NCBI GenBank assembly: GCA_963817895.1
Contig: CAWFQB010000003.1
Coordinates: 512,001 to 576,000 of the forward strand
Source: an uncultured Chthonomonadaceae bacterium
GTDB lineage: Bacteria > Armatimonadota > Chthonomonadetes > Chthonomonadales > Chthonomonadaceae
Length of the DNA stretch: 64,000 nt
Reading direction: 5' to 3'
The first letter of the stretch is position 1; each line of letters opens with the position of its first letter. Positions 1 to 64,000 of the stretch are shown here, piece after piece. The position numbers and the translations under genes were made by a program. The notes under the pieces were generated by a model, which was not told the DNA's origin, ran no database searches, and saw only the letters and a program-made list of their open reading frames with translations.

Positions 1-127
1 TGCTGTCAAAGGCGTTGTCGCCCGCCGCCGAGCGGTGCGTCAGGGCGCGGCGCAGGCGCGTCAAGTCCTTGAACTGTACGCCAAGCCGTTCCTGAAGTGG
101 GGTTAAATCCTGTTCGTCCGTAGGCAT
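1..127 (-). CDS. rnc: Ribonuclease III, 5' part (runs off the window)
   Basis: My translation of the minus strand from ATG 127 gives MPTDEQDLTPLQERLGVQFKDLTRLRRALTHRSAAGDNAFDS, which matches the RNase III N-terminal L..LG..F.D..LL..ALTHRS motif. Confidence 0.85.
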   Translation of the reverse strand, partial: MPTDEQDLTPLQERLGVQFKDLTRLRRALTHRSAAGDNAFDS

Positions 128-148
128 ATTAACTGTAGATTCACCTTA

Positions 149-250
149 GAGCCTACCCCAATAGGCCGGGTACAAAGAACGTACCCGTCTGAGTGGCCTG
201 CGGCCAAGCGTCCTTCGGACGCAAATGCAATCGCCTGTTGGGATAGGCTC
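149..250. mobile_element. MITE-like element, family A copy 1
   Basis: Terminal inverted repeats GAGCCTACCCCAATAGGC / GCCTGTTGGGATAGGCTC, flanked by TTA and TAA. A near-identical copy lies at 44485-44604. Confidence 0.75.
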
Positions 251-266
251 TAACGCACGCCGTTGT

Positions 267-1016
267 TCAATGATGGTTAAACGCAACCCATGTCAGCCAT
301 CCCATAAGAAGCAGTTTGAGCGGCAGAATGATAAGCCCTGCCCATTTCCAGCGCGTTTCCGATTGGAGAAACGCGGCCACGTTGCCATCTCGACGTTTCT
401 GCCACGCGAGATAGTGGCCCTGTACGCCCAACACCAGCGACAACAACGCGCCACTGTATGGTATTAGCAGATACAAAGGCGGGCCAGAATACGCCAGCAG
501 GGAGGCCGTATCCAGCAGGAGGACAATCAACGCCCAGCCGACAACGCCATGCCCCATCAGCCAGAACAGCGATGCCCCACATGCGCCCCAATTCCAGCGC
601 AATTTGGCAAGAATGGGCGGAAGCGGACGGTCGGGAACGCTTTGTATCGCGTTTACGGGGGATGGGTACGCCATTTGCACAGTGAGAAACGTCGCGCCGG
701 TCGGATCGTTGGGATTGGCAATCAGGCCGGCGGGAGCGCCGCACATCCGACACGCGCCCCGATTGGACGTGATTGCCCCGCACAATCGGCACTGCACATT
801 GAACTCCGGCGCGCGAATCTGCTTTGCCGGACGAACCCGCGCGTTGTTGGCGGCAGAAGTTGTCCCGGCCTGCGGCGGGGCAGGGTAGGGCCTTCCCGTA
901 CTCACAGTCGGCGCTTGAAACGGAATGGCGGAAGTCGCGCCCGCCAACGCTTGCCCGCAGCGTTCGCAAACCCTCGCGCCCGCCCGATTTATCTGCCCAC
1001 AATGCGGACACAGCAT
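267..1016 (-). CDS. Double zinc-ribbon membrane protein
   Basis: Likely start MLCPHCG at 1016. Two CxxC...CxxC ribbons, a WNWGA motif and C-terminal TM helices. Confidence 0.75.
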   Translation of the reverse strand: MLCPHCGQINRAGARVCERCGQALAGATSAIPFQAPTVSTGRPYPAPPQAGTTSAANNARVRPAKQIRAPEFNVQCRLCGAITSNRGACRMCGAPAGLIANPNDPTGATFLTVQMAYPSPVNAIQSVPDRPLPPILAKLRWNWGACGASLFWLMGHGVVGWALIVLLLDTASLLAYSGPPLYLLIPYSGALLSLVLGVQGHYLAWQKRRDGNVAAFLQSETRWKWAGLIILPLKLLLMGWLTWVAFNHH

Positions 1017-1189
1017 ACCCGCCTGAACTCCCGCTGCGCCATCGCGCCGAATAATAAAAAATAACGGGCCGCGAATAACTGCGCCGTAATTTTCGTGTTG
1101 GAGATAGTGTACCCGCAACCGGTTGGTTTTTGCCTGCGCGTTGGACGCGGATACAGCCAACAAGCCGAGAATAGTCTGCCTGTCGCCTG

Positions 1190-1218
1190 TTGACAACCAA
1201 TAATTCCAGTGCTACACT
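1190..1218 (+). promoter_or_regulatory. sigma70-type promoter of the ankyrin gene
   Basis: TTGACA-17 nt-TACACT. Confidence 0.6.
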
Positions 1219-1286
1219 TGAAAGGACACTACAAGGATGTTTTGCCATTCGTCTTCCTCCCATTTTCCTCCCATGAGGCTGCTGTT

Positions 1287-3056
1287 ATGTCACAAAGTCG
1301 CGCAGCGCGCCTGCTGTTTTTTGCCGTCATTGTCTTCGCGCTTGCCACCATCGGGCGCAACCTCTACCGTCGCCATCTCAACACGGCGCTCATTGCTGCC
1401 GTAGAAGCCGGAGATACATCCGAGGCGCGCCTGTTGCTGGCGAAAGGAGCCGATCCCAACGTCGGTAAGCCTCCAACCACTGAAAGTAGTGAGAGTACGC
1501 CTCTGCTTTCGCTTGTGCTGAGATTAAATTCTAACATGACCGGACAGGAGGAAGACATTGCCTGCTTGCTGATACAGCATGGCGCGCGTATTTCCGGGGA
1601 TAAGAATGAAACAAATTACCTGAGTTTTGCCTGTGACGCGGGCAGTACATCCGTCGTTCATTGCCTGCTTGAAAAAGGAGTTGATCCGAATGTCAGAAAT
1701 AGCTGGCTGGAAACTCCCGTGGATCGGGCTGTCAGGTACGGTTTCAGTGGCGATGAGAAGCCATCTCAGGTAGAAACAAGCGCCGACAGGAAACGCAAGC
1801 GGGTGAGTCATGAGTTGACGCGCCTGCTGCAGGCGTATGGAGCGCATTTCACGCTGCGCGACGCGGTTATGATGAATGATCTAACCACGACACGGGCTAT
1901 GCTGGATGCCGGGGCAAACATAGATGCGCGCGAGACAACTCAAACGTTAAATAGCCTCTCTTATGACAACACTCCACAGCAGGATGGCGTGGTGAAACCT
2001 TACGCTATCCCGAGCGCGCAACATGCTCAAGATGACAACACTCCACTGCAAGAAGGCGTAGCGAGAGGCTATTTGGAAGAATCGCGCCTTCTGCTGGAGC
2101 GCGGGGCGGCTATCAACGCGCGCTCTAAAGGCAACCCGCCGCCGCTTATCACCGCTCTCCTGCACAAACGCGCCGACCTTGTCAGACTACTGCTGGCGCG
2201 CGGGGCGGACGTGAACTTGTCTGGGGTTGATGACGACACCGATGACCCGGCGAGTTTCAGTGAGAACAACCTTCCGGCGCTTGCTCTGGCGATTGTATAC
2301 ATGCCGGAGTTTGTGCCGGAACTTCTCCAAAAGGGAGCGGACGTCAACGCGAAATACGGCGCAGCCTTGAAAGCGGCCATCGGGCAACACAACTTACCAC
2401 TGATACGGGAACTGTTGAAGCGCGGGGCCAACGTCAATCCGTCCCTGCCAATCCGTAAAGTATTTACGACTTCCCCTTCTGCCGGCGCGCGCAAACCGAT
2501 GAGTATGATGCTCGCTGTCGCCAGCATATCCTCTACTATGAACAGTCGGCCCGTTACCACTGCTACTAAAAGCCGGATAACTGCTTTTTCGCCGTTGATG
2601 CTTGCCGTCTGCAATGCTCCCGAATGTGAAGCCCTTTTGCTGCGGGCAGGGGCAAAGATAGGGCCGGATAAAAGTAGTATTCTGCCCGCTGTAGTTTTGA
2701 GCGGACACTCGGAACTGATGCCGCATCTGTTGACATTGGGAGCGGATGTGAACGGAACCGACAGGCATGGCGAAACCGCGCTCAGTCTTGCGGTTGTTCA
2801 CGCGCCTGCCGACGTCAAGTTTCTGCTCGAACATGGAGCCAAACCGAATATCGTCACGCGCTCGATGCCTTCCCGTACCCTGCTTTCACAGGCCGCCATG
2901 TCGGGCGAGATAGAGTGTGTCCGTCTCCTTCTGGCGCATCACGCCGAGGTGAACCTTCGCCTCGCGCAGGGTCACACACCGCTTTACTACGCCCGCAAAC
3001 ACAATCATGCCGATGTTGCCACGCTGTTGCAACAGGCCGGAGGCAAAGAGGAGTAG
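1287..3056 (+). CDS. Ankyrin-repeat protein with N-terminal membrane anchor
   Basis: Many LLxxGADVN/TPL repeats and a hydrophobic N-terminal segment. Start placed at MSQSRAA. Confidence 0.9.
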   Translation: MSQSRAARLLFFAVIVFALATIGRNLYRRHLNTALIAAVEAGDTSEARLLLAKGADPNVGKPPTTESSESTPLLSLVLRLNSNMTGQEEDIACLLIQHGARISGDKNETNYLSFACDAGSTSVVHCLLEKGVDPNVRNSWLETPVDRAVRYGFSGDEKPSQVETSADRKRKRVSHELTRLLQAYGAHFTLRDAVMMNDLTTTRAMLDAGANIDARETTQTLNSLSYDNTPQQDGVVKPYAIPSAQHAQDDNTPLQEGVARGYLEESRLLLERGAAINARSKGNPPPLITALLHKRADLVRLLLARGADVNLSGVDDDTDDPASFSENNLPALALAIVYMPEFVPELLQKGADVNAKYGAALKAAIGQHNLPLIRELLKRGANVNPSLPIRKVFTTSPSAGARKPMSMMLAVASISSTMNSRPVTTATKSRITAFSPLMLAVCNAPECEALLLRAGAKIGPDKSSILPAVVLSGHSELMPHLLTLGADVNGTDRHGETALSLAVVHAPADVKFLLEHGAKPNIVTRSMPSRTLLSQAAMSGEIECVRLLLAHHAEVNLRLAQGHTPLYYARKHNHADVATLLQQAGGKEE

Positions 3057-3130
3057 CCATAGAAAACCCCTCCCTTATGTATTCAATATCTGTCTATCCA
3101 AAGTAAAGGAGGAATACCTGTCTTTACACT

Positions 3131-3162
3131 TGAACCATTTTTCCAATTGGAGAAATGGTTCA
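3131..3162. repeat. Near-perfect 32-bp palindrome between convergent genes
   Basis: TGAACCATTTTTCCAA/TTGGAGAAATGGTTCA, one mismatch. Confidence 0.6.
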
Positions 3163-3261
3163 CCAGACGAGCGCGGCGTAAGTCTCTACCGATGGTTCCG
3201 ACAAGGCAGCATAGAAGTCGCGCAGACCTTTGTTGCGCAGATGTTGCAGCATCCTCCTGCG

Positions 3262-3295
3262 GCTACTTCTTCACCCCCCAGGGTGAAGAAGTAGC
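3262..3295. terminator. Perfect 15-bp stem hairpin at the 3' end of the minus-strand ankyrin gene
   Basis: GCTACTTCTTCACCC-ccca-GGGTGAAGAAGTAGC; no clear U-tract. Confidence 0.45.
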
Positions 3296-4066
3296 ATAAA
3301 TTATCTGAGAGGGAGGCGTTTGATTGACCACAGTTCCGCCCGCGACACCAACTCCTGCGGGAAACATTTGTGTATGAGGATCAGCCCCATACTTCAGGAG
3401 CAAAGCTTTTATCTGCGGGCCAGGTTGGGAGTAGGAAAAGGCGGTGTATCCAACATGGTTCTTGAGATTCGCGTCAGCTCCGGCTTCCAGTAATGCCTTG
3501 ACACGCGGGAGGTCGTGCCCACTGGCAGCCAGCATCAACGGGGTTTGTCCATCACTCCCGCCCGCATTGACCTGCGCGCCATGTTGAAGCAACAGTTGCA
3601 GGATTTCCAGTGTTCCATTGCCGTTGGCGACGGCGTAAAGCGGCGTGTTGTTCCCTGGCCCGCCGGTGTTGGGATCAGCTCGCGCTTCCAACAACGCCTT
3701 GACCAATCTGGCATCTTTGGTTCCTGGTTGGAAAGGCTGATGGCTGCCCGGATAAACGTGAGAAGCCACCGCATAATACAGGGCGCTTTCCCCCGGCAAT
3801 GGAACAGGTTCATTTGTTAGACGAGCCATCAGCACTTGCAGCCTGCTGGCGGATCCGCCGACAGGTTCCAAGCGCGCATTGGGATCGGCTCCCTGACGCA
3901 GCGCCGCAATGGCGGCGTCCGTGTTGCGGGCAGTAAGAGCGGTAAACAAAGCGTCATCAAGGCGTTGTTGCCTCCGTGTCTGCCATAGAGGAACCAACAG
4001 CAAAAGGCACAGGAGCAACAGTCCGCATAGAAGGCGAGCAAAGCGGGAGGCAAGTCGTGTTTTCAT
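3263..4066 (-). CDS. Ankyrin-repeat protein with N-terminal membrane anchor
   Basis: GADPNA, GNNTPL and GQTPLMLAA repeats with an N-terminal TM helix. Confidence 0.9.
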   Translation of the reverse strand: MKTRLASRFARLLCGLLLLCLLLLVPLWQTRRQQRLDDALFTALTARNTDAAIAALRQGADPNARLEPVGGSASRLQVLMARLTNEPVPLPGESALYYAVASHVYPGSHQPFQPGTKDARLVKALLEARADPNTGGPGNNTPLYAVANGNGTLEILQLLLQHGAQVNAGGSDGQTPLMLAASGHDLPRVKALLEAGADANLKNHVGYTAFSYSQPGPQIKALLLKYGADPHTQMFPAGVGVAGGTVVNQTPPSQIIYATSSPWGVKK

Positions 4067-4344
4067 AAGTCTCCTTCTTTATCATTCGCTCTGTGCTTTC
4101 AGAGAAGCCAGCAGCTACATCTTTTTGTTGGAAAAGAACGATAGAAAGTTCACGGGGTACAACAACGATTCCTGGCTCCTCCCAAGCGACGCAGGAGCGA
4201 CCAGGAGAGGGGGCCACAAGTGGACGCTATCCAGTGAGGCAACTGTAAAGAATAACCGAAAACGCGGGAACGTGGAACTGCACACATTATTGAACAGTAA
4301 TATAAGGACAGCCTGCGGGAAAGCAGATGAAGGCCAATCGTACC

Positions 4345-4803
4345 ATGACACTGCAATCGAATCCTGTTTCTGTGGGACAATCCGCGCCCGATTTTACCTG
4401 CGCTTGCAGTGACGGCAGTACGCTGTCGCTGTCGGATTTGCGCGGCAGGGAACGGGTTGTCCTCGTGTTTTATCCGGGGGATAATACGCCTGTTTGTACT
4501 GCGCAGTTGTGCGCGTTTCGGGACGACTGGAGTCGGTTTCAGGCGCAGAATACGCGCGTGTACGGTGTTAATCCCGCCGGTCAGGGCAAACACGCGGGCT
4601 TTGTGGCAAAGCATCAGTTTCCGTTTCCGCTTCTGGTGGACGCGGGCGGGCAAATCGCCGCCGCGTATGGCTGCCGCCTGCTGTTCGGACTTATCCGCCG
4701 AACGGTAGTCCTGATAGACCGGCAGGGCAAAGTCGCCTATATACAGAGGGGCAATCCCGCGCCGCAGGAACTGCTGAACGTTCTCGCCGCCCTACAGGAT
4801 TAA
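4345..4803 (+). CDS. bcp: Peroxiredoxin, BCP/PrxQ family
   Basis: APDF...FYPGDNTPVCTAQLCAFRD (PxxxTxxC motif). Confidence 0.88.
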   Translation: MTLQSNPVSVGQSAPDFTCACSDGSTLSLSDLRGRERVVLVFYPGDNTPVCTAQLCAFRDDWSRFQAQNTRVYGVNPAGQGKHAGFVAKHQFPFPLLVDAGGQIAAAYGCRLLFGLIRRTVVLIDRQGKVAYIQRGNPAPQELLNVLAALQD

Positions 4804-5028
4804 ATGAATTAGATGGATGGTTCAGCGCGTACAAACGTTGTGCGCCGCAGGATATTATGCCCGTGAGGAGGCAAGTTTTCGTTGATGAATCTACCTGATG
4901 GAGCCGAAGTTGCTCCCGTTTTGCCCGCCCATTTAGCCACTGCCCTTGCCCCGACGCTGAATAAACCGCGCGGACACGACAACGGGGATGCCGAGAACAC
5001 AGAACATCGCGCAGGGCGTGGGCGCAAT

Positions 5029-6586
5029 ATGCCTGATGACACTGATGCAGGGAATGGCCGTCCGAGCGCGGTTGTGATCGGCGCGGGGTTGGGCGGACTG
5101 TCCGCCGCCATTCATCTGGCGCGGCAGGGCTGGAAAGTGGATGTTATCGAGCGCAACGCGCGCAGCGGCGGGCGCATGAACGTGATTCGGGAAAAAGGCT
5201 TCACCATTGACATGGGGCCGACCATGCTGATGATGCCCGAAGTGATCGAAAACACTTTCAGCGCCTGCGGGCGCGACATCAAAGATTACCTGAGCCTGGA
5301 CGCGCCTGACTCCCGCCTATACGATTGTCTGGCCGGACGGCACGACGCTCAACATGGGCGGCTCCATTGCGGAAATGATCGCGCACGTGCAGCAGTTCGC
5401 GCCCGAAGACGCCGAGCGCATCGCGCCCGTTCATCGCCAAAATGAGGGCCAAGTACGACAACGCCCGCCACAATTTCATCGAGCGTTCCTTTAACAGCCT
5501 GCGCGATATGGCGCATCCCAACACCCTGCAGCGGACTGGTCAAGCCGCTGCCCCTGGAAAGCGTGTACAAGTTCGTCAGCAAAAACATTCAGCAACGAGA
5601 AACTGCGGCAGGCGTTCACGTTCCAAACTCTGTATCTGGGCATGAGTCCCTACAACTGTCCCTCTATCTACGCCCTGCTTCCTTATATCGAGATGGAGTT
5701 CGGCGTCTGGTTTCCCAGAGGCGGCACGATTGCGCTTGCCGACGCGCTGGAAAAACTGCTGCGCGAATTGGGCGGCGAACCTGCACTTTAATCAGCCCGT
5801 CGAGCGCATCGATGTGGAGGGCGAGCGGGCGACCGGCGTTCGTACCATGCGACGGGCGCGTACTGGAACGCCGATGTGGTCGTGTGCAACCTGGACGTGC
5901 CGATGGCGTACAAAACCCTGCTGCCGCCCCGAAGTTCGGCGCAAAGCACACGGACAAGCGCGATTGCAAAAGCACGATTTCGGCTGTTCCGGCTATCTGC
6001 TGTATCTGGGCGTGAAGAAAATCCCGAGCGACTGGGGCCATAACATGATCGTGCTGAGCGACGATTACGAGCAGATTATTGACGATATTTGCGTGAAGCC
6101 AGATTCTGCCCCGCGACCCGGCCATGCACGTCTGTATTCCCACCCGCACCGATCCCTCCCTTGCGCCGCCCGGCCATGATGTGGTTTACGTTCTGGTTCC
6201 CTGCCCGAATACGCGACGCCGCTATTGATTGGGAGCGCGAGGCGCCTCTGCTGCGCGAGCGCGTCCTGGACAAACTGGAAGCGACGGGCCTGCCCGGCCT
6301 GCGCGACAACATCGTGTTCGAGCGCGAATTCACGCCGCCGGAATTCGAGTCGCTGTATGGCTGCTACGCGGGCGCGGCGTACAGCGGCCTGACGCTCGGC
6401 ATTTTGCAGTCGGCCTACTTCCGCCCGCACAGCCGCAGCGAGGACGTGCGCGACCTGTACTTCGTCGGAGCCAGCACTCATCCCGGCGGCGGCGTTCCCA
6501 TCGTCCTGACATCGGGCCGACTGGCGGCCGAAGAGATCAACGCGGAACGAGATCACGCGAAGATAGAGACACAGGACACGAGATGA
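5029..6586 (+). CDS. Phytoene/diapophytoene desaturase, CrtI/CrtN family (several frameshifts, probably sequencing errors)
   Basis: VVIGAGLGGLSAA FAD motif, FTIDMGPT and C-terminal LYFVGASTHPGGGVP, spread over several frames. Alternative start at 4882. Confidence 0.85.
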
Positions 6587-6705
6587 TCAGATAGGAGAAT
6601 AGACAGGATTAACAGGATTCGTTCAGGATTACAGCGAGCAACGATCGTATCTTCTGAGCTTTTCCTCTGTGCCTCTGTGTCTCTGCGTAGCGGATGGTGA
6701 ACTTT

Positions 6706-8233
6706 ATGGACACTTTTAGTTCGTACAATCCCGGAACGGCGCGTTGCTCGGAACGTTTCCTGTGAGTCTGCGACGAGGTGGACTGCGCGGTTAGACGGCA
6801 CGGGCGCGGCAAGCGGCATGGGGCGCAAGGACGGCGGCAGAGCGTGTCGCGGCGTTGCGAGAGTTTGCGGGACAGTGTCGCGCAGGATGCGGACAGGCTG
6901 GCGCGATGTGTGTCGCGCAGAGATCGGCAAGCCGCTTCAGGAGGCGTATGGCGCCGACGTGCTGGCGTTGATTGGCGGGCTGGACTGGCTTATCGCGAAT
7001 CTGCCGCGCCTGCTTGCGCCGCGCCGTATTCCCGGCGAAAAGCGGGCGCACTTGCAGCCCATGCCGTATGGCGTTGTGGGCGTGATTGGAACGTGGAACT
7101 ATCCCCTTTTGCTGGATGGCGACGGCGATTGCATGGGCATTGGCGGCGGGCAACGCGGTGGTATGGAAGCCTTCGGAATTGGCGACGGCTTCCGCGACAA
7201 TGCCTCCATGCGCATTTTGAGCGGGCCGGCTTGCCGGTCGCGATGGTGACGGGGGATGGCAAGACGGGGCAGGCGTTGTGCGATACGCGGAACACCGCAT
7301 AGATAAACTGGCGTTTACGGGCGGCGTGGCGACGGGGCGCGCGATACTGGCGCAGTTGGCGACGCGGGGCATTCCGAGCGTGATGGAACTCAGCGGCAAT
7401 GACGCCCTGATTGTCTGCGCGGATGCCGACATAGAAGGCGGCGGCGCAGGCGGCGGTGTGGGCGCGGATTTGCAACGCGGGGCAAAGCTGCGTATCGCCG
7501 CAACGGATTTATGTCGAAGCGCAGGCGTATCCGGCGTTTGTGGCAGCCTGCGAGAAAATCATTAAGGACTTGCGGGCGGGCGTGGATTATGGCCCGCTGC
7601 GAACGGACGCTTTTCGCAAACGCGTGCATGGCCTTGTTAGCGGATGCCGTTCGACGCGGGGCGCGATCTGGTGTCAGGCGGCGCATTGTCTTGAACGATG
7701 CCGAATTTGCAGATGGTTTTTACTATGCCCCGACGCTGCTTGGCGGATTGCGCGCGACGACATGCCGATCATGCGGGAGGATTTCTTCGGCCCGGTATTG
7801 TGCGTTCGCGCTGTTCGGGATGCGGACGAAGCCGTTGCGCTTGCGAACGCGAATCCGAATGGGATTGGGCGCAAGCGTGTGGACGCGGGACATCAGGCAG
7901 GGCAGGCAAATTGCGGCGCGACTGCAGGCGGGCGTGGTCACGGTCAACATGGAAACACTGATGACGGGACGCGCCCCGGCCTGCCGTTTGGCGGCATGGG
8001 CGCGAGCGGATGGGGGCGGCAGCGGGGCGCGGCGGGGCTGGACGAGTTCGTACAGTGGAAAACCGTCTGCTGGCAGGGCAAGGTAGGGGCGCAGCGGCAC
8101 GTCTTTCCCTATCGCGATGCGACCATGCCCATTCTGCGCGGCCTGATCGCGCTCGAAAACCGCGCAGGGCGTGAAAGCGAAAATGCAGGCGGTGCGCGAA
8201 CTCGGAAATGCGGCCCGCAATGGAACAGGCTAA
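6706..8233 (+). CDS. Aldehyde dehydrogenase, probable diapolycopene aldehyde oxidase (AldH/CrtNc-like), frameshifted
   Basis: PYGVVGVIGTWNYP, FTGGVATG, MELSGND, NAGQSCVS, EDFFGPV and LPFGG motifs across frames; lies between two CrtI-family genes. Confidence 0.8.
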
Positions 8234-8385
8234 AAACAACAAGCAACCGCCTAATGTCTCTTGAGCAAAGCGTGATAAGCAGATGTGTCCGCGCATGCGG
8301 ACATTGGGCGAACGCCCCATGGCAAAGAAATTCATTTCGTTGCCCGTAATCGGCAACGCAACGATTACGGAGAAGCAGAGTGTCA

Positions 8386-9948
8386 ATGGCAAAGATAGCG
8401 GTAGTGGGCGGCGGATTGGCGGGGTGCGCGGCGGCGGTGCGGCTGGCGCACGCGGGCCATGAGGTGACGCTGTTTGAGAAGAACGCGCATCTGGGCGGCA
8501 AAATGAACGTGTGGGAAGAGGGCGGCTACTATTTCGACATGGGGCCGACCATCATCACCAAGCCCGATGTGCTGGACCGCCTGTTTTCCGATGTGGGCGC
8601 AGGCGCGAGGATTATCTCGATCTGGTGTCGCTCGATCCGCAGTGGCGCGCGTTTTTCGCCGACGGCAGCCGGTTCGACCTGTACACTCAGCCTGCAGGAA
8701 ATGACGGCGGAACTCCAGCCGCTTCGCGCCCGACGAAATTGCCAACTACCTGCAATTTCTCGCCTACAGCCAGAAGATGAACGACATCTCGGACCGCTGG
8801 TTCTACTGGAAGTCGTATGGCGGCATCATGGACATGATGCGGGCCAACCCGATGAACATGCAGTCGCTGGGCATTGCCGATGAACATGGACCCGCTCACC
8901 ACGATGCATCAGGCCGTGCGCAAGCATTTCAAAGACGAGCGACTGGCGCAGCTGTTCGAGCATTTCGTGCAGTACGTCGGCTCGTCGCCGTTTGTCGCGC
9001 CCGCCATTTTGTGCCTGATCGCGTGGGTGCAGATCGGCGCTGGGCTGCTGGTATCCGATGGGCGGAACGGGCGAAATCGCCCGCGCCCTGACGCGGCTTG
9101 TGCGACGAGTTGGGCGTGGACGTGCGCTTGAACACGCCCATCGCAGCGCATCGAAACCGCAGAACGGCAGAGTGACGGGCGTCACGCCGGAAGACGGCAG
9201 TATTGGAAGCGTTCGATGTGGTGGTCGCCAACTCCGACATCGTGCGGACGCTGGAACAGATGCTGACCGGCGCGGACGCGAAAGCTTATCCGCACAAGCA
9301 CGAAAAGCAGCTGGAACCCGCCTGTTCGGGCATCGTGCTGTATCTGGGCTGCAACAAAACGTGGCCGCAACTGAAGCACCACGATTTCTACTTTTCCGCC
9401 GACAGCGACGAGGAGTTCCGCGACCTGTACGAGCGCAAAGTTCCGCACGAAGACCCGACCTGCTATCTGGCCGTGCCGTCCCTCACCGACCCGCAGGTCG
9501 CGCCGCCCGGCTGCACCGCGCTGTACGTCCTGGTGCATTGCCCCTACCTGACGGACGCTTTCGATTGGGAGAAGGAGACGACGCGCTACCGGGACGTGAT
9601 CATCGACAAACTGGAGCGGAGCGGCCTGACCGGGCTTGCGCGACAGCATTCAGGTGTCGCGCACGATCACGCCCCGCGATCTGGAACGGATGTACTGGGT
9701 GAACCGGGGCGCGATTTACGGCGTGGTCACGCAGCGCGGCCTCAATTCCGCCTTCAAAACCGCCAACCGCAGCGACCTGATTAAAGGGCTTGTACTGGGC
9801 GGGCGGCAGCGTCAACCCCGGCCCCGGCGTCCCGATGGTGCTGATGTCCGGCCAGATCGCCGCCAACTGCGTCCTCGAAGATTACGGGCGCAACGATACC
9901 GCTACTATCGGCAGTCGTTCGGAACTGGCAGGGGCAACACGCGGGTAG
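8386..9948 (+). CDS. CrtI-family carotenoid oxidase, CrtP/CrtNb-like, frameshifted
   Basis: VVGGGLAG, YFDMGPTI, QYVGSSP, EPACSGIVLYLG, GAIYG and NPGPGVPMVLMSGQIAA motifs; last frame ends at TAG 9946-9948. Confidence 0.8.
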
Positions 9949-9974
9949 TTTTCTCCGGCTTCCAAACAGCGCAA

Positions 9975-10308
9975 AATAACAAAGCGTCCCGGCTCTCTTT
10001 TGTGGAGAACCGGGACGCTTTTGATATGTGGGTACAATAATGTGGGGTGAGACGCTCACGACGCCTCACCCCAAAACAAACTCGAGTGGTCAGCGTTTCA
10101 CCGCTGATTTTCTCGCAGAAAGGAGAAGCTAATGACGAGCTTCCTGTTCTGGCTGGCTGTTGCCGCCAACGTCGTCACCCTCGGCACGGCAATTTACTTG
10201 CTGTGCCGCTGGATCAAACGACAACAGCGCAAACGCCAGCGCCGACGCTCTAAAGTGGTTGAGAGTTTAGGCCGTTCCTGCCGGGGACTTTACATTTTCG
10301 GCAGGGAC
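9975..10308 (-). ncRNA. Candidate antisense antitoxin RNA (ends approximate)
   Basis: Inferred from the perfect promoter, a 5' hairpin (CCTGCCG..CGGCAGG) and the bidirectional terminator; no credible minus-strand CDS here. Confidence 0.4.
9982..10022. terminator. Bidirectional intrinsic terminator
   Basis: AAGCGTCCCGG...CCGGGACGCTTTT, with a T-rich tract on both strands. Confidence 0.75.
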
Positions 10309-10386
10309 ACCTTTATTATAGAGGGTTTTGCTGAAATTGTCAATATCGCCGCGCAAGGTCAAGCCAATGAGAAACGTGGTCATTAG
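10132..10386 (+). CDS. Small membrane peptide, candidate type I toxin (may really end at TAA 10251-10253)
   Basis: Strong SD AAAGGAG. MTSFLFWLAVAANVVTLGTAIYLLCRWIKRQQRKRQRRRSK is one TM helix plus a polybasic tail. Confidence 0.6.
   Translation: MTSFLFWLAVAANVVTLGTAIYLLCRWIKRQQRKRQRRRSKVVESLGRSCRGLYIFGRDTFIIEGFAEIVNIAAQGQANEKRGH
10315..10343 (-). promoter_or_regulatory. Consensus sigma70 promoter antisense to the small peptide ORF
   Basis: Minus strand reads TTGACA-atttcagcaaaaccctc (17 nt)-TATAAT. Confidence 0.75.
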
Positions 10387-10544
10387 CAGGTAATTTCTTG
10401 ACGCGAACTCTGATAGCGCAGGAGTTCGCGTTGTGAAACGCGAATGAAGACGCGCCTTTATCGTAAATTTTTCGCCGCCATCGTCCTGCCGCCCACTTCA
10501 AACCATAATCGGTGACGGCTGCGCAGGTTCATTAAGGAGTTGAC

Positions 10545-12207
<1,663 letters not shown>

Positions 12208-12317
12208 ATATGCTACTTGAACAACTTTACAAGTACCAGTTTAACATTAACCTTTGGCTCTTCGAGACTGAGGTTGTTGCGAGAACCGAAATTTGTTCTT
12301 AAGCAGGTAATAAGTAA

Positions 12318-12348
12318 CAACGGGCAGGAATGTTGTTCCTGCCCGTTG
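12318..12348. terminator. Hairpin terminator between convergent pgi and AIPR genes
   Basis: CAACGGGCAGGAA-tgttg-TTCCTGCCCGTTG. Confidence 0.65.
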
Positions 12349-12377
12349 CTTCACATATTGCTGTATGAAACAGCCCA

Positions 12378-13586
12378 TTATGCTTTGGGGAGGCTGGGCA
12401 TTGTTACGGCCTGATGGATAACAACTGCTTGGTACAATTTTTGCCAGTGGCTTTGACTTTTGCCAATGGAATCTGGCTTGCGGCCTAATTCATCACTGGT
12501 TTCTTTGGTTGCTTGTATTAACTGAACAGCCACACTACTCCACAGTGCCAGCACATCATGAAAGCTTCCGCGCCATTTGCAGTCCCCGGTTTCGGGATCA
12601 TCTACGACCATCCAGCGAAAAGCGGCAAGCATTGGAAACAGTACCCCTCGAAATAGTCGGCATGTTGCCTTGTCATTAATGAAAGGAAACTCAAATGGTT
12701 CTTTGCCAGCATTCTCGATAAATGTAAGAGAAGCGGCCTTACGATTGCCACCCGATGCGTTCCAGAGCTTACGCGCCTGAGAGCTAACAGTGTCGTGAAG
12801 TTTGAGAATGTCCTTAAGAATTGGCCGTAAACGTTTATAAGAGTTTGGGTCTTTCAAATAACTGTTAAGCACATTCTCCTTTCCAGTGTATGCTCTCACC
12901 GGGTGTACCGTTTTGGCATGTGGATACAGAGTGGTATTGAACAGTTCTAAAAACCTCAGTATATCGGCTACATCATAAATACCCTCATCATTCTGCCGAA
13001 AAGCAATCTGACTCAGGTAGGGTTCATCCTTAAGTTCTTCCTTCATCCAGTCGAACTTATCGGCGTAGTTTGCAAGCGTCATTTCATTCACTTGCACCGC
13101 CTTATTAAGGCCGCCCGCTATTTCTGTTGCTAGAGAGGAATCAACACCCGTTAATATCTCAAATTTTACGAACTGAACAATCTTGTTTTCAGAGGATGTA
13201 TTGCTCTCGACAATGTGCGCCTGATTTCCGCGTATGATCTCGTATGTATGTCCGCCATCCACGATTCCCTGCACATCGGACTCACTCGACGAGAAGTAAA
13301 CATCGTAAAAATCGTCATCGCGCTTTGTGACTTTATCAGCCAGAACCGTGATCCCCTTATTTTTTAAATGGAAGGTGTTGGACGTTCCATCCTCATTGCG
13401 CAGATGGCGGGCGACTTCTTTGTAGATGCGTTTGTCAATGTTCTGGGAACGAACGTTAGACTTGTCTTTGGGGATGTTCGTCGGTACGTCTTCCACATTG
13501 CAAAGCAGAATGTGGCGTTCCGCACCGGGCAGAACGGGATCGGGGATACGACGCGCAAAGCGGACTTTGAAGGTGCAAACAGTCAT
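12378..13586 (-). CDS. AIPR family protein (abortive-infection phage resistance, ParB-like fold)
   Basis: NVR, FHLKNKGIT, IVDGGHT and GLN..VQV motifs; visibly AT-richer than its neighbours. Confidence 0.8.
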   Translation of the reverse strand: MTVCTFKVRFARRIPDPVLPGAERHILLCNVEDVPTNIPKDKSNVRSQNIDKRIYKEVARHLRNEDGTSNTFHLKNKGITVLADKVTKRDDDFYDVYFSSSESDVQGIVDGGHTYEIIRGNQAHIVESNTSSENKIVQFVKFEILTGVDSSLATEIAGGLNKAVQVNEMTLANYADKFDWMKEELKDEPYLSQIAFRQNDEGIYDVADILRFLELFNTTLYPHAKTVHPVRAYTGKENVLNSYLKDPNSYKRLRPILKDILKLHDTVSSQARKLWNASGGNRKAASLTFIENAGKEPFEFPFINDKATCRLFRGVLFPMLAAFRWMVVDDPETGDCKWRGSFHDVLALWSSVAVQLIQATKETSDELGRKPDSIGKSQSHWQKLYQAVVIHQAVTMPSLPKA

Positions 13587-13674
13587 TGTATATTTCTCCC
13601 TGCATGTCAGTTCCACTGACTGCAAAAACATGTGTAGTTGCATCCACAACTCACAATTATCATCACTCACATAC

Positions 13675-13753
13675 AATATACCAGTATTTTGTACGCCCGT
13701 CAAGTCCGGTATGAAGTTGACGACTTGACAAACTACTTTAACAGGCGTACACT
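13675..13753. promoter_or_regulatory. Back-to-back sigma70 promoters for AIPR (-) and the DUF433 operon (+)
   Basis: Minus: TTGACG-17-TATATT (13703-13675). Plus: TTGACA-17-TACACT (13725-13753). Confidence 0.7.
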
Positions 13754-13802
13754 ATCCTGAAAACAAGAGCAAATCGGCTGTACCGTTTGCAAGAGCAATA
13801 AC

Positions 13803-14135
13803 ATGACTATCACAATTGAAATGCAGAAGCCGCCTATACAAATGGACGCCGATAATGTCTTGCGTGTTGGAAATACGCGCGTGACATTGGACACGGTCAT
13901 CGGTGTTTTCAACGAGGGCGCAAGTGCGGAAGAGATCGCGCAACAGTATCCTTCTCTTCATCTAGCTGATATTTATGCTGTTATCAGCTACTACCTACAA
14001 CAACGTGAGCAGGTCGAAGCCTATCTGACAGAACGACAAAAGCAGGCAGAGGAAGTGCGCTGCCTAAACGAAGCGAAATTCAGTACACAAGGACTAAGAG
14101 AAAAACTGCTCACACGTCAATCGAAAAAGATTTAA
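13803..14135 (+). CDS. DUF433 antitoxin (VapB45-like)
   Basis: RVGNTRVTLDTVI...GASAEEIAQQYPSLHLADIYAVISYY. Confidence 0.9.
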   Translation: MTITIEMQKPPIQMDADNVLRVGNTRVTLDTVIGVFNEGASAEEIAQQYPSLHLADIYAVISYYLQQREQVEAYLTERQKQAEEVRCLNEAKFSTQGLREKLLTRQSKKI

Positions 14136-14143
14136 CATCTTTA

Positions 14144-14286
14144 GAGCGTTTAGAAAAAGTAAAATCCTGCGTTTCTATTCGGCCTCAATGTCGCCTCGCA
14201 ACGTATTGAAAGCGTTGCGCTTTCACTTCGATGATGCGCCTGCACGGGGCAAAGTAGGCATCAGAAAAGACTTTTTCTAAACGCTC
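14144..14286. mobile_element. MITE-like element, family B, inside the TA operon
   Basis: Perfect 17-bp TIR GAGCGTTTAGAAAAAGT / ACTTTTTCTAAACGCTC with a TTA direct repeat on both sides. Confidence 0.8.
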
Positions 14287-14367
14287 TTACTGAACTGTTA
14301 GGACTGAATTGTTGGCGGGCTATGGATTTAGCCACGCTGTAGAGCAGTCAGTCTGGAAAGAACGGAC

Positions 14368-14730
14368 ATGCAACAGGTATTTTTGCGTTTCGCAGCAGAC
14401 GAGAATTTCAACGAACAGATAGTGCGCGGGCTTCTCCGGCGTCAGCCTGATCTGGACATTGTGACAATTCGTGAGGCAGGACTTTCGGGCAAGACCGATC
14501 CCGCTGTACTAAAGTGGGCTGCGGATGAAAATCGTGTCGTGCTGACGCATGATGTGACAACCATGACCATGTACGCTTATAAGCGCGTAGAGCAAGGATT
14601 GGCTATGCCGGGAGTGTTCGAGGTCAAGCGCACTACGCCGTTGCTTGAGATTATTGAAAGTTTGCTGCTCATTATTTCAGCAAGCGAACCTGAAGAATGG
14701 GAAGGCCGCGTTGTTTACCTGCCGTTGTAA
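14368..14730 (+). CDS. DUF5615 PIN-like toxin (VapC45-like)
   Basis: FAADENF...DPAVLKWAADENRVVLTHD, downstream of DUF433. Confidence 0.88.
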   Translation: MQQVFLRFAADENFNEQIVRGLLRRQPDLDIVTIREAGLSGKTDPAVLKWAADENRVVLTHDVTTMTMYAYKRVEQGLAMPGVFEVKRTTPLLEIIESLLLIISASEPEEWEGRVVYLPL

Positions 14731-14778
14731 CAGGCATGTCATAAAGACAGACTTCAAACCAATAGCAGAATTTTTCTA

Positions 14779-14828
14779 AAGGTTATTTATTAAATAGCCT
14801 TGACAAAGTTCGCCTGAATTTGTATAAT
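14779..14828 (+). promoter_or_regulatory. Promoter of the ROK gene with an abutting palindromic operator; probably leaderless
   Basis: AAGGTTATTTA-T-TAAATAGCCTT palindrome runs into TTGACA-17-TATAAT; ATG is 6 nt after the -10 box. Confidence 0.7.
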
Positions 14829-14834
14829 GCCTTT

Positions 14835-16001
14835 ATGAGCAACGTTTCCCTCGTACAACCCGCGCTTTTGAGCAAAATCAATGAGCGGCAGGTGCTTCGC
14901 GCTTTGCAGGCGCAGGGGCCATTGTCGCGGGCCGAGGTTGCGCGACATTCGGGCATCAGCGCGCCCACCGCTTCCAAAGCCGTCGAGTCGCTGCTGCGTT
15001 CCGGGCTGCTGGAAGAGGGCGACGCGCCGGAAATCGCGCGTGGGCGTCCGGGCCGGAAATTGCGCCTCGCGTCCTCCCGCGTTCAGGTGTTGGGAATGGT
15101 CATAGACGCCGAACAGTGCCGCGTGGTTTCCGCCGGACTGGATGGCAAATTGCATGAAGACGGCTTCGAGTCATTCGCCACGCCTGCCACTTACGAACTG
15201 TTTATTGAGAACGCGGTTCGCTGCGCCACGCGCCTGATGCGGCGCTCAGATGTGGCGACGCTGGGCATGGCGATCAGCATCCCCGGCCTGCTCGACAGCC
15301 GCGAGAACCGCAGCCTGCTCTCCCCCAACGTTCCTCTTACCAACCAACACGCCCCCGGCGAAGACCTTGCCTATCGGCTCGGAATTGACTGTATACTGGT
15401 GCAGGAGTCCCACGCGCTTTGCCTTGCGGAACGGCATTTCGGCGCGGCGAGGGGGCTGGATAATTTCGCCATGCTGGACGTGAGTACCGGCATCGGGCTT
15501 GGCGTGATGAGCGGCGGCAGGCTGCTTACGGGACACAGCGGGCTTGCCGGGGAACTCGGACACGTCACCGTACAAATGGACGGCAGGCCGTGCGGATGCG
15601 GCAATCGGGGCTGTCTGGAAACCGTTGCCAGCGATGCCGCGCTTGCGTGGCTCGTTTCGCAGAAACTTAGCCGTAAAATAACTGTCGAAGAGACTATTGC
15701 GCGTATCCAAACCGGCGAACTCGACCTACGCGCCGAACTGGAACAAACGTGCCGCTATCTTGCGATTGGCGTAGCGGCGGTTATCAACCTGTTCAATCCG
15801 TCCACGCTGTTCGTGCATGGCAAGCTGTTCGCCGCCGATGCCGATTTGTTTCCCTGCCTGATTGATGAGACAAGACGCCGCGCCCTTCCCCCCTCCTTTG
15901 CGGATTGCCGCATTGTGCAGGCGCAGGGCAGCAAGCGGCAGGGAGCCGTCGCCGCGATTATCAATCATCTAACCAACGCCGTAGTGCCGGATATGGGTTG
16001 A
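14835..16001 (+). CDS. ROK family transcriptional regulator (XylR/NagC-like)
   Basis: N-terminal HTH (SRAEVARHSGISAPT), GRP motif and GELGH...CGCGNRGCLE. Confidence 0.93.
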   Translation: MSNVSLVQPALLSKINERQVLRALQAQGPLSRAEVARHSGISAPTASKAVESLLRSGLLEEGDAPEIARGRPGRKLRLASSRVQVLGMVIDAEQCRVVSAGLDGKLHEDGFESFATPATYELFIENAVRCATRLMRRSDVATLGMAISIPGLLDSRENRSLLSPNVPLTNQHAPGEDLAYRLGIDCILVQESHALCLAERHFGAARGLDNFAMLDVSTGIGLGVMSGGRLLTGHSGLAGELGHVTVQMDGRPCGCGNRGCLETVASDAALAWLVSQKLSRKITVEETIARIQTGELDLRAELEQTCRYLAIGVAAVINLFNPSTLFVHGKLFAADADLFPCLIDETRRRALPPSFADCRIVQAQGSKRQGAVAAIINHLTNAVVPDMG

Positions 16002-16017
16002 GACAAACAAGTATTTT

Positions 16018-18648
16018 ATGACAAACAAGTTCTTCCATAATAAATTTACGCTTCTTCTCACGCTTCCCACGCTGGCGGCAGGACTCACTATAGGCTTTGC
16101 GCAAACGCCTATAACTCACAACTCGCAGGCCAAAAACGACCGTCAGAAGGCAAACCTTGAATTTTATACCAATCAGGTTCTGCCTATTCTGAAAAACACC
16201 TGTTACAGTTGTCACGCGGGCGAAGGAACCAGTGGGCAATTGGACGTTTCCAGTCGCGCCTCTATTCTGAAGGGCGGCAGTTCCGGTCCGGGCGTCAATC
16301 TGGAAAAGCCGCAGGAGAGTTTGATTTTACGCGCCGTCAAGGGCGACGGGCGTTCCATGCCGCCGCGTAATAAACTATCGAAAGCGCAGATTGACACGCT
16401 GACGAAGTGGGTAGAAATGGGCCTGCCCATGACGGACGCGCCTAAAACCGGCAAGCCCGACACCAGTAAATCCGGCAAAGCGGACGCGGCGAATGGCAAG
16501 GCAGAAGCGGTTCCGGCAAAGCATGGCCCGCCGCCCGTGAACGCGGAAACCATGAAGTTCTGGTCGTTCCAGCCCGTGAAATGTCCGATTGTTCCCGCCG
16601 TGAAGAATAAAGCGTGGGTCACGAACCCGATTGACGCTTTCGTTCTTTCCAAACTGGAAGCCAACGGATTTGCGCCCGCCCCTGCCGCTGACAAAAATTC
16701 CCTGCTGCGCCGCGTCACCTACGATCTCATCGGGCTGCCGCCCACAGCGGAAGAAGCGCGGGCGTTTCTTGCCGATAAATCTCCCAACGCTTACGAAAAG
16801 GTTGTGGATCGCCTGCTTGCCAGCCCGCAGTATGGCGAAAAATGGGCGCGGCACTGGCTGGATTTGGTGCGCTACGCCGAAACCAACAGTTTTGAGCGCG
16901 ACAGTCCCAAGCCGTTCGTGTGGCGCTACCGGGATTATGTGATTCGCGCCCTGAACGAAGACAAGCCGTACAACCAGTTCATTCGCGAACAGCTTGCGGG
17001 CGACGAACTGCCGTCCGCTTCCGCTTCCAATGACGCGCTGATTGCCACAGGCTATTACCGTCTGGGATCGTGGGACGATGAGCCGTCCGACCCCGAACAG
17101 GCGCGTTACGATGAACTGGATGATGTTGTCGCGACAACCGGGCAGGTGTTTCTCGGCCTGACGGTGAACTGCGCCCGCTGCCACGACCACAAAATAGACC
17201 CCATTCCGCAAAAAGATTATTACCGCCTGCTCGCCTGTTTTCAGGGTACGACGCGATACGGAGGAAACGGACGTTCGCCGGAACAAAATTCCCTGCGCGT
17301 TTTGGGTTCGCCGGAAGATCGTCAGCGCGTGTTCGGAGAAGAAAACGCCTACCGCCTGAAGCTGGACACAACCCGGCAGCAGATGGCCGACATTGTGCGA
17401 TTAGTGGACAAAGATTTCGCGCCGGTGGAGAAGGAAGAGTTCCGCAACAAGCAGGCGCAGCTTGCCATTTTAGGCAAGCGCGTCCCCAAACTGCTGTCGC
17501 AGGAGCAGTTCGAGCAGTACGCTTCCCTGATGAAGCAACAGGACGCGTTGCTGAAATCGCCGCCCCGCGCCTTTGAAAAAGCCCTGTGCGTCACCGAAAC
17601 GCCGACAATCCCGCAAACAACCGTGATGCTGCGCGGCAACCCGCACGTTCCCGGCGATCCGGTTGAGCCGGGGTTCCCGTCCGTCTTAGCCCCACCCGTG
17701 CCCGATATTCACGCGCCGACCGGCAGCAGAGCGTCGTCGGGGCGTCGTCTCGCCCTCGCGGATTGGATCGCAAGCCCGAACAATCCGCTCACCGCCCGCG
17801 TGATTGTCAACCGACTGTGGCAGCACCATTTCGGCAGGGGACTCGTCCGCTCCACCTCCAATTTCGGTTTCGCCGGCGACAAGCCCACCCATCCCGAACT
17901 GCTGGACTGGCTGGCGAGCAGTTTCGTTGCGGAGGGAACAGGCTCACTCAATACCTACGGTTGCAATTGGTCTTTTAAAAAGCTGCACAAGCTGATTCTG
18001 ATGTCGAGCGCGTACCGGATGTCTACGGATTCTAACGCGAAAGCGCTGGCGAAAGACCCGGCCAATGATCTGCTGTGGCGGTTCGATATGCGGCGACTGG
18101 ATGCGGAAGAGGTGCGCGATTCCATTCTGGCGGCGAACGGCAGCCTGAACCCGAAGATGTACGGGCCGAGTATCTATCCGACCATTCCCGCCGAAGTGCT
18201 GGCAGGGCAGTCGCGTCCGGGAGCGGATTGGGAGCGATCCACGCCCGAAGAAAAGGCGCGGCGCAGCGTGTACATTCACATCAAGCGTTCGCTGACGGTT
18301 CCCATTCTCGCCAGTTTCGATGTGGCGGATACGGATTCGACATGCCCCGTTCGGTTCGCGACCACGCAGCCCACGCAGGCGCTCGGCTTTCTCAACAGCG
18401 CGTTCATCAACGAGCAGGCGCAGGTATTTGCCGACTTCGTGAAGAAACAGGCAGGCGCAGACGCGACAAAGCAGGTGACATTGACCCTGCACCGCGTCCT
18501 GCAACGCGAACCCAACGCAGCGGAAGTGACTCGCGGCTGCAAATTCCTGCAAACCATGCAGCAAAAGCATCATTACACGGCAGACGAGGCGTTGAAGGCG
18601 TACTGCATCGTGGCTCTCAACCTGAACGAATTTATTTATTTGGATTGA
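16018..18648 (+). CDS. Planctomycete cytochrome c / PSD1 (DUF1549-DUF1553) protein
   Basis: Signal peptide, CYSCH and CARCHDHK haem motifs, NPIDAF, YGEKWARHWLDLVRYA, NPLTARVIVNRLWQHHFG and PTHPELLDWLA. Confidence 0.93.
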   Translation: MTNKFFHNKFTLLLTLPTLAAGLTIGFAQTPITHNSQAKNDRQKANLEFYTNQVLPILKNTCYSCHAGEGTSGQLDVSSRASILKGGSSGPGVNLEKPQESLILRAVKGDGRSMPPRNKLSKAQIDTLTKWVEMGLPMTDAPKTGKPDTSKSGKADAANGKAEAVPAKHGPPPVNAETMKFWSFQPVKCPIVPAVKNKAWVTNPIDAFVLSKLEANGFAPAPAADKNSLLRRVTYDLIGLPPTAEEARAFLADKSPNAYEKVVDRLLASPQYGEKWARHWLDLVRYAETNSFERDSPKPFVWRYRDYVIRALNEDKPYNQFIREQLAGDELPSASASNDALIATGYYRLGSWDDEPSDPEQARYDELDDVVATTGQVFLGLTVNCARCHDHKIDPIPQKDYYRLLACFQGTTRYGGNGRSPEQNSLRVLGSPEDRQRVFGEENAYRLKLDTTRQQMADIVRLVDKDFAPVEKEEFRNKQAQLAILGKRVPKLLSQEQFEQYASLMKQQDALLKSPPRAFEKALCVTETPTIPQTTVMLRGNPHVPGDPVEPGFPSVLAPPVPDIHAPTGSRASSGRRLALADWIASPNNPLTARVIVNRLWQHHFGRGLVRSTSNFGFAGDKPTHPELLDWLASSFVAEGTGSLNTYGCNWSFKKLHKLILMSSAYRMSTDSNAKALAKDPANDLLWRFDMRRLDAEEVRDSILAANGSLNPKMYGPSIYPTIPAEVLAGQSRPGADWERSTPEEKARRSVYIHIKRSLTVPILASFDVADTDSTCPVRFATTQPTQALGFLNSAFINEQAQVFADFVKKQAGADATKQVTLTLHRVLQREPNAAEVTRGCKFLQTMQQKHHYTADEALKAYCIVALNLNEFIYLD

Positions 18649-18651
18649 TTC

Positions 18652-18880
18652 TACCTCACCCCCGACCCCTCTCCTGACCGCGCAACGCGCTAGGAGAGGG
18701 GAGGCAGGTACAGGTAAATGTTCAGTAAAACGTCTCACCGTTACCTTGTGAAAAAGGAATTCAGTTACTCAAGTACAGGTGTACCACCTATTCAACTTGC
18801 TTCTTACACATAGGCTGTAATCAACAGTCTCCCCTCTCCTGGCGCGTTGCGCGGCCAGAAGAGGGGCCGGGGGTGAGGTA
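18652..18880. repeat. Inverted doublet of a 52-bp CCTCACCCCC..CCCCTCTCC-type palindromic repeat
   Basis: Arms at 18652-18703 and 18829-18880 are reverse complements with 4 mismatches. Confidence 0.85.
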
Positions 18881-18885
18881 AAAAC

Positions 18886-20163
18886 GTGACGTTCACCAGA
18901 CGACAACTTCTAAACAGCACTACCGCCGCAGTACTCGCCGGGAACAGTCTTGCGGCAATGGCGGCTCGCGCCGAAGGAGAAACGCGCAATTTCGGATTGG
19001 CGGACGGGGATATAGTTGTCTTTGTTGGCGACAGCATTACACAGGCAGGCGGGTATATCCACTATGTTGACGCTTATCTGCGGACGCGCTTCCCGGAGAA
19101 AACATTCCGGCTCATCAATTCCGGGCGCAGCAGCGAAACGCTCGCGGGCATGACGGAAGCGGACCATCCCGGTCCGCGCCCTCTCTTGTTCGACCGGTTT
19201 GACCGCGATGTGGCGGATTACGACCCGAACATTGTTGTCGCCTGCTATGGCATGAACGACGGCATTTACCATCCCCTCGGCGCGGAGCGGTTCGACCGTT
19301 TCAAGCGTGGCGTACAGGGCTTGATTGACCGCCTGCATGAGCGAACCAAAGCGCGGCTTGTCCTGCTGACGCCGCCCGTTTGTGATACACTAAACGCGGG
19401 ACAGCCCGACGAACGCCCGGATGAGAGTTATGGTTACAAGCAGCCGTATGCCGGTTACGATCAGGTGTTGGCGAAGTACGCGGAGTGGGAACGCGGCCTG
19501 CATGTCAATGGCGTCACCGTCATAGATTTGCACACGCGCTTCAAAAACCATCTGCTGACGCGACGCAAAACCGACCCGAATTTTAGGATGCAGGGCGACT
19601 CCATTCATCCTGACGCCACAGGACATTTGCTGATTGCCATGACGTTGTTGCAGGCGTGGAACGCGCCCGCGCTTGTGGATGAGGCGCATATAGACTCGCA
19701 GGGCAACAAAGTTCTGGCGGGCAATGTGAGCCGCCTGTCGGTAGATGTGTCGGGAACCAATTTCAACTGGACAACCCACCTGCCCATGCCCGTTGATCCA
19801 AATTGGGACAGCGACTCGCTTACGCTGGAAAAATTCGCGCAAGCGTTGAACAAACACACGCTCTCCGTAACACGGTTGCGTCTGCCCGCTTATCAAATGT
19901 ATATCAACGACGTAGATTGCGGACGCTTCCTGCCCAATCCACTCAAAGCCGGATTGGACATGAACGCCCTGCCCGACAGTCCCATTGCAGCCCAAAGCCG
20001 GATGATTTTACCGCTCGTGCAGCAGTGGCACAGTTTGGGCTACGCGCCCTATCATAAAACCAACCGCGCTGCCGCAGAACCCGCGCGAAACCTACTTGAA
20101 GCCAAATTGCGCGATTTTTGCAGGCCGGTTACGCTTGCTGTTCGTTTGATACCGACAACATAA
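18886..20163 (+). CDS. SGNH/GDSL hydrolase, Tat-exported
   Basis: TRRQLL twin-arginine signal, GDSIT, YGMNDG and DSIHP. Confidence 0.9.
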   Translation: MTFTRRQLLNSTTAAVLAGNSLAAMAARAEGETRNFGLADGDIVVFVGDSITQAGGYIHYVDAYLRTRFPEKTFRLINSGRSSETLAGMTEADHPGPRPLLFDRFDRDVADYDPNIVVACYGMNDGIYHPLGAERFDRFKRGVQGLIDRLHERTKARLVLLTPPVCDTLNAGQPDERPDESYGYKQPYAGYDQVLAKYAEWERGLHVNGVTVIDLHTRFKNHLLTRRKTDPNFRMQGDSIHPDATGHLLIAMTLLQAWNAPALVDEAHIDSQGNKVLAGNVSRLSVDVSGTNFNWTTHLPMPVDPNWDSDSLTLEKFAQALNKHTLSVTRLRLPAYQMYINDVDCGRFLPNPLKAGLDMNALPDSPIAAQSRMILPLVQQWHSLGYAPYHKTNRAAAEPARNLLEAKLRDFCRPVTLAVRLIPTT

Positions 20164-20178
20164 GGGAAAGCACCCAAC

Positions 20179-21681
20179 ATGAGCAATCAACCCTCTAAAA
20201 ACAGCGAATTCTGCGGACGCACACGGCGCGAGTTTCTATGGGAGTCCGGCGCGGGCTTTACGGGACTTGCCCTGACCGGCCTGTTGTCGGCGGATGGCTT
20301 CTTCGCCCCTGCCGCTAATGCCGCCAACGCCTCCTTCCGAACACCGAACACCGAACACCGAACACCAACGCCCCTGAATCCCCTCTCCCCCAAACCCGCC
20401 ATGTTCCCGGCGAAAGCCAAAAGCGTGATTTTCCTGTACATGTACGGCGGGCCGAGCCAGATAGACACGTTCGACTACAAGCCCACGATGTACGGCATGG
20501 ACGGCAAGACCATTCAAATCAAGACGTTCGGGCGGGGCGGCCACAAGAACGAGGGGCGGATCATCGAGCCGAAATGGAAGTTCAAGCAGTACGGGCAGTG
20601 CGGCAAATGGGTGTCCGACCTGTTTCCCAATCTCGGCACATGCGTGGACGACATCGCGTTTCTGCACTCCATGACCGCCGATTCGCCCATTCACGGCTCG
20701 GCCATGCTGCAAATGAACTCCGGCAAAATTTTGTCGGGCAGTCCGTGCATAGGTTCATGGGTCAATTACGGTTTGGGAACTCTCAATCAAAACTTGCCCG
20801 GTTTTGTCGTGATGCTCGATCCGCGCGGCGGGCCGATAAGTGGCGCGAAAAACTGGAGCAGCGGCTACATGCCCGCGAGTTATCAGGCGACGGTTATGAA
20901 CGCGGGCGCGACTCCCATTCTTGACCTGAAGCGTCCGCAGGGGCAGACGGACGGGGCGCAGCGCGCGATTCTGGACACGCTGGGCGAATACAACCATGAA
21001 CACGAAACGCTTCACGCCGACAACTCCAACCTTGCCGCCCGCATTGCCAGTTATGAACTCGCGTACCGGATGCAGTCTGCCGCCCCCGAAGCCGTTGACA
21101 TCAATACTGAACCGGAATACATCAGGGAGTTGTACGGCATCAATGACAGGAAATCGGAAGTGTTCGGGCGGCAGTGCCTCATGGCGAGGCGGATGGTGGA
21201 GCGCGGTGTCCGCTTCATCCAACTGTATTCCGGCGGCAACCATACGGAAACCACATGGGACGCGCACAACGATATTACGGTCAACCACACCCTTCACGCG
21301 GGCGAAACCGACAAGCCCATAGCCGGCCTGCTTAAAGACCTGAAACAGCGCGGCCTGCTCGACAGCACCCTGATTGTATGGGGGGGAGAGTTCGGACGCC
21401 AGCCCACCGCAGAATACGCGGTTGGCACGGGCCGCGACCACAACGCTTATGGCTTTACGATGTGGATGGCGGGCGGCGGCATCAAGGGCGGCGTTTCCGT
21501 CGGTCAAACCGATGAATTGGGCAGCGCAGCGGTTGAAGACCCGTTCAAAGTGAAACATCTTCACGCCACGATTTTGCAGCAAATGGGCGTAGACCCGAAC
21601 CGGCTTGCCTATTTCTACGGCGGCTTAAACCAAAAACTCGTCGGCGTGGAGTACACGCCGCCTATCAGCCAGATTATCTAA
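20179..21681 (+). CDS. DUF1501 domain protein, Tat-like signal
   Basis: TRREFL, AKAKSVIFLYMYGGPSQIDTFDYKP, WDAH, GEFGR and GRDHN. Confidence 0.93.
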   Translation: MSNQPSKNSEFCGRTRREFLWESGAGFTGLALTGLLSADGFFAPAANAANASFRTPNTEHRTPTPLNPLSPKPAMFPAKAKSVIFLYMYGGPSQIDTFDYKPTMYGMDGKTIQIKTFGRGGHKNEGRIIEPKWKFKQYGQCGKWVSDLFPNLGTCVDDIAFLHSMTADSPIHGSAMLQMNSGKILSGSPCIGSWVNYGLGTLNQNLPGFVVMLDPRGGPISGAKNWSSGYMPASYQATVMNAGATPILDLKRPQGQTDGAQRAILDTLGEYNHEHETLHADNSNLAARIASYELAYRMQSAAPEAVDINTEPEYIRELYGINDRKSEVFGRQCLMARRMVERGVRFIQLYSGGNHTETTWDAHNDITVNHTLHAGETDKPIAGLLKDLKQRGLLDSTLIVWGGEFGRQPTAEYAVGTGRDHNAYGFTMWMAGGGIKGGVSVGQTDELGSAAVEDPFKVKHLHATILQQMGVDPNRLAYFYGGLNQKLVGVEYTPPISQII

Positions 21682-21694
21682 AAAGGACTTCTTC

Positions 21695-22663
21695 ATGCAC
21701 ATACCACGAATTGCGCTTACGCTCACCCTTTCCGCGCTTCTGCCCGCCACTTTCGGCTTCGCAAAGCCTGTCCATAAAGACGCCGCAGTGACGCACCGCG
21801 TACTCGCGCAGGACAAAGGCCATGTCGTAATTTTGAACGACAAGGGCGACGTGGAGTGGGAAGTACCCTGCCATTACACCTCTCACGACATTCAGATGCT
21901 GCCGAACGGCAACGTGCTGATCCATACCGGCGACACCACCATTGAAGAGATGACGCCGAGCAAGGTAGTGGTCTGGAAACACGTTTCCACGCCCAAAGAG
22001 GGATTCAACGGCCACGTTCAAATCCATGCCTTTGAGCGGCTCAAAGATGGTAATACGATGGTCGCGGAAACCGGCAACTTGCGCATTATCGAGGTGGACA
22101 AGAACGATAAAATCGTGCATGAAACCCCGATAACTGTAGACCATCCCAACGAACACCGCGACACGCGCCGGGTTCGCAAACTGGACAACGGCAATTATCT
22201 TGCCTGCCATGAGGGCGACGGCGTGGTGCGCGAATACGATCCGACCGGCAAAGTGGTCTGGTCCTACAAACTGGATTTGAACAGCAGGCCGGAAACTCCC
22301 GGACACGACGGACACGGAACCAATGTGTTCAACGCCATTCGCCTGAAAAACGGCAACACGCTCATCGGCGGCGGCAACAACAACCGCGTCATTGAGGTCA
22401 ACAAAGCGGGCGAAACCGTGTGGAGCGTGGATTACAATGAGCTTCCGGGGATTCATCTGTACTGGGTCACGGGTCTGCAAATGCTGCCCAACAACCATCT
22501 GGTCATCGGTAACACCCACGCCGGACCCGACAACCCCCAACTGATCGAAGTCACGCACGACAAAGAGAAAAAAGTCGTCTGGACCATGAAGAACATGACC
22601 TCCCTCGGCAACGACACCTGCGCCACCGAGATTCTGGACGTGAAGGGCAAAATACTGCGCTAA
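21695..22663 (+). CDS. Secreted beta-propeller protein (PQQ-like / arylsulfotransferase-like repeats)
   Basis: Signal peptide and repeated RLxNGNTL...E...G.VVW units. Confidence 0.75.
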   Translation: MHIPRIALTLTLSALLPATFGFAKPVHKDAAVTHRVLAQDKGHVVILNDKGDVEWEVPCHYTSHDIQMLPNGNVLIHTGDTTIEEMTPSKVVVWKHVSTPKEGFNGHVQIHAFERLKDGNTMVAETGNLRIIEVDKNDKIVHETPITVDHPNEHRDTRRVRKLDNGNYLACHEGDGVVREYDPTGKVVWSYKLDLNSRPETPGHDGHGTNVFNAIRLKNGNTLIGGGNNNRVIEVNKAGETVWSVDYNELPGIHLYWVTGLQMLPNNHLVIGNTHAGPDNPQLIEVTHDKEKKVVWTMKNMTSLGNDTCATEILDVKGKILR

Positions 22664-22671
22664 CGGACTAT

Positions 22672-22810
22672 TACTCTGTCAAGGTAGACCAGTCAGGTAG
22701 GTGCGCTGCTTGCTGCGCCCTGCATTCCTCATTGCCGCGCCCCCGTTTGAGGAGGGTTCAGCAAGCAGAACCCCTACCTGACTGGTCTACTATCCTACCT
22801 TGACGGAGTA
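22672..22810. repeat. Nested inverted-repeat element containing a GTAG-type REP doublet (REPIN/MITE-like)
   Basis: Outer IR TACTCTGTCAAGGTAG/CTACCTTGACGGAGTA and inner IR GTAGACCAGTCAGGTAGG/CCTACCTGACTGGTCTAC. One REP core recurs at about 34855-34877. Confidence 0.75.
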
Positions 22811-22961
22811 GCGCGTTATCAAAGTGTTACCGGGGCAGGAACCGCGCGGTTCCCGCCCCACTTCTGTTTACAAACCAAAGAGCGCGTTCCTGATGCCGAC
22901 AAATGCGGTTGTGGTTCGTATGCAAGCATACCTAAATCCACTTCATCAAAGGTTCAGCATC

Positions 22962-25523
22962 ATGGTAACAATCAAGCCACACCGTTGGGCATTTGCAACG
23001 ACCGGTTTCCCCGCCGCGCTTTCCATTCTTTCCACCGGGTTGCTGCTGCGCGCGTCCCTGTGTGTTCAAGCGCAGCAGGCGACACCGCCCGCCCCCCGCT
23101 CGTTTGAAGCGATTGCCGTTTCCACAGGCGAAATTCACTGCTACTGGCTTCCCGCATCTGGCGCAACCGGCTACCGGCTGACACGCGACGGGCAGACGAT
23201 TGCGTCTCTGCCTCCCACCGCGCAGGACTATGCCGATAAAAGCCTGTCCTCCAACACCGTCCATCACTATGCTATTATGGCCTTACAGGGCGAACTTGCT
23301 TCTACCCCCCGCGAAGATGTAGACTGCACGTTTACACCTTTCGGAGAAGACAGAAGACAGAAGACAGCAGGAAAGCCTTCATCCTTCATCCTTCATCCTT
23401 CATCCTTTGATGTTGTGATTGTACAGGCATCTTCGGGTGGAGTTGCCGCAGCGGTGGAGGCGGCGCGGCGGGGTCTGAAAGTGGCGCTTGTGGAGCCGAC
23501 AACCCGATTGGGCGGGATGCCTGTCAATGGCCTGAGTTCGACGGATATACGCCGGGATTATCACGCCAGCGGGTTTCTTGTCCGGTTCGCGGATCGCGTA
23601 AAGCAGTTGTACTCGCAGGAGGGCGTGAAAACGGACGGACTGCGCTATGAGCCGCGCATCGCCCACAACGCTATGAAGTCCCTTGTCTTCGAACAGCCGA
23701 ATATTACGGTTTTTCGCCATGCGCGGCTGTCGCGGGTAAAAACGGAGCGGAGCGCGATTACTTCCAATCGCAGGCGTGTCACTGCCGTTGAAATCGAGGA
23801 GATTGACGGGCAGAACAAGCCGACAGGCGGGCGTATGGAACTCGCCGCGCCCATGTTTATAGATGCGACGGATTGCGGCGATCTGGCCGCGCTTGCGGGC
23901 GCGAAGTTCCGGGTGGGGCGGGAAGCGCGTAGCAAGCGCGAACCGCACAACGGCGTGATCTATTACGACCGCGCCCGCGACAGTCCGCTTCCCGGCAGCA
24001 CGGGCGCAGGCGACAGACGGATACAATCCTACGCCTACCTGTTCGTGGTCAAGGATTATGGCCCGAATGTGGATAAAACCATACCGAAACCACCGGGTTA
24101 CAGACGCGAGGACTTTATCCACTCGCCCGCGTGGAAAGATTCGTGGGCGTTTACATCGGGCAAACTGCCACAGGGCAAGTATGAACTGAATCAGCATCCG
24201 CAGGGTGGCGACTTGCAGGAGATCAATTACGCCTACCCCACCGCCGATTACGCCACCCGCGACCGGATTGAACGGGAATATCGCGACCACGTATTGGGCT
24301 ACCTGTACTACATTCAAACCGAGCAGGGACAAAAGCAACTGGGCGCGCCGGATGATGAGTACCGCGACACCAATGGCTTTCCGCCCCTGCTGTATGTGCG
24401 CGAGGGTCGGCGTATTATTGGGGAGCAGTTGCCGGACGAGTCCGATGTGACCAATGCCCGCTCTTTTGTCCGCCCGGAAAGCGTCGGCATCGGCGATTAT
24501 CCGATGGACTCCCATGCCGTTCGCGTCAAAACCGATTGGGATCGCCCGGACATGGGCGAGGGCGAGTGGTGGCTGTACAAAGAAACGCCCTGGCATCAAC
24601 TGCCGCTCGGAATTCTAATTCCAAAAGGCTTGGATAACGTATGGGTCACAACGGCGGTATCGTCCACGCACGTCAGTTTCGGCACGTACCGTTTGGAGCC
24701 GGTACGCATGGAATTCGGGCAGGCGGCCGCGATTGGCGCATATTTAGGCATCCGGTATCACAAAATCGCCCGCGACGTTCCCGCCCGACAAATACAGGAT
24801 GAGATGCTGCCCCACGCCGCGAATCTCAATCCCGATCCCTCCCTGATGCTGTCGTACCTCTCAGACGTGAAGCCGACAACCCGCCACTACCGCGCCATTC
24901 AGTACCTCGTCTCGCGGGGCTTTACCTTTGGGGAAGAGACTTTCAAACCCGACGCGCCCACAACCGGCAAAGAACTGGCGCAGATGCTGCAAAAACTGAC
25001 GGAACGCGCCGCGCCGTCAGAGCAGCCGTTGGGAAGCGTAGAGTTGGGAAATGGAATGACCCTGCAAACTGTTGTACGCGGCTATTATCCGTACATGGGC
25101 GCAGCCGCCGATTTCAATGCCGCGCGCGAGTGCCTGCAAACGCTGAATACCGACACGCCGATAACGCGCCATGACGCGGCAAACTGGCTGATGCGCGTCC
25201 TGAACTGGCAAACGCCCCGCATCGCCGGAGCCACACACTACGCCGATGTGGACGCGAATACCTCTACCGCAGCGGAAACGCTCTACGACCACAACATCAC
25301 TTCGGAGTTGTGGGACGGGTTGGGACACCGAACCCCGGAAGACAGGCTGCTGTTCAAGCCGGACGCGCCCCTCTCTCACGCCGATCTATTCGCCGCCCTG
25401 TATCTGGCCCAAATTGGGCTTGGCCCTCTGTTCAACGACAACCCCGTAGACGGCAGAAACGGCTTTCCTGTGCCGCCCGCCGTTTATCAGACCGTGACCA
25501 AAGAAGCCGTAAGAGGCAGTTGA
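22962..25523 (+). CDS. Secreted FAD-dependent oxidoreductase with N-terminal FN3-like and C-terminal SLH-like domains
   Basis: DVVIV..SSGGVAAAVEAARRG, FIDATDCGDLA, YVREGRRI, SSTHVSFGTYRLEP and FKPDAP repeats. Confidence 0.85.
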   Translation: MVTIKPHRWAFATTGFPAALSILSTGLLLRASLCVQAQQATPPAPRSFEAIAVSTGEIHCYWLPASGATGYRLTRDGQTIASLPPTAQDYADKSLSSNTVHHYAIMALQGELASTPREDVDCTFTPFGEDRRQKTAGKPSSFILHPSSFDVVIVQASSGGVAAAVEAARRGLKVALVEPTTRLGGMPVNGLSSTDIRRDYHASGFLVRFADRVKQLYSQEGVKTDGLRYEPRIAHNAMKSLVFEQPNITVFRHARLSRVKTERSAITSNRRRVTAVEIEEIDGQNKPTGGRMELAAPMFIDATDCGDLAALAGAKFRVGREARSKREPHNGVIYYDRARDSPLPGSTGAGDRRIQSYAYLFVVKDYGPNVDKTIPKPPGYRREDFIHSPAWKDSWAFTSGKLPQGKYELNQHPQGGDLQEINYAYPTADYATRDRIEREYRDHVLGYLYYIQTEQGQKQLGAPDDEYRDTNGFPPLLYVREGRRIIGEQLPDESDVTNARSFVRPESVGIGDYPMDSHAVRVKTDWDRPDMGEGEWWLYKETPWHQLPLGILIPKGLDNVWVTTAVSSTHVSFGTYRLEPVRMEFGQAAAIGAYLGIRYHKIARDVPARQIQDEMLPHAANLNPDPSLMLSYLSDVKPTTRHYRAIQYLVSRGFTFGEETFKPDAPTTGKELAQMLQKLTERAAPSEQPLGSVELGNGMTLQTVVRGYYPYMGAAADFNAARECLQTLNTDTPITRHDAANWLMRVLNWQTPRIAGATHYADVDANTSTAAETLYDHNITSELWDGLGHRTPEDRLLFKPDAPLSHADLFAALYLAQIGLGPLFNDNPVDGRNGFPVPPAVYQTVTKEAVRGS

Positions 25524-25549
25524 CAACCACCAGAGAAGCGTTTGATTAA

Positions 25550-25683
25550 GAGACTCTCACGAAAATAACTGTTCCAGTCCGCGCAGGCGGACTTTGTTAC
25601 CGGGCGTCCACCCGCAGGGAAGGACACAGCCGCGCAATTTATTGCACGGACTCACGCGGAACGATTTAATCTTTGAGAGTCCC
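25550..25683. mobile_element. MITE-like element, family C
   Basis: GAGACTCTCA / TGAGAGTCCC ends with TAA on both sides; internal palindrome GTCCGCGCAGGCGGAC. Confidence 0.55.
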
Positions 25684-25722
25684 TAACTCTCTGGTGATTG
25701 TACAGGAAGAGTGAGAAGCCGT

Positions 25723-27306
25723 TTAGCGTGATAGGAACACGGCTTTGTTTGTTGCGGGTTTGTTCTGTGACGCGGCGACGCTGTTGGTGAGTCTGTTGAT
25801 GGCCGCGAGTTCCTGCTGCTGCGCTTGCTTTAAGGCGGACAATTCCGCTCGTTGGGCTTGCAGGGCAACGTTTTGCTTTTCGACGACAGCTTTCAGCGCG
25901 GCGATTTCTTCAGCCTGCTTCGTTTTCATTGTTTCCTGCTGTTTGTGAGCCTTCTGAAGTTCATTGAGGATCATGGGCGTGAGCAGGTGATAGTAGATGG
26001 TGAAGGGCTTACCGAATTTGTCGTACTGCACGAGGTCAGGGTACACCTTCGCCACCTCTTCGGCAATCAAGCCGTACTGCTGCGGGCGCGTTCCATCGGC
26101 TGCGGCCTGTTTGTAGCGGAAGGCGACGGGACGCAACTGCATCAGCTTGTCACTGGTACTGCCTATGTCCTGAATGTTGGTCTTAAAGCGGCGCGACGAG
26201 GTAATCGTTCCCAGTTGCCCGTTGCCATTGATGTAGACGGGAACGCCGTTGCCAATGTTGACGCCGTTCACACCGGCAACGAGGGTCGCGTTGTGAACGC
26301 CCGCCGAACCAATGCGGATGATGCCGGTTTCTCCGGCTGCGCCGGCATTGCCGATGTCAATGTTGTTGTGGCCGACCGTAAGGTTCTGGCCCGCGCCGAA
26401 GCCGATGGCGATGTTGTTGTTGCCCGTCGTGCTGGTATACAGCGCATAGTCGCCCAGAGCGGTGTTGTACGCGCCGGTAGTGTTTGCCGCCAGAGCATTC
26501 ACGCCACTCGCCATGTTGTAGTATCCGGTGTTGTTTCGGCTCAGAGCATTGATGCCGAAGGCGCAGTTTTGGTAGCCATTGGAGTTTAATCCTAAAGCGG
26601 CCTGTCCAACCGCCGTATTCGCGTATCCTATCAGGTTTAAGGAGAGAGCAGAGTAGCCGACAGCAACGTTATAAGAGCCGGTATTGTTGCTGCCAAGCGC
26701 GTAGGAACCGACCGCTGTGTTCAGGGAACCTTCGCCATTCCATTGCAGAGCGTAACTGCCGACAGCGGTGTTGCTGCTTCCTGTCGGGTTTCCGATGGGA
26801 TTGCCGTTGTCCGGTGTCGAACTGGAAAGAGCGAAAAGACCAACCGCTGTGTTCGCGCTGCCTGTGGTGAGCCGGGCCATCGCTCCTGACCCGTAAGCCG
26901 TGTTGGAGCTTCCGGTGGTATTGTTGTAGAGCGCCGAACCCCCGCCCGCCGTATTGTAATTACCCGTCGTATTGGACGCGAGGGCGTTTACGCCAAAAGC
27001 AGAGTTGTCGAAACCTGTTGTGTTGGAAAACAGAGCCATCGCGCCGGTCGCGGTGTTGGAGTACCCTGTCGTATTTGCCGGAAGCGCCTGCAAACCGAGG
27101 GCCGTATTCTGGGTTCCCTCGGTATTGTTGGACAGAGCCTGGTAGCCAAAAGCCAGGTTGGGCGTGTTTGTAGCCGGGTTGGTGGCGCCACCCGAACCGA
27201 AGAAAGTGGATTGTGCCAGCGCTACCAGGGGTACGAGGAGCAGACCCGACACGAGCGCGCCTTTCAGCAGGCGAGTGGAACGGGAGGGACGCGAATCAGG
27301 ATTCAT
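25723..27306 (-). CDS. Secreted tail-fibre-like repeat protein with peptidase S74 intramolecular chaperone domain
   Basis: Signal peptide, tandem 14-aa NTAxGxxALxxNTTG repeats, SSRRFKTNI...LRPV..Y...GLIAEEV and a C-terminal coiled coil. Confidence 0.88.
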   Translation of the reverse strand: MNPDSRPSRSTRLLKGALVSGLLLVPLVALAQSTFFGSGGATNPATNTPNLAFGYQALSNNTEGTQNTALGLQALPANTTGYSNTATGAMALFSNTTGFDNSAFGVNALASNTTGNYNTAGGGSALYNNTTGSSNTAYGSGAMARLTTGSANTAVGLFALSSSTPDNGNPIGNPTGSSNTAVGSYALQWNGEGSLNTAVGSYALGSNNTGSYNVAVGYSALSLNLIGYANTAVGQAALGLNSNGYQNCAFGINALSRNNTGYYNMASGVNALAANTTGAYNTALGDYALYTSTTGNNNIAIGFGAGQNLTVGHNNIDIGNAGAAGETGIIRIGSAGVHNATLVAGVNGVNIGNGVPVYINGNGQLGTITSSRRFKTNIQDIGSTSDKLMQLRPVAFRYKQAAADGTRPQQYGLIAEEVAKVYPDLVQYDKFGKPFTIYYHLLTPMILNELQKAHKQQETMKTKQAEEIAALKAVVEKQNVALQAQRAELSALKQAQQQELAAINRLTNSVAASQNKPATNKAVFLSR

Positions 27307-27339
27307 GAGCAACTCCTTCGCGGATTGGAAAAAGTCCGC

Positions 27340-27442
27340 GTAAACACAGAATGGACAAATCACATAAATATTGAACGATGATGAGAGGGATTCCTGCCAC
27401 TCAAGGTCCAACTTTTATGCGATTTGTCCATTCTGTGTTTAC
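27340..27442. repeat. 29-bp inverted repeat with 45-bp spacer upstream of the S74 gene
   Basis: GTAAACACAGAATGGACAAATCACATAAA and its reverse complement with one mismatch. Confidence 0.8.
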
Positions 27443-27601
27443 AGATTATGGCGGCGAAGTCTGCGGACACAGACACCGACTTTGCTGCTGTCAATCTTGT
27501 ATTCAGGTTCCTATCCCGATAGGTTCCCCTTCTCCCAAAGTTGGGAGAAGGGGTATGTCCACAAGTGGATGCCATCCATTGAGGGCCATCAGGATAGTCT
27601 C

Positions 27602-28327
27602 TTAGTTGTTCGCGCCCGCGCCGCCTGCCGGGGGCGCGGTTCCCGTATCCGCGTGTTCCTTATCGTATTTGTCTATTTGCGCGCGCTGTTCGGGCGTGAG
27701 CAGGGCCAGAATCTTATCCCGGTTCTCCTTCAGCATCGCGCGGCGCTGTTCGCCCGTCATGGCTGTACCCGCCTGCTGCGCGTCGCGGGTTTTCTGCCGC
27801 ATGGAACGCTGATTTTGCGTCGCCTGCTCCGCGATTTTCTGCCTCTGCTCGTCGGTCAATTTCAAATCCGCCATCAGCGCGAGGGGCAGGCCGGAACGCT
27901 GATACACGCCGACATTCCGCTTGAAGTCCGGCAGCATCTTTTTCTGGTCGTCAGTCAGAATCGCTTCGATGTCGGCATCGGCTTTGTTGGTCATGTCGAG
28001 CCGTTTGCCATTGGCTTCGCGCACGGCAGCCGCGTTCCCCTGCTGATCGGGCGGCAGCACGAGCGTCTTGTAGTCCGCCGCGCGTTTATCCAACACCGCC
28101 TGAACTTTCGTCTTCTGGTCGTCGCTCAATTTCAGCGTCTGATCCATCTGCGCGATGGACAGATCGGACACATGCACGACCTGCGCGGCCTGCCTGCGCT
28201 GCGCGGCGTTCGCGGGCGGCTGCGCCCCCACTGTGGTTTGCCCATTGTCCTGCGCCCACGCGCCTGTGCTTCCCAACGTTAAAGTCAATGTCGCCAAACC
28301 GAATAATCCTGATATTTTCGTTCTCAT
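27602..28327 (-). CDS. Periplasmic Spy/CpxP-like (LTxxQ) protein
   Basis: Signal peptide and LSDDQK, LTDDQK, LTDEQR and LTPEQR motifs. Confidence 0.75.
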   Translation of the reverse strand: MRTKISGLFGLATLTLTLGSTGAWAQDNGQTTVGAQPPANAAQRRQAAQVVHVSDLSIAQMDQTLKLSDDQKTKVQAVLDKRAADYKTLVLPPDQQGNAAAVREANGKRLDMTNKADADIEAILTDDQKKMLPDFKRNVGVYQRSGLPLALMADLKLTDEQRQKIAEQATQNQRSMRQKTRDAQQAGTAMTGEQRRAMLKENRDKILALLTPEQRAQIDKYDKEHADTGTAPPAGGAGANN

Positions 28328-28614
28328 ATCTTTCCCTTTCTAAAAACCAGTCTCACAAGTCCGCCAGAATCCTCTCCAGCTTGCTCTCTTTTCCGTTACG
28401 CCCATACCATACAATCGTTCTCAACGTTGTCGAGATTCGGACATTCAGACATTCTTATGCCACCTGAAATTTTTATTAAATTATTAAAAATATAACTTTT
28501 AACTAGCATAAATAACGCCGGACAAGGTATACTATCCGAGCAGGCATAATATCATCCTGATTGTCATGCGCGTTCAAGGCAAACCACGCCGCTAAAATTC
28601 ACCGGAGTCTGACC

Positions 28615-31045
28615 ATGTCCCTTAATCTGGACTTCCTCAACCAACAAATCGCGCGCGCCTGGCCTTTTCTGGTCAGTCAGATTACGAGCGATTTGCAAGC
28701 CTCACTAACAAAAGCCAAACTCGGCGCCCTTACGTTGAGCAATGTGGAATCCGTGTTTTATCTGGACGATGTTCCCGGCTTTACCCGCCTCGATTTAACG
28801 AATGTGAGTCTGGCCGCGCCCCTGAACACGTCTGCCGCGTCCAAACGCTGGAAACTGCAAATCACCGGAAATCTCAACGGCAGCATACTCACATCCGTTG
28901 GCGCGAATTTCACCAGTGTTACCAACAAGCCGTTCACGCTTACCGTCAGCAATTTTCAGGTCGGCATTACGGGCGACATTGATCCGGCGGGCGAACCCGT
29001 GCCGCATGTAAAATCGCTCAAATTGGCGCTGTCGCTCGACATTGAGATGCACAGCCAGGGCAAGCCCATTTTTAGCGTTACCATGCAGGGCAGCGGCGCT
29101 TCGCAGGCATGGACCTCAATCCCCGGACACGGCGAAACGCTTGACAGTCTCTCGGCAGAAGTAAAACTGCACTTAGGGCCACTGGTTGATAAATTTGATA
29201 CCGTAGAAGCGAGCGCCACGCTGGTATTTGACCCCTCCGCGCGCCCCGACAAACCGAGCGACAAGCCGCAAATGCTGAAACTGACCAACATCAAAGCGCA
29301 GGGCGTCATCAAACTGGCCGACGTGATTCTCTCAACTCCGGCGAATATCGTGGACCTGTTTCAGCGTATCGGAGCCGGAACCCTGCCCATCGTCTGGCCG
29401 CCGGAAGGTTCTCGCCCGGACCCCCATCCTGCCCTGCCCAATACCTTTCCATTTCCCAACCCCCTGCTCCGACAGGGCGCGGACGAGATAGAACAGTCAA
29501 CTCCCAAACACGCGCCGCGCGGCTGCGTTTTCAATACTACCTACCAAAACGTAGCAGACCCGGCCAGTCTGCAATTCTATTGGGGGGAACGCGATTCGGC
29601 TATCTGGACAGGACACTATCTGGCGGCGGAAGCGTTTCACTATGCCGCAACGACGGGGGTGGACCGCCAGACCGCGCTCACGCAGGCCGGGGCCATTCTG
29701 GAGGGTATTGAACGTCTGTTTCAGGTTCCCGAAATGTCCGTCAACGCGCAGAAGGCTGCGGACCCTGCCGCGCCTCCGAATCCGTGTGATGCGCTGCTGC
29801 CCCTGCAACAGGTGAGCGTGAAAGGGCTGATGTGTCGCGCCGTACTGCCGCTGAATGAAGTAACACGAACTCTGCCGCCCTTCAATGCGCCTACGACGCC
29901 ACCGTTCAATTCGCCTGCGCCGCCGCCCGCAGGGTCGCTGCCGGACTGCTTTCCGAAGCCGCAAAACGCGCAGGAGGCGCAACAGGCGCAGGCCGCGCAG
30001 AACGCGAAGCAGTTCAACTATTACAGTGGGAGCGTCGAGTCTGGGGGGAACGCAATGGTTCGGCTTCGGGCGCGACAACGACCCGCCGAGCCGCGACCAA
30101 CTCATCGGCGTAATGCTGGGACTGGGGTGCGCCTACAAACTGATTGACGACACGGCTCTGCGGACGCGCATCAAGCCTCTGGTATCCAATCTGCTTTCGT
30201 ACCTGATCGTCAACAACTGGAACTATCCCACGCCTTCCGGGCGTCTGGATGGTCACGCGCCCCGGTTGCCGACGCGCGTTCTCACTTCCTTCCAACCCTT
30301 CTACATTCATCAGCAGCTTGCGTTTCTGATTGTCGGCAAAATGGTGGACGAAACCAAATTCGGCGCGTTTTACGATGAGGCGGCGCATCATCTTTCCGGC
30401 TTTACCTGGTTTCCTATCTGGACGGACTGCCTTGAGCCGGTCACCCACTACTTCAAGTACAATCTGCACTTTGCCTGCATGGCGCTGCTGCTGTTCCTGG
30501 AAACCAGTAAGCCGCAGTACGATGATTACCTGTTCGCCACGAAGATGCTGCGCAAGACGGTCGGGCATCATCGCAACGCTTATTTCAACCTGTTGTGGAT
30601 ACTGGGGCAGAAAGATACTCAACAGTTAAAGGAACTTCAACAGCCGGCAGGCTATCAGGACTCCAATGCCGGAAACGTCGTGGATGTGGCGCAGGAGACC
30701 CGCATCCTCCTGTCCATGTGGCTGGAACGCCGCCGCATAACGCCAGGACCCAATAACCTGTTGCTTCAGAAAACGCCCTGGCCTGAATACCTGCGCGACC
30801 TGTTTCAAACCGAGCGCACGCGCGCATACAGCGCGCTTGGCTCCGATCCCATAGAGCTGGCCGACTTCCCCCTGCCGGTAGATAAGCGTCCCGGGCTGGA
30901 CCTGGATTTCATGTGGCAGCGTAGTCCGTTTCTAACTGATCTCATGCCCGGGGGACAAGTCGGCAAGGATTGCCCCGATACCGAGTCGCCCGGGGTAGAC
31001 TATCTGCTCGCCTACTGGCTGGCAGCGTATCTCAAAGTCGTCTGA
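28615..31045 (+). CDS. Large hypothetical protein, probably one gene with a frameshift near 30050; C-terminal helical enzyme-like domain
   Basis: RBS GGAG. DSAIWTGHYLAAEAF lies in ORF 28561, while SRDQLIGVMLG and PGVDYLLAYW lie in ORF 29885, consistent with one split domain. Confidence 0.7.
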
Positions 31046-31064
31046 CAACACAGGAGCCGCACCA

Positions 31065-31676
31065 ATGGCAACTCCCAATCCGAATGTGCAACGCGCGATC
31101 ACGCAACTGGTGAATTGGTTCAAGGATTTAGAAACGCTTTACGTCATTGTCAAAGGAATTGCTCCTACAGATGCCGGAGCTAATCTGCCCGCGTTTGCCC
31201 GTACAAATCTTGGCATAATTTGCCAGGGGGCGCCCCTGCAATGCCCCGGCAACAAAAATACAGTGGGAAAGGGGTGTATAGATCGTCACCTCGTACCCCT
31301 TGACTCGGAGCATACACGAGACAAACTGGTGAGTCGGATGGAGAATCTGAATCAGACGTTTCTGCAGTTGCTGGGAACCCTCAAAGGCTCACCTGTGGAG
31401 GGCTTGTTTCTCGAATTGTTCCGGCAACTGACATTTCAATTCAGGCCAGAGTGCAGTGACGCGCTGTTTTCTTTCGCGAATCCGGATTTTGCCGTTCTCG
31501 CCAGTCATACTCTGCTGCCGGACGCCGGACGCGCGGCCTTTCTGAACATCGTCAACACGGATTTACATCCCTTTCTGCTGCCCTTCAACACCGGTCCGCA
31601 TCATATTTTCGATACGCCGGGTCGAAAGGTCGCGGAAGAGATCAATTTGCTGCTTGGTAAGGAGATCATGGCATGA
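31065..31676 (+). CDS. Hypothetical protein
   Basis: RBS AGGAG; ATGA overlap with the next gene. Confidence 0.7.
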   Translation: MATPNPNVQRAITQLVNWFKDLETLYVIVKGIAPTDAGANLPAFARTNLGIICQGAPLQCPGNKNTVGKGCIDRHLVPLDSEHTRDKLVSRMENLNQTFLQLLGTLKGSPVEGLFLELFRQLTFQFRPECSDALFSFANPDFAVLASHTLLPDAGRAAFLNIVNTDLHPFLLPFNTGPHHIFDTPGRKVAEEINLLLGKEIMA

Positions 31677-33112
31677 GACGGCGCGCGCTGCTAACCTTTG
31701 TTCTATTGTCGGCCCTTGTTGCGGGTGTTTTTCGCAGCGTAGCGTCGCAGTCGCAGCCCCTTTTCGGTCGGAACATCATCGCGCAAGTCCACGCCGGTTC
31801 CCAACCTGGAAACGAAGCGTCAAACCCGGATGGGGACGCGCAACATGTAACCCTGTTTACGGTTTTCGCTGGTTTCAGGCCCACAGTTCTGGCCTCCGTC
31901 CTGCCTGGCGGACGCCGAGAACAACGTATCGAAATCAACGTGGTTGATTTTGATGTGCCGGACAACAATCTTCAGCCGACACACCGTTATACTCTGCTCG
32001 GCCCGTCCCTGCGACTGTTCTGGTGGATTGAAGAACTGGACGCCGGTAAAAAGCGAGTTCGCCTGTTTCATCCGAACACGGCAAATTACGACCCGGCGAA
32101 CAATGTGATCGTTTTAGCCCCTGGCAATGATGCCTTTCAAATGGCAAAAGGCCACTTTGTCAACGTATACGCATACGCGCAGGAGAATAGCGGGGAACAT
32201 AGAAAGGGCCTGTTGCCGACATTCGAGCCTGCGATGCCCGCCGACATCTCGCTGGAAATTACAGGCGATGCTGTTCCCGCGCCGATTTTTACGTTTCAGC
32301 CGGGATTTCCCCGTCGGCAGAAAATGGAAAGCGGCGCCAGCCGAACCGTAGTTCCCTTTCAATTCAATTTCGAACACCCGGCTCTGCTTCCGAATCTGCG
32401 GGCCGGGCGGCTTTACTTTGAAACCCGTAACGCGCTTTCTACGGAAAGCATGGACCTTTCCACTCAGGTAGAAGTGGGGTTCGGGTTTGAAGGCGATTTC
32501 ATTACGTTTCCCGCGACGGGGCGCAATCCCAGGCCCTTTATCTCCTTCATTCAGCCGACCGCCCGATTACGCTATCTGAGCAATCAGTCGTTTTCCAATC
32601 AAACGCTCGATCTGCGCGCGGGACTTGCGGCTTCCGTGTCCGCGTTCGCCATTCCCCGCAACAACCTCATTCGTAATTCCCTGGGGCCGTTGGTATCCGT
32701 GACGCCCCTGTGGTATGCCCATCGCCTGCGCCGAAATCTCGCTGTAATTCCCTCCCACGCGCAGTACGATGTTCTGGGTACGGCGGCGGAGATTGACTGG
32801 CAGCCCATCTTCCTTTTCGTGCCGGGAAAGCGCGCGCCGGTAGACCTGGAAGATAAGTTCGCGGCGCTCAAACTCAATGGCAAGCTGTGGGCGTTTTATA
32901 ATGAGCAGGCCGTGCCAGGGTTCAAAACGCGCAGTTTCGAGACGTGCGGCGACGTGGAACTCCAGATACCCATTCACTTGGGCAAGGCCACGCCGCTCAA
33001 AACCTGGATGATCGTCTTTTACGGGGACGGCGCGAACGAAGCGAACGGTTTTGCGCGCTCCACGCAGTTGGGCGCGGCCATTCGCATCGCGGATTTTCGT
33101 CTCGGGTTTTAA
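31673..33112 (+). CDS. Secreted hypothetical protein, possible outer-membrane beta-barrel
   Basis: Signal peptide, beta-rich C-terminal half and terminal Phe (DFRLGF). Confidence 0.65.
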   Translation: MRRRALLTFVLLSALVAGVFRSVASQSQPLFGRNIIAQVHAGSQPGNEASNPDGDAQHVTLFTVFAGFRPTVLASVLPGGRREQRIEINVVDFDVPDNNLQPTHRYTLLGPSLRLFWWIEELDAGKKRVRLFHPNTANYDPANNVIVLAPGNDAFQMAKGHFVNVYAYAQENSGEHRKGLLPTFEPAMPADISLEITGDAVPAPIFTFQPGFPRRQKMESGASRTVVPFQFNFEHPALLPNLRAGRLYFETRNALSTESMDLSTQVEVGFGFEGDFITFPATGRNPRPFISFIQPTARLRYLSNQSFSNQTLDLRAGLAASVSAFAIPRNNLIRNSLGPLVSVTPLWYAHRLRRNLAVIPSHAQYDVLGTAAEIDWQPIFLFVPGKRAPVDLEDKFAALKLNGKLWAFYNEQAVPGFKTRSFETCGDVELQIPIHLGKATPLKTWMIVFYGDGANEANGFARSTQLGAAIRIADFRLGF

Positions 33113-33202
33113 CGCCGTTGCGCAGTCCGGCGTCGAGCGTTTCCAGCCGCCAAAGTTTGCCCCGCATGTTTTACCGGGCAGCGCCTTTATACAGGAATAG
33201 CG

Positions 33203-33850
33203 TTACCACGCGAAATCTACAGCCTGCAAAAAGGCGCGGGCAATAATCATGTGGCCGACCGGGTTAGGATGAACGCGATCCCACGCGAGCGTGGCGGGGT
33301 AATAGGTTTGCAGGGCGGTGTCGAAAGCGGATTGGGTATCCACGAACAGCGTTCTATGCTGAATAGCGAGTTTGTGAACAATCGCGCCGTAATGATCCAT
33401 TTGCGCCCGCATCGCGTCCCGCGTGTTCGGCTCGATATAAAATGGCGTCATTAGAACCAGTCCTTTCACCGTCGGCAGGGTTTCACGAACAAGACTCTCC
33501 AGCGTGGTTTCGTACTCTTCCGGGTAGACGTGTCCCTGCGTCTGCTGCGGGCTGTCGAATTGCCGCCACACGTCGTTGATGCCAATCATAATGGCAAGCC
33601 AGTCCGGCTGCAAAGCATGGACATCGGTTTGCCAGCGCGTTTTCAGGTCGCGAACCGTATTGCCGCTGCTGCCCATGTTGACCACGCGAATATTCTGCTG
33701 TGGATACACGGCTCCGAGCAGCGCTGCCACATTGCTGACGTAGCCCTTACCCAACGCCTCGCTCATGCCCTCGCCAACGGGACGCGCCCGCCCCGCATCC
33801 GTAATGCTGTCCCCAATCATCACCAACTTGCTTCCCGCTTCTATTTTCAA
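33203..33850 (-). CDS. SGNH/GDSL esterase (acetylxylan esterase-like)
   Basis: GDSITD, IGINDVWR and DRVHP. Confidence 0.92.
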   Translation of the reverse strand: MKIEAGSKLVMIGDSITDAGRARPVGEGMSEALGKGYVSNVAALLGAVYPQQNIRVVNMGSSGNTVRDLKTRWQTDVHALQPDWLAIMIGINDVWRQFDSPQQTQGHVYPEEYETTLESLVRETLPTVKGLVLMTPFYIEPNTRDAMRAQMDHYGAIVHKLAIQHRTLFVDTQSAFDTALQTYYPATLAWDRVHPNPVGHMIIARAFLQAVDFAW

Positions 33851-33918
33851 GTCTGCCCTCCCCGCCTATCGTTTCTCTTCCACCCCATTGCATGAAGCAG
33901 CTCAAACAGTTTACCAGT

Positions 33919-34799
33919 TTACGGCAGATTGAGCAATTCCGTCCAGCTTTCCACATCCATAAGTTGGTCTATCAGCGCGTCCAGCGCGTCCAGAGAAGTC
34001 ACTGCGTTCAACGCGGCTTGTACCGCTTCGGAAGGCGGGCCAAAACGTTTGCCGCCCAATGTTCTCAGAACCCGGTGCGCTTCTTCTGCGCGGCCCTCCT
34101 GTCGTCCCTCCTGCCGGCCTTCTTCGACGATAGCCTGATACGTGACGGATTCTTTCATGTTCATCACTCCTTGCAGCAGTTGCCGCGTGAACTCGGCCTC
34201 ATAGCGCAGGCCCATCAATACGTTTGTCGCCGTCCATAGCTTGCCCGCGTCCATAGCTTGCCCGCCTGTTCGGGGGTTGCCTCCACGTTGATACGCGCTT
34301 TCATACGCTCTATGACAGCGGGCAGTTCTTGCTCGGTCACTCTGGCAAGTGGGGCGAAGGGCAGCGTTCCCAATCCACCTGCCAGCACCTCTTCTACGGG
34401 CTTTTCCCACACCCGCGCCACCTGATACCGGAACTCCAGATACACGCTCGTATCCGGCAAGCGATATTGCAGTACGCCCGTAATACTGCCCCTGTCCGCT
34501 TCCTCGCTCAACAACACAAGGACGCTGCGAACCGGCAATTTGTGCCGAACATGCAACACCACGCTGTAGTGCAGCGCGCGCTCTACAACGGAGGCATCAT
34601 GTCCGCTCTGAAACTCGATGTGCAGCAGGGAGGGTTCTTCTTCCAGGATGCGCAATACCTTATCGGCGGCCAGCGAAACCGTAGACAGTTCTGCTTCCAC
34701 AACCTCTACGTCGGCAGGCGGCAAACCGAGGTAGGGCAGCCAATCTGAGGGACGCAGTTCCACAAGGTCTTTCGTGGTCACATCGTACTTTTTCGTCAT
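33919..34799 (-). pseudogene. Rpn-family (PD-(D/E)XK) nuclease/putative transposase with DUF4351-like tail, broken by a 17-bp tandem duplication
   Basis: ADKV...LLHIEFQS and MKESVTYQAIVEEGRQEG. CGTCCATAGCTTGCCCG occurs twice at 34231-34264 at the frame switch. Confidence 0.8.
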
Positions 34800-34980
34800 G
34801 TATCCTTTTGCCTTTCGAGGGAACTGCGTACAGCGTCAACGCGCGAACACATCGCAGGGGTTCTGCTTGCTGAACCCGCCTTGAAAATGGGCGCGAGGCT
34901 TTCGGCTGTACGAGATGCATCAGCAACACGTCAGGCGCAACGTAGTTTTGAGAATGCGCGTGATCAGGACAAGACCTCAT

Positions 34981-37900
34981 CTACAAGGCAGCGCGAAATT
35001 GGAGCGCGAAAACGAAAGCCTGCTCAGACGTCATAGCCCGCCCTTCCTCCCAGGCGCTTTCAAAGGCTTCCGCGCTCAGGCTCTCTCTGGCGACAGCAAC
35101 CGGATGCTCACTCCCATATATGGTCTGTAGAGCCGTCGAAAGCGCCTCCACAACTCCTGCCAACGTCACCGCCTCCGCGAAGCGCCCTTCCGCCTCGTTG
35201 AGCCGCGCGAACTTTTCAAAACTATCTATTAGCCCCCGTACATCTTTCTGCGCCTGTCTTATGTTCAGGCTCTCCACAAGCAACCCGCGCGCGCGCGCAT
35301 AGTCGCCTTCCTCACAGGATAGAAATCCGAGAGAACCAAGGGCCGTCGCAATACCCCAGTTGTGGCTCATTTTCCGCCATATCGCGAGGCTTCTTTCGTG
35401 ACGGATTCGCGCTGTTTTCCAGTCTCCCATTTTATAAGCAACCGTCCCCAGCGTTTTCAAGGTATACGCGATGCCGTGCCAATCCTCCTGTTGTTCACAA
35501 AGCGCCAGACACTCCAGGCAGAGGGCCTGCGCTTCCTCCAGATTTCCCTTGCGATAGGCCACATTGCCGAGATTCCCCAACGCCATAGCGATACCTTCGC
35601 GGTTGTTTAGCTGCCGAAAGAGCGCCAGGCCAGCATTTAGCGCATCGTCTGCGCGAGAATAATCCCCTTCATCCCAGGCTAAGATGCCCAGTTGACACAA
35701 ACTTTTCGCCTGCAACAGGTAGCTGCCGGATGCGGTCGCAATATCCAGCGCCTCCTCGAAACAGGGTTGCGCGTCGGCATTGTCGCCCTGAGAAGTCGCC
35801 ATGCGTCCTGCGCCATAGAGCGCCTTCGCGCGCAGTTCGGAACGCGCAGGGCCGCTTCGGGCCAGCAAGGTATCCAGTATCCGGCGGCCTTCCTGTAGGT
35901 AATTCGTCATTTCCCAAAATGGGCAAAGCCCAACAGCCATTTGTAAGCCCGTTTCGATGCGCTCCGAGTTTTCTACAGCCGCCTTTTCTTTGGGGAACAG
36001 GCTCCAGTCCAGAGCGGCGCGCAGATTAGCATACTCCGTTTCTATCCGGCGCAGCCAGAGGTCTTGCTCCAGTGAACCGGTTTTTGCCCCATTCTCCTCA
36101 ATGAACGCGCAGAAGTAGTCCAGATGCCTCTTACGCGCAGCGGATAGTTCCTCTGTGTCGGCGCTTTTCTCCTCGCAATACAGGCGTAAAGTTACCAGCA
36201 GGCGATAGCGCGGGGCGCTCCTCTGCTCCTCATAAACGATCAGGCTCTTATCCACCAACTGCGTCATCAGGTTCAGCGCTTCGAATTCATTCAGAGCGTC
36301 CCCGACACAGACCGCCTCCGCCGCTTCCAGCGTACAGCCGCCCGCAAAAACTGTCAGGAAGCCCAGTAGTCGCTTCTCCGGTTCACTCAGGAGGTCATAG
36401 CTCCAATCCAGTGTGGCCCGTAGCGTCTGCTGGCGCGGCAAAGCCGCCCGGTCGCCCCTGTTGAGCAGGCGCAAACTATCCTGCAAACGCAGGGCAATTT
36501 GTTCCGGCGTCAGCGCCTTCACGCGCGCGGCGGCCAACTCAATCGCGAGAGGGATACCGTCAAGGTATTGCGCAATCTGTACAATCGCCGGAAGGTTGTT
36601 CGCGGATACTTTGAAACTCATCAGCGCCTGTTGCGCGCGTTCCACAAAAATTTGTACGGCTTCATATTCCAGCAGCGCCGATTGCGTTTCTTTGTCATGT
36701 ACAACGAAGTCGCGTGGAGGGAGAAGAAGCGGCGGCACGTTATACACGCGTTCGCCTGCGATACCCAGTGGCTGTCTGCTGGTGGCGAGAATACGAAGGT
36801 CGGGACACCCTCCAAGCAATCGGGATACCAACCGCGCGCATACATCGAGGAGATGTTCGCAGTTGTCTATAATCAACAGTAGCGTTTTCGGCTTCAAATA
36901 CTCCGTTAATGTTTCCGTCACCTCTGTTTCCTGCGGTTCGCGCAAGCCCAATACCTCGGCCAGCGTAGGCGCTACCAGAAGCGGGGTTGAAAAGCGCAGC
37001 CAAATCGGCAAACCATACTCCCTCCGGGTAAGTATCCGCCACCTCGTCAGCGATGGCAAGCGCCAGCCGCGTTTTTCCAATGCCGCCGCTTCCTGTGAGT
37101 GTAACCAACCGCTCGGACTTGACAAAGGCGGCAATCTCCCATCGCTCTTGCTGACGGCCCACCAGTTTGTTCAGCGCGCGCGGGAAATGGCGGCGGGCAA
37201 TGAGAATCTGACGGCGCGGAAAGGGCGCGCATGGGAACGACAATCTCGCTCGGTTTCGGATTCGGGCGGTCTGCGCGGCTTGCCCTGCGGTTTGCGCAAT
37301 CTGAGTTGCGAGTTCCTGTGTGGCGTCGGAGGGCGTCCACCCCATTTCGGACTGGAGTCGCTGCGCAAAGTCCTGATATTGCTCCAGCGCCGCCATCGGC
37401 CTCCCCAATTTCAGGAGAAGCCGCATCACATTCCGGCGGGTTTCCTCACGCAACGGGTCCGCCTGCGCGCGCGATGGGCGTAATCAACAGCCTGCTCGAA
37501 GTCCTCCACTTGCGCCAGTTTCTTCACTAAAAGTCTCAGGGCATTCAAATAGACATCTGTGAGGCGTACGCGTTCAGGTGTGATCCACTCGTCGTAGTAT
37601 CCGGCCAGCAACGGGCCCCGGCACATATCCACCGTTTGCTTCAATTGAAATCGCAGTTCAGCTTCATCGGATACTCTTGAGAGAGATTTAAGCGCCTGTT
37701 CAAAATCCGCCACATCGGTTGATACCATTTCCAGATTCAGATATAGATGCGACCTGGTAGCAATCATCACGCTTCCCGCGGCAATACCCGGCGGCTCCAG
37801 CAGTTTACGCAGGGCATTGAGGGCAACGCTCAGGCTGTTGCGTCCACCTTCGATAGTGGCGTCGGGCCAGAGCAACTCTATTAGCGCTTCACGGGAGGGA

Positions 37901-38040
37901 GTTATATGCCGGTTCAGCGCCAGATAGGCCAGGAGCAGAGCCGTCTTCTGCGTGCGAAATTGCCTCGCTTCTATCCCTGCCTGTGAGTTCTGCAATCCGG
38001 GTCGAACGAAAAGATGCCCGAATAGTTCGATATGCCACAT
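34981..38040 (-). CDS. AfsR/SARP (BTAD) + NB-ARC-type STAND ATPase + TPR regulator, with frameshifts at about 37.0-37.5 kb
   Basis: FRTQKTALLLAYLA, SREALIELLWP, GSGGIGKTRLA, DNCEHL, LDGIPLAIELAAAR, RQQTLRATLDWSY and TPRs. Confidence 0.88.
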
Positions 38041-38296
38041 AAACGCGCCTTTCCTCCCGCAGATAGATCTACCATTTAAGGCTGCTGTAAGGGAGGGGGT
38101 GTACACTTAATCCAACAACGTAGTGAGAACGGCAGGAACGGCTCTCTTTTCGATTACGGATGTATGCCTTACGGCTTACGGTTTCCTGTAACATTCGCGC
38201 CTGGACAACGCTTTTCCTTCCTTTCCGATAACGTGAACTTTACAGGCTTTCTGGCTGTCTCTGCGCGCGATAACAGCGGATGAAGAGGGAGGGTTC

Positions 38297-38437
38297 GTGG
38301 TAGCGCTGGATGCGGTAACGGCGACTATCAATGCCAACCGCCGCGTACAACTGGAGATTTGCGCTGGGCTTCAGGGCGATTCCACAATCCTGAGGATCGC
38401 CTATCAGGTGAACTTTCTGATCAAGAAGGCTTTGTAG
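38297..38437 (+). CDS. Unlisted 46-aa ORF (MVALDAVTATINANRRVQLEICAGLQGDSTILRIAYQVNFLIKKAL)
   Basis: Read by hand; SD GGGAGG lies just upstream of GTG. It is below the ORF-track length cut-off. Confidence 0.4.
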   Translation: MVALDAVTATINANRRVQLEICAGLQGDSTILRIAYQVNFLIKKAL

Positions 38438-38498
38438 ACAGTCCCCTGACTGTTCTGACAGGCATGTGTCCGGCGAGGCCGGAGAAGGAGTGCAAAAA

Positions 38499-38936
38499 AT
38501 GACAGCAGTGAAAAGCATCGTTGCAGCGCGCGAGCGCGACGCGGCATGGCTGGTCGCCCTGTACCTGGCCGTTTACGGCGGCGACCCTGCGCCCCAGGAA
38601 GGCGCCTTGATTGCGCAGGAGTTGCGGGAAGCCGCCGCGCTGAACGCTATTGCCGCCCTGTCGCTTGCGCTGGACGGCAAGGCCAAACAAGCAGTGCAGC
38701 AGGCCATCACGCCGCTGAAGCAGCAGCGCGAAATGCGGCATGTGGACGCGAAGGTCGCCGGAGAGCGGCTCGAGTCGTTTGGAATTCATATGGAAGAACA
38801 GGACGCCGCCCATCCTCATCACGTCGGGACAACGGAAGCATCCACGATACGCCCGCGGCTCCCCTACTGCATTCGCTTTCATGGAGTCGTCTACTGCGTT
38901 CCGATTCTCTCGCCCGGCCCTATTCTCTTTGAATAG
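38499..38936 (+). CDS. Hypothetical protein with C-terminal Cys pair (YCIRFHGVVYCVP)
   Basis: SD AAGGAG before ATG 38499. Confidence 0.7.
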   Translation: MTAVKSIVAARERDAAWLVALYLAVYGGDPAPQEGALIAQELREAAALNAIAALSLALDGKAKQAVQQAITPLKQQREMRHVDAKVAGERLESFGIHMEEQDAAHPHHVGTTEASTIRPRLPYCIRFHGVVYCVPILSPGPILFE

Positions 38937-39036
38937 CGCCTGAGCCTCAGACCTCCGGGCTGCAAAGCAAGCGCAGGGCGCAGAATACGCCCTGCGCCGT
39001 TCCTCAGAACCAGGAACAAAGAAAGGAGAAGCATCC

Positions 39037-39285
39037 ATGTCCGATCAGAATTATGGAACGAGCGCGAAGAAACTGCCTTCGTCGGAAGAAATCGAGGCTA
39101 TGGCCGCATTTCCGCAGGGCGCTCACAGCGATGCCGAATGTAACGCATTGTGTGACGACCTGCGCGAAACCGCAGATGCGCTTTCAGTCGCTCGCGCAGC
39201 GGATCGCCCCAGGCTAATTCTTCGGCTACAACTTATCAATCGGCATATGCGCGCGCTGCATTGCCGTATCTGCCTGCCGGAATGA
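39037..39285 (+). CDS. Small hypothetical Cys-containing protein
   Basis: SD AAAGGAG; CxxxC and C-terminal CxxC; followed by a hairpin at 39291-39317. Confidence 0.7.
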   Translation: MSDQNYGTSAKKLPSSEEIEAMAAFPQGAHSDAECNALCDDLRETADALSVARAADRPRLILRLQLINRHMRALHCRICLPE

Positions 39286-39379
39286 GAATACAGACGCATA
39301 TGTTCGGTATGCGTCTGTCTAACTTCGGCATGGCGAAAGCGACTGCATTTCAACGCCCATTTAACGGTAAGGAAATACT

Positions 39380-40420
39380 ATGTTCACAAAACAAAATTTT
39401 GCGATAGCGGGCGTACTAACGCTCCTGGCACTGACTGCCCCTCACCCTGCAACGGCACAAGTGAGTTGGCAGTACAGTATCTTCAATGGGCCTGCCGCCA
39501 GCACGTTCTACCAGCCTGATGCCATCAACAATGCAGGAATTATTGCGGGAACGTACAGCAGTTCGACCTCGTCCGGCGTGTTCCTCATGCAGGGCGGAAC
39601 GTTCACGACCTTTGGCAACGGAGATACGCAGTTAAACGGCATCAATAACGCCGGGGACACGACCGGTTATTTTTACGATGCCGTTGCGGATGTTGAAACT
39701 CCCTTTGTTCGCGGGGCGAATGGAACCTTCTCTTTCCTGCCGAAGCTGGTCTATGGAGATGTTCCGCAAGCCCTCAATGATACCGGCAAAGTTGTCGGCT
39801 ACTCTACTGACGATTTCACCACAGTTCATGGCGCGATGTGGAGCGGCGGCATCGAGACAACCTCGGATTATCCCGGCGCAAGCGACACGGCCTACTACGG
39901 CATCAACAACGCGGGCAAGATCGTCGGCGATACCAACAACATCACCGGCAACGGCCCGCCCGAAGCCTTTGTGCTGGACAATGGGGTCTTCACGCCTTTT
40001 GTCATTCCCGGAGCGGACGTTACCATTGCAGAAGGCATCAACAATGCCGATCAGATACTGGGCCGATACGGGGACGCGAACGGCAGCTTTCACGGCTTCA
40101 TCCTGAACAATGGCATCGTGACCACGCTGGATTTTCCCGATCTTGACGCTCTCTTCGGGCTGACGTTCACCGACAGTAACGGCAAACTGTTCAATCGGCA
40201 AAGGCCGTTCACTATTCCGCTCGGCTTTAACGATAAGGAGGATTTTGTCGGCATCATCGGGGCTTCTTATGAGGGCGCGGATGGAACCGGCTTCTTTTTC
40301 CGCGAACACGGATTTATTGCCACAGCCGTACCCGAACCTGACAGCATCGCCCTCCTCGTAAGTATGAGCGTAACCGGAGTTGCCTTCGTCATGCGCCGCA
40401 GAAAGGTGAGGACGGCTTGA
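39380..40420 (+). CDS. PEP-CTERM surface protein with extracellular (HAF-like) repeats
   Basis: Signal peptide, repeated GINNAGxIVG units and a VPEPDSIALL...RRRK tail. Confidence 0.92.
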   Translation: MFTKQNFAIAGVLTLLALTAPHPATAQVSWQYSIFNGPAASTFYQPDAINNAGIIAGTYSSSTSSGVFLMQGGTFTTFGNGDTQLNGINNAGDTTGYFYDAVADVETPFVRGANGTFSFLPKLVYGDVPQALNDTGKVVGYSTDDFTTVHGAMWSGGIETTSDYPGASDTAYYGINNAGKIVGDTNNITGNGPPEAFVLDNGVFTPFVIPGADVTIAEGINNADQILGRYGDANGSFHGFILNNGIVTTLDFPDLDALFGLTFTDSNGKLFNRQRPFTIPLGFNDKEDFVGIIGASYEGADGTGFFFREHGFIATAVPEPDSIALLVSMSVTGVAFVMRRRKVRTA

Positions 40421-40443
40421 ACGGTTCTCGCATCGCTCAGAAC

Positions 40444-40845
40444 ATGCCGAATAAAGCAGACCCTTCCGAGGCGGCGCTTTTCCAGGCGCGTTGGGCTTCG
40501 GGGCGCTATCACCATCGTCGCTGGTTTAGCGCCAACCGTTGTCTCGATGTGCGGCTGACATCGGGCGCTCTGCATACGCGCCTGATGTTTCCGTTTTCCC
40601 TTTTCTCCGCCACTCACCGGGGCTTCAAGAATACCATTCCTCTCATGCAGATAAAGGCCGTTCAGAAGGCGCGTTTTATGGGCTGGTGGGAAACAGTAGA
40701 AATTACCTTTGTGGATAACGAAGGCTGTAGCCGCTGTCTGGAAATTGGCTTTACCGGTCCTTTACCGCAGATAGGGACACATCAGCAGAAAACGCGCGAT
40801 GCCTTCATGCAAGCCATGCAAGAAGCGCTGGAAGCAACGGATTAG
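40444..40845 (+). CDS. Hypothetical protein
   Basis: Intact ORF in operon context. Confidence 0.6.
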   Translation: MPNKADPSEAALFQARWASGRYHHRRWFSANRCLDVRLTSGALHTRLMFPFSLFSATHRGFKNTIPLMQIKAVQKARFMGWWETVEITFVDNEGCSRCLEIGFTGPLPQIGTHQQKTRDAFMQAMQEALEATD

Positions 40846-40910
40846 CTTTATCTGGAGCAGCCTTCGTCATACGACGTAGAAATGCCGAGCTGCTGTAAAG
40901 GGACGGTCAA

Positions 40911-41432
40911 ATGACGCAAGTAGCCATTATAGGAAATGCAGGCGGTGGAAAGAGTACGCTCAGTCGTCGTCTCAGCCAGGTACTTGGTTTGCCTCTGCAT
41001 TTCATTGATTTGATCCAGTGGAAACCAGGCTGGATAGCGGCTCCTGCGGAGGAAGTCAGGCAGAAACACCAGGCGATTCTAGCGCAGAAAAAGTGGATCA
41101 TAGACGGATGGGGGAGTTGGGACAATATCGAGGCGCGCTTTGCGGTTGCCGATACCATCATCCTCATTGACTTCCCGCTTTACATTCACTACTGGTGGGC
41201 CATGAAGCGTCAGTTCATGTGCTTGTTCCGTCCGCGTCCGGATGGCCCGGAAGGATGTCCCATGCTGCCCATGACCTGGCGACTCTTGCAGCTGATGTGG
41301 ATGATCCATTATGAAATGCGTCCTCGCCTGTTGGAAATGATTGGGAGCCTGCCATCCAAAAAGCGAGTGTTTCATCTCCGCTCGCCACGAGAATTACGCC
41401 GCTTTGTCCGTGAACATTGTCCTGCCCCGTAA
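40911..41432 (+). CDS. P-loop kinase, FlaR/topology-modulation (adenylate-kinase-like) family
   Basis: IIGNAGGGKSTL, W.PGW, WIIDG and ADTII. Confidence 0.85.
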   Translation: MTQVAIIGNAGGGKSTLSRRLSQVLGLPLHFIDLIQWKPGWIAAPAEEVRQKHQAILAQKKWIIDGWGSWDNIEARFAVADTIILIDFPLYIHYWWAMKRQFMCLFRPRPDGPEGCPMLPMTWRLLQLMWMIHYEMRPRLLEMIGSLPSKKRVFHLRSPRELRRFVREHCPAP

Positions 41433-41621
41433 ACCACAAGAAGATTAGCCGGAATTGCTGACGCCTGTATTCGCATTGCCGCCCCTCCTCATCGAACCTC
41501 GCCTCATCGTTCATTTTTCTCCATTTCTTCATCGGATGCAGGAATTTGCTCCAGGTGTAGCGAATTGTGCCACATTCGCCAAACGGCGCTTCTCAACTCA
41601 CTTCTTACACGAGGCTTAAAC

Positions 41622-42893
41622 ATGCACTCCAACGTTCCCGGTTTGCTGCGCGCAGGCGTTTTTGCGGCTTGTACGCTTGCGTCCGTTACTTTCGGTTCGG
41701 TCGAGGCGTCCGCTGCGCCCGCGCCGATGCTCAAAAAACAACCCGTCAAACGGCTGGCTTCCGCGCGGCTGCAAACCACGCCTAAAAAGCGGACGGAGAA
41801 AAAATCCAAAATGGACAAGATGATCGTTTACATCGGCACATACACGCAGGGCGCGAGCAAGGGCATTTACATCTATGACATGGATACCAAAACGGGGATG
41901 CTCACGCCCGCAGGCAACGCGCCGCTGGTTTCCAATCCCTCGTTTCTGACCATTGCGCCCGACCACAAGCATCTCTATGCCTGCAATGAAGTGGATGATT
42001 TCGACGCCGCCCATGAGGGCGCGGTCAGCGCGTTCGCCATTGACGCCAAAACAGGCGGGCTGACCCTGCTCAATCAGCAGCCGTCGGCGGGGGGGGGGCC
42101 GTGCTTTGTGTCTATGGACGCCAAAGGCAAAAACGTTCTGGTTGCCAACTACGGCAGCGGCAGCGTGGGCGTTCTGCCCATTGGCGCGGACGGCAAGCTG
42201 ATGCCGCCAAGCGACAAAAAGCAGCACGAGGGTAAGGGAACCGACCCGGCCCGACAGGAGGGGCCACACGCGCACTCCATCAATCTCGACCCCGCCAACC
42301 ATTTCGCGTTCGCGGCGGATTTGGGTTTGGACAAGGTGTTTATTTACCGCTTCGATGCGGCCAAAGGGACACTGACGCCCAACACGCCCGCGTTCGCGTC
42401 CGTCGCGCCCGGTTCCGGCCCGCGCCACCTGTCGTTCCATCCGAACGGACACTACGCTTACGTCATCAACGAAATGGCGTCCAGCGTGACCGCCTTCCAT
42501 TACGATGCCGCCAAAGGCAGCATGACCGAATTGCAGACGGTTTCTACCATTCCCGCAGGCTTTACGGGCGCGACGACGTGCGCGGAAATCCGGGTACATC
42601 CTTCCGGCAAGTTTTTGTACGGCTCCAACAGGGGACACGACAGCATTGCCATATTCACTATTGACGCGGATACGGGCAAACTGACCCCGGCAGGCCATCA
42701 GTCCACGCAGGGCAAAACTCCACGCAACTTCAACCTTGACCCGTCCGGGCAGTTCCTCCTTGCCGCCAATCAGGACTCGGACAGCGTGGTTGTTTTTCGC
42801 ATTGACGCGCAAACGGGCCAACTGACGCCCACCGGCCAAACGCTGAACATTCCCAAACCGGTGTGCGTGAAGTTCCTGACTCCGGGCAAATAG
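41622..42893 (+). CDS. Lactonase family protein (6-phosphogluconolactonase-type beta-propeller), exported
   Basis: YIGTYT, NPSFL, VANYGSG, RQEGPHAH, GSGPRH, SNRGHDSI and PRNF. Confidence 0.92.
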   Translation: MHSNVPGLLRAGVFAACTLASVTFGSVEASAAPAPMLKKQPVKRLASARLQTTPKKRTEKKSKMDKMIVYIGTYTQGASKGIYIYDMDTKTGMLTPAGNAPLVSNPSFLTIAPDHKHLYACNEVDDFDAAHEGAVSAFAIDAKTGGLTLLNQQPSAGGGPCFVSMDAKGKNVLVANYGSGSVGVLPIGADGKLMPPSDKKQHEGKGTDPARQEGPHAHSINLDPANHFAFAADLGLDKVFIYRFDAAKGTLTPNTPAFASVAPGSGPRHLSFHPNGHYAYVINEMASSVTAFHYDAAKGSMTELQTVSTIPAGFTGATTCAEIRVHPSGKFLYGSNRGHDSIAIFTIDADTGKLTPAGHQSTQGKTPRNFNLDPSGQFLLAANQDSDSVVVFRIDAQTGQLTPTGQTLNIPKPVCVKFLTPGK

Positions 42894-43159
42894 GCGCAGC
42901 CCTCAATCTGTGTTTCTCAATTCTGCCTTTGTTCCTTCTGTAACCTACAGAAGAAACAGAGGCGCTTTGTTGCAGGCGTTATCGCTGAACTTGAACGCGA
43001 GCAGGTTTAGGCGCTGTATGTCATTTGGCAGAAGCAGTTATATGTAATAACATATATTTTGTCTTGGAACTATTAAGGAGGGTTGTTCAATTTGACGTGG
43101 GCGGCAAGATGTGGTACAAAAGTAGTGTTTTTCTTCTCCCACTAAAGCCCTGATGCTCT

Positions 43160-44485
43160 ATGCCTGAATCAACCCTGATAAAATCCGAAAATACTCTTTT
43201 GAAATCGCCGCCTGAAATAGCGGAGTCGCCTGTTGTCGCGCTGATACGCTCCCGTCAGCAATTGCAGGCTGATCCCGAAAACGCGACCGCTTTGTTCGAG
43301 GAGGCCGTTGCCCTGTGCCGACTGGGACAGTGGGAAGCCGCGCTCACAGCCTGGGAACAGGTGACGCGCCTGGAACCCGGCAACGTCTTCGCGTATCTGA
43401 ATCAGGGCATTGCCCATCTTCAGCGGGAACAGTGGCAGCAGGCGGAACAGGCGTTTGAAGCCGCGTTGCGCTATGCCCCGGAACATGCCGAAGCGCATTT
43501 TGGTCTGGGTATGGCTTATGCCCATCAGGAGCGTTACGAGCAGGCATACGCGGCCTGGCAGGAAGCCCTGCGTTTCGACCCCGCGCACCCGGAAGCCCAT
43601 GCCAACCTCTCGATGCTTGCGCAAATGTCCACAACGGAAGTGGAGTCTCTGAATTTCGGCTCGGCGCAAACCCTGCAATTCGATTGTATTGCAGGGTCTG
43701 AAAAGCCCGCGCAAAGCGAAGAGCGGCGTATCAAACTGCCGCCACTATCCGGGCCGCCGCTCGGCCAGATTGCCGATGCCGTTGTCGCCGCTCAGGAAGC
43801 GCGGGCGCAGGAGGGTGACGCCGCGCCTGCATCGTTATTCTCCGATGAACCCGCTGTGGAAGAGCGTCCCGAACCCACGCTTAAGCTGGATAGCAAGGCG
43901 TTGAAGCGGGAACACGCGCGACTGGCAGCAGAGGACAACCCTGCCCCGCGTCAAAAGCCTGCCGCCGGATGGCTGCGCGGCCCTGTTGCAGCCGTTGGCA
44001 TGGTTATCGCTGCCGTTATCCTGACATTATGGGGCGCAGGTCGCTTCCACGCGCCCGCCGCTCCCGGTTCTGCTTCCCATTCGACAATTGTAACGCCGCC
44101 GAATGCTTTGTCAAGCGTGTCCACGCCTGTAGCAATGCCGCCATCAGTGTTCCCGCCGGTTATTTCACCTGCTTTGGCGGTAAAACAACCCGTTATGCCA
44201 GCTACAGCATCTGCCATTCGCGCCCATACGCGCAAAACCATTCGCCATGCTCCCGCTTCTCACCGGCAGGAGGAAGCGAAGCCGGAAAGACACTCCCTGG
44301 CGAAAGAAACGTCTCACCCGTCTCGTCGTGTTCGGGAATCATCCGTTTCTGCTGCCCCCGCGCCTGCTCCTTCCCGCGCTTCAACCCGAAACCGTCAGGC
44401 GCATACAGACGAAGATACCTTTGCCGCGCATCGCCGCGCCGGCCACGCTGACAATTCTGAGGAATGGACGGATCGGATGCCTTAG
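43160..44485 (+). CDS. TPR-repeat membrane protein
   Basis: N-terminal TPRs, one TM helix and a low-complexity C-terminus. Confidence 0.8.
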   Translation: MPESTLIKSENTLLKSPPEIAESPVVALIRSRQQLQADPENATALFEEAVALCRLGQWEAALTAWEQVTRLEPGNVFAYLNQGIAHLQREQWQQAEQAFEAALRYAPEHAEAHFGLGMAYAHQERYEQAYAAWQEALRFDPAHPEAHANLSMLAQMSTTEVESLNFGSAQTLQFDCIAGSEKPAQSEERRIKLPPLSGPPLGQIADAVVAAQEARAQEGDAAPASLFSDEPAVEERPEPTLKLDSKALKREHARLAAEDNPAPRQKPAAGWLRGPVAAVGMVIAAVILTLWGAGRFHAPAAPGSASHSTIVTPPNALSSVSTPVAMPPSVFPPVISPALAVKQPVMPATASAIRAHTRKTIRHAPASHRQEEAKPERHSLAKETSHPSRRVRESSVSAAPAPAPSRASTRNRQAHTDEDTFAAHRRAGHADNSEEWTDRMP

Positions 44486-44604
44486 AGTTTATCCCAATAG
44501 GCCGGGTACAGAGAACGTACCCGTCTGAGTGGCCTACGGCGTAGGGACATAACATGTTATGTCCTCCTTCGGACGCAAATGCAATCGCCTGTTGGGATAG
44601 GCTC
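44485..44604. mobile_element. MITE-like element, family A copy 2, carrying an extra GTAG-type hairpin
   Basis: Same body as 149-250 with TTA on both sides; extra GTAGGGACATAACATGTTATGTCC at 44541-44564. Confidence 0.8.
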
Positions 44605-44654
44605 TTAGATCATTCTCACATACTGACAGGAAAATAGCGATAGGAAACGACTAT

Positions 44655-46253
44655 ATGCTTTCTCATTTACCTTTACAATCGCGCCCTGTGAAGGGGCTGC
44701 TTGCGTGTTTTTTCGTCAGCCAGTGCCGCGCGTTACGATTGTCGCATGGCGCCCTGGTCGGTATTCTGCTGGCGCTCGGCGGGCTGACATTGGGTGTTGC
44801 CGTGTACGCGCAGACGAAGTCGGATGCGCCGATAAGTGGCCGCGAAACCGCTTCCCTGGGAACGAACCTAGTGCCGTCCGGCGATTTTGCGCCTGGCGCG
44901 ACCGGATGGAAGGCGGAACTGGCAAACGGCAAAGCCAGCGCCGCGCTGTCATGGCCGGACGATGCAATCCTGCCGCAAGGGGCGGCGGGCAAAGTGGCGC
45001 GTTTCGACGTAGAGGCCATTGACAAAGACCGCTGGCACGTTCAGTTTTATCATGATGGCCTTGATTTGAACGATAATGACGTGTACACGCTCACGTTCTG
45101 GGCGAAAGCCGGACAGGAGCGTTTGCTTTCCGTATCCGTCAACGCGGACGAGGACGATTACCACCCGGTGGGCCTGGATCATCAAGTTACCATCGGTACG
45201 CAATGGCGTAAAATCAGTCTGGCCTTTACCGCCCTGCGCGTTCGGAAAAACCATACTCGCCTGTGTTTCATGCTCGGCGATGCGTTGGGGCGGGTAGAGT
45301 TGGCGGACGCGCGTCTGCAAAAAGGCGTCCTTGCCCCACCCCCCGGTCCCAACCTGCTGCGCAACGCTAACTTCGCGGAGGGAATCACTGCCTGGATACC
45401 GCTTCATACGGAAGGAACCGCGCAGGCGACACTACAAGTTGCTGATAATCCCCCCGCCAATGTCGGGGGCAAGGTGGCGCATATCAGTGTCACCGAAGCC
45501 GGTTCGCTATGGCACGTTTATTTCGGTCAGGGTGGCCTGTCGCTGGAAGAGGGCGGAGTGTATACGCTGAGTTTCCTGGCAAAATCGAAAAGCGGCCGTT
45601 CCATAATAGTTCATTCGGATGTGGAGGGCGGGGACTACCATCAGACGGGCTTGCGGCAGGTTGTCGCGATCACGCCCAACTGGAACAAATTCACGTTCAT
45701 CTTCACCCCGACAAACACCGGTCACAGCGCGGGGCGCATCGTCTTTTCCGTGGGGGATGCCGTCGGGGATGTTGATCTGGCGGGCGTGGTTTTGCAGCGG
45801 GGCGTGGCGGCGCAAGTCAAAACTCCCGCGTCCAATACGGATACGCAAACCGGGCGCGTCAATCCGTCCACGAAAACATCCGGGGGCAAAACGGCGCCGA
45901 ACGGCGCAACAGGGCAGGGAACCGCGCGGGCGCATCGTTCGCATCCGCTGCTCGGAACCTGGCAGAGCTACCATAAGGAGGAGGGGCTGACCGGCAAGGA
46001 GTACCAGCGTTACCGCTTCGTGTTTGAAGCTAACGGGAGCGGTTCCCTGCAAGTCGCCGCTATGTCCGCCGACCCTGCCGCTCCGCCCAAATCGCAGCAG
46101 AACGAAACCTTCAAATGGGACTTGATCGAGGGTGGGCCGCACGTTACCATTGGCGCGAACGTATATACCTGGACCATCGAAAAAGAGGGCGCGAAGCAGA
46201 AGCTGACATTGAAGAACTACGAGGGCAAAACCTACATTCTGTTTCGGCAGTAA
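44655..46253 (+). CDS. Secreted protein with two CBM4/9-like carbohydrate-binding domains
   Basis: Two NL...G/NF...W...WHV.F...YTL.F.AK modules. Confidence 0.8.
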   Translation: MLSHLPLQSRPVKGLLACFFVSQCRALRLSHGALVGILLALGGLTLGVAVYAQTKSDAPISGRETASLGTNLVPSGDFAPGATGWKAELANGKASAALSWPDDAILPQGAAGKVARFDVEAIDKDRWHVQFYHDGLDLNDNDVYTLTFWAKAGQERLLSVSVNADEDDYHPVGLDHQVTIGTQWRKISLAFTALRVRKNHTRLCFMLGDALGRVELADARLQKGVLAPPPGPNLLRNANFAEGITAWIPLHTEGTAQATLQVADNPPANVGGKVAHISVTEAGSLWHVYFGQGGLSLEEGGVYTLSFLAKSKSGRSIIVHSDVEGGDYHQTGLRQVVAITPNWNKFTFIFTPTNTGHSAGRIVFSVGDAVGDVDLAGVVLQRGVAAQVKTPASNTDTQTGRVNPSTKTSGGKTAPNGATGQGTARAHRSHPLLGTWQSYHKEEGLTGKEYQRYRFVFEANGSGSLQVAAMSADPAAPPKSQQNETFKWDLIEGGPHVTIGANVYTWTIEKEGAKQKLTLKNYEGKTYILFRQ

Positions 46254-46299
46254 CTACAAGCCCTCACTCCTAAAGCAGATAATTTCAGGAAACCTGATT

Positions 46300-47811
46300 A
46301 TGTCCTTTCGCCCCTTGTATTCTGTTTTTCGTCCTCTTTGTTTCGTTTGTTTCGCGTGTTTCGCGGTTCTCATCGGACTGGCTTCTCCCGTTCGAGGGCA
46401 GGCCACGCAGGGGATGGGAATGAGCGCGTTGAGCAGCCTGCCCATGCCACGCGGCGGCAAAATCGTCCACTTTTCCAGCAACGATCCGAAGGGCGGCAAC
46501 GACGACTGGCGGCGCGTGGAACCCGGACAAACATTTACGCTTGTAGACCAGAAGGGCGCGGGCGTTGTGCGCCGGTGGTGGATCGCCCTTTCGCCCCGCG
46601 ACAACCATATCTTGCAGCGGCAGGTGATTGTGCGCTGCTACTGGGACGGCGAAACCGAGCCTTCCGTCGAGTGTCCCATCAACGACTTTTTCGGCATGGG
46701 TTTTGGCGAGTGGCGCGAGTTTACGTCCCTGCCCCTGAACATGATGAGTGGCGGCACGAACTGCTACTGGCCGATGCCGTTCCACAAATCCGCCCGTATC
46801 ACGATTGAGAACCGCGCCAAAATTCCCCTTGACAACTTCTATTACAACATAGACATTGATATGCAGCCCCGCCTGCCCCGCAATTCGCTGTACTTTCACG
46901 CGCAGTTTCGCCGGTCAAGAACGGAAAAGGGCAAGTCTGTCACTGTTCTGGAAACAACCGGCAAAGGGCAGTATGTAGGTACGCTGCTGGAAATGCAGCG
47001 GGTTCGGGGACGCGGGCTTGGCTATCTGGAGGGCGACGAGTATATTTATGTGGACGGCGAAGAGCAGGCGTCCATTCGGGGTACGGGCAGCGAGGACTAT
47101 TTCAACTCGGGCTGGTATTTCGACCGGGGCGTGTACTCGGCTCCCTACCATGGCGTGACAATCAAGGACGAGATGTTAAGCCGCATCAACGCTTACCGCT
47201 GGCATATCGAAGACGCCATTCCGTTTACCCGCTCGTTCCGCTTCACGATGGAACACGGCGGCCAGAATGACGCGCCGGACGTGGATTACTGCTCGGTCGC
47301 GTACTGGTATCAGACGCACCCGCATCCGCGTTTCCCCGCGCTGCCTGCCGATCTGTTGCCCGTCACTCCTGCGCCAGTCACGCATTTTCCTGGCATCATA
47401 GAGGGGGAGAGTCTGGTTGCGACGGCGAAAGCGACGGAGGGCGGGGTTGTCGCTCAGGATGTAGGCGATCCGCCGGACACATGGAGCGGCGACGCGCATC
47501 TGTTCTGGATGCCCAAAACACCCGGCGCAAAGCTTACATTGAAACTGAATGCGCCCGAAACAAAAGAGTACGAACTGATCGGCTATTTCACGCAGGCGAC
47601 GGATTACGGGCAGTACCGCATCCGCGTCAACGGCAGAACCCTGCGCGACTTTGACGGCTATTCTCCGAATGTGAAAGCTTCCGGCCCGCTGTCGTTGGGC
47701 CGCGTCACTCTGAAATCCGGCGCAAACGACATCGAACTGGAAATCACGGGCAAAGACGCGCGTTCAACCGGCTACTACGTCGGCGTTGACGGCTTCCTGC
47801 TCAAACCATGA
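46300..47811 (+). CDS. DUF2961 / GH172 glycoside hydrolase
   Basis: YWDGETEPSVECPINDFFG, NCYWPMPF, EGDE, GTGSEDYF and YRWHIEDAIPF. Confidence 0.92.
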   Translation: MSFRPLYSVFRPLCFVCFACFAVLIGLASPVRGQATQGMGMSALSSLPMPRGGKIVHFSSNDPKGGNDDWRRVEPGQTFTLVDQKGAGVVRRWWIALSPRDNHILQRQVIVRCYWDGETEPSVECPINDFFGMGFGEWREFTSLPLNMMSGGTNCYWPMPFHKSARITIENRAKIPLDNFYYNIDIDMQPRLPRNSLYFHAQFRRSRTEKGKSVTVLETTGKGQYVGTLLEMQRVRGRGLGYLEGDEYIYVDGEEQASIRGTGSEDYFNSGWYFDRGVYSAPYHGVTIKDEMLSRINAYRWHIEDAIPFTRSFRFTMEHGGQNDAPDVDYCSVAYWYQTHPHPRFPALPADLLPVTPAPVTHFPGIIEGESLVATAKATEGGVVAQDVGDPPDTWSGDAHLFWMPKTPGAKLTLKLNAPETKEYELIGYFTQATDYGQYRIRVNGRTLRDFDGYSPNVKASGPLSLGRVTLKSGANDIELEITGKDARSTGYYVGVDGFLLKP

Positions 47812-47826
47812 ACGAAGCCTAACGTC

Positions 47827-48066
47827 ATGACAAACAAAAACAATATGCTCTCTTTATGGATAGAGGGTTGGGACAAATCTGATCCATTCTGGCTGTTCAA
47901 ATTCGCAGGCTTCTTTGGCGCGGGGCCGATGGGCATGTACGGCGCATGGCTGATTTATAACGGCGAACATAATGTCGTCAAAGCGATGATCATTGCTGTC
48001 GTTGCTTTGTTCGTATTCATCACGCCAATCGCAGGCGTTATCAAAAGCCGTTCGGGGCCTTCTTGA
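47827..48066 (+). CDS. Small two-TM membrane protein
   Basis: Two hydrophobic segments; directly follows the GH172 gene. Confidence 0.55.
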   Translation: MTNKNNMLSLWIEGWDKSDPFWLFKFAGFFGAGPMGMYGAWLIYNGEHNVVKAMIIAVVALFVFITPIAGVIKSRSGPS

Positions 48067-48716
48067 CGCAAAGCCAGCCCCAATTCCAGCAGAAACTTGC
48101 GGATATGCTCCAGCAATCCCTTTTCCAGATCGCGCTCTTCTGCTTCGGAACCAAGCGTCAGGAAATCGAAGTTGTACGGGTCTTTGAGCAACTCTTGCGC
48201 GAGATCGGATTGGGGCGCGGGCAAGGTCAGCGCAAAGTTGGTGACGGCTTTCCCCTGCCGCGCGTACAACTTGCTTTCAATATGATGTACCAGCACATTG
48301 CGGCTCCAGCCGTTTTCGATGGCCTGTTACGCGTACCAGAGACGCTCTTCCTGCGTGTTAAGGTAGTCCAACATGCGTACATTGTGGCCCCACGGCAATT
48401 TTGCAACAACCTGTTGCAAAATTGCCTCGTCCGGCCAGACTTCCGCAAACGACCGCATGTAGCGCAGGTTGCGCGGCGAAAAACCCTGCATGGCGGGGAA
48501 CTCGCGGCGCAAGTCTGCGGATAAAATATCTACCACTTTCGCGCCCCAACCCTCTTCGCGCATCCGGCTTGAAAGGCCACGCCCAATCTGCCAGTAAAGC
48601 AACACGAGTTCGCTGTTGACAGCCAGAGCCGCGCGAACCTGCGCGGTTCAAATACGCTGTTTCAACTCCTTCAAGAACGTTTCATAGCCGGGGAATGTTG
48701 TGATGGTTTCACTCAT
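48067..48716 (-). pseudogene. DUF1016/YhcG PD-(D/E)XK nuclease remnant
   Basis: VNSELVLLYWQIG, GFSPRNLRYM, LPWGHN and KDPYNFDFL. In-frame stops at 48648-48650 (TGA) and 48327-48329 (TAA); truncated after LLELG. Confidence 0.88.
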
Positions 48717-48763
48717 ATCGGTTCTGCTTTCTTTTTGGTCTTTTGTGTTGTCGGGCGAAATTG

Positions 48764-50326
48764 TCAGATAAGCGCGTGGGCGTTCAGGTCAAGGGTGAAG
48801 TGGTCTACGCACTTGAGCGGGCCGGTATGCGCGGTGAAATACTCGCCCGTGAGTTTGCGCTGCGCAATGGTCACGCGCAGGAAACCCAATTTCGCGTCGT
48901 TGTAATCTTCCAGCGTGAGATGGCCCCGCGTTGTCTGACCGGGCGGCGGCTGCATCTGAATCGTCGCGGGGACTTTGCGCGCCAACGTCAGGGAGACTTC
49001 TCCCGCCCCCTCCGGCTGATCGCAGGGCGTTCCCATTCCCTCGATAGTATGCCCGCCACTGCCCACAATCAGACAGGGCATCTGGCGTTTGTCGCCCTTG
49101 AGCGCGTAGTGGCGCGTCAGGCGCTGATACGAATGAACGTGCGCCGACAGGAGAGCATCCGGCCATTGCCCGCCCGCGTCAAACGCTTTTTCCAGCACGT
49201 TCGCCAGCGGCGCGGCGTTTTCGGCATGGGGCGGCGGGGTCACATTTTTGGGATTCACGATTAGCGCCAGTTTCGGATCGCCCCGAACGGCGAAATTCGC
49301 CGTATACGAGTACGGCGGGTAGTGTACCGCCAGCAGAACCGCTTTCGGCTCCTGCCCCTGCTTCTGGCGGGCTTCGTTTCGCGCCCGAATGTCTTTCAAC
49401 TGACGGACGAGCCAGCGATACTGCGGCGCGCGTTGTTCATAATTCGGGTCGTTCAGGTCGGGCGTGGTTGTTGGATCGTCTAAAATGCCGCCGTTCGCCA
49501 CATTGGTATACAGCCCGATGATGCTTGCCGGCCCGGTTTCCAATCGCCAGTAGATATAGGGCTAAATCATGGCGGGGCGATTGTCCACAGCGTTGTCCGG
49601 CGATTTGCTGCCTCTGGCAATGCCGAAACTGCAAAAGTTCTTGAAGAAATGGGTGAGCGCGGTTTTGGAAGTATCCACATTCTCCGCGCTCTGGTTTGCC
49701 GGGTTGCCGTCCCGAAAATGAATTTTGCCGTCGTGGTTCCCCGCAACAGCAAAAATCGGGCGGTTGTACGCGGAGTAGGGCGTATAAAACTGCTCGTTGT
49801 ACATGTTGCCCTGATCGTATTTCATTTGCTCGGTCGGCTTGTAGACGACATCCCCAAGCAGATAGAGAAAGGACGCGGGTACGGCAGGCGTGTTGATGTG
49901 GCCGCTGGTGGGGTCTGTCAATTGCGTGGTCATGGCGGCGGCGACGGCCTGCTGCGCCGTATGTTCGTCGAAGCTGGCGGAACAGCCGGTGGCATGAAAG
50001 GTCAGCGTCTGCGGGTTATTATTGGGGCGCGGCGCGGCCACCTCCTCCAGTGTGAGCGTGTACTTTTCTATGGCATCGGGGTCCGGCGCGGGTATAAAAT
50101 CCGGTACGCCTGTCCAGACGCCATTTTCAGCGCAGGAAGCCGCCGATGGCGGCGGGAGCGCTGTAGGGACGGCTATGCTTTCGGGGGGGTGGTCGCTGTC
50201 GTTTGCGCCGTTCTCCTGCGGGCTATTTTCCTGAATGGCCTGCTTCTGAATGTCGTTGCCCTGCGCCTTTATGTTGCTCTTCCCCTTCACAGCGCGCGTT
50301 CCTGTCTTCATGGTCTTCCCCTTCAT
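48764..50326 (-). CDS. Calcineurin-like metallophosphoesterase (frameshift near 49560)
   Basis: LGDVVY, AGNHDG, VHYPPYS and SAHVHSYQR; SD GAGGAGG before ATG 50326. Confidence 0.85.
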
Positions 50327-50449
50327 GTGCTGCCTCCTCTTTATGCGGAATTTATGCGACAAATATTCACAATGCCGGCAGGCAATTCCTTCCGAACAAT
50401 CCGCCCCTGCAATTCGTAACAGGATGATATGCCCATTCAGGAGGAAACC

Positions 50450-50698
50450 ATGCGCCTGCTCTGGCGGCTAATTTCGTTTTCGCTTTGCTGGCTGCTTGCG
50501 GTCAATCCCGTTTTTGCCTGCCCGCTGTGCAATACCGCAACGGGCAAACTGGTGCGTGAAGCCGTTTTTAACCGGCATTTCGGCGTCAATCTGCTGCTTG
50601 TCCTCGCGCCTTTCCCCGTCTGCCTGCTGATTGGCGTCTGTTTGTACTACGGCTTTCCCGTTCGCAAGTCGGCCTCGAAATCTGTCCGAGCAGATTGA
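50450..50698 (+). CDS. Small membrane protein with ACPLC motif
   Basis: SD GGAGG, signal-like N-terminus, CxxC and a TM helix. Confidence 0.7.
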   Translation: MRLLWRLISFSLCWLLAVNPVFACPLCNTATGKLVREAVFNRHFGVNLLLVLAPFPVCLLIGVCLYYGFPVRKSASKSVRAD

Positions 50699-50753
50699 AC
50701 TCTTTCCCCCGCGCGGGCGTATTTCTCACCAAACTGCCTGAAAGAGAAATCCA

Positions 50754-51287
50754 TTGCCGGAACCAACAAAGAACACTGAAGTTAATATTCGCCCGCTGAC
50801 GGCTGCCGCCACATTCCTCGGTATCGGCATGGGTGGCTTTGTGGACGGCATTGTCTTCCATCAGATACTACAGCTTCACAATATGCTGTCCGCCAAAGTG
50901 GTACGGGATACGCTTGTAAATGTGGAAACCAATATGGTGTGGGACGGCCTGTTTCACGCCTTTTGCTGGCTGACGGTCATGTTGGGAGTTGCGATGCTGT
51001 GGCGGGCGGGGCAAAAGCCTGAAGTCCCCTGATCAACTCGCGCTCTGGTTGGCGGCATGATACTGGGGTGGGGCGTGTTCAATCTGGTAGAAGGATTTAT
51101 AGACCATCACCTTCTTCAACTTCACCATGTCATCGAGCGGCTCGGGTTATCTATGGCGGACTATCTGTTCCTGCTTTCCGGCGTGATTTTCATTCTTGTC
51201 GGTCGGGCCTTGATACGCGGCGCAAGCCGCGATACTCCTGCAAGTCATCCCGCTCCTGGCGCGCGCATGGGAACGGCAGGAGAGTAG
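50754..51287 (+). pseudogene. DUF2243 membrane protein with an in-frame TGA at 51030-51032
   Basis: GFVDGIVFHQILQLHNM, WDGLFHA and GWGVFNLVEG..DHHLL.LHHV are all in one frame either side of the stop. Confidence 0.8.
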
Positions 51288-51408
51288 CGTTCCAATTGTG
51301 CAACACGCTGTTGCACAATTGCCTCAATCAGTCATGACTTGACAAATCATTGCGGCTATCGCAGTTTATGCTGTGGAATGCAGCGGGGCAGGAAATTCGC
51401 GGCGTATA

Positions 51409-52155
51409 TCAGTGGCCTGTACTCACGACTTTTTCCGCCTTTGCCATCTCATTTTGGGTGGTTTTCCGAATGGCGTAAACCATTACCCCAAGCGTTGCGC
51501 CCGGCTTTGCGTTCGTATGACAGCTCAAACATTCGGACTTTGCGGCGCGCACCGGGCGCATCAGCACATCCCAAGAACCATACTCCATGCGATGTTCTTT
51601 GCCTGCCATCATCTGCGGCAGAACCGTAATCGCTTTGTTCTCAATACCCTCTCGATCAAACTTCTCCATTTTTTCTACTTCCGGGTGAATAGAAGCCGAA
51701 TTATAGTCCCAATCCGGCGCAATTTGCTGCTGATTGAAGTACAACAGCTGTAGCTTGGGCGTCACGCGGTAAGCCAGATGGTCCGGTTTGGGAGCGCAAT
51801 GCAGCAGGCTGATGGCATAATCTCGGTTCGCCGCGTTGACGTTTGCAATCCGTTCTTTTTCTTCAGTCGTATCTACTTTCAGTTGTACAATGCCCGCATG
51901 CTTTCGATGTACAATCCGCATCGCGCCGAAGTTCTTGTCCCGCAGTATCTCAAAGCGGGGCTGAACATAAGCATCCAAAGCGTCTGCAACTTGCATCGGA
52001 GAATTCAGCGCTTGTGTTGGCATTGCAGGGGAGGCCAGCACCGACCCGGGAAGCTGGTATCTCCAGGCGTCAAAGGACATTTTGCCACAGCAGGAGCCAA
52101 TCAGCAAAATGGGCAGCAAAACACACCCGGACAGCGCTCGTTTTACGTTCGACAT
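51409..52155 (-). CDS. Exported c-type haem protein, DUF3365-like
   Basis: RPV...CLSCH.....G..LG motif near the C-terminus and a hydrophobic N-terminus. Confidence 0.7.
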   Translation of the reverse strand: MSNVKRALSGCVLLPILLIGSCCGKMSFDAWRYQLPGSVLASPAMPTQALNSPMQVADALDAYVQPRFEILRDKNFGAMRIVHRKHAGIVQLKVDTTEEKERIANVNAANRDYAISLLHCAPKPDHLAYRVTPKLQLLYFNQQQIAPDWDYNSASIHPEVEKMEKFDREGIENKAITVLPQMMAGKEHRMEYGSWDVLMRPVRAAKSECLSCHTNAKPGATLGVMVYAIRKTTQNEMAKAEKVVSTGH

Positions 52156-52270
52156 GGTAGTTTTCTTTCTTACCTGCGATTCAGATACACGTCAGTCGCG
52201 TACAATCCGAAACAATGAACAAGCAAGCAAATCAAGCCACCTCCGCAATTTTGTTGCGCTTCCTTAACGG

Positions 52271-53209
52271 TTAATTCGCGGCTTCTACGGCGGCAATGCG
52301 ATCCGCCAGAATGTCGGCCAGCTTTGCCGAACGGCCCAGATACCCTCCCATCGCAAACGTGACCTGCGGATATTGCGTTTGCGCGGCTTCCAGCAGGGTC
52401 GGCAAATCGTCCGCGACATGGGTTCCCGTATGCAGGAAGTACGGGACGGCAACCACGCTCTTCGCCCCCTGCGCGACACATGTTGCAATCGCTGCGGGAA
52501 TGTCCGGCGCATTACACTCCATAAACCCGACTTCCACAATCGGAAACACGCCCCGTTCGCGTATAACTTCCACCACGCGGAACATCTCCGTATTGGCAAT
52601 CGGACGCGGGCTGCCGTGAACGAGGACAAGCAGGGATAAGGGATAAGGGGTAAGGGATAAGAAATTTTTAGTTGATAGCGCCTCTTCTTGTATCTTGTAT
52701 CTCGTATCTTGTATCTCTTCCTTATCCCTTATCCCTTCCCTCTTATCCCTTCCTGCCGGGCATTTCTCCCCACCAAAAAGCGGGCAATCGGGGTTGGCGC
52801 GGCAGAAGCGTGGGGCGCGGTCGAGGTCTTCGCGCCATTGTTCAGAGCCGAAGGGACTGTGGGCGCTGTCCACAAGCGCGTCGGCGAGGCGGGTGTCGAA
52901 ACCGAGCGCGTCCGCAACGACAAAAGTGACGTTGGGGTGCGCCGCCTGCGCCGCCTGAACCGCGCGGGGCAAATCCACCTTGACGAACTTGCCGGGAATG
53001 AGAAAGTAGGGCGCGACCACAATGCGCGTCGCGCCCTGCGCCACCACGTTCGCAACCGTGTCGGCGAACGGGGGCGTGGAGTAGTTGAGATAGCCGACTT
53101 CTACAATCGGGGCAATGCCGCGTTCCCGCAACCGCAGCGCGTGAACCTTCAACGCCTCGCCCGCCCCGCACAACAGCGACCCATGCGAAAACAAAATAAC
53201 CGCGTTCAT
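52271..53209 (-). CDS. Sirohydrochlorin chelatase (CbiX/SirB), two-domain
   Basis: ILFSHGS and LVHGS, VAPYFL and VPYFLHTGTHVADDLP; Cys-containing linker with a repeat-derived insert. Confidence 0.9.
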   Translation of the reverse strand: MNAVILFSHGSLLCGAGEALKVHALRLRERGIAPIVEVGYLNYSTPPFADTVANVVAQGATRIVVAPYFLIPGKFVKVDLPRAVQAAQAAHPNVTFVVADALGFDTRLADALVDSAHSPFGSEQWREDLDRAPRFCRANPDCPLFGGEKCPAGRDKREGIRDKEEIQDTRYKIQEEALSTKNFLSLTPYPLSLLVLVHGSPRPIANTEMFRVVEVIRERGVFPIVEVGFMECNAPDIPAAIATCVAQGAKSVVAVPYFLHTGTHVADDLPTLLEAAQTQYPQVTFAMGGYLGRSAKLADILADRIAAVEAAN

Positions 53210-53232
53210 AAAGTTTACCACCCGCTACGCTA

Positions 53233-53330
53233 GAGACACAGAGAAAGACAAGGAGAAGAGGAGATAGGGAGACAAGGAGATGGATAATACGTGTTCTCCT
53301 TGTCTCCTCTTCTCCCTATCTCCTTGTCTT
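53233..53330. repeat. Purine-arm/pyrimidine-arm octamer tandem-repeat hairpin
   Basis: GACAAGGAGAAGAGGAGATAGGGAGACAAGGAGA ... TCTCCTTGTCTCCTCTTCTCCCTATCTCCTTGTC. Confidence 0.8.
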
Positions 53331-53335
53331 GTTGT

Positions 53336-54850
53336 TCAGACGGCAAGGAGTTGCAGGCGTTCGCCGCTGGTCTGCTCTACGTCGGCGTGGAGGCTGCCTC
53401 CCCAACTGTCCATTGTGACAACGGCGACGAAGTTCTGCGCGTTGAGATGCCACAGGGCTTCGGGGACGCCGAACTCTTCCAGAAAGTCTACGCCGGTCAC
53501 ATCGGTAATCTTATCGGCATAGAATTGCGCCGCGCCGCCAATCGCATTGAGATAGACCGCGCCCACTTCCTGCAAGCCCTGCGAAGTTTTCTTGCCCATG
53601 CCGCCCTTGCCGATAACCGCGCGGACGCCGAACTTGCGCAGAATGTCGGCCTGATAGGGTTCTTCGCGGATACTGGTTGTCGGGCCTGCCGCTTTGACGT
53701 GCCATTTGCCGTCCTCGTCCTTGAGCATAACCGGGCCGCAGTGGTAAATAATCTGGCCGTTCAGATCTACGGGCGAGTCGTGGGCGGACAGATATTTATG
53801 CAGGGCGTCGCGTCCCGTGTACATCGGGCCGCTGAGAATTACCACATCTCCGACATGCAGTTGCCGAACATCCGCTTCCGAAAGCGGCGTTGTCAGGCGG
53901 AATTCGCGCCCGGTTGTCGGGATACCTTCGGCTTCGGCCATGCGGGCAGGGTTCTCGTCGCGGAACAGCCAATTGTTGATAGCCCCGCTTGTCGCGTCGA
54001 GATGAACGCCCAAACGCCGGTACGCCCAACAGTTATACGCTACAGATACAAAGAACGACGCGGGAAGCCGATTCAACGCGCCGATTTTACAGCCGAGCAG
54101 GGTAACGCCGCCGCCAAACCCCATGGTTCCGATTCCCAATTGGTCGGCATGCGCCATGACCTTGCTTTCCAGTTCGGCAAGAGTGGGGTCGGGGTTGGTG
54201 TCTTCCACATCGCGGAACAGTTGGTCTTTCGCGCCCGCGTAGCCGCTCGTCCGGTCTCCGCCCACGCACACGCCCAAAAATCCCGCGCTGCATCCCTGCC
54301 CCTGCGCCTGCCAGATAGAATGGAGGATGCACTTGTATACGCCCTCGATGTCGCGCCCCGCTTTGCCGACGTGTTCCAGTTCGGCGGGCAGGGAATACTG
54401 AACGTTTTTGTTTTCGCAGCCGCCGCCTTTGAGAAGGAGCAGCACTTCGATCTCGTCGCGCTCCCACTGCTCAAAGTGGATGACCGGCGTTCCCGGCCCT
54501 AAATTCAGGCCGGAGTTTTTGCCGGTAATGCTGTCCACACTGTTGGGGCGCAGTTTGCCCCGCCGCGTGGCCTCAGCAATGGCTTCCTGAATGGCTTTGC
54601 GAATCTCAATCTGGTTTGTGCCGACGGGCGTATGGACGTGAAACGTGGGCATGCCCGTATCCTGACAGATGGGCGAAACGTTGTCTTTCGCCATGTCCAC
54701 GTTAAGGCTGATGATTTGCAATGCCTGCTTTGCCTGCGTGTCCGGCTGTTCGCGTTTGTTGGCGCGAGCAAGAGCGCGGCGCACATCGGCGGGCAGGTTT
54801 GTAGCGGTCTCTGTAATCAGTTGCAGCAGGCTGTCGCGCAGTTGTTCCAT
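53336..54850 (-). CDS. Fumarate hydratase class I (Fe-S)
   Basis: ICQDTG, KGGGCEN, TGRD, HCGPV, AGPTTS and IGKGG. Confidence 0.95.
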   Translation of the reverse strand: MEQLRDSLLQLITETATNLPADVRRALARANKREQPDTQAKQALQIISLNVDMAKDNVSPICQDTGMPTFHVHTPVGTNQIEIRKAIQEAIAEATRRGKLRPNSVDSITGKNSGLNLGPGTPVIHFEQWERDEIEVLLLLKGGGCENKNVQYSLPAELEHVGKAGRDIEGVYKCILHSIWQAQGQGCSAGFLGVCVGGDRTSGYAGAKDQLFRDVEDTNPDPTLAELESKVMAHADQLGIGTMGFGGGVTLLGCKIGALNRLPASFFVSVAYNCWAYRRLGVHLDATSGAINNWLFRDENPARMAEAEGIPTTGREFRLTTPLSEADVRQLHVGDVVILSGPMYTGRDALHKYLSAHDSPVDLNGQIIYHCGPVMLKDEDGKWHVKAAGPTTSIREEPYQADILRKFGVRAVIGKGGMGKKTSQGLQEVGAVYLNAIGGAAQFYADKITDVTGVDFLEEFGVPEALWHLNAQNFVAVVTMDSWGGSLHADVEQTSGERLQLLAV

Positions 54851-54965
54851 AATATGTGTTCCTTGCGGGTTGAAGTGTTGGCTTATACTTTATTGTACCG
54901 CAACGCAGGCAATTCGGCAGGCGGAGTGCAGCAATATGCTTGCCGAACCGGGAATCATGAACGTA

Positions 54966-54994
54966 TTGACTGCAAGGCCGATATGCTGTAAAAT
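54966..54994 (+). promoter_or_regulatory. sigma70 promoter
   Basis: TTGACT-17-TAAAAT upstream of ORF 55033. Confidence 0.55.
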
Positions 54995-55032
54995 GGCGTA
55001 TAGAATGTTTATAACGTATAGGAGCAACCCTG

Positions 55033-55257
55033 ATGACCGTTACGCTGGAATTGACAAAGGAAGACGAGGATACACTGGCAATCGCCGCCGCGAAAGAGGG
55101 GCTGGAACCGCGCGATTACCTGTTGCATCTGGTGCGCCAACTGCCGACAGCGCAAAACAAACGCGAGTTGCGCGGTTATGGAATGTTGGCGCATCTTGGC
55201 GCGACGGTCGAAGAGTTTCATCAAGAGCGTCAGGAAGACCGCGTTCGCGAGATATGA
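55033..55257 (+). CDS. Small antitoxin-like protein with no adjacent toxin
   Basis: MTVTLELT.E.E..L...A..EGL pattern and EF..ERQED tail; SD AGGAG. Confidence 0.6.
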   Translation: MTVTLELTKEDEDTLAIAAAKEGLEPRDYLLHLVRQLPTAQNKRELRGYGMLAHLGATVEEFHQERQEDRVREI

Positions 55258-55300
55258 GGGGAGGGTGCAGAAAACTGACTACCACAATTCATATTAAGGA

Positions 55301-55341
55301 AGCAAGGAACAGGTAATGTGCCTGTTCCTTGCTTTTTGTTT
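55301..55341. terminator. Intrinsic terminator
   Basis: AGCAAGGAACAGG-taatgtg-CCTGTTCCTTGCT-TTTTGTTT. Confidence 0.75.
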
Positions 55342-55372
55342 GCCGCAGCAGATGTAGAATTACCCTGAAGTG

Positions 55373-55603
55373 TCAGTTGCCGCTGTCGGTTTCCGCGCCT
55401 GTGCCGGATGTGCCTGTATCGGCGGTGTTGTTCGGGTCGTTGAGGAGGTCTACAATCTGGTTGAGCGTGTCCTCACTGATATGGTCTGTCGGCTGCTGTG
55501 ACGCGCCCGCAAGATTGGGGAGCAGACGTTGCAGCGTTTCGCGGCTGATGTTCAATTCCTGTGACGCTTCATCCAGCGTGTACGTGCGTTTGGGTTGATC
55601 CAT
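55373..55603 (-). CDS. Small HTH (MerR/excisionase-like) protein
   Basis: YTLDEASQELNISRETLQR. Confidence 0.6.
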   Translation of the reverse strand: MDQPKRTYTLDEASQELNISRETLQRLLPNLAGASQQPTDHISEDTLNQIVDLLNDPNNTADTGTSGTGAETDSGN

Positions 55604-55774
55604 GAGAATGTTTCCTTGATTGCCGCGCTTCGCATCCCGGTGTCGAGCGGCAAACGACTCTGTTGAATTAATAGAGCGCGTTCGGGTTGCGTTCTTCTAT
55701 ACTACAAGAACGGAGAAACAGGCGAGAGGTTCCCGGCATTGCGCAGGAAACGGGCCTGTATTGAGAGAATCTAA

Positions 55775-56917
55775 CTCACCTTACGCAGGCGAGCAGTTTG
55801 TAGTCACAGATTTGCTGTTGTTGACGGTAGAATAGTGTCATGGACAAACAACTTCTGGACCTTTACTCAGACTATCTCCTTTGTTCGTTCGGCCTGACTA
55901 CCGCGACGGGCCTTTCCACCCTGCTCGACGGCGCGATTAGCCACGACAAGATCACGCGGTTCTTGTCAGGACGTGACTTCACTTCTTCGGACCTGTGGCA
56001 TCTGGTCAAACCCTTGGTACGGCAGGTACAATGTGAAGACGCAGTTCTGGTCTTCGATGACAGCATCGAAGAAAAACTCTATACGGATGAAAGCGAACTC
56101 ATTTGCTGGCATTGGGATCATTGCTTCAACCGCAACGTGAAGGGCATCAACATTCTGACCTGTTTGTATCGTCGCGCCCACTGCCGCTCTGCCCGTTGCC
56201 TTCGAGTTGATCCAAAAGTCGGCTTGGGAAACGCATAAGAAGACGGGCAAACCCAAGCGAGTGTGTCCCAAGACCAAGAACGAATACCTGCGCGAGATGG
56301 TGGCGCAATGTCAGAAGAACCAATTGCCTTTTCGCTATGTCCTGGCCGACGCTTGGTTCAGCGCGGCAGAAACGATGATGCACCTCAAAAACGAAGGCAA
56401 AACCGACTTTATCTTCCCGATTAAGGCCAACCGCAAGGTGGCTTTGTCCCAGGAAGACAAGTTGGCAGGCCGCTATATGCCCGTATCCTCGCTTTGCTGC
56501 GAAGCGGACGCCGTATTGAACATCTGGCTGGAGGGGGTAAACTTCCCCCTTCTGCTGTGTAAGCAGGTCTTTACAAACAAGGACGGCAGCCAGGGCGTTC
56601 TCTATCTCGTGACGAGTGACACGACGTTAAGCGGTTGCGACATCCAGACGATCTACCAAAAACGGTGGAAAGTGGAAGAGTATCACAAATCGGTCAAGAG
56701 CAATGCGAGTTTCGCCAAGTCGCCGACCAAAACTATTCGGACCCAGAGCAACCATATCTTCGCCTGTTTATGGGCGTATGTGAAGTTGGAAAGTCTGCGT
56801 TTGCAGACGCGCTTGAACCATTTTGCGATGAAAGGCAGGCTCTACAAAGCGGCCCTTGCCAGCGCCTACCGCGAACTACAACTGCTCAAAGGCATGAGTG
56901 CGCCTGCGTAAGGTGAG
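55775..56917 (+). mobile_element. IS701-family insertion sequence
   Basis: Perfect 17-bp TIRs CTCACCTTACGCAGGCG / CGCCTGCGTAAGGTGAG; flanks AATCTAA / AATTTAA form an imperfect direct repeat. Confidence 0.88.
55840..56911 (+). CDS. IS701-family DDE transposase (frameshift near 56170)
   Basis: SHDKITRFL, FDDSIEEK, LADAWF and YQKRWKVEEYHKSVK. Confidence 0.9.
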
Positions 56918-56929
56918 AATTTAACCGGC

Positions 56930-59242
56930 ATGGAAAACAACATTGTTCCCGCAGGGGAAACCACGCTCGCCGCTTTTACGCCGCTCACGCTGAAAGCTAT
57001 CTACGAAGACAAGATTTTCGACGCCAAATATCTACGCCAGCCGCATTGGATGAAGGATAGCAGGCGTTTCTGTTTTCTGGACGCCCTGCCCAAAACAGAA
57101 ATTGTCACCGTCTGGATGTACGACATGGACAAGGGCGAACGCGCCCCGCTCATTTTTGCCGACGCACTGAAAATCAACAGCAAAGTCAACGGCGAAACAC
57201 AAAACGGAAGCGAACCGGGCGAAACACCGGAAGCGACAGAAGAAGCAACGCTCATCATTCACGGCTATCAGTGGTCGCCGGACGAAACGCGCCTGCTGTT
57301 GGCGCGCCTGCCGCGCCCGCACGAATCGGAACCGGATAAAGCGCTGTACGTCTACACGCCCGCGATACAAACATTGGAATGTGTCGCGCAAACCGAGCAG
57401 GAGTACCGCAACGTCAAATGGTCGCCCGACGGCAAATCGTTGGGCTATGTGAAGGCCGATAACCTGTACCTGCTCGATCTGAAAACCAAAACGGAAACGC
57501 GCCTCACGGATACTGCCACATCAAGCCTGTACAATGGGCGTTTCGGGTGGGTGATTGAGGAGGAACTCGATCTGGTGGATGGCTGGGCATGGTCGCCGGA
57601 CGGCAAATGGATCGCGTATTGCGAGTGCGACGAGAGCGCGGTTCCGCTTATGCCTCTAACCCGCTACGAAACCCTGCATCTGGAACCCGAATTGCAGCGC
57701 TATCCCAAAGCCGGCGATCCGAACCCGGTAGTTCGCGTTGGCCTCATCAACGTGGAAGACCGACAAGGAGACAAGGAGAAAAGGAGAAAAGGAGAAGAGG
57801 AGGCACAAGCGGCAATCGGCAATCGGCAATCGGCAATTTCCTCCCCTCTCCCCTCTCCCCTCTCCCCTCTATGGCTTGATGCCGGCTCGCATGCCGACAT
57901 TTATATTGCCGGGTTTCAGTGGACGCCGGATAATCAACTGCTCGTACAGCGGATTCCGCGTTTGCAGAACCGTTTGGATTTGCTGCGCTTTGATCCGAAT
58001 ACGGGTGAAAGCACACTGCTTTTGACGGAAACGGATGCGGCGTGGGTGGATGCGCGGGGCGCGATTTCTTTTGTAGGGGATACGGGCGAGTGGCTGTGGC
58101 CTTCGGACAGGGACGGCTACAACCATCTGTATTTGTACGACCGTGACGGCAATCTGCTGCGGCAAGTGACGAGCGGGGCGTGGGATGTGGGCGCTCCGCT
58201 CGGCGTGGACACGGAGCAACGGACGGCGTTTTTCAGCGCGGCGCGGCACGGAGTTCAGACGCGAGAGGTCTGGTCGGTAGCGCTGGACGGCGGTGAACCG
58301 GCGCAAATCTGGTCGTGCAGAGGTTCGCAGGGCGCGTTGTTTTCCCCGGATGGCAATCGGATGCTCAGTACCGTTTCGTCGCGTTCCCACCCGCCACAAA
58401 CCGATTTGCGGCAGGCGGACGGTACTCTCGTCGCGCCCATTCTCGACAATCCACTTCCGCAACGGGAACCCTTCCGCGCCGGATTGGGCAAATGGGCGTT
58501 TACTCCCATCCAACTGGAAGAGGGGTTGATGCTGAACGCTATGCTGATGTGGCCGCCCGATCTCGAACCGGGGCGTAAATACCCGGTTCTGATGTACACG
58601 TATGGCGGGCCGAACTCGCAGGTGGTATCGGATATGTGGGGCAGCCGCATGGGGCTGGAACAGTTTCTGTCGCAGCAGGGGTACATTCTCGCGCTTGTGG
58701 ATGGGCGGGGTTCGGGGATGCGGGGGCGCGACTTCAAGAAGTGTACCTATCTCAACTTAGGGCAATGCGAGGTGGAGGATCAGATTGCGGCAGCGAAGTG
58801 GCTGGCCGAGTTGCCGTATGTGGATGCAACCCGTATCGGCATCTGGGGCTGGAGTTACGGCGGCTATATGGCGAGTTTGTGCCTGCTGCGCGGGGCGGAC
58901 GTGTTCAAAACGGGCGTAGCGGTCGCGCCCGTGACGGATTGGAAACTCTACGACAGTATTTATACGGAACGCTACATGCGCCGCCCGGAAGACAACCCGG
59001 AAGGATACGCCAACTCCGGCCCGCTGGCTCATGCGGAAAAACTGAAGGGCAAGTTTCTGCTGATGCACGGACTAGACGACGACAACGTTCATTTCCAGAA
59101 CGCCGCGCAGCTTGCCGAGTTGTGGCAAAAGCACAACAAGCCCTTTCAAATGATGGTATATCCCGGCAAGCATCACGGGCTGGAGGGCGTCACGCAGCAC
59201 TGGGCGCAAACCTTCACCGACTTCATTCTGGCAAACCTGTAA
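56930..59242 (+). CDS. S9B peptidase, dipeptidyl-peptidase IV-like
   Basis: WSPDG propeller repeats, YPKAGDPNP, YGGP, GWSYGG, DDNVH and catalytic His. Confidence 0.95.
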   Translation: MENNIVPAGETTLAAFTPLTLKAIYEDKIFDAKYLRQPHWMKDSRRFCFLDALPKTEIVTVWMYDMDKGERAPLIFADALKINSKVNGETQNGSEPGETPEATEEATLIIHGYQWSPDETRLLLARLPRPHESEPDKALYVYTPAIQTLECVAQTEQEYRNVKWSPDGKSLGYVKADNLYLLDLKTKTETRLTDTATSSLYNGRFGWVIEEELDLVDGWAWSPDGKWIAYCECDESAVPLMPLTRYETLHLEPELQRYPKAGDPNPVVRVGLINVEDRQGDKEKRRKGEEEAQAAIGNRQSAISSPLPSPLSPLWLDAGSHADIYIAGFQWTPDNQLLVQRIPRLQNRLDLLRFDPNTGESTLLLTETDAAWVDARGAISFVGDTGEWLWPSDRDGYNHLYLYDRDGNLLRQVTSGAWDVGAPLGVDTEQRTAFFSAARHGVQTREVWSVALDGGEPAQIWSCRGSQGALFSPDGNRMLSTVSSRSHPPQTDLRQADGTLVAPILDNPLPQREPFRAGLGKWAFTPIQLEEGLMLNAMLMWPPDLEPGRKYPVLMYTYGGPNSQVVSDMWGSRMGLEQFLSQQGYILALVDGRGSGMRGRDFKKCTYLNLGQCEVEDQIAAAKWLAELPYVDATRIGIWGWSYGGYMASLCLLRGADVFKTGVAVAPVTDWKLYDSIYTERYMRRPEDNPEGYANSGPLAHAEKLKGKFLLMHGLDDDNVHFQNAAQLAELWQKHNKPFQMMVYPGKHHGLEGVTQHWAQTFTDFILANL

Positions 59243-60017
59243 CCTGTTCCGGCGCGTTTGTAGGTGGGCCGGAAGTCAGCAGGCTGTGGAGAAACGCGGC
59301 GTATTCGTCCTTCATCGGCAGTTCGGAATTGGCGACGATGCGTCGCCGTTCGGCAAGAACAGCATCCTGTGTAATGGGGTTGTAGCCCTCCTTTTCGTAA
59401 GTTTCCCAGTATAAACCCGTGCCGCGCTTCTGCCACGCGGGTAATTCGTTGAAGTTGATGCCATGCGCGAACAGCAGTTCGTTTTTGTCGGACTGGCTCG
59501 CGCCTTCCAGTCGGCGCGTCGCGTGTGATACGCTGCTTCCATTTTGGCGCAACGTCCAGTAGCACCAGCCGTTGAGGGCGCACCGGGCCGCGTCCGATTG
59601 CCGCCACCGGAAATAATCCACAACGCGGGCAACATCTACGCCCATCCATACCCGGCTGTCGAAGCAGGCCGGTTTGCCGCAGGCAAGGGAAAAGGTCGCG
59701 CCGGCAATGCTGGCGGACAGGCTGACCAGTTTTTCCACTTCGCGGTCGAACAGGTTCCAGTCAGGCGGAAAGCAGACAGAGATTTCGTCGCTTTCGGTAT
59801 ACGCATAAACGCCGTTCAGCTCTTCCAGCAGCGCGCGAGTTGTCGCCACCATAAAATCGCGAAAACGGGCGTCAAACGGCTTGTCGAAATACGTTTCCGT
59901 GAAGCGCGAGAAACTGCGCCCGTCCACGCGCAGAACCGTCCACGCGCCCGGAAGGAGGCACAGCGCGTGAAAAATCTCGCCCGCCCGCATTTTGGTTTCA
60001 AAGGCGTCGCTTTCCAT
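59223..60017 (-). CDS. tRNA(His) guanylyltransferase Thg1-like protein
   Basis: LRVDGRSFSRFT..FDKPFD, YTESDEIS, FDSR, YFRWRQ.D and GINFN.LP.WQKRG. Confidence 0.93.
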   Translation of the reverse strand: MESDAFETKMRAGEIFHALCLLPGAWTVLRVDGRSFSRFTETYFDKPFDARFRDFMVATTRALLEELNGVYAYTESDEISVCFPPDWNLFDREVEKLVSLSASIAGATFSLACGKPACFDSRVWMGVDVARVVDYFRWRQSDAARCALNGWCYWTLRQNGSSVSHATRRLEGASQSDKNELLFAHGINFNELPAWQKRGTGLYWETYEKEGYNPITQDAVLAERRRIVANSELPMKDEYAAFLHSLLTSGPPTNAPEQVTGLPE

Positions 60018-60232
60018 AAGCTATTCCCTGTATCTTCCTTTCCTTTTCATTGCGCGTGGAGGTTTGTCGGGTTAATGTTGTTTTCGCCAGCAACCACGCA
60101 GGAACAAAGACAGGACGCATGGGCGGGAAGTTACAGGCGATACGCCTACGGTTGAGAGGAACGCAACCCGTATCTTCCCGCGTACAAATCAGAGCGTATG
60201 CAAACTCGCGGAATGGGAAAGGAGGCAGGCAG

Positions 60233-60760
60233 ATGCCCGACAAGATTATACGCGAGATACCCCTGATTGCGCGGTACGCCCGTCAGAACGAGAACGAGGA
60301 TTGGCGGTTTCGCGCCCATTTGAAAGGGGAACTCGACCTGTCCAATGAGGAACTGGACGCGGTTGTAAAGGAGACGACGGATGAAGTATGGAAGCAGATT
60401 GACTGTACGGCCTGCGCCCATTGCTGCAAATCGCTGGAAATCGTTGTGGACAACAAAGACATCGGGCGGCTGGCAAAGCATTTCAATCTGACAGGGCGCG
60501 AGTTTACAAGCCGCTATGTTGCCGTCGCGGAAGACAAAACAAAGTATTTCAATGCGCTGCCGTGTCCGTTTTTGGGGCAGGACAATCGCTGCACGGTGTA
60601 TGAAATCCGCCCGGAAGCCTGCCGCGATTATCCCTATCTCTATGAAAAGCATTTTCGTTCCCGAACGATGAGCATGATCGAAAACACGGCGACCTGCCCG
60701 ATAGTATTCAATGTGTGGGACAGACTCAAACAGCAGTTCAAGCCGCGCCGACGCCGATAA
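60233..60760 (+). CDS. YkgJ/FliB-like cysteine-cluster protein
   Basis: CTACAHCC, PCPFL and CTVYEIRPEACRDYP; SD GGAGG. Confidence 0.9.
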   Translation: MPDKIIREIPLIARYARQNENEDWRFRAHLKGELDLSNEELDAVVKETTDEVWKQIDCTACAHCCKSLEIVVDNKDIGRLAKHFNLTGREFTSRYVAVAEDKTKYFNALPCPFLGQDNRCTVYEIRPEACRDYPYLYEKHFRSRTMSMIENTATCPIVFNVWDRLKQQFKPRRRR

Positions 60761-60862
60761 CGAGTTGATAGTTGAGAGTTGATAGGAGGGGCAGGGACTA
60801 CGAACTATCAGCGTTCCGCCGTTTAGTAAATCGGGCCGAATGTGAAAGTAGAGGTTTGTTGG

Positions 60863-61505
60863 ATGCCGACAATGGTGACAACGCCGGAGGAGTGTTTGCG
60901 CTACGTGGAGAGCGTTGGATTCTGCGCGTGGCGACACCAGCCTAAACTCGCATGGCTGCCGTCTCTGGAAATGGCGACACAATGGCGGGGCAGCGCGGTG
61001 ACGTATCAAACGTGGTTTTGGAAGGACGACCTGCATATCGAGCGACGCCTGTATTTCGGGATGCTGATGTCGTCGGGTATTCCCCTCTTCGTGTCGCTGA
61101 ATCTATTACCTGCCCTGATTGCCGCGCAGGGCGATATTGACGCGCGGACGCTGCACGAAAAGGGGTTGCTGGCGTCCAACGCGCTGAAAGTCTATGAACA
61201 TATCGAACGGGTTCGGACCGACCGCAACCCAATTGCTTCCCTGGCCGTCCGGCAGCCGGATGCTGTACATGGCGCATTTGCAGCAAAAGTTTCTGCTTGC
61301 CAAACACGACCTGACGGGCCGAACGCGGGGAACGTATGGCTATCGCTGGGACCTGTGCGAAAATATTTTTCCCGACAGCTTTCACAAAGCGGCGCAATTG
61401 GGCGTATTAGAGGCGCGCGAACAGGTTGTGTCGCACATCAACCAAAATGGGGCAGGACTGACATTGGAAGCCGCAGCGCGGCTATTTCGCTGGCAGCCTC
61501 AATGA
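60863..61505 (+). CDS. AlkZ-related winged-helix protein (frameshift near 61215)
   Basis: ECLRYVESVGF, LPSL, WFWKDDL..ERRLYFG and FVS motifs, continuing in ORF 61194. Confidence 0.6.
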
Positions 61506-61512
61506 AGGAGAG

Positions 61513-64000
61513 ATAAACACGCGACAGCCTGTAGATAAATCTGTTACCGCCGATGTTCTGTGGCGCGTCCGCCTGTTGGAGGGGCCGCTGCTGGAAGATT
61601 CCGGCGGGCAAATCGCGCGCCGTTTTCGGTCGCAGCGCGTCGGCGCGCTGCTGGCTTATCTTGCCCTGCGTCTGGGCCGTCCCTGTCCGCGCGAAGAGCT
61701 ATATGACGCGCTCTGGCCCGAAGAGTCCGATGCGCGCGTGATCGCCAATCGCCTGCGCGTCAGCCTCGCGTCCCTGCGTCGGCAACTGGAGCCGCCCGGT
61801 GTCGCATTCGGAACGGTTCTGGATGTCAGTGATACGGGGCGCATCCGCCTGCGCGCGGAAACTGTCTGGTGCGATGTCATTGCTATAGAGGCCGCAATGC
61901 AGGCAGGCCGCAAAACGGAAGCCGCGCGCCTGCTGACCGGAACGCTGTTGCCGGGTTACTATGACGAATGGGTACTGGCGGCGCGAGCGCGTTGGGAAGT
62001 CCTGCGCGAGGAATGGGAACCGTTGCGGCGTTCGGATGTCGAACCCGAACGGCCCTCTGTTCCAGCCATTCGGCAGGAGTTTGAAAGGCGTTTTGCTTCC
62101 CCGCTGCCCGCCTACCTCACGCGCTTTTTCGGCAGGGAGGCCGAACTCGAAGCGCTGTTCACTCTGCTTTGCGCCCATCGTTTGGTGACGCTGACCGGGC
62201 CGGGAGGCATGGGCAAAACCCGCCTTGCTGTGGAAGCCGTCCGGCGCTCCGATCTGCCTCCCGTCTGGGTTCCGCTTGCCGAAGGAACCGCGCCCGCCTT
62301 TGTTGCCGAAGCGATTTTACGCGCGCTCCACGTCACGCCCATGCTGGAACAGGACCTGGTGGAACAGATTATTGCGGTTCTCCTCCGGCGTGAACCCGTT
62401 CTGCTTCTCCTCGACAATGCGGAGCCTCTCGTGGAAACTGTTGCCGATGTCGCCGCGCGGCTGCTGCAAGCCGTTCCCGAACTTGTTATATTTGTTACCA
62501 GCAGGCAAGCCCTCAATGTGGTTGGCGAAAGCCTGCTGCCGCTCGGTTCTATGGAGATTCCCGCTTCGGACACCCCGCCGGAGAATTTCAATCACATTCC
62601 CGCCGTCGCGCTTCTGGTGGATCGCGCCCGCGGCGTTCGCCCGGATTTCATGTCTGCCCCGCGCCATGCCGCTCCCCTCCTGCATATTTGCCGCCTGCTC
62701 GAAGGCATGCCACTTGCCCTCGAACTCGCCGCCGCCCGTATGGTCGCGCAAACGCCCGCGCAAATCGCCGCGTCGCTCGAAGCGGACTTACTGCAATTGA
62801 AGTCACAGCAACACGGTTTTGCTGCCCGCCACCGTTCCCTGCGCGCCGCCATTCAGGGCAGCGCGGATTTGCTCGATGCGGAAACGCGCTTCTTGTTCGC
62901 CAACCTGTCAATCTTTCAGGGCGGATGGACATTGGAAGCGGTTCGCGCGGTGACGGACTGCGAACAGGCCGAGTCCCTGCTGTCCGACCTGACGCGCCGT
63001 TCCCTGACGCGATGGGTTGAAGACACGAAAACCGGAAGTTTGCGCGGCGCGTTTCTGGAGGCCATTCGCCAGTTTGCCGCCGAGCAGGTGACCCCGTCGC
63101 AGCGCGAAAACCTCGCCCGCCGCCATGCCGATTATTATTTGACGCTGGCCGGCGAAGTTTCGGAAGACGATGTGGACAGCCTGATCCCGCTGGATGCGGA
63201 ACAGGAAAATCTGCCGGCAGCTTTGGAAACCGGTTGGCGCGAACCGTCCGAACGGTTCTGGCCTGCCCTGCGCGGCGCATTGATTTACGCGCATGTGCGC
63301 GGCCTTCACCGGAGGTATCTGCCCTGGGCGGAACGCGCTCTCGCATCTGCCATCAACGCGCCCGACGCCGCCACGCGAACCCGGCTGCGTTTTGCCGCAT
63401 ACACCATCTTCTCGTATGTCGGGCAGTTGGGACGCCTTCGTCCCATTGGCGAAGAGATGCAGCGCGACGCCGATGTCAGCAACAGCCTTTTCGCGCAGGT
63501 ACACGCGCAGTTGATACATTGCTGGGTTTTGGGCGTTACGCGCGAGTTTCAAGCCTTTGCAATTCTCGCGCGACAGACGCTCGAAAAGGCGCGGCTTCTG
63601 GAGGACCAATCCGCTCTGCGCCGCGTCCTCCGCATCACCGGGTTTCTCCTGGGTGTCTACGGCACGGAAATTTCTCCACGCGACCCGGAAGCCGCCCTCG
63701 TGATATGGCAGCAGAGCGAATGGCTGCTCCGCGAATTCCTTGCCACCGCCCCAACCCGTTCCACGCATCTTCCCTATATCAAAAATTCCCTGGTATCCGC
63801 GCTCCGGGCGCAGGGACAGGAAGCCGAAGCCTACGCGATGCTCAAAGACGCGCAGCAAACCGCGCTGGCGCAGGAAAACTACTCCCTGCTCCTTTTCGCA
63901 TTTCGAGAGGAGGCGCGTTTCGTCTTCGCGCAGGGGCAATTCGCCTATGCCGCGCTTCTGTACGGAGCGTACTACGCCCTCAAGGAACGCAACGGATATA
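61513..64000 (+). CDS. Second AfsR/SARP (BTAD) + NB-ARC-type ATPase + TPR-like regulator (runs off the window, missing from the ORF track)
   Basis: Hand translation gives RFRSQRVGALLAYLA, REELYDALWP, LPGYYDEW, GPGGMGKTRLA, LLDNAE, LEGMPLALELAAAR and RHRSLRAAI. Start uncertain (ATA after AAGGAG). Confidence 0.88.
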   Translation, partial: MNTRQPVDKSVTADVLWRVRLLEGPLLEDSGGQIARRFRSQRVGALLAYLALRLGRPCPREELYDALWPEESDARVIANRLRVSLASLRRQLEPPGVAFGTVLDVSDTGRIRLRAETVWCDVIAIEAAMQAGRKTEAARLLTGTLLPGYYDEWVLAARARWEVLREEWEPLRRSDVEPERPSVPAIRQEFERRFASPLPAYLTRFFGREAELEALFTLLCAHRLVTLTGPGGMGKTRLAVEAVRRSDLPPVWVPLAEGTAPAFVAEAILRALHVTPMLEQDLVEQIIAVLLRREPVLLLLDNAEPLVETVADVAARLLQAVPELVIFVTSRQALNVVGESLLPLGSMEIPASDTPPENFNHIPAVALLVDRARGVRPDFMSAPRHAAPLLHICRLLEGMPLALELAAARMVAQTPAQIAASLEADLLQLKSQQHGFAARHRSLRAAIQGSADLLDAETRFLFANLSIFQGGWTLEAVRAVTDCEQAESLLSDLTRRSLTRWVEDTKTGSLRGAFLEAIRQFAAEQVTPSQRENLARRHADYYLTLAGEVSEDDVDSLIPLDAEQENLPAALETGWREPSERFWPALRGALIYAHVRGLHRRYLPWAERALASAINAPDAATRTRLRFAAYTIFSYVGQLGRLRPIGEEMQRDADVSNSLFAQVHAQLIHCWVLGVTREFQAFAILARQTLEKARLLEDQSALRRVLRITGFLLGVYGTEISPRDPEAALVIWQQSEWLLREFLATAPTRSTHLPYIKNSLVSALRAQGQEAEAYAMLKDAQQTALAQENYSLLLFAFREEARFVFAQGQFAYAALLYGAYYALKERNGY

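Follow-up and report, generated by a model that had tools for sequence, protein, structure and literature searches.

We found that a cassette of approximately 310 bp, comprising an ORF, a structured leader, and a perfect minus-strand promoter, recurs in the genome of an uncultured Chthonomonadaceae bacterium and in those of its relatives. This conserved multi-copy cassette probably represents a new family of type I toxin-antitoxin modules, in which the toxicity of the peptide and the antisense RNA are predicted. The copy studied here lies in a stretch of 64,000 nucleotides, hereafter called the window. The anatomy of the cassette is conserved, its peptide is under selection, its hairpins covary, and its copies are dispersed and undergo decay. 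The first-pass annotation had suggested an unannotated type I family at this locus; the anatomy and evolution support this well, whereas the 84-aa length, the antisense end, and the closest known system required revision.

The ORF (10132–10386, 84 aa) and its SD (AAAGGAG, 10119–10125) were confirmed as quoted in that annotation, and the TTGACA-17-TATAAT element on the minus strand (10343–10315) reached a promoter score of 12/12. The hairpins claimed for the leader (10043–10073 and 10091–10106) and for the predicted antisense start (10274–10308) were also found in the window sequence. The features of the locus are as follows.

9981–10021, no strand assigned: bidirectional terminator 3' of the desaturase-like gene; possible backstop for the antisense RNA; outside the dispersed cassette.
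10033–10038, plus strand: predicted mRNA -10 element TACAAT, with a poor -35 element; inferred start at approximately 10044.
10035–10308, minus strand: predicted antisense RNA of approximately 270 nt, complementary to the whole mRNA; may extend to approximately 9972.
10043–10073, no strand assigned: hairpin H1, mRNA 5' end; predicted antisense-RNA terminator.
10083–10114, plus strand: leader hairpin H2, with a CAGCG/CGCTG core at 10091–10106; absent from the metagenome copy L047.
10116–10151, plus strand: hairpin H3, in which the SD (10119–10125) and spacer are paired with codons 3–7 and the AUG is in the loop.
10132–10263, plus strand: family-length peptide gene of 43 codons and the stop position; helix at approximately residues 4–25, followed by an Arg/Lys tail.
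10183–10207, plus strand: coding-region hairpin H4, the apex of a longer predicted rod.
10247–10266, plus strand: stop-codon hairpin H5, weakened in the window by the change at 10261.
10261–10263, plus strand: GAG replacing the TAG stop of the family; the frame continues to 10386 across the terminator and the antisense promoter.
10274–10319, no strand assigned: hairpin H6 and U-tract; predicted to terminate the mRNA and to form the first hairpin of the antisense RNA.
10315–10343, minus strand: consensus sigma70-type promoter TTGACA-17-TATAAT; predicted antisense start at approximately 10308.

Perfect promoters like that at 10343–10315 occur 72 times in the 7.48-Mb genome, the window site being one of them. 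We also collected the SD-led hydrophobic ORFs of 20–88 aa in the genome (n = 106); a promoter of at least 11/12 faces only the window ORF and its paralog, in a facing-promoter search window that was set after the locus had been seen. The arrangement of the ORF and the facing promoter is real and far beyond chance. A role of this promoter in serving pgi or in opposing the upstream gene was rejected, because the strand is wrong and the dispersed copies have no such neighbours.

In the window, the cassette is located between a gene for a desaturase-like FAD oxidoreductase and pgi. The G001 orthologue of the former matches Pfam Amino_oxidase; the carotenoid label of the gene is our presumption. 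The terminator at 9981–10021 was found in the syntenic copies of G001 and G002 and was unaligned in the C10 paralog and G023. Window positions 4800–10650 contain dense single-base insertions relative to G001 and G002, with approximately 1 per 135 nt in the gene that precedes the cassette, and the desaturase-like, aldehyde dehydrogenase, and pgi genes are frameshifted by insertions, as in an unpolished assembly. A low-GC stretch follows pgi (12378–14730) with an AIPR-family gene and a DUF433 and DUF5615 (PIN-like) pair, which resembles a type II toxin-antitoxin pair. An RNase III gene (window 1–97, G000:C3:511443–512097) is at the left edge of the window, approximately 10 kb from the cassette.

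The search for paralogs and homologues proposed in the first-pass annotation recovered the ORF, leader, and facing promoter together, in a paralog and in relatives. The paralog (G000:C10) is 86% identical over 294 nt. Homologues are present in G001 and G002, which belong to the same genus and carry the cassette behind the same upstream gene, and in G023. G320 gave 10 matches, three of them cut by contig ends, between unrelated genes; two of its copies (L081 and L084) are near genes that presumably encode Fic/Doc-like and PIN-domain proteins. The neighbours of the copies are mostly unrelated between loci, and the copy number ranges from 0 to 10 within the family Chthonomonadaceae. A match at E 1e-4 was obtained in 5 of 401 genomes of the phylum, all of them Chthonomonadaceae, and true peptide matches in 4 of the 41 other Chthonomonadaceae genomes. 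The distribution is narrow and patchy. Two of five metagenome loci were true members. The profile search yielded seven clusters at 90% identity with the first alignment and eight representatives at 50% identity, seven of them real, with a wider one; none of the cluster members that were looked up is named. None of 185 pattern hits in viral contigs was true, and none was found in plasmids or phages. Weak matches in 14 genomes failed the E 1e-4 threshold under the wider profile; hits in G005, G037, G008, G017, and G019 were also dropped, L048–L050 are the starts of long proteins, and P0011 is a 631-aa repeat protein.

The intact peptides have 36–43 aa, a hydrophobic segment with a Kyte-Doolittle 19-mer value of 1.6–2.1, and 7–10 Lys and Arg residues (11/11 intact copies), and the AlphaFold model of the peptide is a single helix. 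The class features of type I systems were taken from excerpts of PMC8594479 and PMC2887945. One of them, a length of 20–60 aa with one hydrophobic helix and a charged C-terminus, is found in the intact copies; the window's own allele has 84 aa against this range. Uncorrected pN/pS values are 0.12–0.50 for the four pairs involving the window and 0.07–0.48 for 20 of the 21 pairs in the second clade, the remaining pair having no synonymous change. These ratios indicate that the peptide is under purifying selection. No member (0/13) reached the cut-off in Pfam or NCBIfam (best E 0.017 and 0.019), the best E in PHROG was 0.0057 for the 13 members, with none matching any named type I toxin, and Rfam gave sub-threshold matches only, none at the gathering score. 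The top score in the ESM Atlas, 0.83 to unnamed clusters, is a lead only. In the predicted mRNA rod, the codons of the basic tail are paired with the hydrophobic codons; therefore, the toxin-like composition may partly follow from the RNA structure.

Decay of the copies is frequent. Early stops interrupt three of nine G320 ORFs, two decayed copies in G013 keep H1 and H6 with the SD or start lost, and a second copy in G002 keeps only the 5' half. The peptide side is thus commonly affected by early stops, loss of the SD or start, and read-through, which supports a harmful product. It could be argued instead that the peptide is a non-toxic small membrane protein regulating a partner protein and that the antisense RNA only tunes its level. 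We consider this unlikely, because the copy number varies from 0 to 10 within one family among unrelated neighbours, copies often decay on the peptide side, and only 4/41 other genomes of the family have true peptide matches; however, purifying selection and a single helix fit a regulator equally well, and the three genus copies at the window site are syntenic behind the same desaturase-like gene. The decayed G013 copies are at L076:1470–1800 and L080 (G013:C1, approximately 653.6 kb and 1392 kb), and one of them retains an antisense -10-like element. In the second G002 copy (L037:1400–1710, G002:C63), the promoter, 5' hairpin, SD stem, and first 17 codons are intact, the 3' part is different (67-aa frame), and no convergent promoter was seen there.

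The folding of the locus was examined as the first-pass annotation had proposed. The predicted mRNA (10043–10318) has z = -7.0, and none of 200 shuffled sequences was as stable; the mRNA and antisense folds have z = -5 to -10 in all six copies tested. A type I mRNA typically has 150–400 nt with a sequestered SD, a 5' stem-loop, and a terminator, and the predicted structure of approximately 270 nt shows these elements with covariation. A hairpin is present at the H1 position in 17/17 copies, with energies of -14.5 to -25.9 kcal/mol and differing sequences. H4 has eight pairs, five with compensatory changes among 12 sequences. H6 (10274–10308) has 11 pairs, none broken in 14 sequences and six with compensatory changes, and at least five T occur in the following 10 bases in 9 of 14 full copies. 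A YUNR motif is at the mRNA terminator loop in 12/14 copies against 6.1 expected, counting the loop with 2 nt per side in copies that are related.

H3 may hold the SD inaccessible. Two modes of SD occlusion had been claimed: pairing with the sequence downstream, which is H3, was predicted in 17/17 copies folded across that stretch, whereas the upstream TTCTC anti-SD was rejected as not general among the copies. In a 14-row alignment, 90.5% of the cells pair at H3 versus 36–56% when the pairing is slid, with A-U/G-C covariation, and the Ser3 codon is AGY in 17/17 copies. Against synonymous recoding, the H3 energy is below the mean in all copies and the fraction is 0.05 or less in 7/17; the support per copy is modest.

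On the opposite strand, the genus copies have both antisense hexamers perfect (4/4), with 4 of 17 spacer columns invariant, and the second-clade copies have a TG-extended antisense -10 element in 7/9. On the sense strand, a -10-like hexamer is located a few nt 5' of H1 in most copies. The antisense promoter scored higher than the sense promoter in 9 of 10 copies scored for both; the antisense search covered a wider stretch than the sense one. As judged from its sequence, the first hairpin of either strand looks like the terminator of the opposite strand. On the antisense side of H1, at least five T occur in the next eight bases in 11/17 copies, and on the sense side in 0/17. An A-rich stretch at the corresponding place accompanies only 3 of the 72 perfect promoters, a control that is imperfect because these -10 boxes are rich in A as well. 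The stretch of A taken here for an antisense U-tail also lies in the sense promoter and may serve the promoter alone. The terminator at 9981–10021 is bidirectional as the first-pass annotation had stated; its proposal there as a possible antisense end was revised, because termination at the 5' leader hairpin H1 appears more likely. With H1 as its terminator and the facing promoter as its origin, the antisense RNA would cover the entire mRNA. The antisense tail of H1 in the window is weak (4 T of 8), so that here the RNA may run on to 9981–10021, perhaps as a backstop. An internal antisense terminator at 10244–10225 was rejected, as it is not evident in other copies.

RNA contigs of relatives were found in two metatranscriptome runs of one study. 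Their starts lie at H1, at approximately 10036–10039 (31–34 nt before 10070), and for two of three the end falls within H6, at approximately 10294–10296; the DNA contigs continue past both points. These contigs, which are unstranded, from relatives, and from one study, fit weakly with a discrete RNA of approximately 260 nt from either strand. None of the sequencing runs contained the window's own strain (best share 0.09).

The strong folds on both strands and the strong promoter on the non-coding strand would also be expected if a structured non-coding RNA or a selfish hairpin cassette transcribed from that promoter were the functional unit and the ORF were secondary; the two G013 copies that retain the end hairpins without the ORF point in the same direction. 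However, pN/pS stays under 0.5 throughout, two distant clades have preserved the SD, spacing, and frame, and there is no match to the other hairpin repeats of the genome or to Rfam. We therefore regard this as improbable.

As a toxin-antitoxin module, the cassette would produce an mRNA of approximately 270 nt from the weak promoter, with the SD and AUG locked in a local hairpin. The stronger convergent promoter would yield an abundant full-length antisense RNA, from the mRNA terminator hairpin to the 5' hairpin. The two RNAs may first contact each other at the terminator loops (H6) and would then be cleaved by RNase III; rnc is present in the genome and is frameshifted in the assembly. If the antisense RNA dropped, the 43-aa peptide could insert into the membrane, with the basic tail on the inner side, and stop growth.

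The 84-aa length of the window ORF results from a TAG-to-GAG substitution, not from an indel. Codon 44 is TAG in the paralog and G002 and GAG in the window, and base 10261 is T in 6/6 contigs of relatives that cover it (runs X1, X2, and X5). The first-pass annotation had postulated an indel error with a TAA stop at 10251–10253. This cannot be sustained, because the ORF aligns with the paralog and G002 without gaps and the TAA is out of frame, in the homologues too. A pure assembly error at GAG is possible, because the upstream neighbour gene has 11 indels in 1489 nt relative to G001. However, almost every local error is a single insertion, and the same Glu is found in P0015, which comes from a separate (Logan) assembly and likewise continues across this hairpin (77% over 75 aa). 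On balance, we consider it somewhat more likely than not that the window GAG is a natural allele. P0013 also reads through.

Without the stop, the window allele would give a non-stop mRNA subject to tmRNA tagging, or an extended peptide of 84 aa. Excerpts of PMC8309996 report that AapA1 and Lpt lose their toxicity when fused at the C-terminus; the window copy is therefore probably blunted by its read-through. The intact allele is the C10 paralog. It is very improbable that the frame is meant to cross the terminator, as in a non-stop mRNA of the ArfA/BrfA type whose product accumulates only when tmRNA rescue fails. A tmRNA gene was found in the genome, and the Glu at codon 44 in the window and P0015 and the read-through in P0013 agree with such a design; however, most members stop before the terminator (13/13 rows of alignment A3, as called), the KGKG-type motif, which we take to be an ArfA feature, is absent in 20/20 sequences, and the extension is a mere translation of hairpin and promoter DNA.

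The first-pass annotation had compared the layout with Fst, TxpA, BsrG, and AapA. The cassette is closer to CD0956.2/RCd10 of C. difficile and to ibs/sib, and by analogy of layout, not of sequence, CD0956.2/RCd10 is the closest mapped system. According to excerpts of PMC5961336, the antitoxin 5' end there coincides with the mRNA 3' end, and a long form of 283 nt ends at the toxin start. CD0956.2/RCd10 and CD2907.1/RCd9 also share with the cassette a hydrophobic N-terminus, a basic C-terminus, a sequestered RBS, and multiple copies, some adjoining CRISPR arrays (excerpts of PMC5961336). In contrast, their toxins have 50–53 aa, are Lys-rich, and belong to a different phylum, and the major antitoxin has 134 nt with an internal terminator, of which no conserved equivalent was seen in the cassette (same excerpts). 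No homology to toxins of this type was found via PHROGs, NCBIfam, or phage records, the comparison being made through libraries only.

In the Ibs/Sib systems of E. coli, the antitoxin likewise spans the whole coding region and the RBS, five copies exist, and RNase III is implicated (excerpts of PMC4147584). However, the repeat has approximately 140 nt (PMC4147584, in part), and IbsC is far shorter and without a positively charged C-terminus (PMC8309996, in part). The cassette has no Pfam or Rfam match. TxpA and BsrG resemble the cassette peptides in a TM helix with a charged tail (38–59 aa), a convergent antisense RNA, and RNase III cleavage, and bsrE/SR5 in YUNR loops at first contact; the difference, according to the same excerpts (PMC8464778, PMC8167048), is that TxpA, BsrG, and BsrE overlap their antitoxins at the 3' end only, by 114–123 nt, and the antitoxin has a long non-overlapping part, whereas the predicted antisense RNA of the cassette begins at the mRNA terminator. 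In Fst/Ldr, represented by par of pAD1, the promoters converge, a stem-loop sequesters the SD, and the terminator loop of the mRNA carries a U-turn motif (excerpts of PMC7472228), as in the cassette. The Fst motif P/D/S/TxxxG(C) is absent in 19/20 cassette sequences; Trp at 25–29, compared with the conserved Trp before a charged cluster in Fst/Ldr, occurs in 8/20, nearly all from the window's clade. Self-blastn of the locus revealed no DRa/DRb repeats, and a short RNA II with a shared terminator is excluded because the antisense promoter adjoins the terminator and leaves no space for it. As far as the libraries contain them, no profile match was obtained to TxpA/BsrG/BsrE, SprG, AapA, Ibs, Hok, or other named families. 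Type I antitoxin RNAs have 60–200 nt (PMC8594479, in part); the predicted RNA of approximately 270 nt is longer than this range and near the 283-nt form of RCd10 (PMC5961336, in part).

The family also shows an occasional link with CRISPR, as judged from the loci collected. In G023, cas3 and cas5d flank the cassette; they belong to a cas3-cas5d-csd1-cas7-cas4-cas1 locus (type I-C) that also has an array, and the embedded region is G023:C4:90430–91200 (L004, L008). There, 140 nt separate H6 from a perfect antisense promoter, and the interval contains three degenerate repeats that retain 16, 18, and 21 of 37 bases, with 10, 10, and 11 of the last 11 bases kept. Cas5d cuts repeats leaving an 11-nt handle. 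A fourth repeat, at G023:C4:90972, matches the array repeat at 34/37 bases, and its spacer agrees at 14 of 15 scored positions with a site behind TTC, which we take to be the type I-C PAM, at 90948–90968, the best match in 34 kb. This target is 50 nt upstream of the fourth repeat, between divergent promoters; on the repeat/cas5 strand, it overlaps a candidate promoter, and it is approximately 30 nt upstream of the peptide -10 element. The repeat-end motif occurs at most once in each of 17 other loci, and the window copy has no CRISPR context. The metagenome locus L047:559–970 (mirror 2710–3116) belongs to a fold-back record that is 90% self-inverted along its entire length. Three CRISPR-like repeats are found there on the strand of the antisense promoter, approximately 230 nt upstream of it.

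The G023 copy resembles the CreTA/CreR/CrePA systems in its toxin-like gene among cas genes, in its degenerate repeats, and in a spacer with a partial match to a promoter region close by, as excerpts of 10.1101/2023.03.03.530964 and PMC12737573 describe them; a repeat-like unit with a spacer matching a PAM-flanked promoter site, as in CreTA/CreR, is thus found in G023. In the same excerpts, CreT is described as an RNA and CreP as a KilA-N protein, whereas G023 would have a membrane peptide and a cis-antisense RNA. We tentatively consider, as a doubtful extension of the toxin-antitoxin reading, that a mobile type I cassette was captured by CRISPR-Cas and placed under both antisense and CRISPR control, to be released on loss or inhibition of Cas; loss of the stop could add gating by tmRNA. 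In G023, Cas5d could cut the antisense RNA at the degenerate repeats into a mature form, and the fourth repeat would guide Cascade to the PAM site beside the toxin promoter.

Type I systems have hitherto been described only for Proteobacteria, Firmicutes, and Tenericutes, and a cyanobacterial candidate was added in 2025 (PMC12390103, in part). Of six look-alike candidates in Microcystis, only two inhibited E. coli (excerpts of PMC12390103). In the literature, no report of a type I system from Armatimonadota was found; the candidate tables of PMC2887945 and T1TAdb could bear on the novelty. The intact, broken, and read-through alleles at hand are suitable for tests, and the search rule of an SD, a short hydrophobic ORF, and a facing consensus promoter is cheap, leaving 2 of 106 candidates in this genome. 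The CRISPR-embedded copy could join type I control with CRISPR-repressed toxin control. If the assignment is true, the cassette would extend type I systems to Armatimonadota with no sequence link to known families, and such a family would support the view that their narrow range reflects a search bias.
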